NCBI GenBank assembly: GCA_004431415.1 | Contig: QPMI01000184.1 | Coordinates: 62,001-126,000, forward strand | DNA: 64,000 nucleotides | Reading direction: 5' to 3' | Source of the DNA: Cyanophora paradoxa CCMP329 | Lineage: Eukaryota; Plantae; Glaucophyta | Shown: positions 1-64,000 of the stretch, piece after piece | Layout of the letters: every line of letters starts with the position of its first letter | Numbering within the stretch: position 1 is the first letter of the stretch | The notes under the pieces: model-generated | Database searches by the model: none | The model's input: the letters and a program-made list of their open reading frames with translations, nothing else | What the model was told of the DNA's origin: nothing | Program-made: the position numbers and the translations under genes

Positions 1-3000
1 CGATCTGTCGCTCGCGACGCCGGCGCCTCAGAACCAAACCTCTTCCGGCTCAGCAGCGCTAGCTCCGGATCCATCGCCGGCTCTGCCCGCGCCAGCGGCG
101 GGCGCGGCGTCGGCCTTCGCTTCCCGCACCGTTCGAGTCTTCCTCTCATCCACCTTCCGTGCGCCCGCTGCCGCTCCACCAGGCCGAGCCGCGCGCCCGC
201 CCTCGATCGCCGACGGGCCGCCGCAGAGGACATGGGGCCGGAGCGTGCGGCGATCTTCGCGTCGGCTGTCCCGCGCCTCCGGCGCGCCCTTGACCCTCGG
301 GGCCTCTTCTTCGTTCCCGTCGGTCCGCCCGCCCGCGCGGCCGCGCCGCCTGCCGCTCACCGCCCTTCGCAGATCTGCGGTGCGCCCGATCCGCATGGGA
401 CGCGGCGCGCGAGTCGCGTTCTCACGAGAGGCGGCAGGTGGGGTATCACGAAAGAGGCAGCGGAGAGCGGCGAGGCGCGCAGCTCGGCCCGCGTTCGCCC
501 GCGCCTCTCGACTGATGGGCCGGCAGGTGCTGCGGCTGTGCCTCGAGGAGGTCGAGCGCTCGACTTACTTCGTCGCGTGCGTGTCCCGTACTTCCCTTCG
601 CCTACGATCCCCTTAGCCCCGGCGCAGCTTTCTCAAGCGGCGCTACGGGTGCGGGGTACCGGGGGGCGGGGGGGGGGCTACATGGGGCGGGGGGGTAGGG
701 GGATACCAGGGGGGTGGGGCGCGGGGTAGCGGGGGCGGGGCGTTGTACCCCCTCCCCCTCGACGCCATCCATCACATGCTCGTCCTCGTATACCTGACTC
801 TTTCTTTTGTCATTTCTCCCATGCCTTCATGCTTATTTTCTGTACCCCCCCCCCCTTTCCACTCCTTCCCCGCTTCTTCTCTTTCTGCTTTTTAAAACTT
901 TGCGCGCAGTTGGCACCAGCCAGCGGACGGGCCTCGCGACCCGCTCCTCGCAGCGTGCGCTCCCACTCCGACAGACTCCGCTGGCAGCCACTGACCAGCC
1001 GCCGCGGCAGGTCTTTTGAGCGGGCGGCGGAGCGCTTCCCCTTCGTGTGGGGGTACGCCGACCGCAGCGCGACGGAGCTCGAGATCCTCCTCGGGGCCCT
1101 GTTCGACCCTCAGGCGCGCCACTTGCCTGCAGCACTCCGAACCGCCGCTGACGAACGTCTCGCCGCAGGGCGCGCCGCGCGTACGGGCGGCCACCAGCCG
1201 CTTCTACTTCGCAAGCGGCGGCGAAGCCGACAGTCGCGAATCGGAGGCGGCGCAGCGGCTGCTGGAAAGCCTCAAGGGCGCCGTCCGCGGGTCGGGGCTG
1301 CCGGTGCGGGCGCCGGACTACGGCAGCGCAGAGGAGCTCGCCGCCGCGATCCACGACGACGTGCTCAAGGCGCGCCGGCCCCGGCCGCTGCTTGCCTCGT
1401 CTGACGACGGCCGGCAGATGGTGGAGCGGGACTTTCCGAGGGGCGGCGAGCGGAGTTGGTTGGAGGAAGAAAGGCTGGCGCACGCGGCGTTCGGCGATGC
1501 GCGGCGGCGCGTGTACGTCCCGCATGCGGGCGCGGCGGAGGCGCTCGATGCATACGCGGCAGGGGATGGGCCGGAGCTTATGCTCGTCGTGGGCACCAGC
1601 GGCTGCGGCAAGAGCGGTGCGCTTCTGGCGCGGCGCTCCGTAAAAGAACGCTGGTTAATTCGAACCGACCTGCAGCGATGCTGGCGAACTGGGCGCACTC
1701 GTGGCAGGAGCGGCAGCCTGGCGACGTCACGCTGGTCCACTTCGTGGGCGGCTCGCAGCAGAGCTCCCGCCTCGCCAATCTGATGCGGTGCGCCCTGCGT
1801 TTCTGTCTGTTTCGAGCTCTGCTGACGCCGTAGGGTTTGGGTGGTGCAGGCGCGTGTACGAGTCGGTGCGGGCGGAGTGCCCCGAGGCGCCAGAGATGGA
1901 CAAGCCGATGCGGGAGGGCGGCCTTGAGGAGATGCTTGCGTTCCGCGGCTGGCTCGAGGCGGCGGCGCGGGCGCTGCAGCGGCGGCTCGTCCTCGCGATC
2001 GACGCGCTCGACCAGCTGCTCGACGACGCGGGCGCGCAGCGGCTGCACTGGCTACCGCCGTCCGCCGGCGCCAAGCTGCGCATCGTCCTCTCCTGCGTAC
2101 CGGGCCACGGTGCGAGCCGGACCGAAATTTAAACGCCTTTACCTGGAGGCAGTAGTTGACTTCCAGCAGGCGTCGCCTACGAGTCAGCGAGGCAGCGGGC
2201 GCACGTTCTGCACGAGGTGGCGGCGATGGCGCGCGAGCAGCGGCTGTCGGTCGCGCAGGCTGAGCTGGCGGCGTCGGGCAAGGCGCTCGCGCCAGCGACG
2301 CTGGAGCGGCTGTGCGGCGCGCCGCAAAGCGGCAACCCGCTGTTCTTACTTACGGTGCGCTTGCAATGTGACTTTGGGTGTTTGAAGAGCGAGCCAGGTG
2401 CGAGCACGGCCGCGGCAGGTCCTCGGCGAGCTGAGAGATGCGGCGGTGCATGCGAATCTGGAGGGGCGGCTGGACGCGTGCCTCGCCTGCCCGGACCCCG
2501 TCGCCCTCTTTGGCCTCGTCGTGCGCGCAGACCCGAGTAGGATTGCAGCTTCGCCACTGCTCAGTGACCGCCCGCAGATGCAGCGCTGGGGCGAGCAGTA
2601 CGGCGAGCACCTCGTGCGGGAGGCGCTCGCCGCGGTGTGGTGCTCGCGGCACGGGATGGCGGACGGCGAGCTGCAGCAGCTGCTCCGCATCGGTGCGGAG
2701 GGCTCCAGCTGCACGCCGCTCCGCTGGTGCGAATTCACGTCGGCGGCGATGGCCGTCCTCATCAGCCGCGGTCCGCTCGCCATTCGTCTGTCCCGCTCAC
2801 TCGTCTCGCGCCTCACACGACCGCCAGACGGCCTCCTGGGGTTCTTCCACCGCTCAGCAGCGGAGGCAGCGGAGGCGACGTTCGGACTGGCGGACGCCGC
2901 CGAGCGACGGCAGATGCATGCGCGGCTCGGGTCGTTTTTCGCGGCTCAGCCGCCGTCACAGCGAAGGGCGGAGGAGGGCCCGTGGGCTCTGGCGCGCGCG

Positions 3001-6000
3001 GAGGAGCGGGATCAGCTGGTCGAGCTGCTGTCCGACCTCGACATACTCGCCAGACTCGGCACAGACGGCGCGCGGCACGAGCTGGTGCAACTGTGGGTGC
3101 AGAGCGCGCGGCAGAAGGAGGCGGCGGGGCGATACACGGCCGCAATCGACAGCCTCAAGGAAGGCGACATATCCGGTCACCTGCTCAACGCGTCAGAATT
3201 GCTGCGGGCTCTCGGAGAATACCAAGACGCAGAGCCGATTTGCAGGGTACGTAGTCTGCGAGATGCCGCTCTGTATGTTCTAATGATGGATGTGCAGCGG
3301 GTTCTTGAGATGACAGAGGCGGCGGGCGGCGATAGTACGCAGACCGCGACGGCTCTGCACAACCTCGCTTTCCTTCTACAGCTGAGAGGCAAGTACGGCG
3401 AGGCCGAGCCCCTCTATATGGTGCGTTCGTACCGTCCGGGTGACTCAGTGACGGGCAGGAGCTGATGTGTCTTGCAGAGGTCCCTCGAGATCAAGGAGGC
3501 GACGCTCGGCGAAAGTCACCCGGAGGTCGCGAAGACGCTGAACGAGCTCGCGCTGATGCTGGGGGCGCGCATCCAGTTCGACAAGGCGGAGCCGCTCTAC
3601 AAGGTGCGCACACACGCTTCGAGGTCCAGCTACGTGGAGATGACGGCGAGTCGCGCGCGCAGCGGGCCCTGGCGATTCGGGAGGCGGCGCTCGGCGAGAG
3701 TCACCCGCTGACGGCAACCGTGCTGAACAATCTCGCGTTGCTGCTGTTTTATAGGCGCAAGTTCGACGAGGCAGAACCCCTCTACAGGGTGTGTGAGCGC
3801 TGCGCGGGAGTTGACGTCGTCAGCTGCAGGCAGCTGACGGCGACTGCATCGGGATCGCAGCGTGCCCTGGCGATCCGGGAGGCGGCCCTCGGCGAACTGC
3901 ACACGGACACAGCGACGTCGGTCAACAATCTTGGCGTCCTTTTGGTGGAGAAGAAGAAGCTAGACGAGGCAGAGCCGCTCTACAGGGTGCGCATGCCCGC
4001 GCAGCACTCAAGGGCCGGGCCGCTGATCTCGGATGCGGCTGGGCCGCGCAGAGAGTTCTGGCGATCAAGGAGACGACCGTCGGCCCCAACCATCCCGACA
4101 CTGCAATGTCTCTCCACTGTTACGGCAGGGGTGATTCCTAGCCAAATCCGGCGCCGAGCTAGTGTGAGGTGATCCGGCTACGTAGCCTATTGGATAGGAT
4201 TCTCGCCATCGTGACATGGGGGCTGCGAACGGACCATGGTTCGACTCCCGGCAGAGCCCGGGTAGTGCGAACGGACATGGCTTCGAACCCACGTGGGAGA
4301 ATTCCGGACTTAGTCCGAAGCACGATTCGGCGAGGACGCCTCATATGTGCTGGCCCGGATGTTACGGCAGGGGTGATTCCTAGCCAAATCCGGCGCCGAG
4401 CTAGTGTGAGGTGATCCGGCTACGTAGCCTATTGGATAGGATTCTCGCCATCGTGACAAGATGTTGAGCTAGAAATCCCCCCTCCTGGTGCCCTAGGGGT
4501 GGCACGGGATTCTAGACAACAGGTTTATAGAGTGACTCTGACCTGCAGTGAGTGCAAGACCGGCCCCAGCGTGATGCAGGTTCAGCAGTATGACAGTACT
4601 CGTAGATTTGATCCGACAGAGTTTCACTACTCTAGTCTCTCTACTAGGCCGATCTCCGGGAATGGCAAAATCCCTCTAAACACACACGCGCCGGGCTCTT
4701 AAAGCCCTCACGCTGTCCGTCCGAAGCTCTCATGATCAGATCATATGATCCGGTCAGACGGCTCAGACATATGAAAAGCAAGCCGCTGGATTCGAACCCG
4801 AGTCTCCAAGTACGCCGAAGCGAACTGCCGGAATTGAACCCGGATCTCTACGAACGGCAAATTCTCTAAGGCTGCAGCCGCCTAAGATTTCGCCCGCGAC
4901 CGTCGGACATTCGTCGCAGCAGAGAAAAGCCGTCCTCGGCGCCTGCTACCCCGCCCGCGACGTTCGTCGCAGCAAAATGCGAGGCCTAGCATATGTAAAC
5001 GTAAATCAGGTCCTGAAACCTCAGTACCACGAAGAGGTCAGGCCAGAAAATATATATGGATACGTATACGAAATCCGACACTGAAGGCTGCAAAAGCAAA
5101 GCCCTCTGAGAACCTCGGAAATGCTTGCGTGCGAAATTCAGAAGACGAGTATAATGAAAAGTGGCCGAGGCGTTCTAACGCCCTGACGACCCTAGCAGCA
5201 CGAAGGCTGCACTAAATCTAGCAGCTCGAAGGCTGCACTACCTAAATCAGAGAAAATCAGAAACTGGCAGAATATAACTGAAGCTTCACATCTAGAGCTC
5301 AGAAAATATTTCCGAAGCTCATGTTCAAGCTAAACTCAACGATATAAAATCGCGATCACGATCAATATTCTAAAATAAGAATATTGAGATATCGATCGGA
5401 AATCGAACAGCTCAAGCTGCGTACTACGGTACTGCTGCTTGGCTGCGAGCTCGAGCTCGAGTCGCTGCAGATGCTGCCTTACTCGCCGCGCGCTGCGGTT
5501 GATATGTACATGTACATGTACACGATTTGTACAAATGCTTCGAGCTCCAGCTGCGGCTGCCATGAATAACGCCGACAGCTGCATACATACGCGTTGCAAA
5601 TGCGAGAAACGCAAGTATGTATAATGAGAGGTCGCTGCAAGGTGCGGCTATGCTTCAATCAGCATTGCCAGCACGACTCTCTCGACGAGGGGCAGTCTTG
5701 ATTTGGGAATGACAGCGCCCTCGTGGACTTGCCGTGGACGTTGGCCTTGCAGACGCCGCTGCTCCTTCAACGTCGGCGAAGTCTGGCCCCTCCGGCCTGC
5801 GTCTGAATCTGTAGACGGCGAGAAAACGAGGGAGCCCTGTACATCCAAACGCGGGCGCCGCCGCGATGAGTACTTCCAAAATTTCCGCTCGTGATCTCTG
5901 AACCGCCTCACAAGATCCTCCGCCGTTCGACCCGAGAATTAAATTGCGGCCGGACGCACAGCTAAGGTGACGGTTGCTGTGTGCCCGCCGGCGGTAGGTG

Positions 6001-9000
6001 CGATTGCACGTCGAGTCCGAAGACCCAGAAGGTCCGCCGGGGATGCTCTATCCTCCGCCGGGTCAGGAGCACGACCAGCACCGGTGCCGACTGCAGCCAA
6101 CGCTGAGCGACTTCCACATGCCTCAGTCGTCCCCTCCTTGAGTCCTTGCTCAAGTCGAAGTCCGTGCATCAAGTAACGAGTCACATTCCGAACCCGCTCT
6201 ACAACGCCACGTACTTTCTTGAACTTGTCTCCCTGCGGCGACGACGACGTTGAGCTGACGTCCGTCTTGTGCAGGGCCGATTCCGATCTCGTCGGTTGGG
6301 TGTCGACCGGCCTTCTGCTGTCCACAGCGCCCTCCTGACACGAGCAGGTCCGCGCCTCGAGCTTGGCCTCGGGCATCTCACCCTCAACGGCCGTCCTCCC
6401 GTCCGCAGCTGTCTTCAGCGCCCTCCTGGGTTCTTCCCATCTCGGGCAGGTCCGCGCCTCGGCCGTGGACGCCGGTTCATCGGATCGGAGCGACGCCTCT
6501 TCCAACCCCGGAAGTAGGCCTCCTTCCTCGCAAGTGCCACCCAGCACCGCGAAGCTGCCACCGCTCCGCCCACAACTTGAGAAGTGCAGCTGAAGATTAC
6601 AAGTATACGCCACCACGTCGCAGGGACCACACCCCTCTTCGCGACGATATAAATCCTCATTCCTCCTCCGCCGGGCCGCTGGTCTTTTAATTCGCTTCAC
6701 AGGCGGAGACCGAACCGCCATGGCGTATACTTTTACTTCGCGCCCGCCAGACTGCCGGAGCTCCGATATCGATATTTCTCGAGCTCCTGCTGACAGGCTG
6801 AATATTGCACTTGCAACTGATCCAACTCCCGCTGAAGTCGCTTGCTGCAAACGGCAGTGTTGTGCGAGCCGCTCTTGCATTCATCGCACCAACGAGGTTG
6901 TCCGCCGCCCTGACTTGAAATTAACTTCAGCTTCTTGCTGTCGGGCTCGTCGACTTCGTCCTCCTCGAGGCGATGACGATCAGGGAAGGCGGAAAGTTGA
7001 GCAACAGGAGCTCTTGCCGCTGCAGTAGAAAATTGATTGTCGGTCCTTGCTTGCTGCAGTCGAATCTCGAGTGCGTTGCGCGACCGAACTCGACTGAAGA
7101 ATTCGCGACTCCACTCCGAGGCTCCGACAGATTATTTTTTGAGCCCTCCGGAATTTTACTCGTGAGCTTGATCATCGCCGGTGAAGTGATTGAATCCGAC
7201 GACATTATTTCCGCGATCAACATCTCGTCGGAGAACGAATCTTGAAGCTGGAGTAGACGACGAAGAAGAACGACATTATTTATAAAAGCTTGCGCATCCA
7301 GTTCAGATGGATTTTCCAGCGCAGAGAAGCGACGTCCCGCCGTCTTGATAGTGTTCTTCAGAAGCTCGAATTTGTTGTCAGGCACCAAGCCGAGCAGGTG
7401 CTCACGAATTTGTGCCCACGACGTCATGTCCAAGTCGCCGTTGCCCGACTTCGTATTCATGACACCCAGCACAGCCGTCGAGAAGGATCCATGCACCGGG
7501 TCACTTGTCGAGCGCTGCAGCGAAGACAGTGCAAGCTCTGCCAACGTCTTGTCGGGTTCTGTGTATGTCGGAGGCCGGATACAAATTGTTAAACGTTCCA
7601 GCGACTCGACCCACGACAGTACACCCGTACGCGTATTAGTCAAAGGAGGAATTTTCTCCTTGAATTCTCGCAGTTCGTGGTGACGTGCTTGCATGTCCAG
7701 GTTGCCAGTTAACGCGTCCAGTGCGTTCTTCAACGCGTTCTCGACTGTAGCAGCGGCTACCGCTGCCGGGGCCACAGCATGGGCAGGCGCCGGAGCTGGT
7801 ACCGGTGGTGCAACTGGAGCCGGGGGCGGAGCTGGCGCAGGCACAGGATCAGGCACTTGCGCTCCATGGCCAGCCGCCCCGTGACCGCCGCGTCGGCCGC
7901 CGCCCCTGCCCCGTGTACTTGAAGCCATGGAGAACTTGAGCTAGACACGTCCGCCCGCCGGTCGATTCAAGTGAGGCCCGCGCGCCCCTTGAGTTCGAAT
8001 TCAGACGTCGACTCGTGTGCACGACCAGTCGCAGATCTAGAGAGCGAGCCTCCGAGGCTTGAGAGTTGCGAGTTCACTTGCAACAGCACTAGCTCCACTA
8101 GTACAGAAGCTTAAGTTCGCTCGGCCTCGCAGTGAAGCGCCAGCTGCGCTTGCCGAGAGTCGCCCACGGTCGACGGTCAACCGTCTCCCCGCGGCCGCGG
8201 CCGCGCCGCGCGCAGCCTCCCCGCCGGTGCGCCGCCGCGCGCGCGCAGCGACACGCCCAGCGCGCCGCGACCCCCGATCGCGCGCCCGCCGATGCGCCGC
8301 CCGCGGCCGGCGCCGGCGCGCACGCGCTCGCAGGCTCGAGCTCCCGGCCGCAGGTCCGCCGGCGCGCAGCCGGGATCCGGATGCCGGCGCGCGCCCTGGT
8401 TCCGGATCCGGCGCTCCGGCCCGCGGTGCTCCGCGCGTGGATCCGGATCTCGCGCGAGGTGCAGCGCCGCGCCGCGCCGACGAGCCGCCGATCTACAGCG
8501 CCAGCCCGGTCTGCAGTGCAGACGCTGCGACGAGCGAGCGACGATCAGCCCTGCGACGCGCGCGAGGCGCCTAGATCTAGAGCCTCTAGAGCCTCGGCTA
8601 GCCGCGACGTCGACGTATTCGCTAGTGGCGCCCGGTGCGCGCGCGCATGCGCTGCGCTAGCAACGCCGGATCCAGGGCCCAGCGCTAGCCCCGGTCGCGA
8701 CCCCCGGACGGATCGCAAAGGAATGTATACGCATCTTTAAGAGCCTCGCGATGGCGCTGGCGGCAGCGTCCGCTCATGATCACCCGCGATAGGTTGCGCC
8801 GAGCGGGAAGGGGTTGAACGAATGCGCGAAACGGTTCTGGTCAGCGCACAGCGAGTTCTGAAGGCACAGCGACTATGCGCATCAAATGAACGCGAGGCGA
8901 AGCTCGCTCGGCTAGCTCGTAGAGCCAGCGTTCGCGTTTGAGCAGCCCCCAAGATGTTGAGCTAGAAATCCCCCCTCCTGGTGCCCTAGGGGTGGCACGG

Positions 9001-9660
9001 GATTCTAGACAACAGGTTTATAGAGTGACTCTGACCTGCAGTGAGTGCAAGACCGGCCCCAGCGTGATGCAGGTTCAGCAGTATGACAGTACTCGTAGAT
9101 TTGATCCGACAGAGTTTCACTACTCTAGTCTCTCTACTAGGCCGATCTCCGGGAATGGCAAAATCCCTCTAAACACACACGCGCCGGGCTCTTAAAGCCC
9201 TCACGCTGTCCGTCCGAAGCTCTCATGATCAGATCATATGATCCGGTCAGACGGCTCAGACATATGAAAAGCAAGCCGCTGGATTCGAACCCGAGTCTCC
9301 AAGTACGCCGAAGCGAACTGCCGGAATTGAACCCGGATCTCTACGAACGGCAAATTCTCTAAGGCTGCAGCCGCCTAAGATTTCGCCCGCGACACCACAA
9401 CCTCGCGTTCCTTATGATGAAGTGGCAGAAGTACGATCAGGCCGAGCCCCTCTACACGGTGCGCAAGCTCGAGCCAGCCTTCTCATGATCAGTCGTGCAT
9501 CTTCACGCCTCGTTGAACGGCCGCGCAGCGAGCGATTGACATAGCCACGTCGGCGCTCGGAGAAAACCACCCGGACACTCGCAACTTCAAGAACAGTCTG
9601 GCCTATATGCGCGATCGGATGCGCGAATCCGAGTCCAGCGGCGTCCAGGAGTCCGCGTGA
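1..9660 (+). CDS. Multi-exon DUF4062-NACHT(P-loop)-TPR protein (NPHP3/TEP1-like); 5' end upstream of the window; interrupted by the retroelement insertion at 4118-9394
   Basis: Spliced translation gives RVFLSSTFQDM...VDLRWGIT...VLRLCLEEVERS...FLKRRYG...RSATELEI (DUF4062), Walker A VVGTSGCGKS (~1587-1617), Walker B-like LVLAIDALDQL, and kinesin-light-chain-type TPRs (HP.TA..LNNLA.L....K.DEAEPLY). Stop TGA at 9658-9660. Confidence 0.85.
4118..4458 (+). mobile_element. TRIM (terminal-repeat retrotransposon in miniature), 341 bp
   Basis: Two identical 99-bp LTRs (4118-4216, 4360-4458) with TGTTACG...CGTGACA ends; PBS TGGGGGCTGC directly after the 5' LTR (4217-4226); 143-bp non-coding interior. 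Confidence 0.9.
4462..9394 (-). mobile_element. Non-autonomous LTR retrotransposon (probably Ty3/gypsy-derived): gag-like ORF, no intact pol
   Basis: ~440-bp LTRs at 8955-9394 (5', TGTCGCG...TCAACA on the minus strand) and 4462-4900/4909 (3'), identical by eye over 439 bp; minus-strand PBS TGGGGGCTGC at 8951-8942 after a TCT spacer. Confidence 0.88.
6927..7928 (-). CDS. Gag-like protein of the LTR element (intronless, 333 aa)
   Basis: Intronless ORF downstream of the PBS in the element's sense orientation; basic/Pro-rich N-terminus, then helical capsid-like motifs SWVESLE and SWAQIREHLL. Confidence 0.6.
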   Translation of the reverse strand: MASSTRGRGGGRRGGHGAAGHGAQVPDPVPAPAPPPAPVAPPVPAPAPAHAVAPAAVAAATVENALKNALDALTGNLDMQARHHELREFKEKIPPLTNTRTGVLSWVESLERLTICIRPPTYTEPDKTLAELALSSLQRSTSDPVHGSFSTAVLGVMNTKSGNGDLDMTSWAQIREHLLGLVPDNKFELLKNTIKTAGRRFSALENPSELDAQAFINNVVLLRRLLQLQDSFSDEMLIAEIMSSDSITSPAMIKLTSKIPEGSKNNLSEPRSGVANSSVEFGRATHSRFDCSKQGPTINFLLQRQELLLLNFPPSLIVIASRRTKSTSPTARS

Positions 9661-9959
9661 ATTTGATAGACGGCCTCACTAGGCTCTAGGTTTGCCTCGT
9701 CCCACAACCTCCCAATTACCCCCTTCCATGTCTCGCCCGCAAAGCTTGATTAGCTAGTTAGCTTCCCGCAATCTTACTAATTATAAGTTACCCCTTCCAC
9801 ACTCTAGAAGATTTGCAATAGAAATGCATGCCTCGATCAGCTACCGCTACCGTAGCTACCGTAGTACAGCGACCGTCGGACAGCTGTGAGCACCTGCATG
9901 CAAAAAGGTCGATTGATTTTTGTAAAAGGTACCGGTCTTAACAAGTACGCCGGGCGTGA

Positions 9960-10250
9960 GACGCGAGGGAAGGGAGGGAGGGAGCGAGCTAGGGATCCGG
10001 AGGGAGGGAGGGAGGGAGGGAGGGATCCCCCGGAGGGAGGGAAGGAGGCGGGAAGACGCCAGCGGCCGCCCTCTTGCTGCCCCGGCCCGCTCTCGCTTCG
10101 ATCGAGCGGAGAGAGGAGAGGAGAGGAGAGGAGATGAGAGGAAACCACTTTGACGGCTCGCTCAGAAATGGAGAGGAGAGGAGAGGAGAGGAATGGATCC
10201 CCGGAGTGGAGAGGAGAGGGGACGATCGATCGCGAGGAGAGGGAAAGAGG
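9960..10250. repeat. Polypurine simple repeats (GGGA)n and (GAGAG)n
   Basis: Runs such as ggagggagggagggaggg and gagaggagaggagaggagagg. Confidence 0.8.
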
Positions 10251-10576
10251 CTCTTAGTAGTGCAAGGCTCTAGCTCTACATAGTAGTAGTAATGCATCAC
10301 TGTGCATGGCACTGCGCATGCATGCGCGGCGCCAGCGCCGGCGCCGTTCGAAGTCAATGATTAAAATTTCGATTCGCGGGCGCGTGGGCGCCCCCGCCTC
10401 GCGCGGCCCCCCGCGCGCTCGAGGGCTCACAGTGACACTGACTCATTGATCAAAGAGCATCAGCGAACATTTCCGAGCGTCAGAGGGGTGTGCGGAGGGT
10501 GATGACGACTCATTGACGAGGGCTGGCTAGCGCTCACGGCAGGCCCAAGCGCGCAGGGCGGCGGGCGTGGGGCCTC

Positions 10577-12842
10577 CTACAGGCGCCACTCGCGGGACGC
10601 GCACTTGGCGTCGGCGTCCTCCCACCAGGTCGTCTCCTGCGCGGCCGGCGTGCCCGATGAGAGGAGAGGGCCATCCGAGGCGGCGGCGGCGGCGGTGGCG
10701 GCGGCGGCGGGGGCGGGGATCGAGGGGCGGGTTGGACCTTGACGCCCTCGCGCATCTTGGAGATGAAGCCCGCCAGCCCGCCCTTCTCCACCTGCGCTTG
10801 CCCCGCGCCCCCCATCAGCCTCCGCCGGCCCCCGGGGCGGCGCGGGGCGGGGCGGGGCAGGGCAGGGCGCACGGCGGTGGCCTTCTCCTTGCTCTCGAAG
10901 TCGCCGATGCCGAGGTGCTCCTGGGGTACCAGCGCTTAGCGCAGGGGGGTTGGAGGGTGGGGGTACCGCGCCTGGACGAGGCGCTTGACGACGCCGAGGT
11001 TGGGCCGCTCCGGCAGCTCGCTCACCAGCGCCGGCGTCGCCCTGCGCCCGCCCCCTCCATCAGCCGCCGGCGGCCAGGGCGGGGGGCGCGGGGGGAAGGG
11101 GGCGCACGTCTTGTTGTCAGCCAGCACCTGCCAGCCCCCGGGGAAGCAGCGGAAGAGGAACCCGCCGTAGTTCAGCACCTGGCGGTGGGGGTACACTCGT
11201 CACGAGCAGGGGGGGGGGGACGCGGCCGCGGCGCGCGCACGTAGGGAGGCTTGAAGGTGGACCGAGAGTAGCTGGACGGGGGAAGGGAGGGGGGATCAGG
11301 TCCCGCGGGAGGGGGTACAGGGAGCGCGGCGGTCGTACCCCCGGTAGCGGAGGTAGTAGACGGCGCGGAACTTGGAGAGGAAACGGTACCTGCACGGACT
11401 CGAACCCAGGCGCGGGGATCGAGGGGGGGGGGGTACGGGGCGCACTGCATGTCCTTCGAGGGGAAGAAGGGGAGTCCGAGGTCGCCCTGGGGGGTACGCG
11501 CTCGACCGGGCGCAGAGGCAGGGGGAGCGGAGGCCCGGGAAAGGAGAGGGGTGGGGGCGGAGGGCACCTTCAGGGTCTCGAGCTTCAGGTTGAAGAGGAC
11601 CACGGGCCGTCCCGCGGTCTGCGGGGGAAGCCGCATCGGCCGGGGTACCGTGCGCGAACGGGGAGGGGTACGCACGCGCTCGTTGACGAAGCGCTCAACG
11701 TCGGGGAGCTCCTGGCAGCTGGCGGTCTGGAGGCGGGTGCTGAGCGAGGAAGGGGGGGGCAGGGAGGGACGCGAGGAAGGGGGCACCATGATGAAATAGA
11801 TGGCGTCGTCGGTCTCGGCGGAGAGTTTGAAAGTGCCCCTCTGAGAGTCGAACCCATCCGTGAGGGCCGCAAGCTCAACGTTCGGCTGGGGCCGGTCGCC
11901 CACGCTGCGGGGTGCGGCGTTAGGCGGATGAGGTAAGGGGGGGTGCGCAATCGGGTGATGAGGGGCTCACACATCGGCCGCGCGGTTCTTCTCGGCCTGC
12001 AGCACGGTCGTCAGGGGTACAGACCCGCAGGCGCGGCACGTGCGCAGGCACCCGCACCTCATCGGGGTACACGATCTTGATCGTGCCGTCCAGCTTGAGC
12101 TGCTTGGCGATGGAGACGGCGTGCGCCACAGTCGCGTCGGCGACCTGTCGGCGGCGGCGGGCGCCCCGTCAGCCGCCGGCCCGCACGTGCGGGAGCCCAC
12201 GGGGGGGCGGGCGCGGGGCGCGGGGCGCGGGGCGCGGGGCGACTCCTGGAAAGCGGCACGCACCTGGTAGGATGAGGAGGAGGTCGAGTCGAGGATGCGC
12301 TGCGGGAGCGGCCTGCGCCGGAAAGTCCGCGGTCAGATCTGCAGGGCGGCTGAAGGGGGATTCCGCGGCGAGTGCGACGCACGGAAACTCCACTTCCATG
12401 TAGGTCACGCCCTCTTTGAGCGCCGCGCCGACGGCGCTCGCGATTTGGCTGCAGACTGTCGAGGGTCGCGCAGTGTCAGCCCCGCCTGCAGCCGCCGAGA
12501 GCAGCAAGGGCCGGTAAGGCAAAAACTCAGCGGCGCACTCTCATTGAAGTCGATGGGGAAAGGAACGGAGCCCGTGCGCGGCTCTGAAGCGCTGGCCTCC
12601 TGTGCGCCGGCCTTGCAGAACACGACGGACGGCGACCGGAGAGAAGGAACCGAAGCGCTATGTGCGTTGTAAACTGCTGCACCGTGGAAGCTGCGCCTCG
12701 CCAGCCGCAGCGCTGAGGACGTCCCGGGTGCGCGCGCGATCCGGCTGGGTCCCGCCGCTGGCCTCCTGCACACCGCCGTAGACTGCGAAAGCGATGCAGA
12801 GGCGGAAGCCGACGCCGGCAGGGCTCCCGACACGAAGGCCAT
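10577..12842 (-). CDS. LPA3: Low PSII accumulation 3 (DUF1995), plastid-targeted, multi-exon
   Basis: MAFVSG transit peptide; YMEVEFP, KIVYPDE, GRPVVLFNLKLETLKGDLGLPFFPSKD, VLNYGGFLFRCFPGGWQVL, C-terminal TTWWEDADAKCASREWRL*. Confidence 0.88.
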
Positions 12843-12884
12843 GATTCGATGTTTTTCTGGCGGGTACAGCGCTAGCAGGAGCAA

Positions 12885-15285
12885 ATGCCGCCCTCCGCCA
12901 GGTTGGCCCTGCTGCTGCTGGCCCTTGCGGGACTGGCGCTCTCCCAGCCAACTTTGCAAGACGGTGCGCCGCCGTCCGGGAGCTCGCGCGCGCCTGGCGA
13001 GCCAGAACTGCAGGCGCCGTGAGCACGCTCATCGGAGGAGGCAAAGCGGGCAACGCCGATGGAGACCGCACCGTGGCGGCGTTTGCGGGTGAGCAAGCCA
13101 CTCGCCAGCGCGCCCAGCCGGCCGTGGCTAACTTTGAGGGCGTCGCAGGGCCGGTGCGCAGGGCGTTGGCCTGGCAGGCGGCCGCCTGGCAGGCATTCCG
13201 CACGTCTAAACCGGGGCGCAGGGAAGCCTGTCGGTAGTCTACAGGTCCGACTCCAGCCCGCTGCTTCTCCTCACGGACCAGGTGTGTCCTCGCTGCTGTC
13301 CTCGCTGCCGCCCACCGCACTCGCCAACTAAATCCTATCGCAGAACAACGCCGTGCTGCGGCTGATCGACGTGAGAGGACGTGCGTGCGGCTCCGCAGGT
13401 CACCGCGGCCCATCTAACGCCCACCCGCCCCAGAAAACGTCACCACGGTCGCCGGCACGGGTGCGCAGCCGCTGCAGCGGGGCGCGCACGCGCTAACCGA
13501 CGCGGGTGACGGCGTACAGGCCAGTCGGGCTTCAAGAACGACTGGAAGCTGGACAAGGTGACGGGCGCGCGGGTGGCGGACCCCGGCACGGCGATGTTCT
13601 ACGCGCTCTTCGGCGTCGTGACGGACTCGGCGACGAGCCCGAAGACCGTTTACGTGGCGGACCGGTACAACAACCGCATCCGCTCCGTCGTCTACTCCGG
13701 CGCGCCCGTGCAGCCGCCCCTCGCCCCGCCCCTCGCGCCGCCCCTCGCGCCGCTCCTCACGCCGCACCGCAGAGGACCTCTCGTCCAAGTGGTACACTGA
13801 CACGATCGGTCCGGCCCGCGCCGCGCCCGAACCCCGTGCCCCCGCCCACGCCCGGGGCGCGCCGCAGCCGGCACGGGGGAGCAGGACTACCTCGACGACG
13901 ACCAGGGCGACCGGTCCAAGTTCAACTACCCGGTGCCCACCGCGCCTCGGCTCTCGGCGGGCCTCTCTTGAACGCGGAGCCCCCAGGTGGCGCTGGAGTA
14001 CGACGCGTCGGCGAAGCTGCTGTACGTGAGCGACGCCCTCAACCACGTCGTCCGCGCCGTCGACTGCTCCCGCGTCACGCCCTGTGCGCCCCGCGCGCTG
14101 CACCCCCCCTGGGGCCGCCTCACGCGCCGCGCGCGCAGACAAGGTGACGACCGTCGCGGGGACCTCGGGCACCTCGGGCTTCGTCGACGGGCCCGCCAGC
14201 TCCGCCCTTGTCCGCGCCCTCCCCGCCCCCCTCTTTCCCTGGCCTTCCGCCCGTTCACCCTCCGCGTACCCCCGCAGTTCAACTTCCCCTACGGCCTCGC
14301 CCTGGACAGCGGCGCCCAGGTGCCCCGCGCCCCTCGCAGATCCCCCACCCCGTCCGAATCCTCCCCCCCTCAGATCCTCTACGTCTCCGACTTCGAGAAC
14401 AACGCCATCCGCTACATCAGGCTCGGAAGTGCGCCCCCTGGGATTCGAGCCCGCGCCCTGTCGGGCCGACTCCGCGCCGGCAGCGAGCCCCGCGACGGTC
14501 GGCACTCTCGCGGGGCAGGCCGGCAAGAGCGGTGCGGGGGGCGGGGCGCCGGGGGGCCTCCCTCGGGGCGGCCCCGACGCGCCTCGGGGCCGGCGCAGGC
14601 TGGTCGGACGGCAAGCTGGGCGTCAGCGTCCTCAACCACCCCGTCGGTGCGCCCGGCCCGGCCCCTTCTCTGTACCCCCCCCCCCCCGATCCCGATGGGG
14701 CAGGCGTGCGGCTGGACCCGCGGGCCTCCTCGGCGGGCCCCGTGCTCTACTTCTCCGAGGCCTACGGCCACCGCGTCCGCTTCGTCTACGGCCTCGGCTC
14801 CCCCCAGGAGGGCGCGCCTCGCGCCAGCCCCCCGAACGCCCCAACAAGCTTCCTCTGAGCGGCATCCCGCCCGCAGGCACCGTGGCGACCCTGTCCGGCA
14901 ACGGGACGCAGGCACGCGCTTCGGTCGCCCGCTGGCGCCTCTTCCGCCGGGGCTGACTGGCGGGGCAGGGTCAGGACGACGGGGTGCGGGACAAGGCGAC
15001 GTTCAGCTTCCCGCTGGGGATCGCCGTGGAGGCCTCGGGCCCCACCGCCTTCCTCTACGTCGCCGACCGCCAGGTCCCCGCGCCCCCCGCTCGCCCGCGC
15101 GCGCTGCGGCCCGCCCCGCCCGACCCCGCGCCGCGGCGCGCAGAACAACGCGGTGCGCTCCGTAGTGCTGCCCCCCGTGTCGAGCCTCCCGACGCCCTAC
15201 CCCCCCGTCTCGCGCGGCGCGCGGGCCCTCCCCTCCTCCTGCTCCCCTCCTCTCCCTCGCCGCCCTCCTCTACGCCCTCTGCTAG
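12885..15285 (+). CDS. Secreted NHL-repeat (beta-propeller) protein, multi-exon; possible GPI-type hydrophobic tail
   Basis: Signal peptide MPPSARLALLLLALAGLALSQ; repeats VYVADRYNNRIR, LYVSDALNHVVR, VTTVAGTSGTSGFVDG..FNFPYGLALD, LYVSDFENNAIR, FSFPLGIAV..LYVADRQNNAVR. The 3' end needs a 1-nt shift in a C-run. Confidence 0.78.
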
Positions 15286-15493
15286 TACCATTGCCTCTGC
15301 GCTGTGTAGGGAACAGAACGGCGCTCGTCGGACGGTGCTCGCGGCTTCGGCGTGCGGCGGCGTTCGACACGCGCAGGCGAACGGGATGCAGGGGCAGAGC
15401 GAAGAGCAGGGGGAAACGAGGGGGGGGGCGGGGGGGAGGGGGGGGGGTGGGGGCCTGTCCTATTGAAATCTGGGGCCGCGGCGGGCCGGCGCC

Positions 15494-18316
15494 TCACTTG
15501 ACGCCGGCGGGGAAGACGCGGCCGGAGGAGAAGTGGGGGGCCATGCCCGCGCTCAGCAGCGGCTTGACGTGCTCGTCGAGGTACGAGTCCACGTCTGGGG
15601 GGGGGGGGGGGGGGGCGGGCGGGGGCGGGCGCGCGGGGGGTACAGTGTCACTTGACGGCGGGCCGGCGTCGGGCGGGGCGTGGACGGGGCGGGCACCGTC
15701 GTGGGCGTTGACGGGGTTGGCGGCGAGGTGCGCGGAGGAGAAGATGGAGTTGCCGGTGACCTCGTCGAGCACCTGCGGGCCGCGGGCTCTCCGGGGGGCG
15801 CGGGGAGGGTGGAGGGGTGCGGCGGGGCGGGCGCACGGCGACGCCGGGGGGCAGCGTGATGACCTGCTCCCGGTGCTCGGCCTCGACGCGCAGCACCGTC
15901 ATCCCCTGCACGCCGGCCCCTCAGCGCCCGCCGCAGCGGAGCGCGCGGGGCGCCCCCGCCGACCTCGTGGGGCTCCACGAAGGTGTCCAGCACGAAGCTC
16001 TGCGTGTCGAACACGAAGCACGCCTGCTCGGCACCCCCGCGATCAGCCCCCGAGCGGGCCGCACCGGCGGGCGCCGACTCGCGGACCCGCCGCTTGTGGA
16101 CGGGGCGCATGTTCGGGTCGGCGGTCGCCAGCAGGTTCACGTAGCTGCGCGCGCCGCTCGGGAACGGCGGAAGAGCGCAGGGCGGGGCGGGCGCACTCTC
16201 GCCCGCTGATCTGCCGCTTGAGCTCGATCCGCTGCCCGTTCGCCATGGGGTACCGTACCTGCGGAAGTGTGAGCAGGTCCGAGGCCCCAGCAAAAATCAA
16301 GGGCGCGCACGGAGTGCATGTACGTGAAGGTGCCGTTCTGCCCCCTCCTCCGGACCTGCGCGCGCGCGGCCGGCCGTGGTCAGCGGGGGGCTCTCTCGGC
16401 TATGGAGAAGCCATCGATGGGGGTCGGTGAGGTACTGCACGGGTTTGCGCAGGAAGTGCGCACTGCACGAAGCAGACGAAGGGCGGGGCGGGGCGGGGGC
16501 TGGGACCTTGGCCTCGGTGCCGTCGGAGGTGCGGAGGAAGACCTCCTCCACGTCGAAGATCTCCACCCGGCTCACCGGCAGCTGAGAGGGGGGGAGAGGA
16601 GGGTGGGGGGACGGCGTCGGCTCCCATCGCCCGGATGCGACGCCGCGCGGGGCGCAGAGGGGCGGGAGGAGGGAGGACGGCAGCTGTGCCCGCGGCGAAC
16701 CTTGCCGAGGTCCTGGACGCTTATCGGCTTGATCAGGAACTTGCGCTGCGGCGCGCCCCGCCGGCTCAAAGCTGGAGGGGGGAAGCGGAAGAGACGACGG
16801 AGTTTGGGGTACCTGGACTTCGACGGGGATGGGGAGGCCAACGAGGGTCTTGATGGTGTCCACCACGCGTCGCATCTTGCCCTGTACCCGGCTCGGAAGG
16901 TGGAGGGGGAGGGGCAGGGGTGGCGGGCGGGGCGGGGCGGACGGGGAAGTCGGTGCCGTTGTCGATGATGCGGAGGTGGGGGTGCCCCAGCCACGCCTCC
17001 CGCAGGCGCAGGTCCACCTGCCTCGCTGCCCGTCCACCCCGCTCAGCGCGCCGCCTTGCGAAGGGGAGCAGGGAAGGGGGAAAAAGGAAGAGGGGTACCG
17101 AGCTCGAGGTCCTCGGAGCGGGCGGCGTTGTTCGAGAGCGTGTAGAATTGCTCGGCGCCTGCGACGGAAGATCAGAGGGGCGGGCCCCAGGAACCTGGAG
17201 GGGCAACCGCACCAAACGCCGAGGTCACGAGGTGGATTACGGCCTCGTACCGCCTGGTGATGGTGTGGCGCGTCGGGCGGGGAGGAAGGGGGGAAAGCAG
17301 GCGGAGGAAGGGGCGCCCGGGCGTGGCACCTGTCCCGGAGGGAGACGACGTTCCATCCTGCGGGGGAAGGGGATGGTCGGCGGGGGGTGGAGGGGAAGGC
17401 GAGGGGAGGGGGGGGCGCGGGGACACCGTTCTCGTCGAGCAGGGCGTTCCACATCGAGGTGGCCATGTACGCGCTCCCGTCCATCACCCCGCTGCCGCAG
17501 ACCGGTTCGAGGCGTCCGCGGGTACAGCGAAGAGGGCGGGGCCGCGGGGGCACCGGTCGGCGATGATGATCGAGGGCTGCCCCGTGCTCTTCGCGAGGTC
17601 GAAGAACGCGTCCTCGAGGCCCATCTGCACCCGCAGCAGCGCGCCCTGCGCGCACGCCGATCGAGGGCTGAGTCAAAACGGGGGCACGCGCCGGGCGGGG
17701 GAGGGCCCGGGCGCGCCTGGAAGCGGATGATCTGGTCCGGGGTGAGGTTGCCGAGCTTGGCGCCGCCGGTCAGGAGGAGCGTGGCCGCCTCGGGTACGAG
17801 GAACACCCGGAAACCGAGCTCCTCCAGCCTCTCCGACACGCTCGCCAGGGCCTGCCCGCGGCGATCGGGCGCCCGCTCCGAGGCGGCAGACGGGGCCCGG
17901 CGGGGGGCGCGGGGCGCACCGTCGTCTTTCCGGCGCAGGGGCCGCCCGTGAGGACGATTCGAAAGACGGGAGCCTCCTGTGCGCCCCCGCCGATCACCTG
18001 GGCGCGAGGCCGCTCGGTTGGCGCCCGCGCATCATTCGAGCGGCGGCCGAGGGACGGCGCGGCCGCGCACCGACACGGGCCTCAGTGCGGGCTCGACGTG
18101 ATGGCTGTTGCCTCTTTTCGATGACTCCGCGTGCGCCCGGGCCCGGTCCGTGAAATGCCAGACGGCGGCCAGCGCTGCGAGCCGATCAGATTCGAGGCTC
18201 GGCGGCGGGTCTGAGGGCGTCGTCACCTCCCGCCGAGCTAAGAATGAGCACCGTGTTGTAAGAGAAGCCAGCATCTTCCCGTGCGTGCCCCCAGCCGCCG
18301 CCGCGGGCGCGCTCAT
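15494..18316 (-). CDS. TRPL translocation defect protein 14-like (AAA_28 P-loop plus CYTH domain), multi-exon; start uncertain
   Basis: FRIVLTGGPCAGKTT, VFLVPEAATLLL, IIIADRGVMDGSAY, YEAVIHLVTSA..AEQFYTLENNAARSE, AWLGHPHLRIIDN, RKFL, VRRRGQNGTFTY, IELKRQISGRE. Confidence 0.82.
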
Positions 18317-18587
18317 AATCCGACGCCGAGAGGGCGCCCCGGTGGTTGCGCGCTGGCGAGAACGGGGCCGAATTAGCCGCGCTTGAAGCGATATCGCCTC
18401 GTTCGAGGCTTGGTGGCCGGCGAGGCGGCAGCGCGGGGTAGATCTGCGCGCGGGCACCTCGAGCGAGCCCACCGAGCCCGCCGCTCGCTCTATCGTGAAC
18501 TGTCCGGCCCAGCGCTGCCGCGGCGCGGGAGACTGCGCGTGCCCACATCTTGCCCTGAAACACGCGTACCCCCAAAGGCCAGCAGCG

Positions 18588-22600
<4,013 letters not shown>

Positions 22601-22790
22601 CCGCTCCGTCCCCCCGCCCCACCCACCCCAGCCCCCCAGTCGTTTATTCCAATCCTGAGCAAGAGAACCGGAAACTCTCGTCTGCGCGCGCGCGCGCTCC
22701 CCGCCGGCCGGCTCACTCCGAGCGCACTCGTCTTCTGTACAGAGGGGGACGGGGGCGCGGGGAGGGGAAAGGGAGGCGGGGGCGGCCCCG

Positions 22791-24756
<1,966 letters not shown>

Positions 24757-24822
24757 TTTTTTTGCTGCTACGTTCGCACTGAGCGACCGTGACGGGTACG
24801 CGTCCGAAGAGACAGTTGCACG

Positions 24823-27784
24823 ATGCCAGCGCCGACGACCAGGCCGGGCTCCGCGATGGGAACCACTTCGGACGGTCTCCCTGATTTAGAAAGGTGCGCG
24901 CTGCTCGCCCGGCGAAGCTCCGACGGCCGCCTCACACGCGGCAGGCTCGGCACCGCGCTGGGCTCCGGGGCGTTTCGTCAGCTGATTCAAGCGCGGGACA
25001 AGGAGATCGCCGACCTTCACGAGGCCCTGAGGCAGCAAGAAGAGGCGGCTGAACAGCGTCTCGCGGCAGCAGAACACGAGGTAGGCGGCCAGCGCGGATT
25101 CCTTTTGTTTCTTTTACCGCTTCTCGAGAATATCTTAGCTAAGCACTTAGCTAACGTGGCCGGACGCACGCCGCCTCACGCGCGTTTCGTAGCCCGCCGC
25201 CGAGCCGGCAAGGCCGCCCCGCTGACCTGGCGCGCGTGCCCCAGATGGAGCTCTTGCACAGGAAGTATGTGGAGCTGGAGAACACGGCGAAGCTCGCCAA
25301 CAGCCCGCAGCTGGCCGAGCAACAGGCACAGCAGGCGCAGCAGCTGGCGTCCCAGCAGCAGCAAGTCCTCCAGCAGGCGCAGCTGATCGACCAGCTGCAA
25401 AGGAGACTGTCGGAGGCGGAGCTGCGCAACGAGGCCCTTCGGCAAGAGGCGCAGCAGGCAGCGAGCCGCGCGGCCATCGCGGCGGCGGCGGCAGAGACCA
25501 AGGTCGTCTACGGTTCGCCACAGGGCCCCTCCTTTTCCCTTCTCGCCACTGACGCGTCTTCTTCGTGTTGTTTCCGTATCCTCTTTCGCGAGCAGACCAG
25601 GTCTCAGGTGCGGCGTGCCGGCGCTTCTTGTCGTCCCTGCCCCCCTGCCGACGCCGCCGGGCCGCAGGACTTGGCGTGTTCAAGAAGCTGCTGGAGAACA
25701 AGGAGCGGCAAGTGAAGGAGGTGCGCAGCGGCGCCGGGGGCACGCCCGGACCTCGATCTTTACAGGGACCCGGCCGGCACCCCGCAGCTCCAGGACGAGC
25801 GGCTGCAGCTGGAGCGGGAGAGGACGCAGCTGCTCGAGCAGATACGGTCGCTGGAGCGGAGCGGCGGCATCACGGACGTCGCCGAGGCCGCCGCGCAGGT
25901 GGGCGGCGCCCCCCCGCCGCCCCCCGCCCCCTCCGACGCCCCCGCGCAGCTGCACACGCTGCGGGACAAGTACATAGCGCTCTCGCACGAGAACAGCGAC
26001 CTGCGCGACCGCTTCCGCGAGGCCGAGGAGGTGCGGGGCCCCCGCTGCGGCCGGCGCCGGGCCGGCGCCGACGCGGGGGGCCGGCAGGTGCTGCGGCAGA
26101 AGGAGGCGCTCCTCCAGCAGATGAGCGGCAACCTGCGGCAGAAGTCCCAGCAGGTGGCCCCCCGCGGACGCCCCCCCGCCTCCTCTCCTGACGGGGCGCG
26201 CTTGGGGCAGGTGGGGGACATGACGCGGGAGATACGGGACCTCGACCTGCGCTGCGAGAACTTCCTCAAGCAGGCGAGCGCCCCCGCGCCCTCCGTCCTG
26301 GCCCGGCCCGCCCCGCGCTGATCGGGGCGGGGGCAGCTGGGGGAGGCGAAGGAGGACCTGCGGGCGGCGGACGCGGAGATCCGCGCCTGCCGCGAGGAGA
26401 TCCGCGCCCGCGACGAGGAGGTCCGCCCCGCCCCGCCCCGCCCCGCTCCGCTCCGAGCCCCGCCCCGCCCCCGACGCGCGCCCCGGGCCCGCAGATCGGG
26501 TCGCTGAGGAGGGCGGGGGCGGGGGGCCGGGGGCGCCGCCGGAGCCGGCGCGGCGGTCGGGGGAGGAGGCGTACCTGCAGTCGGAGGTGGAGCGGCTGGC
26601 GGGGCGCGTGCGGGAGGTCGAGGCCGAGCGCGACGCCATGCGCAAGGTCGCCGAGGCCGCCCGGCGCGCGCACGGCGCCCCCGGCGGGGGCCCCGGGGGC
26701 GGCCTCGTGCCCTCGGTGCCGCACCAGCTGGCGCCCTCGACGGCGACGGCGCCGATCGTGGGGAACGGGCGGAACTCGCTGCTGGTGACCCCGCCGTACG
26801 CGAGCGCGCTGAACATCTTCGGGGAGCACTACATGGGCTGCTGCGTCGCCGTCACGGGCTCCCACAAGGAGGTCGGCTACCTCGTCCTCACCGGCAGTGG
26901 CTCCTACGAGGGCGAGTGCTGGATCCAGTGGTACCGCTCCCTCAACGGCTCCAGCTTCGCCCCCATCGAGGGGGCCGTGAACCCCTCCTACCTCCCCACC
27001 GCCGACGACGTCGGCTGCGTCCTCCGCCTCGAGTGCACCCCCGTCGGCGTCAGCGGCGGCCGGGGCCAGGCCTTCAGCGCCGACACCACACGCATCGCCC
27101 TCGACGGGTCCCCGCCGGCCCCTCCCCCTTACCCCTCTCCCACAGCCTCACCGCGCGGGCAGGCACATGGACAAGCTGGTCCGGAACTACATGAAGCAGG
27201 GGCGGGCGCAGCTGACGGCGCGCCGCCTCCCCGCGGGCCCCGCTTCCTCCCCCTCCCCGCCTGACGGGCCCGGCGAGCAGGTGATGCTCACGGGGGACGT
27301 CCCGGACGAGCAGCGGACCCTCCTCCTCGACAAGTCCGGCATCGTCATCATGAACAAGGCCCGCCCCGTTGCCTGCCCCCGATGGGGGGGCCCTGCGCCC
27401 CCGCCCGCGCCCCCCGCTGAGCCTCGTGCACCCCCGCAGATGGACGGGACGGAGGTGTCGCACCCGTACTCGCCGAGCATGGGGGTGGAGCTGCACCCCT
27501 GGCCCCACATGACGTTCACGCTGCGCGCGGACGGCTCGACGGCGTACCTGCTGCGGACGACGACGAGCCTGGAGCGGGACCTCTGCGCCCACGCCATCCG
27601 CCAGTTCATATCGCTCATGCGCGAGCGCGCGGCGCCCCTCTCCGCCTCCCTCAGCACCGCCGGCGCCATCGGCGTCGACTACATGCGGCCCGCCTCTGCC
27701 ATGGCGGCGCCCAGGCTCGGCCCCGGCGCCGGCCCCGCCCCCAGCGCGCAGCGCGGAGCGGCCACCAAGTTCAGGGTCACGTGA
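24823..27784 (+). CDS. Coiled-coil + Ig-like + PH-like protein resembling plant SCAB1 actin-binding proteins; start 24823 or 24856
   Basis: Long Q/E/L-rich coiled-coil exons, then IQWYRS...IEGAVNPSYLPTADDVGCVLRLEC (Ig; AIR9/SCAB type) and a PH-like C-terminus ending ERDLCAHAIRQF. Confidence 0.65.
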
Positions 27785-28192
27785 GCGCTAGGCATGCACA
27801 GCAGCAGGCAGGCAGGCAGGCAGGCAGGCAGGGGTCAGTCAATTTTATGATAGAGACCTGAGCTGGGAGCCGAGCCTCTACGCCACTAGTACTTACCGGC
27901 GCGGGCAGCTGCAGACTGCAGTGTCGCGCCCGGGGCACCATGGGCCGAAGGCTGGGTTGGAGGGGTACGCGTCGAGGGCACTTCGAATTCAGCGCAGCGC
28001 GAATTTTCCCGCGGCCGTGCGCATGCTCAGGCCGCAGGGGGCCGGAGATCAGCACGTGTACTCACCTTGCCCGTGCTCCGAGTGCCGATTTCTTCGACCG
28101 TCGGCGCTGCATTTTGGAGCTCGCGCCGCGCCCGCCGCAGATGGCGACGCGGCATTTCTACCTACGAAGCGAGTAGTGCGATCTATCAGGAA

Positions 28193-29896
28193 ATGCGCTT
28201 GCGCGGTGACATGGAACGTGCGGAGGGCGAAACAGCGGCTGCCATCGATATCGGGATGCGGGCGGAGCCGTGCAGCAGCGGCGTGAGCCTGGAGCAACCC
28301 GGCCCAGAGCTCGACGACGCATGGTCCCTCGACTGGTCCCTTGACGACGGAAGGCCGCTCACACATTCGTCTTCAGCCCGCGAGAGGCCGCGACCCTGCA
28401 GACTACGGCCGCGCGCCGCGTGGGCTCTGGAGCGCCTGCGCCGGCTCGCGGCCGTCCTCGCGGAGTTCGCCAGTGCGCTGCGCCGCCGGGAGCGGGAGCG
28501 CAACGAGGCGGCCTCCTCGCCGCTGCAGAAGCGCTGGATGGGAGGTGCGCCGCGTTTTCTCATCTTCCCAAGTTCGCCGCCCCCGTTCTGCTACTGACGC
28601 CGCCCCGCCCGGCAGCCACGCCCCTCGGCTGGGCGCTCCGGCTCCTCGTCGTGGCCGCTGCGGCCGCTCTCGTTGGACTTTACTGCGTCTATCGGCCGGA
28701 AAGGTCCTTGCTTCCCCTTTCCCCTTTCCTGCGGGGGCAGCACCAGATCTAGACCGCCCCGCGGCAGGCTGGTGCCAGAGGTGCTGGTGTGGGCGCGGGC
28801 GCGGGGCGCCGCCGGCCCCGCCCTCCTCGCCGGCTTCCACGCCCTCTGCACCGTCCTCCTCGTCCCCGGCTCCCTCCTCTGCTTCGGGCGCGTACCCTCC
28901 CGGCCCCCTGAATTCCCGCCCCCCACGCTCAGGCGAGCGCGCGGGCAGGGCGGGGTTCGTGTTCGGGGCGGGCTGGGGCCTGGCGGCGGTGCTGGTGGGC
29001 GAGGTGGCCGGGGCGGTCCTCGCCTTCCTCATAGGGCGGCACTTCCTCGCCGCCCGCGTGGACAAACTCGCGGGGGCGATGCCGAAGCTCGCCGCCGTGC
29101 AGCGCGCCATCGCCCGCCGCGGCCGCCGCCTCGTCCTCCTCCTCCGCCTCTCCCCCCTCCTCCCCTTCGGCATCATCAACTACGTTCGCGACGAGTGCTT
29201 TCCCCATCATGCACCCCGCTTCTGAATCGCGTACCCAGGTCCTCTCCGCGACGCCCGTCCGCCTGTTCGACTACGCGTGGGCCACAGCCGCGGGCGCCCT
29301 CCCCTCCACCTTCCTCTTTGTATACGCCGGTGCGCCGTACCCCTCCCTGCCTCCTCCCCCCAGCTGAAGAGCGGGCTACAGGGTCACTGGCAGACGGCTT
29401 AGACGATGCAATGGGGGGCCTCTTCTCCGGGCCGCCCGAAAAGGCGCGCGCGCACCTGTACCCCGGCCATCCTCGCCCCCGCACCTGCCTGAACGAGGCG
29501 CATGCGAAGGTGGCGCTCGCGGCGGTCGGCTGCGCGGCGACGCTCGCCTCCAGCGCGGCCGTCTCAGTGTACTCCACCCGCGCCGTCCGCGACGCCCTGC
29601 GCGAGGCCGCCCCGTGCCCTCCGAAGGACCCCTGCGCCCGGCCCCTAGGGCCCCTCCCGTCCGCCGCCCAGGGCTTTGGCCCCCGCCTTAGCCGCTCCAG
29701 GAGCCTTCCCTGCTGGCCCGCGGCCGGATTCCCCGCGCCCCTCCCCCAACTTCCCCGGGCCCGCTCCGCAGGGCCCCGCCCCGCGTCCGCCATCGTCGAC
29801 CCCCACCTTCGGGACCCATTCGCGTCTCCACCCCGCCTTGCGCCGACCCCCGCTCTGCTCCCACTCAAACCGCCGCGTTGGCCGGCTGAACTATAG
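28193..29896 (+). CDS. TVP38/TMEM64 (VTT/DedA, SNARE-associated Golgi) membrane protein, multi-exon
   Basis: TVLLVPGSLLCFG-AGFVFGAGWGLAAVLVGEVAGAVLAFLIGRHFL...LVLLLRLSPLLPFGIINY...FDYAWATAAGALPSTFLFVYAG. Confidence 0.82.
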
Positions 29897-30051
29897 TTGT
29901 GTATTCAAATTCAACACAATTACATTATTAGTAAATGAACACGGCAACGTGTATGCAAGGAAAGTATAAGGCAAAACCGCCGCTCCGCCGTGTTAAACGT
30001 TGGAACTTGGAAGGCGCGCAGAGTCTGCAGGGAGGAAAACGTTAACTGGGT

Positions 30052-30292
30052 CCGGGAGGAAATTGGCTGCGGGAACGGTTAGTCAGGTCGGGCGATTCGG
30101 GGCTGGCACGACAGCTCTTGCTGCTCCCCCAACGGTTCTTAGTGGGTGCTGAGCGCTGGATCGGCCGGCGCCCCGCAGCTGCAGATGTTTGAGAAGGTAG
30201 TCGTCGTCGACTGCCGCGGGCACCTCCTGGGCCGGCTGGCAGCCACCCACGCGCGCGAAGGAGCTTCTGAACGGCCAGCGCGTCGTGCGCCC
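30052..30292 (+). pseudogene. Decayed tandem partial duplicate of the RPL13A 5' region (promoter, intron 1, first coding exon)
   Basis: Aligns to ~30713-30975 (e.g. gatgtttgagaaggtagtcgtcgtcgactgccgcgggcacc) with a deletion and frameshifting small insertions; downstream exons absent. Confidence 0.85.
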
Positions 30293-30871
30293 TTAATGCC
30301 GACCTGCTCCGCAGCTTAATTCTCGGAATCGACAGCGCGCAGTTTGCTGCGCCATCGGCGTATATGTGGCGACCATTGACGTCGAGCAAGAACATAAACC
30401 GAAACGCACGCCTTTCACGGGCTGGGTTGACCACCGCGCCCCTGGAACGCTGAAACGTTAACATGTACATGTGCAGATCGACGTCCCCGGGGCCCGTGCA
30501 GACATTCTGTGCGCGGCTGAAAGGCATCAACCGAAAAGTCACTATTTGAAGCCGTGCCGAGGTGCTTTCTAGGGAATCGAAAGACTGCGATGCTCAGGCC
30601 TAGGGTTGGCGCGCAAGCGCTCGGCCTTACCTGGGACAGCGAGCTGGTGCCGCCGCTTAGCGAGTGGGACTCGAAATGCCTCCGGTTTGGAAGGAGCGCC
30701 GAGTCAGCAGAACCGGGGGGATGGAAGTGGCTGCGGGTACGGGTTAGTCGGGTCGGGCAGTAACACAAGGTGTGTTTCGATCCTGCCCGCGCGATTCGGG
30801 GCTGGCACGACAGCTCTTGCTGCTCCCCGAACGGTTCTTAGTGGGTGCTGAGCGCTGGATCGACCCCGCAG

Positions 30872-31740
30872 ATGTTTGAGAAGGTAGTCGTCGTCGACTG
30901 CCGCGGGCACCTCCTGGGCCGGCTGGCAGCCACCCTCGCGAAGGAGCTTCTGAACGGCCAGCGCGTCGTGCGCCTCCCGCTCGAGGGACAGCCCGCGCCG
31001 CTGCGCTGAAGTGCTATCGCCGCACAGGTCGCTGTCCGGACGGAGGAGATCAACATCTCCGGCTCCCTCTTCCGCAACAAGCGTGCGCACAATTGGTCGC
31101 TCGCAGCCAGACGCGGGGGCAGCCATCAGAGCAGCTCGATCTAGCCATCAGTCGCGAGGAGCCCTCGGCGCTCAGCACCAGCCGCCCACGTAGCTCTGGA
31201 TCTGGATTAGCATAGAGGGGCGCTTCGTTAGACCTTCCACGTCTCGCGATCCGTGCGGCTGACATGCCGCTGCCGTCCCGCCCCGCAGTGAAGTTCCATG
31301 CCTTCCTCAAGAAGCGCATGAACACCAACCCGCGCCGCGGCCCGTTCCACTTCCGGTCGCCCGCCCGCATCCTGTGGCGCACCATCCGCGGCATGATCCC
31401 GCACAAGACCAAGCGCGGTGCTGCGGCTCTGGAGCGGCTGAAGGCCTTCGAGGGCGTCCCGCCCCCGTACGACAAGATGAAGCGCATGGTCATCCCGGCG
31501 GCGCTCCGCGTGCTCCGCCTTAAGCCCGGCCGCAAGTTCTGCGTGCTCGGCCGCCTGGCCACCGAGGTCGGCTGGCGCCACTCCGACCTGGTCACCCGCC
31601 TCGAGGAGAAGCGGAAGACCAAGAGCGCCGCGTTCTACGCGCGCAAGAAGACCCTCGTCAACCTGCGCGCCAAGGCCGCGACCGCCGTCGCGTCGAAGAC
31701 CGCCAACATCCAGAAGGAGCTCGACCACTACGGCTTCTAA
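30872..31740 (+). CDS. RPL13A: 60S ribosomal protein L13a (uL13), 3 coding exons plus a 5'-UTR intron
   Basis: [90 protein letters not shown]. Confidence 0.97.
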
Positions 31741-32205
31741 GCGTCGACCCCGACCGCCGCGCCCGAGGCTGCACCCTGCTGCAGTTACAATTCTATGTTC
31801 TGAGCCCTCAAACATCACGAGCCCGCTGTTTTCTCACACCCCGTCGCATTTGCTTCCGGAGTGCAGGGTCGGGGCGGGATGGCAGCGAGGCAGCGGAGCG
31901 GGATGGCATCCGGGCATCGGGGCGAGATGGAATGCGATCTTTAATTTCTCGGAAGCGGGGGCGCCGGCGCCTGGGCAGTGGGCGCGGAGGAGCGCAGGGC
32001 CTCCACGTGTGACAGCGCTCGGCATGCCATGCATGATGGATAACGCATGGTTCAATAGTAGAAATACAACAGCACACATGTGCTCTCCTGCTTACATCTA
32101 ATCGCCCCTAAGGTCCCGGACTACCGAGAGACACTGTACACCTGACGGAGAGGAGGGCAAAGGGGGGGGGGGGGGGGCCGGAAAGAAGAGGGGCCCGCGG
32201 CAAGG

Positions 32206-33408
32206 CTAAGCGAAATCATACGCGGGGAAGCTAAACCCGGATGCGGAGTGCACTTTCAGCTCCACCTTTTGGTAGGGTGTGCTGGAGGGGTCGAAGTAAT
32301 ACCCCTGCGCCGGCTCGCAAGAGGGCGGAGGGCAGGTGGCTTGGGGCCGCACCTCGACCTCGCCGGTCCTCCTGTCTAGGACGAGAAAGTAGAAGCCGCC
32401 AATCGTCAGGCCGCAGCTTTCTGCATCCCGCTCGATGAAGAACCTGAGGGCGGGTCACCAGGCGCGGAGGGTCGAGGCGGCGCCGGAGCGCACTTCTCCT
32501 TCCTGTAAACGAAGCAATGAGTGGGTAAGAAAAAACTAAGCTGGACGGCGACGTTGGGAGGCGCACCAGCGCATGAAGACGAACGGGTGCGACTCCAAAT
32601 CCACCTGCCTGCCGTCGTTCACAGCCTCCGCGATGCTGCCAAAAGCTTTCTCAAATTTGCTCCTGTGAGGAGGTTTGCAGCGAGTAAGGCGGCGAAGTTG
32701 GCACGCCTTGAAACCGGACGCGAGGCAGGCACGGACCAGTGTAGCAAGTCGTTCTCACGGCTCGAAGGCCCCGGAGCCATTCCAGAAGGAAGGAAATCCT
32801 GTAAACGAAGCTCAGCGCGCACTCCGAGTTTGGGAGGGGGCAGCGGCACGCACTGGCCGCGTGAAGAAGTCGCCGATCGCAGCTATCCGCTCGCCCTCGA
32901 AGAAGGTCTTTACGCAAAACGAACTTGAGCTTGGAATGTTCAACGCCGTCATCTGCAGTCGCGCTTCGGAGTCAACCCGCGGAGCAGAAAGAAGTTTGGT
33001 GGAAGCAGATACACTGTTAGCTAAGCGGAACCAGCAAAACTGGGGCGCTAACGCAGTGCAGACCGCCCCTTCGTGTCATTGCCGCAGAAAGGCGCCCCGG
33101 AGAAACTTAGGCGGGGTCTAGAAGGCCGCGACCCGAGGCCTCAGTGTCCCGGGCGCCTAGGAAGCGGCAAGCTCGACGGCTCCATGCGCACCTCTCCTGC
33201 GATGTAGCCATTGTCATCGCACACATCTATGCGCACTTTCACGCTCCAGGCTTCCACCTTTGGACCTGCATGCACAGTTTGCTTGCCCTCGAGCTGGACG
33301 CCGCTGCCCGAAGCCCGAAATCAGGCACGCGGCTCGGGATTGCGTGCGGAGGGGTGCGTACGACTGTAGATAGCTACAACTGGGAGCGCGAAGCGCTCGG
33401 CCAGGCAT
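32206..33408 (-). CDS. GID4: GID4/Vid24 substrate receptor of the GID/CTLH E3 ligase, multi-exon (not evident in the ORF track)
   Basis: Spliced: MPGRALRAPSCSYLQ...EAWSVKVRID...MTALNIP...KTFFEGE...PFVFMRWKEK.FFIERDAESCGLTIGGFYFLVLDRRTGEVE-GYYFDPSSTPYQKVELK...GFSFPAYDFA*. Confidence 0.85.
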
Positions 33409-33457
33409 GACAAAACGAGCTGCTGGTTCCGAAGGCAAAGCTCGAGCTACCACTGAG

Positions 33458-35681
33458 ATGAATGAGCGCCAAGAAGGCTTGAAGCAGCGAGGGTCCACAA
33501 AGTACCAGGTCGAGCGTGTACCCAGTTCGGCCTAGCTGAAAAAAAGGTTTGTCACCTCGAGCAATGCTTCGCTACCGAAGGGGAGGGTTTCAACGGTTTC
33601 TTCGCGTACGCTGGTACTCGGACCTACTGAAGAAAGGCGCGCAACTTTGGCGGGCTCTTCCCGCGCCTCGAACTAACCTGACTGCCAGGCGCGAGGCTTC
33701 TCTTGAATGAGAACGGCCAATTGCAGCTGCGGTTCTTCTGCCTGGACCCCACCTGCACGTTCCTCTCTTGGGTGTGCTCTGCCCCGCGTACGCACCGCAG
33801 CGATGCCCACTTGGCGTCCCCGCAGGTTGATCCCCGCCGCCGCAGTCTACTTGGCGGACGTGGTGGACATAATCGTCCGCTCTGGCGAATCGTCGTCGCT
33901 GGAGGGGAGCCTGAACGATGCGAGCGAAGCGGGGTGGGAGACGCGCACGATGACTGTCGTCACGGCGGACCAGCGGGACACCACCATCGTGGCGCCCACG
34001 TGGCGCGACTTCGAGATCTGGTACCAGGGCCTCATGTTCCTCACCACCGTCGGCATGGCGAGCCGCCGCGCCCGCCCCGCGCCGCCGCCGCGCGGCTGAC
34101 GCCGGCCGGCCGGCAGCGCGCCTCGTCTGACGACGGCATCTCGGAGCGGGCGTCGCCCGTGAACGGGGAGGACACGCTCATCGAGGGGGCCGACCCGCAC
34201 GTCATCGCCCCGATGGACCCCGCGCTCCGGGGCGCCCCCACGTGGCCCCCGCGCCTCCCCTTCGAGGACTCCGCCGAGGGCCGGCCGGGCGCGCCCCGCC
34301 CCGCCCCCTGCGCCCCGGCGCTTAGCTGATGCCTGCCGCAGACTCGCGCGGGGGCCGGCCGATGACCGCGGGTGGGGGCGACGATTTCTACCGGGGGCAC
34401 GCATCGGCAGGGCGGTCGCGCGCCGCCGCGCCCCAGGTCCCGCCGCAGCGCGCGCAGCAGCAGCAGCAGCACGCAGCGGCGGCGCGGGCGCTGGCGCAGC
34501 AGCAGCAGCAGGCGGCGGCGGCGGAGGCGGCGCGGCAGCGGCGGCGCCGCCGCTCGCCCCTGCAGGAGCTCTACGAGGAGGAGGAGGAGGAGGAGGAGCA
34601 GTTCGAGCTCGAGGACGACCTCGGTACCCCCTTTCGGCTCCGTTGAGCGCCCGGGGCCGCCCGCCGACCGCGCCGGCAGACGTGGAGGACCTGGTCGACG
34701 ACGGGTACGAGGACGAGGGCCCGGGGGGGCACGAGTGGCGGGCTGGCCCCACCCGGCGGCCCCAGGCGGCCCCGCCCGCCCGCGCCGGTGCGACCGCCCA
34801 CCCCGTCGGGCCCTCGAGGCGAGGCGATGCGGGTCCCGTGCAGGAGCCGCGCACGCCGCCGCCGGCTACCCCCGGCGCGCCCCCGGCGATCCCGCCACGG
34901 CCGGGCGGCCCCATTGGCAGGACGGCGCGCCCCGCGCCCCACTCTGTGCCCCCTCCGCCCCGCGAAAGAACCCGGCGGCGCAGCGTGGGACGACGAGGCG
35001 GCGGCGCTGGAGCGGGAGCTCGTCCACCAGCTCGAGGTCCAGGTGGTCAGCGCGGCGAAGCTTGCCCGAAATCCCCCGCCCCGCTCCTCCGGCCGATCGT
35101 CCTCCGCAGGTGCAGCAGCAGAAGCTCATCCGGCGGCTCGCCCAGGTAGCCCCTCCCCCCTACCGCTGCCGCTGCCGCGGCGCAGTGCCCCCGCTGGCCC
35201 CTCCGACCGCCCCGCCTGCGCCAGAAAATCGACTATCTCTCGGCGATGAAGGCGGGCCCCCTGCGCCCGCGCCGCCGCGGCCCTCGCCCTCACCTGGGGG
35301 GCGCCACAGGACCAGAAGGACCGGATCATCCGGCAGCTCCTCTCCGCCTCCTACGGCAAGGCGCGCCCCGGCCCCCGGCCCCGCGCCCGCGCCCGCGCCG
35401 CGCCGCCCCCCCCGGGCGCGATCTGGCGAGGCAGGGGGCGCCGCGGGCCTCGTGGACGGCGGGGAGCTCGCGCGAGTCGGACGCCAACTTCCAGCAGCGC
35501 CAGCTCCTCCGCGGCCGCGTGCCCGCCCCGCCCCCGGCGCCCAGGAGGAGGCAGCTCACGCGGGGCCGGGCGGGGCGCGGCGCAGGCGCACAACAAGGCG
35601 CTGCACAAGATCCTGGCGACGAAGGAGGAGACCATCGTGCAGCTCCTCTCCATCATCTCCCACTTCCTCACCGCCGGCTAG
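33458..35681 (+). CDS. PH-domain protein with a low-complexity/coiled-coil C-terminus, multi-exon
   Basis: GARLLL..QLRFFCLDPTCTFLSW...VYLADVVDII...RTMTVVTADQRDTTIVAPTWRDFEIWYQGLMFL matches a PLC/RCC1-type PH fold. Confidence 0.65.
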
Positions 35682-36280
35682 GCCCCGGCCGCCCCCGCCG
35701 CTCAGCCCCGCATCGGACCCGCTGCAAGGGCCTTCGACGCACTAGGGTGGGCGCGCGCGATCCCCCGGGCGCTGCCCCATGGCCACCCTTCCCGCATGTG
35801 CGCCTGCTAGCCCTGTTCTCTGTAGAGCCGCCTGTGATCCAAGCAGTCATGCAAGCCGACCCGGGGCTCATGTCAACAGATCTAGATCTAGATCTAGATG
35901 TAGAGCCCCCGCGCAGCGCCCCCTACGCAGGCCCACCGTGTACCCCCCCCCCACCCGCCGCCCCCTTCTGAAGCTTCAGCACCGTCCGGGCTGAGAGCGT
36001 AGACTTTAAACCTTTTCGGTGTACAGTGGTGGTGTACCCTGAATTGGAGCTGGCCCGCCATTCTGAAGCTTCAGCACCCCCGCGAGGCAGCCTGCACTTA
36101 GAGACGGCCTTATAGCTCGCGCTACAGCTGGGCTAAGTCGCCGAGTTGTCACTGATTGGATGCATATGCTCAAGCTCATGGTCAACAGAGCCCTCGGGCA
36201 TGCGCAGCGCTCATGCCAGAGCTCGAGTGTTGTCATCTGAACCCGCGACCACCGCTCACATACGTCCTGGGCGCCAAGCG

Positions 36281-37468
36281 ATGGCTTCTGAAGCAAGCAG
36301 CGCTTCAGCGAGCGTCGCACGGCTCGCCGAGCTCGAGCGACAATGGGCGGCAGAACAGGAAGCGCTCAGCAAGCAGGTGCGCATGCGCGGTGTACGCGGT
36401 GTCGCGTGCAAACTGCTTACGCCGGTAACTGCTTACTGGAGCCGGCTGCACAGGTCGTGGAAGAGGACACGATAGACCTGGCGCGGGTGCAGCGCGTCGC
36501 TGCCTTCGATATAAGCTTTCCGGAGCAAGAGGGGGACTCGTGCTGCGCGGGTGCGAACGTGCAGCCGCGCCGGGCAACGCTAGCGCTCGCGGGTCCAAGC
36601 GGGCGGCAGCGCTGGTGGTGTGCGAGGCGGCGGGCATGAACGTGCTCTACGAGGCGATGAAGAGCGTGGAGCTGGAGGTCCCCTACATCCCCTCCTTCCT
36701 CGGCTTCCGCGAGCTCCCCGCCTACCGCGCCCTCTGGGACGAGATGCTCGAGCAGCGGCCCGAGGCGCGCCCCAAGCCGACACCCGACCTCGACCCCCCT
36801 GAGGCGAGCTGAGGGGAGGCGGCAGGTGCGGCCCGACGTCGTCCTCATCGACGCCAATGGGCTGCTGCACCCCCGCCGCTGCGGCTCCGCCTGCCAAGTG
36901 ATTGCGTCCCCTCCCTCCCCCCCTCCCTTGGCCCGCGCCTTCCCGTACCCCAGGGACCTCTTGCAATCCCCCGCTCCTCAGGTCGGGCTGGCCCTCGGCA
37001 TACCCACCGTCGGCTGCGCGAAGACGTTCTTCCGTGCCCTTCACCCCCACCCCCCGACCCCTCCGTTCGTCCGCACCAATGCGATACCCCGGCGGCCAGA
37101 CGTGGACGGGGTTACGGCGGACCGCTTCAAGGGGGTGGCCCTGGAGCCTGGCGTACCCCTGCCCATTGTGGGGGACTCCGGTCGCACCTGGGGAGCGGTC
37201 TGGGAGCCCCGCCCTCCACCCCTGCCCTCCTCGCCTCCCGTACCCCCGACCTCGCCGGCGGCAGGCGCTGAGGACGACGGCGGGGAGCAAGAACCCGATC
37301 TTCGTTAGCGTCGGGCACGGGCTCTCCCTCGCCTCCGCCGTGGAGCTGGTGCGCCGCTGCTGCCGGCACCGCGTCCCGGAGCCCATCCGCCAGGCCGACC
37401 TCCGCTCCCGCGAGCTCCTCCGCCGCCGCCCCGCCCCCGCCCCCGCCCCCCCCGGCCCCTCCAACTAG
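36281..37468 (+). CDS. ENDOV: Endonuclease V
   Basis: VAAFDISF, PYIPSFLGFRELP, PDVVLIDANGLLHPRRCG.A, IPTVGCAKT, NPIFVSVGHGLSL...RVPEPIRQADLRSR. Confidence 0.93.
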
Positions 37469-38214
37469 TACGCCAGCACCGCTGGCGCCCCAGCTGCCGC
37501 AGTTCCCCCGCACTGCGGTAGCTCAGCGGCTGCACATGTCTAGCAGCGGCGGCTTCCTGGCTCATCATGGTCATGGCATGGCAATGCGGATGCTTGACCA
37601 AAACCCAGAACTGAGTATTGCCGACTCTGTACCAATCATGAATACTCGCACAGATACATAGCCTGGTAACTATAGCCTAACTAGAGACTCTTTAGCATAA
37701 CTAAATAATTGCAAGCACAACTGACTCAGTGAATACTAGATGATAACTGGATATTTCGGAGTCTGATCATGAAGGCTGCGGTCTCAAAGAAGAAAGCTTG
37801 CGGAAATGTTTGGAACTGAAAGAAATCATTGCAATCATTGCAAGAATGTGCAGATAACCAGAAAAGCAAATGAAGTCCTTTGCGCTGCGATCAGACCTAC
37901 CGAGCGCAACAGAAAAATCCCCTACAAAAGGAGAGTAATGATCGAACCTACTCTCTGCCCTGAGGACTGCTGCAGCTAGCTCTCTCTACAGAAAAACCCC
38001 CTGCAAAAAAAAGACCATGGGGCGCTGGCTAGACCCTGGGGACGCGGCCAGCGGCGCGATGCCGGCGCCGGCCTCGCCGGCCTCTGCATTGTGGACCTCT
38101 GCCTCTGCATGAACCGAACCTACGCTCTGCGCTGCGAACGGCTCTAGATAGCGCTACGGATATCGTATCTAGACCACCCGGGCGCGGCCGTGGAGAGGGC
38201 GACGAGGCGAGCAG

Positions 38215-41200
38215 CTAGATGCCGGCGCCGGCGGCGGCGGCCTGGTCGCCCGTGGCGGCCGCGGCGTGCTCCTCCTCGAGGCGCAGGCTCTCCCGGATCT
38301 TGCGCACCAGGTTCTCCAGCTTGACGGGCTGCGCGCCGCCCGCCCCCGTCAGCGCGCCCCGCCGGGAGGGGGCGGCGGCGGGTCGGTGGCCGGCACCTTC
38401 GAGCAGAAGTCCTGCATGCCGGCCGCCTTCGCCGCCGCCCGGTCCTCCTCCGTGCAGTTCGCCGAGACGGCCACGATCGGGATCGGCCCTGCCCCGGAGA
38501 GTGAGCAGAGATGTGCGACGATCAAGACGCAAATTTTCGCTGCGCGGCGTCCCAAGCCACCCCAGAGCCCCGCGCACCGGCGGCGAGGCCGCCGCTCGCC
38601 TCGAGGCGACGGATCTCGATGGTGGCGGCGAGGCTGCGGGGCGGTGAGGGGGCGTGGGCGTGGGCGGGGCGGGGCGGGGCGGGGCCGGACCCGTCCATGA
38701 CGGGCATCTGGACGTCCATGAGGACGAGGTGGAAGGGCTCGCGCGCCGCCCCGCCCTCCCCGGGGCCCGGGCCCTCCGCGAGGTCCGCCAGCTCGTCCCC
38801 GGCCGCCCCGGGCCCCCGCGGCGCCGCCGGCCCCGGCTGCGAGGCGAGGAGCGCGTCCACCGCCTGCCCCCCGTCCTCCACCATCGCGAAGCGGCACCCG
38901 AGCTTCGTCAGCAGCTTCCCCAGCACGAGCCGGTTCTGCAGCCGCCCCGCCACCGCCGTCAGCCCGGCCCGGGCGGGGCGCTGCGAGGGCGCGGGCGGGG
39001 TGCGCACGAAGCTGTTGTCCTCGGCGCAGAGGACGTTGGCCTCGTTGAGGGCGCGCGGCCGCGGGGCGGCGGCGAGGGCCGGGGGCGCCCGCGGCTCGGG
39101 GGAGGGCGCCAGCGGGAGGAGCACGGACGAGGCGACCCCGAGCGTGACCGCCGACGCCGAGACGGAGACGGTGACGGGGTACGCCGGCGCGGAGACGGCC
39201 AGGGCGGGGTGCGGGGGGTTCAGCGGGGCGAGGCGCGCCGCCGGGGAGAGGGGCCGGTCGTAGGCGAGGCGCGCCGACTCGCGCCCCGTGCTCGGCTCGC
39301 CCGACCGCTGGAGCGCCGCGACGGGGCTCGAGCCGAGGATGGCGGGGCTCGAGCCGAGGTGCGCGTGCCCGTGGGCGTGCCCGGGCCGGGGGCGGGGCCG
39401 AGGGCCGGGGCGGGGGCAGGGCCGGGGCCGGGGGCGGGGGCGTGCAGGGCGCGCTCGAGCATGGAGAAGATGGTCTCCTCGACCTCGGCGATGCGGAAGG
39501 GCTTGTGGAGGGCGACCGCCGGCCGCACGCTCGGCCCGCCCTCGCGCAGGAAGGCGGGGAACGCGGGGCGCCGCCGCATCGACGTCGAGCGCGAGCTCGG
39601 CTCGAGCGCCGGCGTCGAGGTGCCCGAGGCGGAGGCGACCGGGGGCCGCACGAGGCCGCGCTGCACGAGCACCGCGAGGGGCACGCGCCGCTCCCCGCCC
39701 CGCCGCGACGCCGTGTACAGCAGCGGCAGCTCCGCGCTCGCCATCAGCCCTGGCCCCGCCAGCCGGCTCGCTCGCGGCGGGGGTGGAGGGGGTGGCGGCG
39801 CACCGGAGTCCTCGGCGGCGCGGGCGTCGATGAAGGCGAGGGTCGTGCGGCGCGCGGCGGCGCCGGCGGCGGCCTCGCGCTCCACCTCCCGCGCGATCGC
39901 GTCCGCCGCCTGCGGGGGCGACCCCGAGCGGTGAGCCCCGGCCCGAGGGGAGAAGGGGGGCGGGGGTGCAGGCGCGCCTCGCCAACGCCCTGAAACGTGG
40001 AGACGCGGGGCCGGAGGCGCGGGTTGCGGATCGAGTAGATCACCTCGGAGAGCTGCGGGGCGGCTGGGGTTCGTACGAGGCGCGCTTGGAGCGGGGCGCG
40101 CGCGCACGGCGTCTGTCACGACGCGGCGGCCGACGAGGACGCAGTGGACCAGCGCCGGGAGCGAGTCGCCGGCCCCCGCCGGCCCCTCCTCCCTCGCGTT
40201 CAGCGGCGCCGCCGCCGCCTCCGCCGCCGCCTTCTGCGGCGCACCCCGCTCGCCGCTCGAGCGAGAAATGGAAGTGCAAAGAAGCGGAGGGTACCAGGGG
40301 GATGCAGAAGAAGAAGCGGGACTGCGAATGAGGTCGGGGGAGCGGTCAGGCGGGGCGAGCGCGGCATAGCGGGACTCCCGAGCGCGGCGCGCGGGCGCAC
40401 CCCCTGCCCCACGACGCTCTCAACCTGCCGCGGGCGCCGCGAGGTCAGACGGCGGGGCGGGGGCGGCGGGGCCGGCGGGAGGGCGGACGTTGATGCGGCC
40501 GCCCATCTCCTGGACGATGGTGCTGGAGAGGGCGAGGCCGAGGCCCGTGCCGCCGTACTTGCGCGTGATCGTCGCGTCCTGCGCGCGGCGCGGAGCGGGG
40601 AGGCTCGGGGCGGGGGCGGGGGCGGGGGCGGGGCTCGTGCGGGCGGGGGCGCACGGCCTGCACGAAGGGCTGGAAGATGCGGGCGATCTCCTGATCCGAG
40701 ATCCCGATCCCCTCGTCCGAGATGGAGAACTCCAGTCGGTAGGCCCCGTCCGGCGAGGGCGACCGTGGCCCCGCCGTCGCCGTCGGCACCCGCCCCTGCC
40801 CCGCCCGCCCTTCAGCGCGCCGCTGCAGGCCGGGCCGGCGGGGCGGGGCGGGGGTGGGGGCGGGGCGGACGGCGTCGCGGTCGAGCTCGGCGTCGTCGGC
40901 CATGAGGCTCGAGTTCGAGAGGCGGCCCGTCATTGGCGTCCGCGCCTGCACCCGCGGGCTCGAATCCCCCGACGCTGCCGCCCCGCACCCTCAGCGGCCC
41001 CGCCGGGGCGGGGGAGGGGGGGGGGGGGGGGCGGACAGAGGGCGCCGGAGAGGGGCTGGTGTCGGGCGGCGGCGAGGGCCCCGCTGGAGCCCGGCTTGGA
41101 AACCTTGAAGGTGAGCGAGTGGTGCCGCGCCCCGCTCGCCCCGCCCCCCGACCCCGCGCTCCCCATCGAGCCCGGCTGCACCGGCCGGAAGGCCCCCGGG

Positions 41201-44200
41201 GCGGCGCCGGGGGCGGGGCGGGAGCTCTCGGCGGGGGCCACGGGGGCGCGCCCCCGAAGAGGCCGCGGAGGCGGGCGAGGATGGAGGGGCGGCGCGGGGC
41301 CGGGGCGGCGGGGGGCGCGTGGGCGGCGATGAGGGACATGCGGCGGCCGGAGGCGGAGGCGGGGGGCGGGGAGCCGGCCGACGAGCGCCTGCTGCTCGTC
41401 CCGCCCCCGAGGGCGGCCGCCTGCAGCTCCTGGGAGCGGGAGCGGTGGCGGGGCCGGTAGTCGGCGTTGGCGCTGGCGGCGGAGACCTGCAGGAGCACCG
41501 TGCCCCCGGGCCTCGAGAACTTCACCGCGTTCGAGAGCAACTGCGCGACGGGGCGGGGCGGGGGGAGCGGGGGCCGGCTCGGCGGGGGCGGGCGGGGCGG
41601 AGGGGACGTGCAGGGGGCCGGGGCCGCACGTTGAGGAGGACCTGGCGGAGGCGGACGACGTCGCCGCGCACCCGCGCCGGCACCCCGGGCGCCACCCGCG
41701 TCACCACCTCCACCCCTGCCCCGCCGCAGCCCCTCGGCCCCCGCCCCCCAGCGCGGGGCGGCCCCGGGCGGCGGACCGCTCTCGTTGGCGCCCATGACGA
41801 CGACGTCGGCCGAGTCCTCGACGCACTGCGGGGCGCGCGGGGCGGCGCGGCGTCGGGGGCGCCTGGGCAGGGGGGCCGGGGACCGGGGCGGGAGGGCGGG
41901 ACCTGGCGGAGGTCGAAGTCCTCGTCGGCGAGGACCATCTTCCCCGACTTGATCTTCTCCCCTGCGCCCCCGCCTCGCCACGGCCGCGCGCGGGGCGGGG
42001 CGGGGGCGGAGGGAGGCGCGCACAGTCGAGGATGTCGCTGATGACGTCCACGAGGGCCCCCGAGGCCTTGCTGATCAGGTCCGAGAGCCTGCGGCGCGTG
42101 CCCCCGCCACGCTCGCCCCGGCCCCGCCTCGGCGCGGGGGCAGGGCGAGGGGCCCGCACTCGAGCTGGTCGGGGGAGAGCCCCGTGTCCCGCAGCAGCGC
42201 CGCGCAGCCGACGATCCCCTGCGGGGCGGGGCGCCGCGTCGGGGGGCGGCGGGGGCGGGGGCCGGGGACGGGGCACGCACGTTTAGCCTGCACGGCACGA
42301 GGAGCACGCGGAGCGGGCGGGGCGGGTCGGGTCGGAGACGCGAGACGCTCGCGAGCGGGGGCGGGGGCGGGGCCGGGGGCGCACGGGGTGCGGATCTCGT
42401 GGCTCATGTTGCGGATGAAGTTGTTGCGCATGCGGATGTTGTTGCGGGCCTCCTGGTAGTGCGCCGCCAGGCCCCGCACGATGTACTCTGCCCCCGCCCG
42501 CCCCGTCAGGCCGCCCCGCTCGAAGAACGGCAGCGGGCGGCGGGCGGGCGGGCGGGCGGCACCGTAAAAAATCCCTTCAATCTCCGTCAGCTCCGTCAGC
42601 TTCACGCGCAGCAGCTCGCCGAGCTTGTCCCGCACCGCGCGCAGCAGCCGCCGCAACCGGCCCGGCGCCGCGGCCCCCGGGGGCTCCAGCGGGGGGGCCC
42701 GCGAGTCGGAGCGGGCGCGGAGGGCGCCGGGGAGGTCGCCGGCGGCGGAGGCGGAGCGGGAGCGGACGGTAGTGGTGCCGCCCTCGACGGCCCCGATGCC
42801 GCCGACGGCGCTCAGGCCCTCCATGCGGGACGAGAGGCTGCGCAGGGGGCGGGCCACGAGGTGCGCCGCCCCCGCCGCCACCACCGCCCCCAGCACCTGC
42901 CCACCCATCAGCCACCTCCAACGGCGGGCCGGTGGAGCTCACCGACGCTGCGACGGCGACGACGGCCGTCCCGATGAACGCCGTGCCGGCGCGGGGCAGG
43001 TACGAGTTCTGCGCGGGGCGGAGCGGGCTCGGACGGGGGCGCGGCGGGCGGGGAAACGGGTGCGGACGCGGCTGATGGCGGTGCAGACGAGCCAGGCGGG
43101 GCTGTCGCCCGCGCCGCCGGCGACGTCGAGGGCCTGGTAGAGGTAGCCCTGCCCGACGACGCCCCGGTCCGCGAGGGAGGCCGTCGCGGGGACGGCCGCC
43201 AGCGAGCCGAAGGCGGCCACGAAGCGCTCGGCGGTGAGGCGGACGACGGGGTCCACCTCGCCGTCCGTCGGGGCGAGGCGGCGCCGGCGCGCGACGTCCA
43301 CTGCCGGCCCCCGGCTCGCGGCGATGAGGAGGCCCGAGGCGCGCTCCATGATAAAGCTCGTCGCCTCCAGGTGCCCGATCGGGAGCTGCGCCACCGTCCG
43401 TGCCCGCCCGCACACCCCGGCCCCCGGCGCCCCGCACCGATTGCAGCATGGCCGTCAGCTCCGGCAGCTGGAAGTTGCTGATAGCGAACTGCGGCGCGGG
43501 GTCGGGGGGCGGGACGCAGACGCGGGCCGGGGCTTGTACCCCGACGTTCCGCCCGGCGGTGTCACGCAGGATGCGACAGACGCCTAGCGACAAGGAAGTG
43601 GACAGGACGCCCTCCGTCAAGTCTGCGCGCGGGGCCGAAGTGAGCGCGGGTCGCCGGGCGCGCGAACAGGCGCTCACACGCTGGGCTCCACACAATCTTT
43701 CCGGCGGCTATGCTGGGGTCCGTGCAGCCGCTCCAGAAGGGGCGAGTCCGCGGGTCGACCTCGTACGACACAAAAGGCTCCCCTGCGCGTCGGCGAGCCG
43801 CTCGAGTCGGGTGGAGGGCTGGCGGGGCGGCGGCAGGGGCAGCACCAACGGGCGATCCGTCGCTCCCCACGTTGTACCTGTGGGCGGGAGGGGAAGCGGG
43901 TCGGCCCGTGGAGGGATTCGATGCCAGGCACGGAACGCACAGCGAGAGGATGGAAGAGGCCGGGCCGGGCTTGACCGCGAACGACCTGTGGCGGCGCTCG
44001 GGCTGCGGAGGGGCGCACGCGGGGCGACTGCGGGCACACCACTCGGAGGCGGCGCCGGGGATGCTGGATAGATAGCCCACATAGCGCCCGTCCGCGAAGC
44101 CGATGCCAAAGCCCGACAGGGACCGCGACTCGACGATATCCGTGTGGCCCTGCAGGCAGTCCCGCAGCAGGCGCCAGGCGGAGGCCTTCAGGTCGCTCCC

Positions 44201-44637
44201 GTTGACGTGGTGGCTCTCCAGCGCCAGCAGCCCGTTCATGACCCGAGCGCCCCGCACGACGCGCTCACTGATGGCCGCGCCCACCCGAGACACGAGTTGC
44301 TGGCGTTAGCCCGCATTAGCCAGTTGCAAAAGACGGCATCATGGCCGTGGCAGGCCAAAGCATGACGGCCGGGCGGCCGGAACGATCAGGCGGGCGGGCA
44401 TGGGAGGGCGGGGGCGCGAGATGCTATGTCCATGGGAGGAAACCCCCTCACCTCCTGCTCTATCGCGAGAATGTCATCAAGCATTGAGCTGGACAGAAGC
44501 ATGGCGGCGAGCCAGACAACCGCCGTCTGAAAAAGACGCGTTAGCTGGCTGTGCGCGATTGCGGCTGCAGCTGGCGAGCGCACTGAGAAAAGCACGAGCC
44601 CGACGAAGGGCAGCGTGAGCGCCCAAACCAGCTTCAT
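38215..44637 (-). CDS. Hybrid sensor histidine kinase (TM - extracellular Cache-like sensor - TM - HAMP-like - HisKA - HATPase - receiver), multi-exon
   Basis: N-terminal TM; H-box FIRNMSHEIRTP; GDVVRLRQVLLNLLSNAVKF; ISDEGIGI..FQPFVQ..RKYGGTGLGLALS; receiver VLCAEDN..HLVLMDVQMPVMDG..PIVAVSAN..GMQDFCSKPV. Confidence 0.9.
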
Positions 44638-44934
44638 CGCTACAATGCGGCCGGGGCTGCACTGCCACAAAAACTGCGACGGAACCGATGCTTGGGCCGC
44701 ATTAACTGCCTGGCCTGGCCCGTTAACTGCGTCCTAACATCCGCTCCGGCGGCTGGATGCGGATTGGTGCCGCCCGCTGACGGGCGTTGAGTTGCCCTGG
44801 CCGTAAGCTCGACAGCTTGTTGTTGAGCGTACGTAATGTGTGCCGATCAGATGCTGCTTCTGAGACTTCAAGACCTGTACATGTTGGGCCCGAAATTTGG
44901 GAGAGGGAGGGGGGTACAGTGGCTGACATGCGAC

Positions 44935-45215
44935 AGCATGCGCGCGCGCTATAGCTAGCGCTTTAGCTTCAGCTATCATAGTATAGCGCTGCATATGCAT
45001 ATGCATGCGCGCGCATAGCAGTTGCTATGCATGCGCATAGCAGTTGCAACTGCATGCGCGTGCGCATGCGGCCGCGAATTCTATCCTGCTGGCCTGCTAT
45101 AGCTATAGCTAGCTGGCTGCAGCGCAGTACTACGGTAGTGCGCGCCGGCGGATCAAATTAAAGAAGCGCTAGCCGGGGCGCCCGGATCCGGATCCGGAGC
45201 GCTAGCCGCGCCACT
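44935..45215. repeat. Low-complexity tract of overlapping short palindromes
   Basis: gcatatgcatatgcatgcgcgcgcat, ctatagctatagctagct, ccggatccggatccgg. Confidence 0.7.
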
Positions 45216-45541
45216 AGTTCATGATCAAAATCTCACCCGGTGCCGCGGCCGGTGACCGCGCACTACGTATACGTGTTATTCAGTTTACGATATAGTGTGT
45301 GGAAGTACAAGTTTACTACTACTGCATGCGCTATACAGAAAACGCAAATGCGCATATGGAGGGAAATGTAAACGCGAAGATCTAGACAAAGATTGATTCA
45401 TTCGGGAAAAGGCTACGCGCACGTGTACTGGCCCAGTGGGCCCGCGGCCGGCGGGGCCCAGATCTAGCTCTACGGGCTTGCTGTGGCCCCGCGCAGCCGT
45501 TATCTAGACAGGCCAGGTAGACTTCGGTCTCGGAGTCGGCG

Positions 45542-46449
45542 TCACGCGAGGGCGGGGAAGTTCGACTCGAGGAAGGCCTTCAGCTTCGCCTTCTGGAGGG
45601 CCCCCTCGTGGTGCGCCACCTGTCCCCCGGTGCCGATCAAATCTTCGCCTGCCGTCTGGCGGCGATGCCGAGGGCAGTGCGCGCGCACCTGCTCGCCGTC
45701 CTGGAAGAGCACGAGCGCCGGCAGGCCCTGAACCTTGCACTGCTTCGCTGCGGGCGACCGCGTGGGGTGGCTCAGCTGCAGGGCCGGCGTCCGGCGGCGC
45801 GGTGGCCACGGGCGAAAGGAAGCGGGGCGGGGCAAGGCGCACTGGAGACCGGGTTGTTGTCCGCCTCGACCTTCAGGACGACAAGCTTTCCGCCGTACTC
45901 GGACTCGGCCCACTCGACCAGCGGCGCCATCAACCTGGCTCGCAGGTCAGCCGAACTCGCTGAGTGCGTAGGGAGGGCAGTCGGGCGATGGATGCCTGCA
46001 TGGGCCTGCGCCAGGGGTCTGACTCGTGAGTGGAAAGCGAGCGGGAAGACGCGAGCGGGAACCCCTCACCGCAGGAGCTGCGGTAAAAATCGACGAGGAC
46101 GGGCCCCGGAGCCTTCAGGACGGCATCATCGAACTCGGCGTCGTGCAGCTCGCGAACCGCTGAAACTGCGCAGCCGCGCCGTCACCCGTCATCGGGCGTG
46201 GCCGAGTACTGCCGTACCGGTCGGGACGTCAAGCCGACGGAAGTTGACGCTTCTGACGACGTCGAGACGCAAGCGGCTGCCCACTGGACGTGAGCCAGCG
46301 ACGAAGGTGCGTGATTCCGCGGTCGCCTGACGCGAACGAGAAGCGATCGTGGCCCCGCCGCGACTTGTGCAGGCAACAGACGAAATCCGCAGCGGCGTAC
46401 GCCGGGCCGGTACGGACGCGACCGGAGAAACGAAGCTAGCTGCCTGCAT
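45542..46449 (-). CDS. Plastid thioredoxin (x-type-like) with SCGPC active site
   Basis: MQAASFVSP transit peptide; PVLVDFYRSSCG|PCR|LMAPLVEWAESEYGGKLVVLKVEADNNP...VQGLPALVLFQDG...HEGAL. Confidence 0.82.
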
Positions 46450-46743
46450 CGCGTGCTCGCTTTGCAAATGTGTCGTGGGAGGCCGCCTTCAAGCAATTCG
46501 GTCCTTCGCGCGTACCCCCCATCTCAGGCGTTTCTAGCCGGTGGTGCAAACTAGACTGACATTCGTGTACCCGCCTGGCCTGAGGCGCCAGACGCGCCGC
46601 GGCGCAACGCTCGGTCGACGTCGGCGTACGCGTACGCGTGCAGTTGTTTTCATGACCACTTGACGGCTGCACTGCATCACTTGACGACTCCGCGATGACA
46701 AAGGGCGAGAAGGAGGGAGGGCAACTAGCTTGAGCGCAGGTGG

Positions 46744-49700
46744 CTACCGCCGCTTGTAGCGCTTCTTGGACTTGAAGGCGCCGCCCTTCCCGCGGGCGCC
46801 CCCGCCGCCCCGCATCTCGCTGTCGAAGAGGCCTCCGCCCTTTTTGCCGCCGCCGCTGCTCGCCCGCTCGCCGCCGCCTCCTCCCTTGGAGCCGCGCTTG
46901 GCCTTCTTCCCCTTGCGCTCGGGCGGCAGCTCGCCCATGCGCCGCAGCCTGTCCGTCTTCTTCGCCGACTTGATCGCGTGCGCCGTCTCCCCCTTGGGCG
47001 CTGCGCCGGCCCCGCCCCGCTCCGTCAACGTCGCGCACGGACCCGCCGGCGTGGAAGCTGGGAAGCCTCGCGGGCGCGCACCGCCGCCGCCGCCCTTCTT
47101 CATCTCCTCCTCGAGGGCCATCCGTCGCCGCTTCTTGCGCGGCAGCCCGTCCGTCTTTGAGCGTTTCGGCTGCGACGGGGGGGAGGGCGGGGGCGTTAGG
47201 CGGGGGCGTCAGGCGGGGGCGTCAGGCGGGGGAGTCGAAAGGAGTTCGCCCGGACTCGAGCCCGGACCTTCTTCTCCTCGGGCCCCTTCTTCTCCTTCTT
47301 GTCCTTCTTCCCCTTCTTCCCCTTCTTGGCGCCCTCGCCCCCGCCCTCCCCCTCGTCCTCCGTCCCGCTCGGCCCTGCCGCCCGATCGCGAGTAAGATCG
47401 AGAAGCCCCGAAGGGGATACGGGGTCCGCGGGGACACGAACCGGCGTCGTCGTCCTCGGCGCCCTCGCCGAACATGGCCGCCTTGCCCGCCTCCTTGGCC
47501 GCCAACTTGGCGCTGCGGGAGCGCGAGGGTGAGCCGCGGGGCGCGAAGGCTCTCGTCTCGGGGCGAGGAGGCGCACGCAGGGGACTGGAACCAGGTCTTG
47601 GCGGGGCGTGCGGCGATCTCCTCCGCGTGCTCCACCAGGTTCTTCGCCTTGTTCGCCTCCATCTCCGCCTTGCGCAGCTGCGCGGCGCGAGGCTCGAGGG
47701 CGGGGCACGCGGGGCGGGGCGCGGTGGGCGGGGCGCACGAGCTTCTCCTCGAACTCGAGGCGGAGGATGTCGCGGACGTCCCCCTCGAAGCCCTCGATCC
47801 GCCCCCGCCACTCGTCCACCGGGCCCTGCCCCCTCGCCCCTCTCACACGCCCCGCGGACGCAGCAGCGACGGAGAGGGGGCCGCACCCGGGCGACGGTGC
47901 GGGCCTTGACGCGCTCCCGCGTCGTGTTCTCCATGATGTCCTGCGCCCGGCGTGAGAGGAGAGGGGGAGGCAAACGAGCGAGGTGGAGGGGCCGGCCTTG
48001 AGGAGGCGGCGGTGGCCGTCGCCGACGAGCGAGCAGGAGCGGCCGCGCGTCCCCGCGCGCGCCGTGCGCCCCACTCGGTGGATGTACTGCGTCAGCGTCC
48101 GCGGCATGTCGTAGTTGATCACCTGCGCCACGCACCCCCGCCTCAGGGGCCCGCCCGGCGAGGGGTGGGCAGGGCGCACGGTCTCGACGCCGAGGATGTC
48201 GAGGCCGCGGGCGGCGAGGTCCGTGGCGATCAGGAAGTCCGCCTTCCCGTCCCGGAACGTCTCCAGCGCGTCTGCGCGGGGGGGCGGCCGGTCAGCAAGG
48301 GCGCGGGGGCGGGTCGGGGGGGCGGGGGCGCGGGGCGGGGCGGGCCGAGGCGCTGGAGCTGGGTGAGGTTCCCGTGCAGCTCGGCCGCCTTCAGGCCCGC
48401 CAGCCCGAACAGGATCTGCCCGCCCCCCGGCGCATCAAGGCCCACGACCCCCCGCAGGGGGCCGCGGCAGGCAGGAGCGGAGCACCTTCAGGCGGTGCGC
48501 CTGCTTCTTCGCCTTGCAGAAGACGATCGTCTTGCTCGTGTACGTCCGCGCCACCAGCGCTGCGCCGCCGGCGGCTCGGCGGGCGACGGGCGGGGGGAGG
48601 GGCACGCCCCGCGGGGCGCACCGAGGAGGATGGCCTCGCGGTCGCCCTCCTTGCTCTTCCGCACGCGCACGAACTCCTGCGCGGCGCGCCCCGTCAGCTT
48701 CGACGCGGGGCGGGGCGGTGGGCGGGGCCGGCGGGGCGGGGCGCTCGCCTGGGAGAGGGTACGGGCGACGTTGGCGGCGGGGTCGACGGCGATGCGGACC
48801 GGCTGGTTCAGCGAGAGGCGGATCAGCTGCCCCACCTGGCCCGCCCCCGGCGTCAGTGGCGCCGGCGCGAGGCGCGGGACCGGCGAGGGGCGCCCGGACG
48901 CGCCTCCTCGGTCATGGTGGCGGAGAAGAGGAGGGTCTGGCGGCCCTTGGGGCAGCTCTGCACCACCTGCGGCCCCGCCTGAGGGTCCCGCGCGGGCCGC
49001 GGAGAGGCGGGGGCGCGCGCCTCCTCGACCTCCTCGGTGAAGCCCATCTCGAGGAGCCGGTCCGCCTCGTCCAGCACCAGGATCTCCTGCCCGGGGCTCA
49101 GAGCCGGCCCGCCCGGGAGGGGGCCGGTCGAGAGGCGGACCACGTCGTCGAGGTCGACGGAGCGGGCGTTGCGGAGGTGGTCGATCATGCGCCCCGGCGT
49201 CGCCACGACCTGCGGGGGGCGTCAGGGGCCTTCGGAGGGGCGGAGGGGGCCGAGGGGCGCGCGATGTCGGGGCGGGCGCGCAGGTTGGCCTCCTGGACCT
49301 TGTTCGAGAGGCCGCCCACCACCAGGCACGCACGGATGTCTGCGGCGCCGTCAGAGGGAGACCGGGGAGCGAGGCGAGGCGAGGGGGAGGGGAGGGGGGC
49401 GGGCGCGCCGGTGAAGGCGCAGAAGCGCTCGAAGACGGAGAGGCACTGGGCGGCGAGCTCGCGGGTCGGGAGGAGCACGAGCACGCGCGTCGCCGCCACG
49501 CGCTTGGGCCGGTGCAGCAGCCGCTCCACGATCGGCACCACGAACGCCGCTGCGGACGAGGCCGGTGGTCGGCTGCCGGCGAGCTGGCGCCGAGCGGGGC
49601 GCGCCGAGGCGGACCGGTCTTGCCGGAGCCCGTCACGGCGCTGCCGCAGATGTCGCGCCCCTGCAGCGCCACCGGGATCGTCCGCGCCTGCACGAGGGGG

Positions 49701-51168
49701 CACGCAGCGGCGATCAGAGGCCGGCGGCGGCGCCGCCGGGGGAGCGGCCGGGCGGCGCCCCGGGCACCTGGATGGGCGTCGGCTTGCTGTACCCCTGCTT
49801 CTCGATGGCCTTCAGGACCGGCCGGGAGAGGTGCATCTCGCTGAACGACTGCGGAGGGGGAACGTCGTCAATCGCGGGTGGGGCGGCGCGGGAGGGGGGA
49901 AGAGCGCACGACGGGGACGCCCTCCTCCTGCTCGGGCTCCGGGGCGAAGAAGCCGCTCGCCTGGCGCTGCGGGGGTGGCGGCCCCGTCGGGCCGGGCGCA
50001 GGGAGCGAGCGCCGGGAAGCAGACGAAGGGGCACCCTGGCGTCCTCTTTGCGGAGCTGGGCCTTGGTGCGGCGCATGTCGCCCAGCTCGTCGGCGTGGGG
50101 GCCCTCCCCCGCCCCCTCCGCCCCCGACGACTCATCGCCCTCCCCGTCGCTCTCCTCCTCCTCCTCGCCGCCCTCCTCGCCGCCCTCGTCCTCCTCTCCC
50201 GCCGAGGCGATGCCCGTCACCAGGTCTTCCTCTTCCCCACCCTCGCCTCCATCCCCCGAATCTGAATCGCTCTCCGAATTGTCGTCCCCTTCGCTCTCTC
50301 CTTCCGACCCGCCCCGCTTCCGCTTCTGGTGGGCGATTAGCGCCAGGCGAGTGCGAGCGACTATGCATACTGTGATTTGCGAATCACCTTTGCTTCAGCT
50401 TTGGCGGCGGGGGCCTGCGTGCGGGTGATTCCCAGGCCAATGCCGTGCGGGAGCTGGGGCCGGGGGTCGGAGTGCGGGCGACGAACCGCGGCCTTGGAGG
50501 TCAGCCGCTCGCGGATCTTGTCGTCGATGGAAGTCACGACCTGCGCACGCGCGCGAGCGTTCAACGGCCGGCGCTGGCGCCGGAGCGGTGCGCGCGCGCG
50601 CGCGCGGGGCCGGGGCTCGCTCGCCTTGCTCTCGATCGCCCCGCGGCGGGCGGACGAGAACTCCCACGGCTTCACGGGGTCCTCCTTGAAGTTGAAGTCG
50701 AACCCCGCGTCCATCTCCTCGTCGCCGCCGTCCTGCGCCTTCCGCTTGCCCTTGCCGGCCGCCGCGCCGCCCTCCTTGCCCTTGGACTTCCGCTTCTCCT
50801 TCTTCCCGGCCGGCTGCGAGCGGTCCGGTCGGCGAGCGCGCGTGCGATCGAGTCTCGCAATCGCCTCGGCGACTCGCGCCGCGATCGCATTGCAGCCCTG
50901 CACCGCTCGCGTACGCGAAGCTGCGACACCGCCGGCTGGGGCGGGGTCGCGCGCGCGCCGGCCTTTACTCTTCCCGCTATAGCTAAGCCCCGCCGCAGCT
51001 CGAGCGGCTCTCCGCCGCCCCTGCAGCGTGCGTGCGCACCACGAGCTCGAGAGCGGGATCGTCATCGGAAAGCTCCTCGGCGGGCACGTCCTCCTCGTCG
51101 CCGATCGTCAAAATGAAGTCGTCCGCCGGCGCAGCCTTGCCGCCGCCCTTGGCCTTCTTCCCGACCAT
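46744..51168 (-). CDS. DDX27: DEAD-box RNA helicase DDX27/Drs1, multi-exon
   Basis: [100 protein letters not shown]-terminal [10 protein letters not shown]. Confidence 0.93.
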
Positions 51169-51244
51169 CTTTGCGTTGCAACTTGAACGCAGCACCGTAC
51201 CCGTTTCACTCTTCCACCGTTCCACACTCCCGTTCGCAATATTA

Positions 51245-52109
51245 ATGTCGAACACCTCCCGCTCGCTGGATGGCCCCCGACGCGAGGCCGCCGTCATGGA
51301 AGGAGCACGCGTGCGTCCTTGTTCGCCCAGCGCACGCTCTCAGCGCTTTTTCGAATTGCCCGCCCTCACAGGCGGAGGAGCATGAGCGGCGCGCAGCAGA
51401 GCTCAAGGCGCGCCGCGATGAGCTTTTCCTGGGTGCGCGGTCGCGGAGCGATCGCCGAGGCGCGCGCGTGTCCTGATCTCTCGCGTGCAGCGGATCACGA
51501 GGGCAACGCCGACGAGATTCGCAAGGTACTATTGATGCGCCATGATGATGCATGCGCGCGCTAGCCCTCCCCTTTACCCTGCGCGCTCTCGCGCCGGCGC
51601 CCGGCCGCGGGCGCTTTTATGCACGTTTCCTGCTCTGCAGCTGGATGCGGAGCGGCTGGAGGAAGTGCAGTCCGCCGCGCGCGAACGTCAGGCCGAGCTC
51701 CGCAATCTCTCTGTGAATGTGCCTTCGCGCGAGGTGCGCCTGCGTTTCACTCTCTGCTTTCAGATCTAGACTTATAATTACGTACTTTCCCGGCCCCCCA
51801 AAAGCCCGTCACGATCGCCCACGGAGTGGCCGAGGCGGAGTCGGACAAACACAAGGGTCACGCCTTCCAGGTCCTACGATGCCTCGGAGGCGTCGGTCGT
51901 CCCACGCATTCGCCGCTCACCTTTCCTGTCGCGTAGCACGGCGAACACAGCTCCGCCCACGCCTACCGTGCGCTCTATTTCGAATGCTAGCGCCGATCCC
52001 TGTCGCCACGGCAGACCTTCGCCAGACCACTCACCCTTCGCCAGACCACCACGGCAAGCCGCACCCCGGCGCCAGCAAGTCGGGCCACTCCAACGCCAGC
52101 CTCGGCTGA
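51245..52109 (+). CDS. Small multi-exon hypothetical protein (helical N-terminal half)
   Basis: Exon-like segments with typical splice signals (EEHERRAAELKARRDELFL, LDAERLEEVQSAARERQAELRNL); no family recognised; boundaries uncertain. Confidence 0.4.
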
Positions 52110-52283
52110 GCCGCTCACTGCCCGCTTGTGCCGGCAGAAGTTTGTAAATACGAATCAATTCTAGATGGAAAATGCAAAAGCGCTATGCGAAGTGAGGAAG
52201 GCTAGGAAGGGGCGGGGGCGGCCTGGCATGGAAGGAGCAAGGAAGGGGCGCCAGATATGCATCAAGAGGGAGGGGGCGGCAGC

Positions 52284-53286
52284 TCAGCTGGAGCTGGACA
52301 CGGAGGGGGCGCCAGCCTCCGCGCCAGCAGGGGCAGCGGCGCCAGCCCCGGGCGCGGCTGGTGGGGGCCCGAAGTATATGTTATTGAGGAGGGAGCAGTG
52401 CCTGTCAAACTCCTCATCGATCGCCTCCTTCGCCTTCTGCGCCGCCTGCGCCACGCCCGCCCGCCTCGCTTCCCTCTTCCATTCTCGAACGCGGCACGGG
52501 GCGCGGGCGAACCTGCAGGATGCCGTCGGTCTCTTGCTGCGTCAAGAACTGGTCGTCCACCCCCTGCGCCAGGAGGCGTAAAAGACCCCGCGCGCTCTGC
52601 GGCGGGCAAGCTCGCAACACGCACCCCCCAACCGAACGCAGAGCCTGGCTGTCCAGCAACTCGGCTTCGGAGCGTGCCTTTGGACGGCGGTGCGGCGGTG
52701 CGCTACGCAGACGCGTCAGCGCCGAGGGAGCGCCGCAGCGCGCATGGAACGCGCCTCCTTCTCGCCTAAGAGCGCGGAGATGCTTCCTGTCAACTCTCGG
52801 CCTGCCGCGGCGATACGAGACGTCGGCAGAAGAACACGAATCGTTCGCTGGAGTACGCGCACTCGCTGCGGCAATCGATGTAAGGAGTTCTTTGGAAGCC
52901 GTATCCGCCTCGGCGCTGACTTCGGGCGTTTGCCGCGTGGCCGTGTGAGCAAGTTTCTTCTCGATTTTCTGCGCATCAAGTAAGCGCTCGCTGCGACGCT
53001 AATGACCGCGCAGGCGCGGCTTGCCTCGAAGTCGCGGGCGAAGGTTTTCAGCAGCGGCGGCAGCTGCTTGGCGTGCCCGAACAGGCAGCTATACACGTCG
53101 GTGAACCCTGCGCAGCGTGAATGGCCAGCGCAGGCGCGTTCAGGCCGTCGGGGCGGCACCTTTTGCGATCCCATCGGTGTTGAGCTGAATGGGCTCGTCC
53201 TGGCTGGTGCCGCGCGGAGCGCCAACGGAGCGCAGGACGTCGCTCGCCTCGCCAAGCAGCTGCTGTGCCGCCTCCGCGACCGACAT
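52284..53286 (-). CDS. BLOC-1 subunit 5 (Muted)-like protein, multi-exon
   Basis: TDVYSCLFGHAKQLPPLLKTFARDFE and AKEAIDEEFDRHCSLLNNIY resemble the conserved N- and C-terminal Muted blocks (from recall, not searched). Confidence 0.55.
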
Positions 53287-54018
53287 TACAAGCTCTGGCA
53301 AGCTGGGCCGGGGGGGTAGCCTAACAGTCACCGAGTGGCTTGTATGCGCCTGCAGCTGGCCGGCTTCGATCCGCCGCCGCCGGGCCGGCGCGGCGCCGGT
53401 GCCGGCTCATGATCAGCAGCATGCCAAGTTGGTCACGACATGCTGCGCATGCGCCGGCGTGGCCTCGCGATGCCGGCATGCTCCGCACTGCAGCTGCGGC
53501 ATACATATGCATATGCGCGCCCCGCGCCGGCGGCGGGCCGCCTCGGGCGACGGCGCGGCGCAGTGCATTAATATTCGAATTCGATAGAAACTTACTTGAG
53601 TAGTCTGCGAGGGGGCATGCGCGCGCGCATGCTCCGCAAGGGATCGCTTGCAGTGCCACGCCGTGACGGTGCAATTGTTCGATCGCGATCAAGATACTAG
53701 ATCTAGAATGCGATAATTTAGCCTCGGAGCGTGCTACCGTATCCCACAGGACCGTCGGACTGTATTATACCATGCCATGATGGCCACCGGACGGTACTAG
53801 TGAAGGCACAAGCAATGAAAGCACAACTAGGATGAAGAAAACGGTCAAACACATGATTACGATAGATCTAGATCTACATCTTGTAGCATCTGTTAGGAAT
53901 TCGAAAGATTTTTTATGAGCAATTGCAAGCACGTTACATATGGATGCAGCTAGCGCTGAGTTCTAGTAAGTAGATTAGGACGCAACAGGTCCCGGATTCA
54001 GCCGAAGAGCACGAGGGT

Positions 54019-55799
54019 CTAGAGGTGTCCAACCAGGCCGGCCATGGAGAGGGGGGTGAGGGGCACGGGGAAGCTGCTGTCGGTCCAGAGCCCCGGCGTG
54101 TTCGGGACGGGGGTAGCTACAGCTGCGATCCCGTCCATGGCGGCCATCATTGACCCCATCCCGCCGAGCGGCCCGCCCCGCAGCGGCTGCGCGCCGGGCT
54201 CGGGCTCGGGCAGCGGCGCGGGCGGCGCGGGCGGGGCCATCGCGGCGTAGGGCCCCATGGAGGGGTCCTGGAGGAAGGAGGCAAGCTGCCGGGGCGCGTC
54301 AGGGGGCGGAGGCGAGGCGGCCGGCGGGCGGGGCGGACCTCCTGCGCGACCGCAGACTCGATGATCGCCCGCAGCACGTCAGGCGCGATGCCCGCCCCCT
54401 CTGGCGCCGCCCCGACGCCCCCGCCCGGGGGCCGGCGGCGGCGCAGGCGCCCCGCGTGCCGGGGCGGGCGGCCCCGGGGCTTGCCGCTTGCAATTCGGCA
54501 GCGACTGCGGGGACTTGGTGGACGGCGACTGGGGGGAGTTCGCGTGATGCTCGGCCTTGACCCGCGCCGCCGCGGGGGCGTGCGGCGCCGGGACGCCGGT
54601 CGGCGGCGCGAAGGCAGGGCCGCCGGAGGCAGATGCCGAGCAGTCAGGGCTAGGGGGGTCTGCGAGTACCGCCTCCGAGGGGCTCGAGGGCTGCCCGAGC
54701 CGCCGCCCGATCACCCGCTCCTGCATCTCCTCCATGTGGTTCTCCGCCCACGACCACCGCGCCGCGCACTGAGGCGAAGGGGAGGCGTGAGGCGCGCGGC
54801 GGGGGCGGAGCGTGGAGCCGCGGACCTGCTCGGGGCGGAAGGTGCGGAGGACGAAGGGCTGGTGCTCGGCGGCGAGCCAGGCGTCGTCGCGCTCGGCCTG
54901 CGCGGCGAGCCTCCCCACCTCCTCGATCAAAGAGCGCAGGCGCCGCTTCGTGTCCATCGCCTGCAGGTATTGCACCTCCCGCGACGCCAAGAACCCCATC
55001 AGCGCCTGGCCCCGCCGCCTCAGCAACCGCCGCACGCTCGGGTGTCCCCGCGAGGGGGGAGGCGGGATCGCGCCTCCTTCTGGGCCTCGCTGACGGGATG
55101 CGCCTCGAACTCGATGCCGTCGAAGGCCATGTACACCCGCTGCAGGAACGGGTCGGTCGGCACTGCGGCGCCCGGGTCAGACGCAGAACGACCGGGGGGC
55201 AGGGAGGGGGCGGACTGTGGCCGCTTCGTCGCATCTGGAGCCAAGTCATCAAACTCCATAGGTTCAGCTCCTGCAACGCGGCGATCAGTCTCGCCAATGA
55301 CACGACGGAAGGCGGAGGGCGCTCACGACGTAAGCTAACGGGTGGATCGACTTTGCCAGCTCCTGAGCCATGCGAGTGACCGTATTTGATGCGATGTTAG
55401 AGCCTGCGCCGAAGCGATGTCAGAGCATATGACACCATCCGATACACTACACGCGACTCACTCCGCATGCTGTTTGTGATGAGGGCCTGCGAAACGGCAA
55501 GCGGGAGGCGCTTGTTCAAGGTCTGGAGGGCCTGCTGAACTCCTTCGCGCATCCCACTAATTGCATCTCCGCTTTGGGACTTCAAAAGCTCAAGCTCCCT
55601 TCGCGTCGCCTCCAGCTCCTGCCCAGGCGTTAAGCGTCCGCTCTCGCGCGCAGTGCAAACTGAAGTCCGGCATCCAACGCACTTCCTTCAGCTGCTGGTT
55701 CTCGGTCAACATTCCGATCTTGTTGTTCTTCTGCCTCGCCCTGAAGCGCCGGGAGGCCTCGCGGTTCCGAATCTTGCGCTCGTCTGAATCGCTCTCCAT
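54019..55799 (-). CDS. bZIP transcription factor, multi-exon
   Basis: ERKIRNREASRRFRARQK...LTENQQLKE basic region (N-x7-R) at the N-terminus. Confidence 0.75.
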
Positions 55800-56297
55800 T
55801 TCGCCGGCCGCTGTGCGATTGCAAGTGCCTGTGCTCATCGACCACACGAATCCGCACACGAAGGATGCGCTGCGCTCTAGATCTTCACGAATCAAAGCTA
55901 TCGATCGCTGCACTTGATCGCTGCAACATCAAAATTCCTTTCGCGGCCGCCAAGCTGATTCAAGCTCTTGATTCAGCTGCAGGACACGCAGGTTCAGGAT
56001 CGAGTTGCGGGAACAACTAGCACTTACTAACTTGCCTAGATGGACCTGAGATCTTCAAATTCAAGGCTTGGACGCTGAAGCACGCGCGCGTGCGTATGCG
56101 CCTCCCAGCGGAAACTTGAGCCTCTACCCCGCGCTCAAACCCCCCTCGAGACGTAAGCTCGAATCGTTGACGTCACACATCCAGTTACGTCAATCCAGGG
56201 ATTGTTTTCACCGTCATTTTTTAGTTGCGCGGATACCCCGTCGAACGTACAGTTATCGCAGGTTCCACTCCCCGCGCGCGCACTTCTCGACATGCAT

Positions 56298-57846
56298 ATG
56301 TCAGCCTTCGCCATAACTATTCCTGCCCCCGGGGGGCAGTACAGACTTGGGGCAGTACAGACTTGGGTTTCGGGCTCTGGACAGGCGAACTGGACATGCA
56401 TATGTCGCGCGCGCGGAGCTCGAGCTCTTGGACCTCCGGCAACTGCCTTCAGGCACGTCCGACAACTGCCAAGGCACTCGTTCGAGACATGTACAGCGCG
56501 CACGTTCGCAGGAGACCGTGTACGCGTTCGATCACCGGCCTGGCTGCCGTGCCCTCGGCGCCGGCCGCCGCCAGCGGCGGCTCCTGCGCCCCGGTCCTCG
56601 GCGGACCCGCAGGCTGCAGAGCTACAAGAGAAGCTGCGCAGCCCAAAGCCGAACGAGCGCCTGCTGCCGCTCGTCGCGCTCCCAAAGACGAGGATGTCCC
56701 GGGCAGTGGTGGACGTCATCGCAGGCGCCGTCGCCGACGATAACATCGTTGTACGTTGCGCGGCCTTGAACGCCCTCGGCAGCCCTGAGCGACTGGCGGA
56801 TCCGGCCGTGCGCGCCTCGAAGCGGCCGGCGCCTGCATCAAGTCGTAGCCGCCCGGCCTGATGTCTCTGGCAGGTCCGCGAGGCTGCGCTGGATCTGCTG
56901 GAGAGGGAGATCATGGAGCAGAAGGAGTCGCGGGCCCGCGCGGAGGCGGCGGCCTCGCTGGGGAAGCTCGGCGAGGCGCGGAGCCTGGCGCCCCTCCAGC
57001 GCACCTACTACGAGGAGGCGGTGCGCCACGGGCCGGCCGGGCGGGGGGGCGCCCCCGCAGACTGGGGGAAAGCGCGGCTGGGCTGAGCCGGCAGCAGGAC
57101 TGGACAGTCAGGCTAGCTTGCATGATCGCCATCGGTGCGCGGGGCCGGCGAGGCCCGGGAGAGGGGTCCGGCCGCGCCTGCGGCGGGTGAGGCGGGCAGC
57201 GGGGCAGGGAACCTGAGGCAGGCGGGTGCTCTGGACGTCATCCTCGACGCCCTCAAGCCGGGCGACGTCCCCGAGGCGAGCCGCCCGCCCCAGATCAGAG
57301 CGCTGCCCCGGAATGTCGAGCCCGCGGGGCGCACAGCTCCAGAAGGCCGCGGTGAACGCGCTGCGGAAGCTCGGGCCGGCCGCCGTCGCCCCCCACGTGC
57401 CCCGCCTCGTCGACGTTGCCTCCGGTCCGCCCCGCCCCGCCCCTGCGCCCCCTCCTCATGCCCCCTTTCCCAGTCCCTGCCAACACACAAAATCAGAGTG
57501 CGCGAAGGAGGGGGGCGCCTTCACGGTGCGGTGGAAGGTGGCCGAGACGCTGGGGGACCCCGAACTCCTGCAGGTTCGATCCCCGCCGGGGCGAGAGAGC
57601 TCTTGGGGCAAGGGTGCGTGCGGGGCGGCGGGGGCAGCTGCTGGAGGGGCCGGCGGCGCGGGCGGCGCGGGCCCTCCTCCGCCTCCTCGCGGAGGACCCC
57701 GACGAGGAGGTCGCCGCCGCCGGTACGCTGCCCACCTCGCGCCCCCGGTGTGCTTCTGAGGCCGAAACGTTCTCTGAGGCCCTCCGGGTGCGGCAGCGCG
57801 CGCGTCTCTGGAGGCGTGGGACGCGGCCGGGGGCGGCCGCTCGTAG
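56298..57846 (+). CDS. Plastid-targeted PBS-lyase HEAT-repeat protein, NblB-like
   Basis: MSAFAI transit peptide; DDNIVVRCAALNALG, RARAEAAASLGKLG, YYEEADWTVRLACMIAIG, LQKAAVNALRKLG, FTVRWKVAETLG, LAEDPDEEVAAAARASL follow the repeat order of cyanobacterial NblB. Confidence 0.72.
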
Positions 57847-58011
57847 CGGCGGTCCAGCGGGCCGGTCTGGATCAGGTCTGGCGTGTCGAATGTACAGGAC
57901 ACAGTCGGGTCCGAAAAAGCAAACGAAGCAGGGCATACAAAATTACAGCCGGCGGAAGTAGGATAGGCGCGAGCCTCGGAGCTAGAGCTAGAAACGGGCG
58001 GTGGCGCCGCC

Positions 58012-59696
58012 TCACATACGGTCCTCCTCGGCCGGGGGCGCCTTGAAGATGGGAAGCAGGTAGGCGAGGGCCGCGGCGCCGACAAAGGCCGCCGTGTTCT
58101 GCGCGGCCGCCTCGCGCTCAGAGCCTTCGATTCGAGCTCGGGGGGGCGGGGCGGGGGGACCTGGGCGAGGGGGAGGATGTCGGGCGTGCGGGAGACGATG
58201 GGACCCACGCCGAAGCCGATGAAGAGGGTGCCCCACAGGGGCGAGAAGAGGGCGAACCACGCCCAGTTCAGCCGCCGCGCCTCTGCCGGGGCGCCCCAGT
58301 TCGCCGCAGCTTGGAGTCGCGGGCGCTGCAACCTAGCGGGGGGTACTGGCACGCACCGCCCTCGCGCTGGCCGACGCGGAGGCCGAGGCCAGCGAAGAAG
58401 CCGCCGATGAGGCTGGTGGCCAGCGTGATGTTGTACTGCTCCGTCGAGATGCCGGGGACGGCGCGGCAGCCCCCCTCCCGCTCTCTGCGAGCGCCCCTCC
58501 AGCCGCCGCCGGAAGAGCGCCCAAAGGCGGGCGGGCGGGCCGCACAGGCAGGTCTCGATGGCGAGGAGGGCCTGCGAGATGGCCTTGTCCTCCCCCAGCT
58601 CCTTGATCGTGAACTTGTTCCCCAGGCGGCCCTGCAGGCACCCCGGCGTCAGCGCCGGGCGCGCCGGGCGCCCCCAGACGAGGGGGGGCCCTCGCCTGAA
58701 GCTCCAGCCAGAAGGCCCTCGGCAGGAGAGCGTACACTGCGGAAGGGCGCAGTTGGGAGGGGGGCGGGGGCGGCGCTCGGGGGGGCTCGGAGGAGGGGCA
58801 CCGTCGTCGCCGGCGCTGAAGGAGAGGATGTTGGGGGACGCCGGGTTCGAGATCACCTGCGGCCGATCCCGTGTCGGAGGAGGAGGGGGGTACGGGGGGA
58901 AGAATCGATCCCACGGGGTTAACGCGCACGCACCACGACGGCCTTCTTGTCGGGGAGGCCCCAGAACTCGTTGAGGGCCGTCCCTGCCGGCGCGGCTCGA
59001 GCCGCCCCGGGGAGGGCGCGGGGTGTTGCTGAAGACTCCGGCTCACCGGGCGTGTTGTCGGGGAAGGACGAGATGACGCGGAGCTTCCAGCCTGCCGCGG
59101 GTCCGTCGGCTCGCGGGACGGAGCTGGGAGGGGGCCGGGGCCGGGGCACCCGTGCGCTTCTCGAAGTCGATCAGCTCATCCGCCAGGCGCTTCTCCTCGC
59201 CGCGGGGGAAGGCCTGCGCCCGGTGGGTCGGGCTGGCGGGCGGGCGGGCGCCAGGCCGCGGGCCAGCGCGCGGCGCACGTTCGTGAGGTCGATGATGGGG
59301 GTCGGGTCGGCGGGGAGCAGCTCGGGGTTGTACACGGCATGCGCCGCCCCCGCCCCCGACGCCGCGATGGACGCCGCCGCGGCGAGCCCCGCCAGGCACC
59401 GCCGCCACTCCTGCGCGCCCCGCCGCTGGCCGTCCGCCTCGGACGCCTTGCACGCCAAGTGAAACGCCGGGGCGCCGCTAGCGGCGCCACCACGAGCACG
59501 CGACGCCCGGGCGAGGCGGTGATCGCTCAGCCGTAGCGGCGACGCTGCCGGCCGCGTCAGCGGCTCGACCGGGCCGGACTCGGCCGCGTCAGCGGCTCGA
59601 CCGGGCCGGACTCGGCAGGCGCGCCCCGTCCGACGCACCGAGCATGGAGTTGGATCCAGGCCGCGGGGACGCCAGCGGGATCACGTTTACGAACAT
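58012..59696 (-). CDS. Thylakoid-lumen TPM-domain protein (TL15.0-2/cyanobacterial YgcG-like) with C-terminal TM helices
   Basis: Bipartite presequence (MFVN...WRR-hydrophobic-AHA), then YNPELLP..TPIIDL, GWKLRV..TPG, FWGL, NILSFS.GD, LPRAFWLELQ.RLGNKF, GGCRAVPGI..EQ, LFSPLWG.LF. Confidence 0.82.
59550..59613. repeat. Perfect 32-bp tandem duplication inside the first intron of the TPM gene
   Basis: ggccgcgtcagcggctcgaccgggccggactc x2; duplicates the branch-point-like CTGAC on the minus strand. Confidence 0.85.
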
Positions 59697-60008
59697 GTCT
59701 GCGTTCGCACGTGGCGCGTGGGCTGCAGGGAGAGTGAAGCTGGCTCGGATGTGGTGTTGGCCCGAGTCGAATCGCCGTGATTACACCACACGTGCACACG
59801 CCAAAGCCCAGGCTCGCCGAAGAACTCTCGAACTGCGTACCCGGTCTTGAGCGCGCGCCGCGCAGCGCTGGCCTCCCACGCGAGTTGGAGCCGTTCGCCG
59901 GTGGTTCGTTGCGGTTCATAGCCTCAGAATCATTATCTGAACTCTCTGGACTTCCCCCGGCTGCTCGACCTGTGCTCCTGCGGCCGGCCACAGCGGGCCG
60001 CAAGGCAC

Positions 60009-63000
60009 ATGGAGGTCGGCTTCGCTTCATGTGTTGCGGCGCTGCCGGCACGCCACGCGGAGTCGGCCTCGGGGCCAAGCAGCTGCAGCTGCAATCAGAT
60101 CTGCCGCGGACCTTTTGATGATGCGGAGCGGCGGGGCTTCTCTGGTTTCCAGCAGACGCGGTCATTCTTCGTGGGAAGTCCCGGAAGAGCCGTGCTCCGT
60201 TTCTCGCTCCAGCGGATGATGCGCCTCAAGAGACGCGGCGTTGCACAGCCGAGCGGCGGGGCGCCCTCTTTCGCCCCTCGAGCAACCGTGGACGATACTG
60301 GAGGTAGCTCTGGGCCGTCAGGAGAGCCCGAGAGCCCCGAGGACGCTTTTCATGTTTGGAGGAGGGACCGCGTTTCGGAAGCAATCGGGTGCGCCGCAGC
60401 TGCACAGTTCCTTTTCGGCATCTCATCTGATGCGCGCCGGTGCAGATACCAGTTCTTGGCGGACATAGCCGGGAACCCCTACGTTAATCGGGAGGCAGTC
60501 GTCGCGGGGATCCAAAAAGTGCGCGGCTCTACGTGTCTCCCTTTCCTTTTCTTCTCTTTGTTCTGTTTAGCTAGCCCCCCGCCGCGCCCTCTTCACGCTC
60601 CATCGCCTTCGATTTCTGGCCGAATGCGCGCGTGCGCAGGCGCTGGACGGGGAGCCTTCGCCCCTGGGCGAGGACGACTACAACAAGGCGCTCTTCCAGA
60701 TGGAGCAGAAGGCGTACGTCGACGATTGCATCAAGGAGGGCCTGGACCCCGAGACGGAGATCAAGAAGGGCTACAAGCAGCGCATGGCGCAGGCGGTGCA
60801 GGACCGGGCGCCGGACGAGGCGATCGACCTGCTGGACAACATGGCGGCGAGCTGGGGCGTGCAGCCGGACGTCGAGATCTTCAACTGCCTGCTGCTCTGG
60901 CTGCTCGACGCCGGCGAGCTCTGGCGCGCCATGCTTGTTTTCAGGCGCATGCTCCGAACCATGCGGCCCTCGAAGGAGGTGCGCCCGCCCCTCACCGGCC
61001 CCACCGCCCGCTGCCCGCCCCCCCCCCCCCCCCCCCCCCCCCCCCGGCTACCCGCGCTGACCGTCCCGCGCGGTCGGTGCCTCAGACATACGACATCCTC
61101 CTCGGGGGTGCGCCCGGCCCGCCGCGAGCCGCCGAAGCCGCGCCGCGGGGCCCGCGCTGAGGCGTCGCGCGGCAGCGATGGGAATGAACTACGCGGAGCT
61201 GCCGGCGTCGTTCACGGAGGTGATCGCGCGGGCGCGGGCGACGGGGGTGCCGCCGCGCGTGCGGGTGTACTGGCTGCCGCCGGCGGCGCCGGAGAGCACG
61301 TCGCTGGAGGTGCTCTTCTCGCTGGAGCACGTCATGGGGCCGCGGGCCGACAACAGCGACCTCCTCGCGCGCTTCGGCGGGCCCGTCCCGACCGCCTTCC
61401 GCGAGGCCATCCCCGAGGCCTGCGCCGGCCGCGTCACCGAGCTCCTCGTGCGCCGCCAACCCCTCCCTCTAGACCCTCTCGCCCGCGCCCCCGCCCACGC
61501 CCGCCGGCTCGCCCGCGCAGTCGCCGACGGGGGCGCGGGTGCTGCTCTTCGGGCACGACCACACGGCGGAGTCGAAGGCGGCGATGGCGGCGCTGATCCG
61601 GAGCCAGCGGCCGGACACGGTCATGGTCGAGCTCTGCCGCGAGCGCGTCGCCCTCCTCGAGTCCCGCGACGAGTTCCCCCTCATCGCCTGGCTCTTCCCG
61701 GACCCCGCCGCGCTCCCCGTGGCGGCGGTGCGGGCGGCGATCGGGCTGGGGAAGCGGCTCGGGGCGGACATGCGGGGCCTCCTCGAGTCGCTGACGCCGG
61801 GCATCGAGTTCCGGGAGGCGGCCGCCCTCGCCGAGGAGGTCGGCGCCGAGATCTTCCTCGGCGACCGCCCCTGGACGGCGCGCCCCACCCCCTCGCCTTT
61901 CCGCTCCGACCCGGCTGACCGGCCCCGCTGCAGCTGACGCTGGAGCGGGCGATGGCGGGCTGCAGCCAGGAGGACCGCCGCGCCTTCCTCTCGCACCTCT
62001 TCGGCTCGATCAGCCAGTTCGACGAGGCCACGCGGCGCGAGGTCGAGGCGGAGCAGTCGGCCGCCCGCGCCGGCAAGGGCGCCGTCGCCGTCGACCCCGC
62101 CACGGGCGAGCGGCCCCCGATCGGCTCCCCTCTGAGCGGCGGCAGCGCGCTGCAGTCGGTGGCGGCGGCGATGCGGCGGGCGCTGCTCGCGCTCGGGCGG
62201 CGCGTGATGGGCCCCGCCGGCGAAGAGGCGCCCGTCGCGCAGCCGAAGCGGAGGCGGCGGCCGCTGCACCGCGGGGCGCGGCGGCGCTCTCGAGCGCGGC
62301 GGCGGCGGCGGCGGCGATGGCGAGCCTGGAGGCGCGGCGGCGCATCGAGGAGGCGCGGGCGGCTGACGAGAGCGAGACGGGCGTGCCGATCCTCTCCCAG
62401 CGCGCCCCGATGAGCCTTGTCCGCTCCACCTTCAACCCGGAGCCGAGCCCGCAGCCGCAGCCGCAGCCGCAGCAGCAGCAGCAGCAGCTGGTGACGCTTA
62501 TCCAGAACTCGCCGCTGACGCCGGCGTCGGCGCCGATCCTCCCCCCCGACCCCTTCTCCGCCCTGCCCGAGGTGGCGGCGGCGGAGGCGGCGGCGGCGCA
62601 GGAGGCGGCCGTGCGCGCCGCTATCGCCGCCGCCGCCGAGGCCAACGCCGAGCAGGCGGAGGGCATCCTAGAGCAGGCTGAGGCCGAGGAGGCGGAGGCC
62701 CTGCGCGAGGAGGCGCGGGCGGAGCTAGACGAGGAGGATGAGGAAGAAGAGGGGGGGGAGGAGGACGAGGAGGAGGACGAGGAGGAGGAGGAGGCGGGGG
62801 CGGCGGGGCTGACGGTGGGGGAGGCGGCGGCGGCGGGAGCCATCTCGGGCCACCCCGAGCTCACGCAGGACGAGTTCGACGCCTGGGTCAAGGTGCGCCC
62901 CCGCGGCCCCCTCGAGGCGCCGGGCGGGCCGGGCCGACGCCGGCGGGGCGGGCAGGCGGCGGGGGAGGCGGAGCAGCTGGCGGAGGAGGCGGCGGAGGCG

Positions 63001-63373
63001 GGGCGGCGGCCGGCGGAGGGCGGGGACTCGCTGCTGCGGCGGGTGGACGGGGGCCTGGCGGAGCAGTGGCCGCAGGCGTACGGGGCGCTGGTGACGGAGC
63101 GGGACGCGTACATGGGGGACGTGGTGCGCAGCCTGACGGGCCCGACGGTCGTGGCCGTCGTCGGCTCGAGCCACGTCCCCGGCATCCTCGCCCGCTGGCA
63201 CGAGCCCCTCGTCTCCCGCTTCATCATGCAGGTCCGCCCCCGCCGCCCCCCGCTCCAACTGCCCCCGCCTCCCATCCGTCCGAGGCGCCGCGCAGCACAT
63301 CGAGAGCGCGATGGGCCGCCTCAACGGCGGGGGCAGCCGCGCCGGCATCCAGGACCCCTCCCTCGACCTCTAG
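60009..63373 (+). CDS. Organelle-targeted protein with PPR-like motifs fused to a TraB/PrgY/GumN (TraB/Tiki) domain
   Basis: EAIDLLDNMAASWGVQPDVEIFNCLL..AMLVFRRML.TMRPSKETYDILLG (PPR); LLFGHDH..IRSQRPDTVMVELCRER, GIEFREA..IFLGDRP..TLERA, LVTERDAYM, VVAVVGSSHVPGI (TraB). Confidence 0.8.
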
Positions 63374-63890
63374 GGCCCGCCCCGCCTCCACCCCCTCACT
63401 CCCCTCGCCACCCCCGTACCGCCGTTTCGATCCCCCCCCCCCCCCCCCCCCCCCGGGCATCCGAGCACCTCGCCCCCTGGCGTCCGCCGGCGCTCCCGTC
63501 TCCAAGCCCCTCTCTTTCCTCGGAGGCCCGTGCTTCCGGGATGATGAGAGTTTTGGCTCGGCTGTTGTGATCGTATCCCTGGGCTTCGCGCAGGCTGGCA
63601 GCCCTTTCCGCTCCTCGTCCACATTTAATTTGTATTGCCAATGTTGCCATATCACGTCTGTGTTCACTCGTTTCGCGCCTACCGGCGGCGCGCGCCGCGG
63701 TGCCGCTAGCGCTAGCGCGCTGCCGCTGCGAGATCGAACGATCCATCACCTTGGCAAGAACTTGCCATCCAAGGCCGGGAGCTCTTGAGGGACTTGGAAG
63801 CGATGAGGCTCGGAGAGGAAGCAGCGATGGCGCTGAAGGGCCCGGGGGCTTTGCATCGCGATCGTGCCGCAGTGCCACTGGGCCCGTGGG

Positions 63891-63945
63891 GCCACGTGCA
63901 CTCGCCACGTGCGGCCACGTGCACTCGCCACGTGCACGTGCCACG
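63891..63945. promoter_or_regulatory. Cluster of five CACGTG (G-box/E-box) motifs
   Basis: CACGTG at 63893, 63906, 63916, 63929 and 63935, mostly in a GCCACGTG context. Confidence 0.4.
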
Positions 63946-64000
63946 CCGTGTCGGTGCAATATCGACTCGGCGAGCCGGCATCGAGTCATTCTAACCTTGA

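Follow-up and report, generated by a model that had tools for sequence, protein, structure and literature searches.

Two different LTR retroelements lie tail to tail inside a TPR gene in the 64-kb stretch of DNA analysed here (the window), and a single target-site duplication (TSD) encloses them both. Element A, on the plus strand (4118–4458), and element B, on the minus strand (4462–9394), meet at their U5 ends across a 3-nt linker, AGA (4459–4461); each structural statement that the initial annotation had made about this two-element layout was reproduced from the sequence. We consider it probable, at roughly two chances in three, that the pair records one aberrant integration event carrying two different full-length retroelement cDNAs.

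The two elements

Two separate units in opposite orientation can be told apart: each has a pair of identical LTRs, has termini of the form TGT...ACA and carries beside its 5′ LTR a PBS-like 10-mer ending in TGG. Element A is 341 bp long and without an ORF. Its direct LTRs are short and identical and have TG...CA ends, which fits the size and LTR criterion for a TRIM; the TSD of its own that a TRIM should also have is absent. The 99-nt 5′ LTR (TGTTACGG...CGTGACA; 4118–4216, plus strand) is identical at 99 of 99 positions to the 3′ LTR (4360–4458, plus strand), whose U5 end, ...GTGACA, is complete, and a terminal inverted repeat, imperfect and about 28 nt long, is present in the LTR. Between the two copies lies a non-coding internal region of 143 nt (4217–4359, plus strand) that opens with the PBS-like 10-mer TGGGGGCTGC (4217–4226, plus strand), directly abutting the LTR (...GTGACA) with no spacer, and the sequence immediately upstream of the 3′ LTR, ...GCTGGCCCGGA, is only weakly purine-rich. 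The putative PBS ends in TGG, as expected for a tRNA ending in ...CCA. A search with ARAGORN for a cognate tRNA gene returned 0 tRNA genes within the 64-kb window, and no Rfam family matched the internal region or any other part of 4000–9500.

Element B is 4.9 kb long, lies on the minus strand and has a gag-like ORF, pol being absent. Its 440-nt 5′ LTR (sense TGTCGCGG...CTCAACA; 8955–9394, minus strand) is followed, in minus-strand order, by a TCT spacer and the PBS-like 10-mer: ...CAACA, then TCT (8954–8952), then TGGGGGCTGC (8951–8942). The 3′ LTR (4462–4909, minus strand) matches the 5′ copy at 439 of 439 positions (4462–4900 against 8955–9393), after which come an 8-nt insertion (4901–4908) and the terminal base (4909). 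The identity claimed earlier for both LTR pairs thus stands in full for A and for these 439 positions of B, while the left B LTR has 8 extra nucleotides at its U3 edge. Since neither pair has accumulated a single substitution, A and B are equally young. The insertion is borne out by a gap-free contig from run X15 that spans 4636–4957, and contigs of family members that lack the 8 nt run out in loose ends before 4906 (runs X1 and X14, among the matches listed). Our best reading of the pair does not account for this insertion at the U3 edge of the left B LTR, which counts against it.

The gag-like ORF of B (ORF1; 6927–7928, minus strand) encodes 333 aa without a zinc knuckle. It is called gag on account of a homologue, P0001, one relative returned by an exhaustive HMMER search (51% identity, 197 aa), which does have a zf-CCHC knuckle, and of a lead from Atlas (Retrotrans_gag/Ty3_capsid). 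Pfam searches of ORF1 and of ORF2 (5939–6880) gave no domain and no pol, word-index protein searches gave nothing close, and an exact look-up had neither ORF1 nor the ORF crossing into LTR A on record; the AlphaFold model of ORF1 (pLDDT 42) is too poor for use. Between ORF1 and the 3′ LTR lies a degenerate region (5916–6894, minus strand) with 70–84% DNA-level homology to the related contig L001, where the matching stretch spans the 3′ end of the L001 gag gene and continues into the neighbouring ORF; a pol domain was not found in this region. Considering its LTR pair, its PBS and its lone gag ORF, which are what defines the class, B can be assigned, as a reading of the sequence, to the gag-only, non-autonomous, TR-GAG-like LTR retrotransposons.

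A and B share the PBS 10-mer and weakly alike termini; no further significant similarity was found between them, the single LTR alignment being weak (z about 2.5). Because A has no ORF and B no pol, both must borrow the enzymes of a helper, and the common 10-nt PBS, together with the faint likeness of the termini, suggests that they may have used the same helper or particle.

The target site, the host gene and the junction

The outer ends of the pair are exact: the sequence TGT... begins at 4118, ...ACA runs to 9394, and CCAC stands on either side. Sequence reading and flank comparison agree on the two copies of this 4-nt TSD (4114–4117 and 9395–9398), which are the only flank match (k = 4) under any combination of boundaries. 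That one TSD serves the whole pair, as had been proposed, was confirmed by the separate search for each element, which came out empty: A alone is flanked by CCAC on one side and AGAT on the other, and no 3–6-nt duplication surrounds either element by itself, nor B taken together with AGA. By our own arithmetic, a 4-nt TSD would match by chance about once in 256 times and the trinucleotide AGA about once in 64.

The left part of the gene that received the insertion consists of TPR_12/TPR_10 repeat exons (3465–4117, plus strand; TPR_12 E = 4e-19), which the insertion splits, and its right part resumes from 9399. Excision of 4118–9398 restores a gap-free, in-frame TPR exon unit of 42 codons, collinear and gap-free with three paralogous units upstream; when both CCAC copies are retained, the reading frame is shifted. 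The pair thus has, as a whole, the exact TG/CA outer ends, the short TSD and the precise empty site of an integrase-type insertion. Among the joints listed from Logan contigs of 4 sequencing runs, no empty-site contig appeared. One joint, which goes back from 9463 to 4000, was considered as a rearrangement and rejected, a paralogous TPR repeat in the left flank being the best explanation for it.

Where the elements meet, the assembly, which is the one source for this junction, reads ...CGTGACA-AGA-TGTTGAG. The linker AGA is the reverse complement of the TCT that separates the 5′ LTR of B from its PBS, and A has no such spacer, both as first described. The earlier equation of the linker with the spacer of B needs one amendment: AGA does match, and the identity of the two B contexts extends leftwards to a run of 5 nt, not 3 (CAAGA; 4457–4461 and 8950–8954). 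Judged against the LTR–PBS spacer at the 5′ end of this very copy, then, the joined end of B appears to retain TCT beyond its LTR.

Proposed origin of the pair

From this anatomy we infer the enzymes involved and the sequence of events. A and B would each have been reverse-transcribed to complete linear DNA. Integrase would have made a concerted insertion of two U3 ends, one from A and one from B, into the TPR gene at a single CCAC target with a 4-bp stagger, and host end-joining would have sealed the distal U5 ends of the two elements together. At the time of sealing, both ends would have been full length, and that of B would still have borne TCT, three nucleotides that normal integration does not carry along. 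The join may have been blunt or made through a 2-nt CA/TG overlap; as the identity covers 5 nt (CAAGA), a microhomology join is as possible as a blunt one. Either order of the steps is conceivable, in that a heterodimer could have been ligated first, or a mixed intasome could have left a break in the chromosome that was repaired afterwards, and the product would be identical. The initial annotation had two unprocessed U5 ends joined before the dimer went in through its U3 ends; the complete U5 ends, the lone TSD and the restored host exon uphold the join itself; ligation before integration is one of two orders that would lead to this product.

Since AGA equals the U5–PBS spacer of B and the last base of A is present, both joined ends look like the termini of linear DNA that has yet to integrate. 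Integrase cuts on the 3′ side of the conserved CA (PMC1636480), and unintegrated linear cDNA is circularised by host repair (PMC5618025). Integrase may nevertheless have acted on the U5 ends, because fill-in synthesis can restore an end that has been processed, and AGA would be mere LTR sequence if ordinary B 3′ LTRs regularly end ...CAACATCT beside host DNA. A search of the literature for a precedent of such a pair found none, which is weak evidence either way.

Alternative explanations

Could the pair be one instance of a regular process? In such a process, two non-autonomous RNAs would share one particle of a common helper and both be fully reverse-transcribed, the intasome would pair ends across molecules and dimers would form recurrently, yielding U5–U5 and U3–U3 joined hetero- and homodimers with single TSDs and, in the extreme, a heritably mobile composite. 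We regard this as doubtful. Copies of A or B beyond the pair were sought: blastn found no second copy of either inside the window, exact-pattern scans of viral_contigs gave 0 and 0, a pattern scan of metagenome_contigs gave 7 loci that blastn showed to be all chance matches, scans of genome_contigs gave 0 and one chance match in an Acidobacteria MAG, and a protein-guided scan of viral_contigs found none.

Integrase might not have been involved at all. A chromosome break with 4-nt 5′ overhangs could have captured the cargo, either a pre-ligated A–B linear dimer or two cDNAs, and fill-in of the overhangs would then have produced the CCAC duplication. The inner junction is certainly a product of end-joining, and yeast breaks reportedly take up cDNA and other linear fragments. 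However, the outer ends of the pair stop exactly at TG/CA with neither loss nor filler, and an exact duplication of fixed length is a hallmark of integrase, whereas capture events usually give deletions or microhomology and no TSD. Capture at a break is accordingly an unlikely source of the pair.

An error of assembly, in which sequence between A and B was collapsed or misjoined, has to be weighed as well, given that repeats lie on both sides of the junction and that no read or contig crosses it among the matches listed. One would not expect a misjoin, however, to coincide precisely with the ends of two complete LTRs and to leave the 3-nt spacer of B in the gap. Whatever the sequence in the middle, the left end of A and the right end of B are tied to one host site by the outer TSD together with the restored exon, and contigs from other runs reproduce parts of B exactly, its private 8-nt insertion included. 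We consider such an artefact very improbable.

The initial annotation had also raised a stable bipartite element. Its two halves would move together as a composite family, and beside each of the outer LTRs there would be a PBS that faces inward. The lone TSD and the perfect outer TG/CA ends are indeed what a single unit would show, and the 10-nt PBS is common to both halves. Against this, the halves stand in opposite orientations, so that no single transcript holds both in sense, and besides the weak LTR match (z about 2.5) the PBS is all that they have in common. No second copy of the composite lies within the window either. Exact pieces of this copy of B (6049–6625), among the matches listed, have depths of 103, 65 and 41 in runs X1, X14 and X18, where the flank contig has 88, 56 and 25; diverged variants of B reach 5–7 times that depth, again among the matches listed. 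The depth of the exact pieces is what a single copy would give, and not what a composite undergoing amplification would give. Because LTR-type reverse transcription could not reproduce such a unit, and because the exact B pieces stay near single-copy depth, a bipartite element is highly unlikely.

Two successive ordinary insertions, nested or double, at or beside one site and followed by a small rearrangement, are a further alternative. Double insertion at one target is documented for several TEs, inverted pairs of LTR elements included, and it leaves a copy of the target within the junction (PMC5932611). The junction described here holds AGA, not a copy of the CCAC target, which excludes nested or double insertion in its ordinary form, and no TSD of 3–6 nt suits either unit alone. 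The subsequent rearrangement would have to be a very unlikely deletion, one that took away the middle copy of the target exactly, left both element ends complete and happened to leave 3 nt equal to the spacer of B, which makes this course of events very remote.

Three further candidates were rejected: template switching keeps polarity and cannot yield elements that stand tail to tail, insertion of A into the cDNA of B or of B into that of A is at odds with the absent inner TSD, and DIRS/Ngaro-type split repeats do not match the repeat layout seen here.

Relation to known systems and implications

The joint between A and B resembles a 2-LTR circle junction of retroviruses and LTR retrotransposons, in that complete cDNA termini abut, bases distal to the conserved CA are kept and host repair, not integrase, would have made the joint. 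A circle junction, however, joins U5 to U3 within one molecule, whereas here U5 is joined to U5, the ends belong to two elements, and the joint is chromosomal and accompanied by a TSD. In in-vitro integrase assays, concerted (full-site) integration proceeds from two separate donor DNAs with identical ends. The likeness to the A–B pair is that ends of different molecules enter one staggered target with a duplication of fixed length; the differences are that the pair would be a natural product formed in vivo, that its U3 ends come from unrelated elements and that its free distal ends would have been repaired.

More than one element's worth of sequence inserted as a single unit is also what complex LTR elements display. 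Those formed by template switching lie head to tail. In them, two parent sequences are fused during reverse transcription, and complex elements share an LTR (Sabot and Schulman 2007, PMC1950507), while the A–B pair is tail to tail, has four LTRs from two unrelated families and shares none. Double insertions likewise set two elements side by side at one site, but keep the target copy that the A–B junction lacks (McGurk and Barbash 2018, PMC5932611). As for the elements taken singly, A is TRIM-like in being a tiny LTR–PBS–LTR unit with no ORF, and B is TR-GAG- or BARE2-like in combining LTRs and a PBS with a gag-like ORF while lacking pol. TRIM and gag-only (TR-GAG, BARE2-like) LTR elements are non-autonomous. 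A and B depart from both in lacking TSDs of their own and in their weak polypurine tracts.

If our reading of the pair is right, the chromosome would have preserved a natural event in vivo in which integrase used the ends of two molecules for one concerted insertion, and in which untrimmed cDNA ends of different molecules were joined in the manner of a circle junction; as a rule, both processes are seen only in vitro or in by-products that lead nowhere. Complete cDNAs of two different parasitic LTR elements would have been present together in time and place, which bears on the sharing of helper particles by non-autonomous elements. The evidence points to a one-off product, an instructive oddity and not a new system or a new kind of mobile element, and its value would grow with more such pairs across the genome.

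Architecture of the pair and its target site

A TPR_12/TPR_10 repeat gene is interrupted by two repeat-bounded units set tail to tail, a 341-bp TRIM-like unit on the plus strand (A, 4118-4458) and a 4,933-bp LTR unit on the minus strand (B, 4462-9394), and the three bases AGA that separate the last base of A (4458) from the first of B (4462) are the reverse complement of TCT, the spacer between B's 5′ LTR and its PBS. This tail-to-tail (U5 to U5) layout, including the identity of the linker with B's own spacer, was reproduced as the initial annotation had described it, and the observation of the pair, as assembled, is confirmed. Read on B's sense strand, the 5′ LTR (right-hand copy) terminates in ...CTCAACA; next come TCT and TGGGGGCTGC, the latter being the sequence with which the interior of A opens directly, A having no spacer between LTR and PBS. 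A's inner (U5) end is complete, and B's retains its three spacer bases. The sequences adjoining the two LTR B copies agree for 5 nt to the left (CAAGA); the leading CA terminates LTR A at the inner junction and, at the other copy, is complementary to the TG of the PBS.

CCAC stands on both sides of the pair (4114-4117 and 9395-9398). When every other combination of boundaries was checked for 3-6-nt duplications, none was found: A alone is flanked by CCAC/AGAT, B alone by AAGA/CCAC, and B plus AGA by GACA/CCAC, so that the single TSD claimed earlier for the whole pair holds. Exon units of 42 codons make up the host gene, and a GTG donor follows the ...AEPLY(R/K/T) with which every unit closes. 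Excision of 4118-9398 yields the unit RVLAIKETTVGPNHPDTAMSLHNLAFLMMKWQKYDQAEPLYT, which aligns gap-free to three paralogous units just upstream, and keeping both CCAC copies shifts the reading frame; the gene has therefore gained precisely the pair and a single CCAC. Chance agreement of 4 nt as the source of the CCAC duplication (~1/256) is not realistic. The host TPR array is periodic (3500-4117 and 9399-9600), with short introns starting GTGCG or GTGTG at a spacing of 185-198 bp. The window averages ~70% G+C and the interval 4001-10000, which holds the pair, 54-62%, making the pair distinct in composition from most of the host DNA.

Origin of the pair

In LTR reverse transcription, minus-strand synthesis begins at the base adjoining the PBS, and any bases that separate the conserved CA from the PBS therefore form part of the linear cDNA end. 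Because B keeps its three bases and the spacerless A end is complete, the A-B joint matches the product expected from ligating two full-length U5 termini that had not been trimmed. Passages of one source describe how integrase cleaves 3′ of the conserved CA, the bases beyond being lost on integration (PMC1636480), and passages of another describe 2-LTR-circle junctions as made by host repair from unintegrated linear cDNA (PMC5618025). The A-B joint follows the same logic as such junctions but is U5-to-U5 and links two distinct elements. At its outer ends, the pair has exact TG/CA and a 4-bp duplication, the integrase signature. On this reading, ordinary B insertions would be expected to lack the TCT, and the usual TSD of the family would be 4 bp.

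The most economical account is one event, in which integrase would insert the U3 ends of both elements at a single staggered target and the two U5 ends would be sealed to each other by end-joining. It is possible that an A-B dimer was ligated first and integrated afterwards. In the other order, ends from different molecules may have been integrated by a mixed intasome, and the cell would then repair the broken chromosome by sealing the free U5 ends to each other; we find this second order attractive because repair would then be obligatory and the ends tethered, yet the sequence is compatible with both. The earlier proposal that unprocessed U5 ends were joined and the U3 ends inserted is partly supported by the complete U5 ends, B's retained TCT and the exact outer TG/CA with TSD; the joining may have come before or after integration. 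Furthermore, a processed U5 end could later have been filled in again, and it therefore does not follow that integrase never touched it. A blunt join and one via the 2-nt CA/TG microhomology, both envisaged at the outset, are equally compatible with the 5-nt CAAGA identity.

The initial annotation's alternative, a stable bipartite element, is unlikely as a self-propagating unit both on mechanism, as no transcript carries both halves in sense, and on abundance, as exact pieces of this B copy lie close to flank-contig depth in three sequencing runs examined as Logan contigs (103/65/41 for the piece 6049-6625 versus 88/56/25 for the flank contig in X1/X14/X18). Diverged B variants reach ~5-7 times the depth of the exact pieces. 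Integrase-free capture at a staggered break would require the coincidence of exact ends with an exact 4-bp duplication, and we regard it as improbable; an assembly artefact at the junction, for which a misjoin would have to fall precisely where two complete termini and B's spacer meet, is likewise improbable. Double or nested insertion is excluded by the lack of a target copy or second TSD at the inner junction, where double insertion leaves a target copy (PMC5932611), and template switching, which in passages of PMC1950507 yields complexes sharing an LTR, cannot produce a tail-to-tail layout because it preserves polarity.

No further copies of A or B were retrieved from the contig collections searched, and the literature searched held no description of a heterologous U5-U5 pair. 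Among the joints listed for the Logan contigs, none corresponded to an empty site, although contigs are unable to demonstrate absence. A one-off co-integration, in either order of steps, is a largely reasonable reading, and the pair represents known machinery giving an uncommon product, not a new kind of element.

Features of the two elements

Element A is laid out like a TRIM, with very short LTRs and a PBS-like TGG 10-mer but without an ORF. Its LTRs (4118-4216 and 4360-4458, plus strand; 99 nt each, TGTTACGG...CGTGACA) enclose a non-coding interior of 143 nt, and its polypurine tract is weak. For its PBS, ARAGORN found no cognate tRNA gene in the window. LTR A also carries an imperfect terminal inverted repeat of ~28 nt (TGT[T/C]ACG...GA[T/A]TCCTA.CC; 4118-4145 and 4431-4458), far exceeding the usual TG/CA. 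Two GGTTCGANNCC-type motifs resembling a tRNA T-arm or B-box lie in the interior of A (4236-4295, plus strand), and two more lie in U3 of LTR B (4785-4850, minus strand); neither ARAGORN nor Rfam made a call at these sites. Beyond the 10-nt PBS, no likeness between A and B is significant (best LTR-LTR local alignment score 23, z ~2.5). TGT begins all four termini, and A's U5 end weakly resembles B's U3 end (p ~0.04).

The identical LTR pairs reported initially stand for A (100%) and for 439 nt of B (4462-4900 and 8955-9393, minus strand), but not at B's U3 edge, where the left copy (the 3′ LTR) has 8 extra nt, CGTCGGAC, at 4901-4908, one base inside the U3 start. This is the sole difference between the two LTRs (on the plus strand, ...CGCGAC-CGTCGGAC-A on the left and ...CGCGAC-A on the right). 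In X1 and X14, contigs from other members of the family read ...CGCCCGC|GACATTCG and lack the 8 nt, which are present in a gap-free contig from a further run, X15 (4636-4957); the family LTR therefore begins TGTCGCGG. The 8 nt are an insertion private to this copy, beside the plus-strand priming site, and may reflect a slip there, since CGTCGGAC is in part like the preceding CGACGAATGTC.

The most fitting description of B is a non-autonomous LTR element that bears gag and lacks pol. Its 333-aa ORF (6927-7928, minus strand) has no Pfam match, and exhaustive searching with HMMER yielded a single relative, P0001 (51% identity across 197 residues), a 522-aa protein with a CCHC zinc knuckle and the only detectable relative of B's gag. 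A language-model look-up gave a lead to Retrotrans_gag/Ty3_capsid clusters (0.89). The evidence for gag is good yet falls short of proof, the fold model being unusable (pLDDT 42). Downstream of the ORF, B 5916-6894 shares 70-84% DNA identity with the matching part of the 4.4-kb Logan contig that encodes P0001 (L001, 1-4416, from ERR10034898), and Pfam detected no pol domain in this interval of B. The ORF downstream of the P0001 gene on L001 has no Pfam domain and matches B's degenerate region at the DNA level; L001 may itself be a pol-less element. Between PBS and gag, B's leader (8130-8700) has an extremely high G+C content and contains overlapping palindromes based on GGATCCGGAT and CGCGCG, in contrast to an AT-rich stretch (5280-5400) and a TGTACA microsatellite (~5505-5530) near B's 3′ end.
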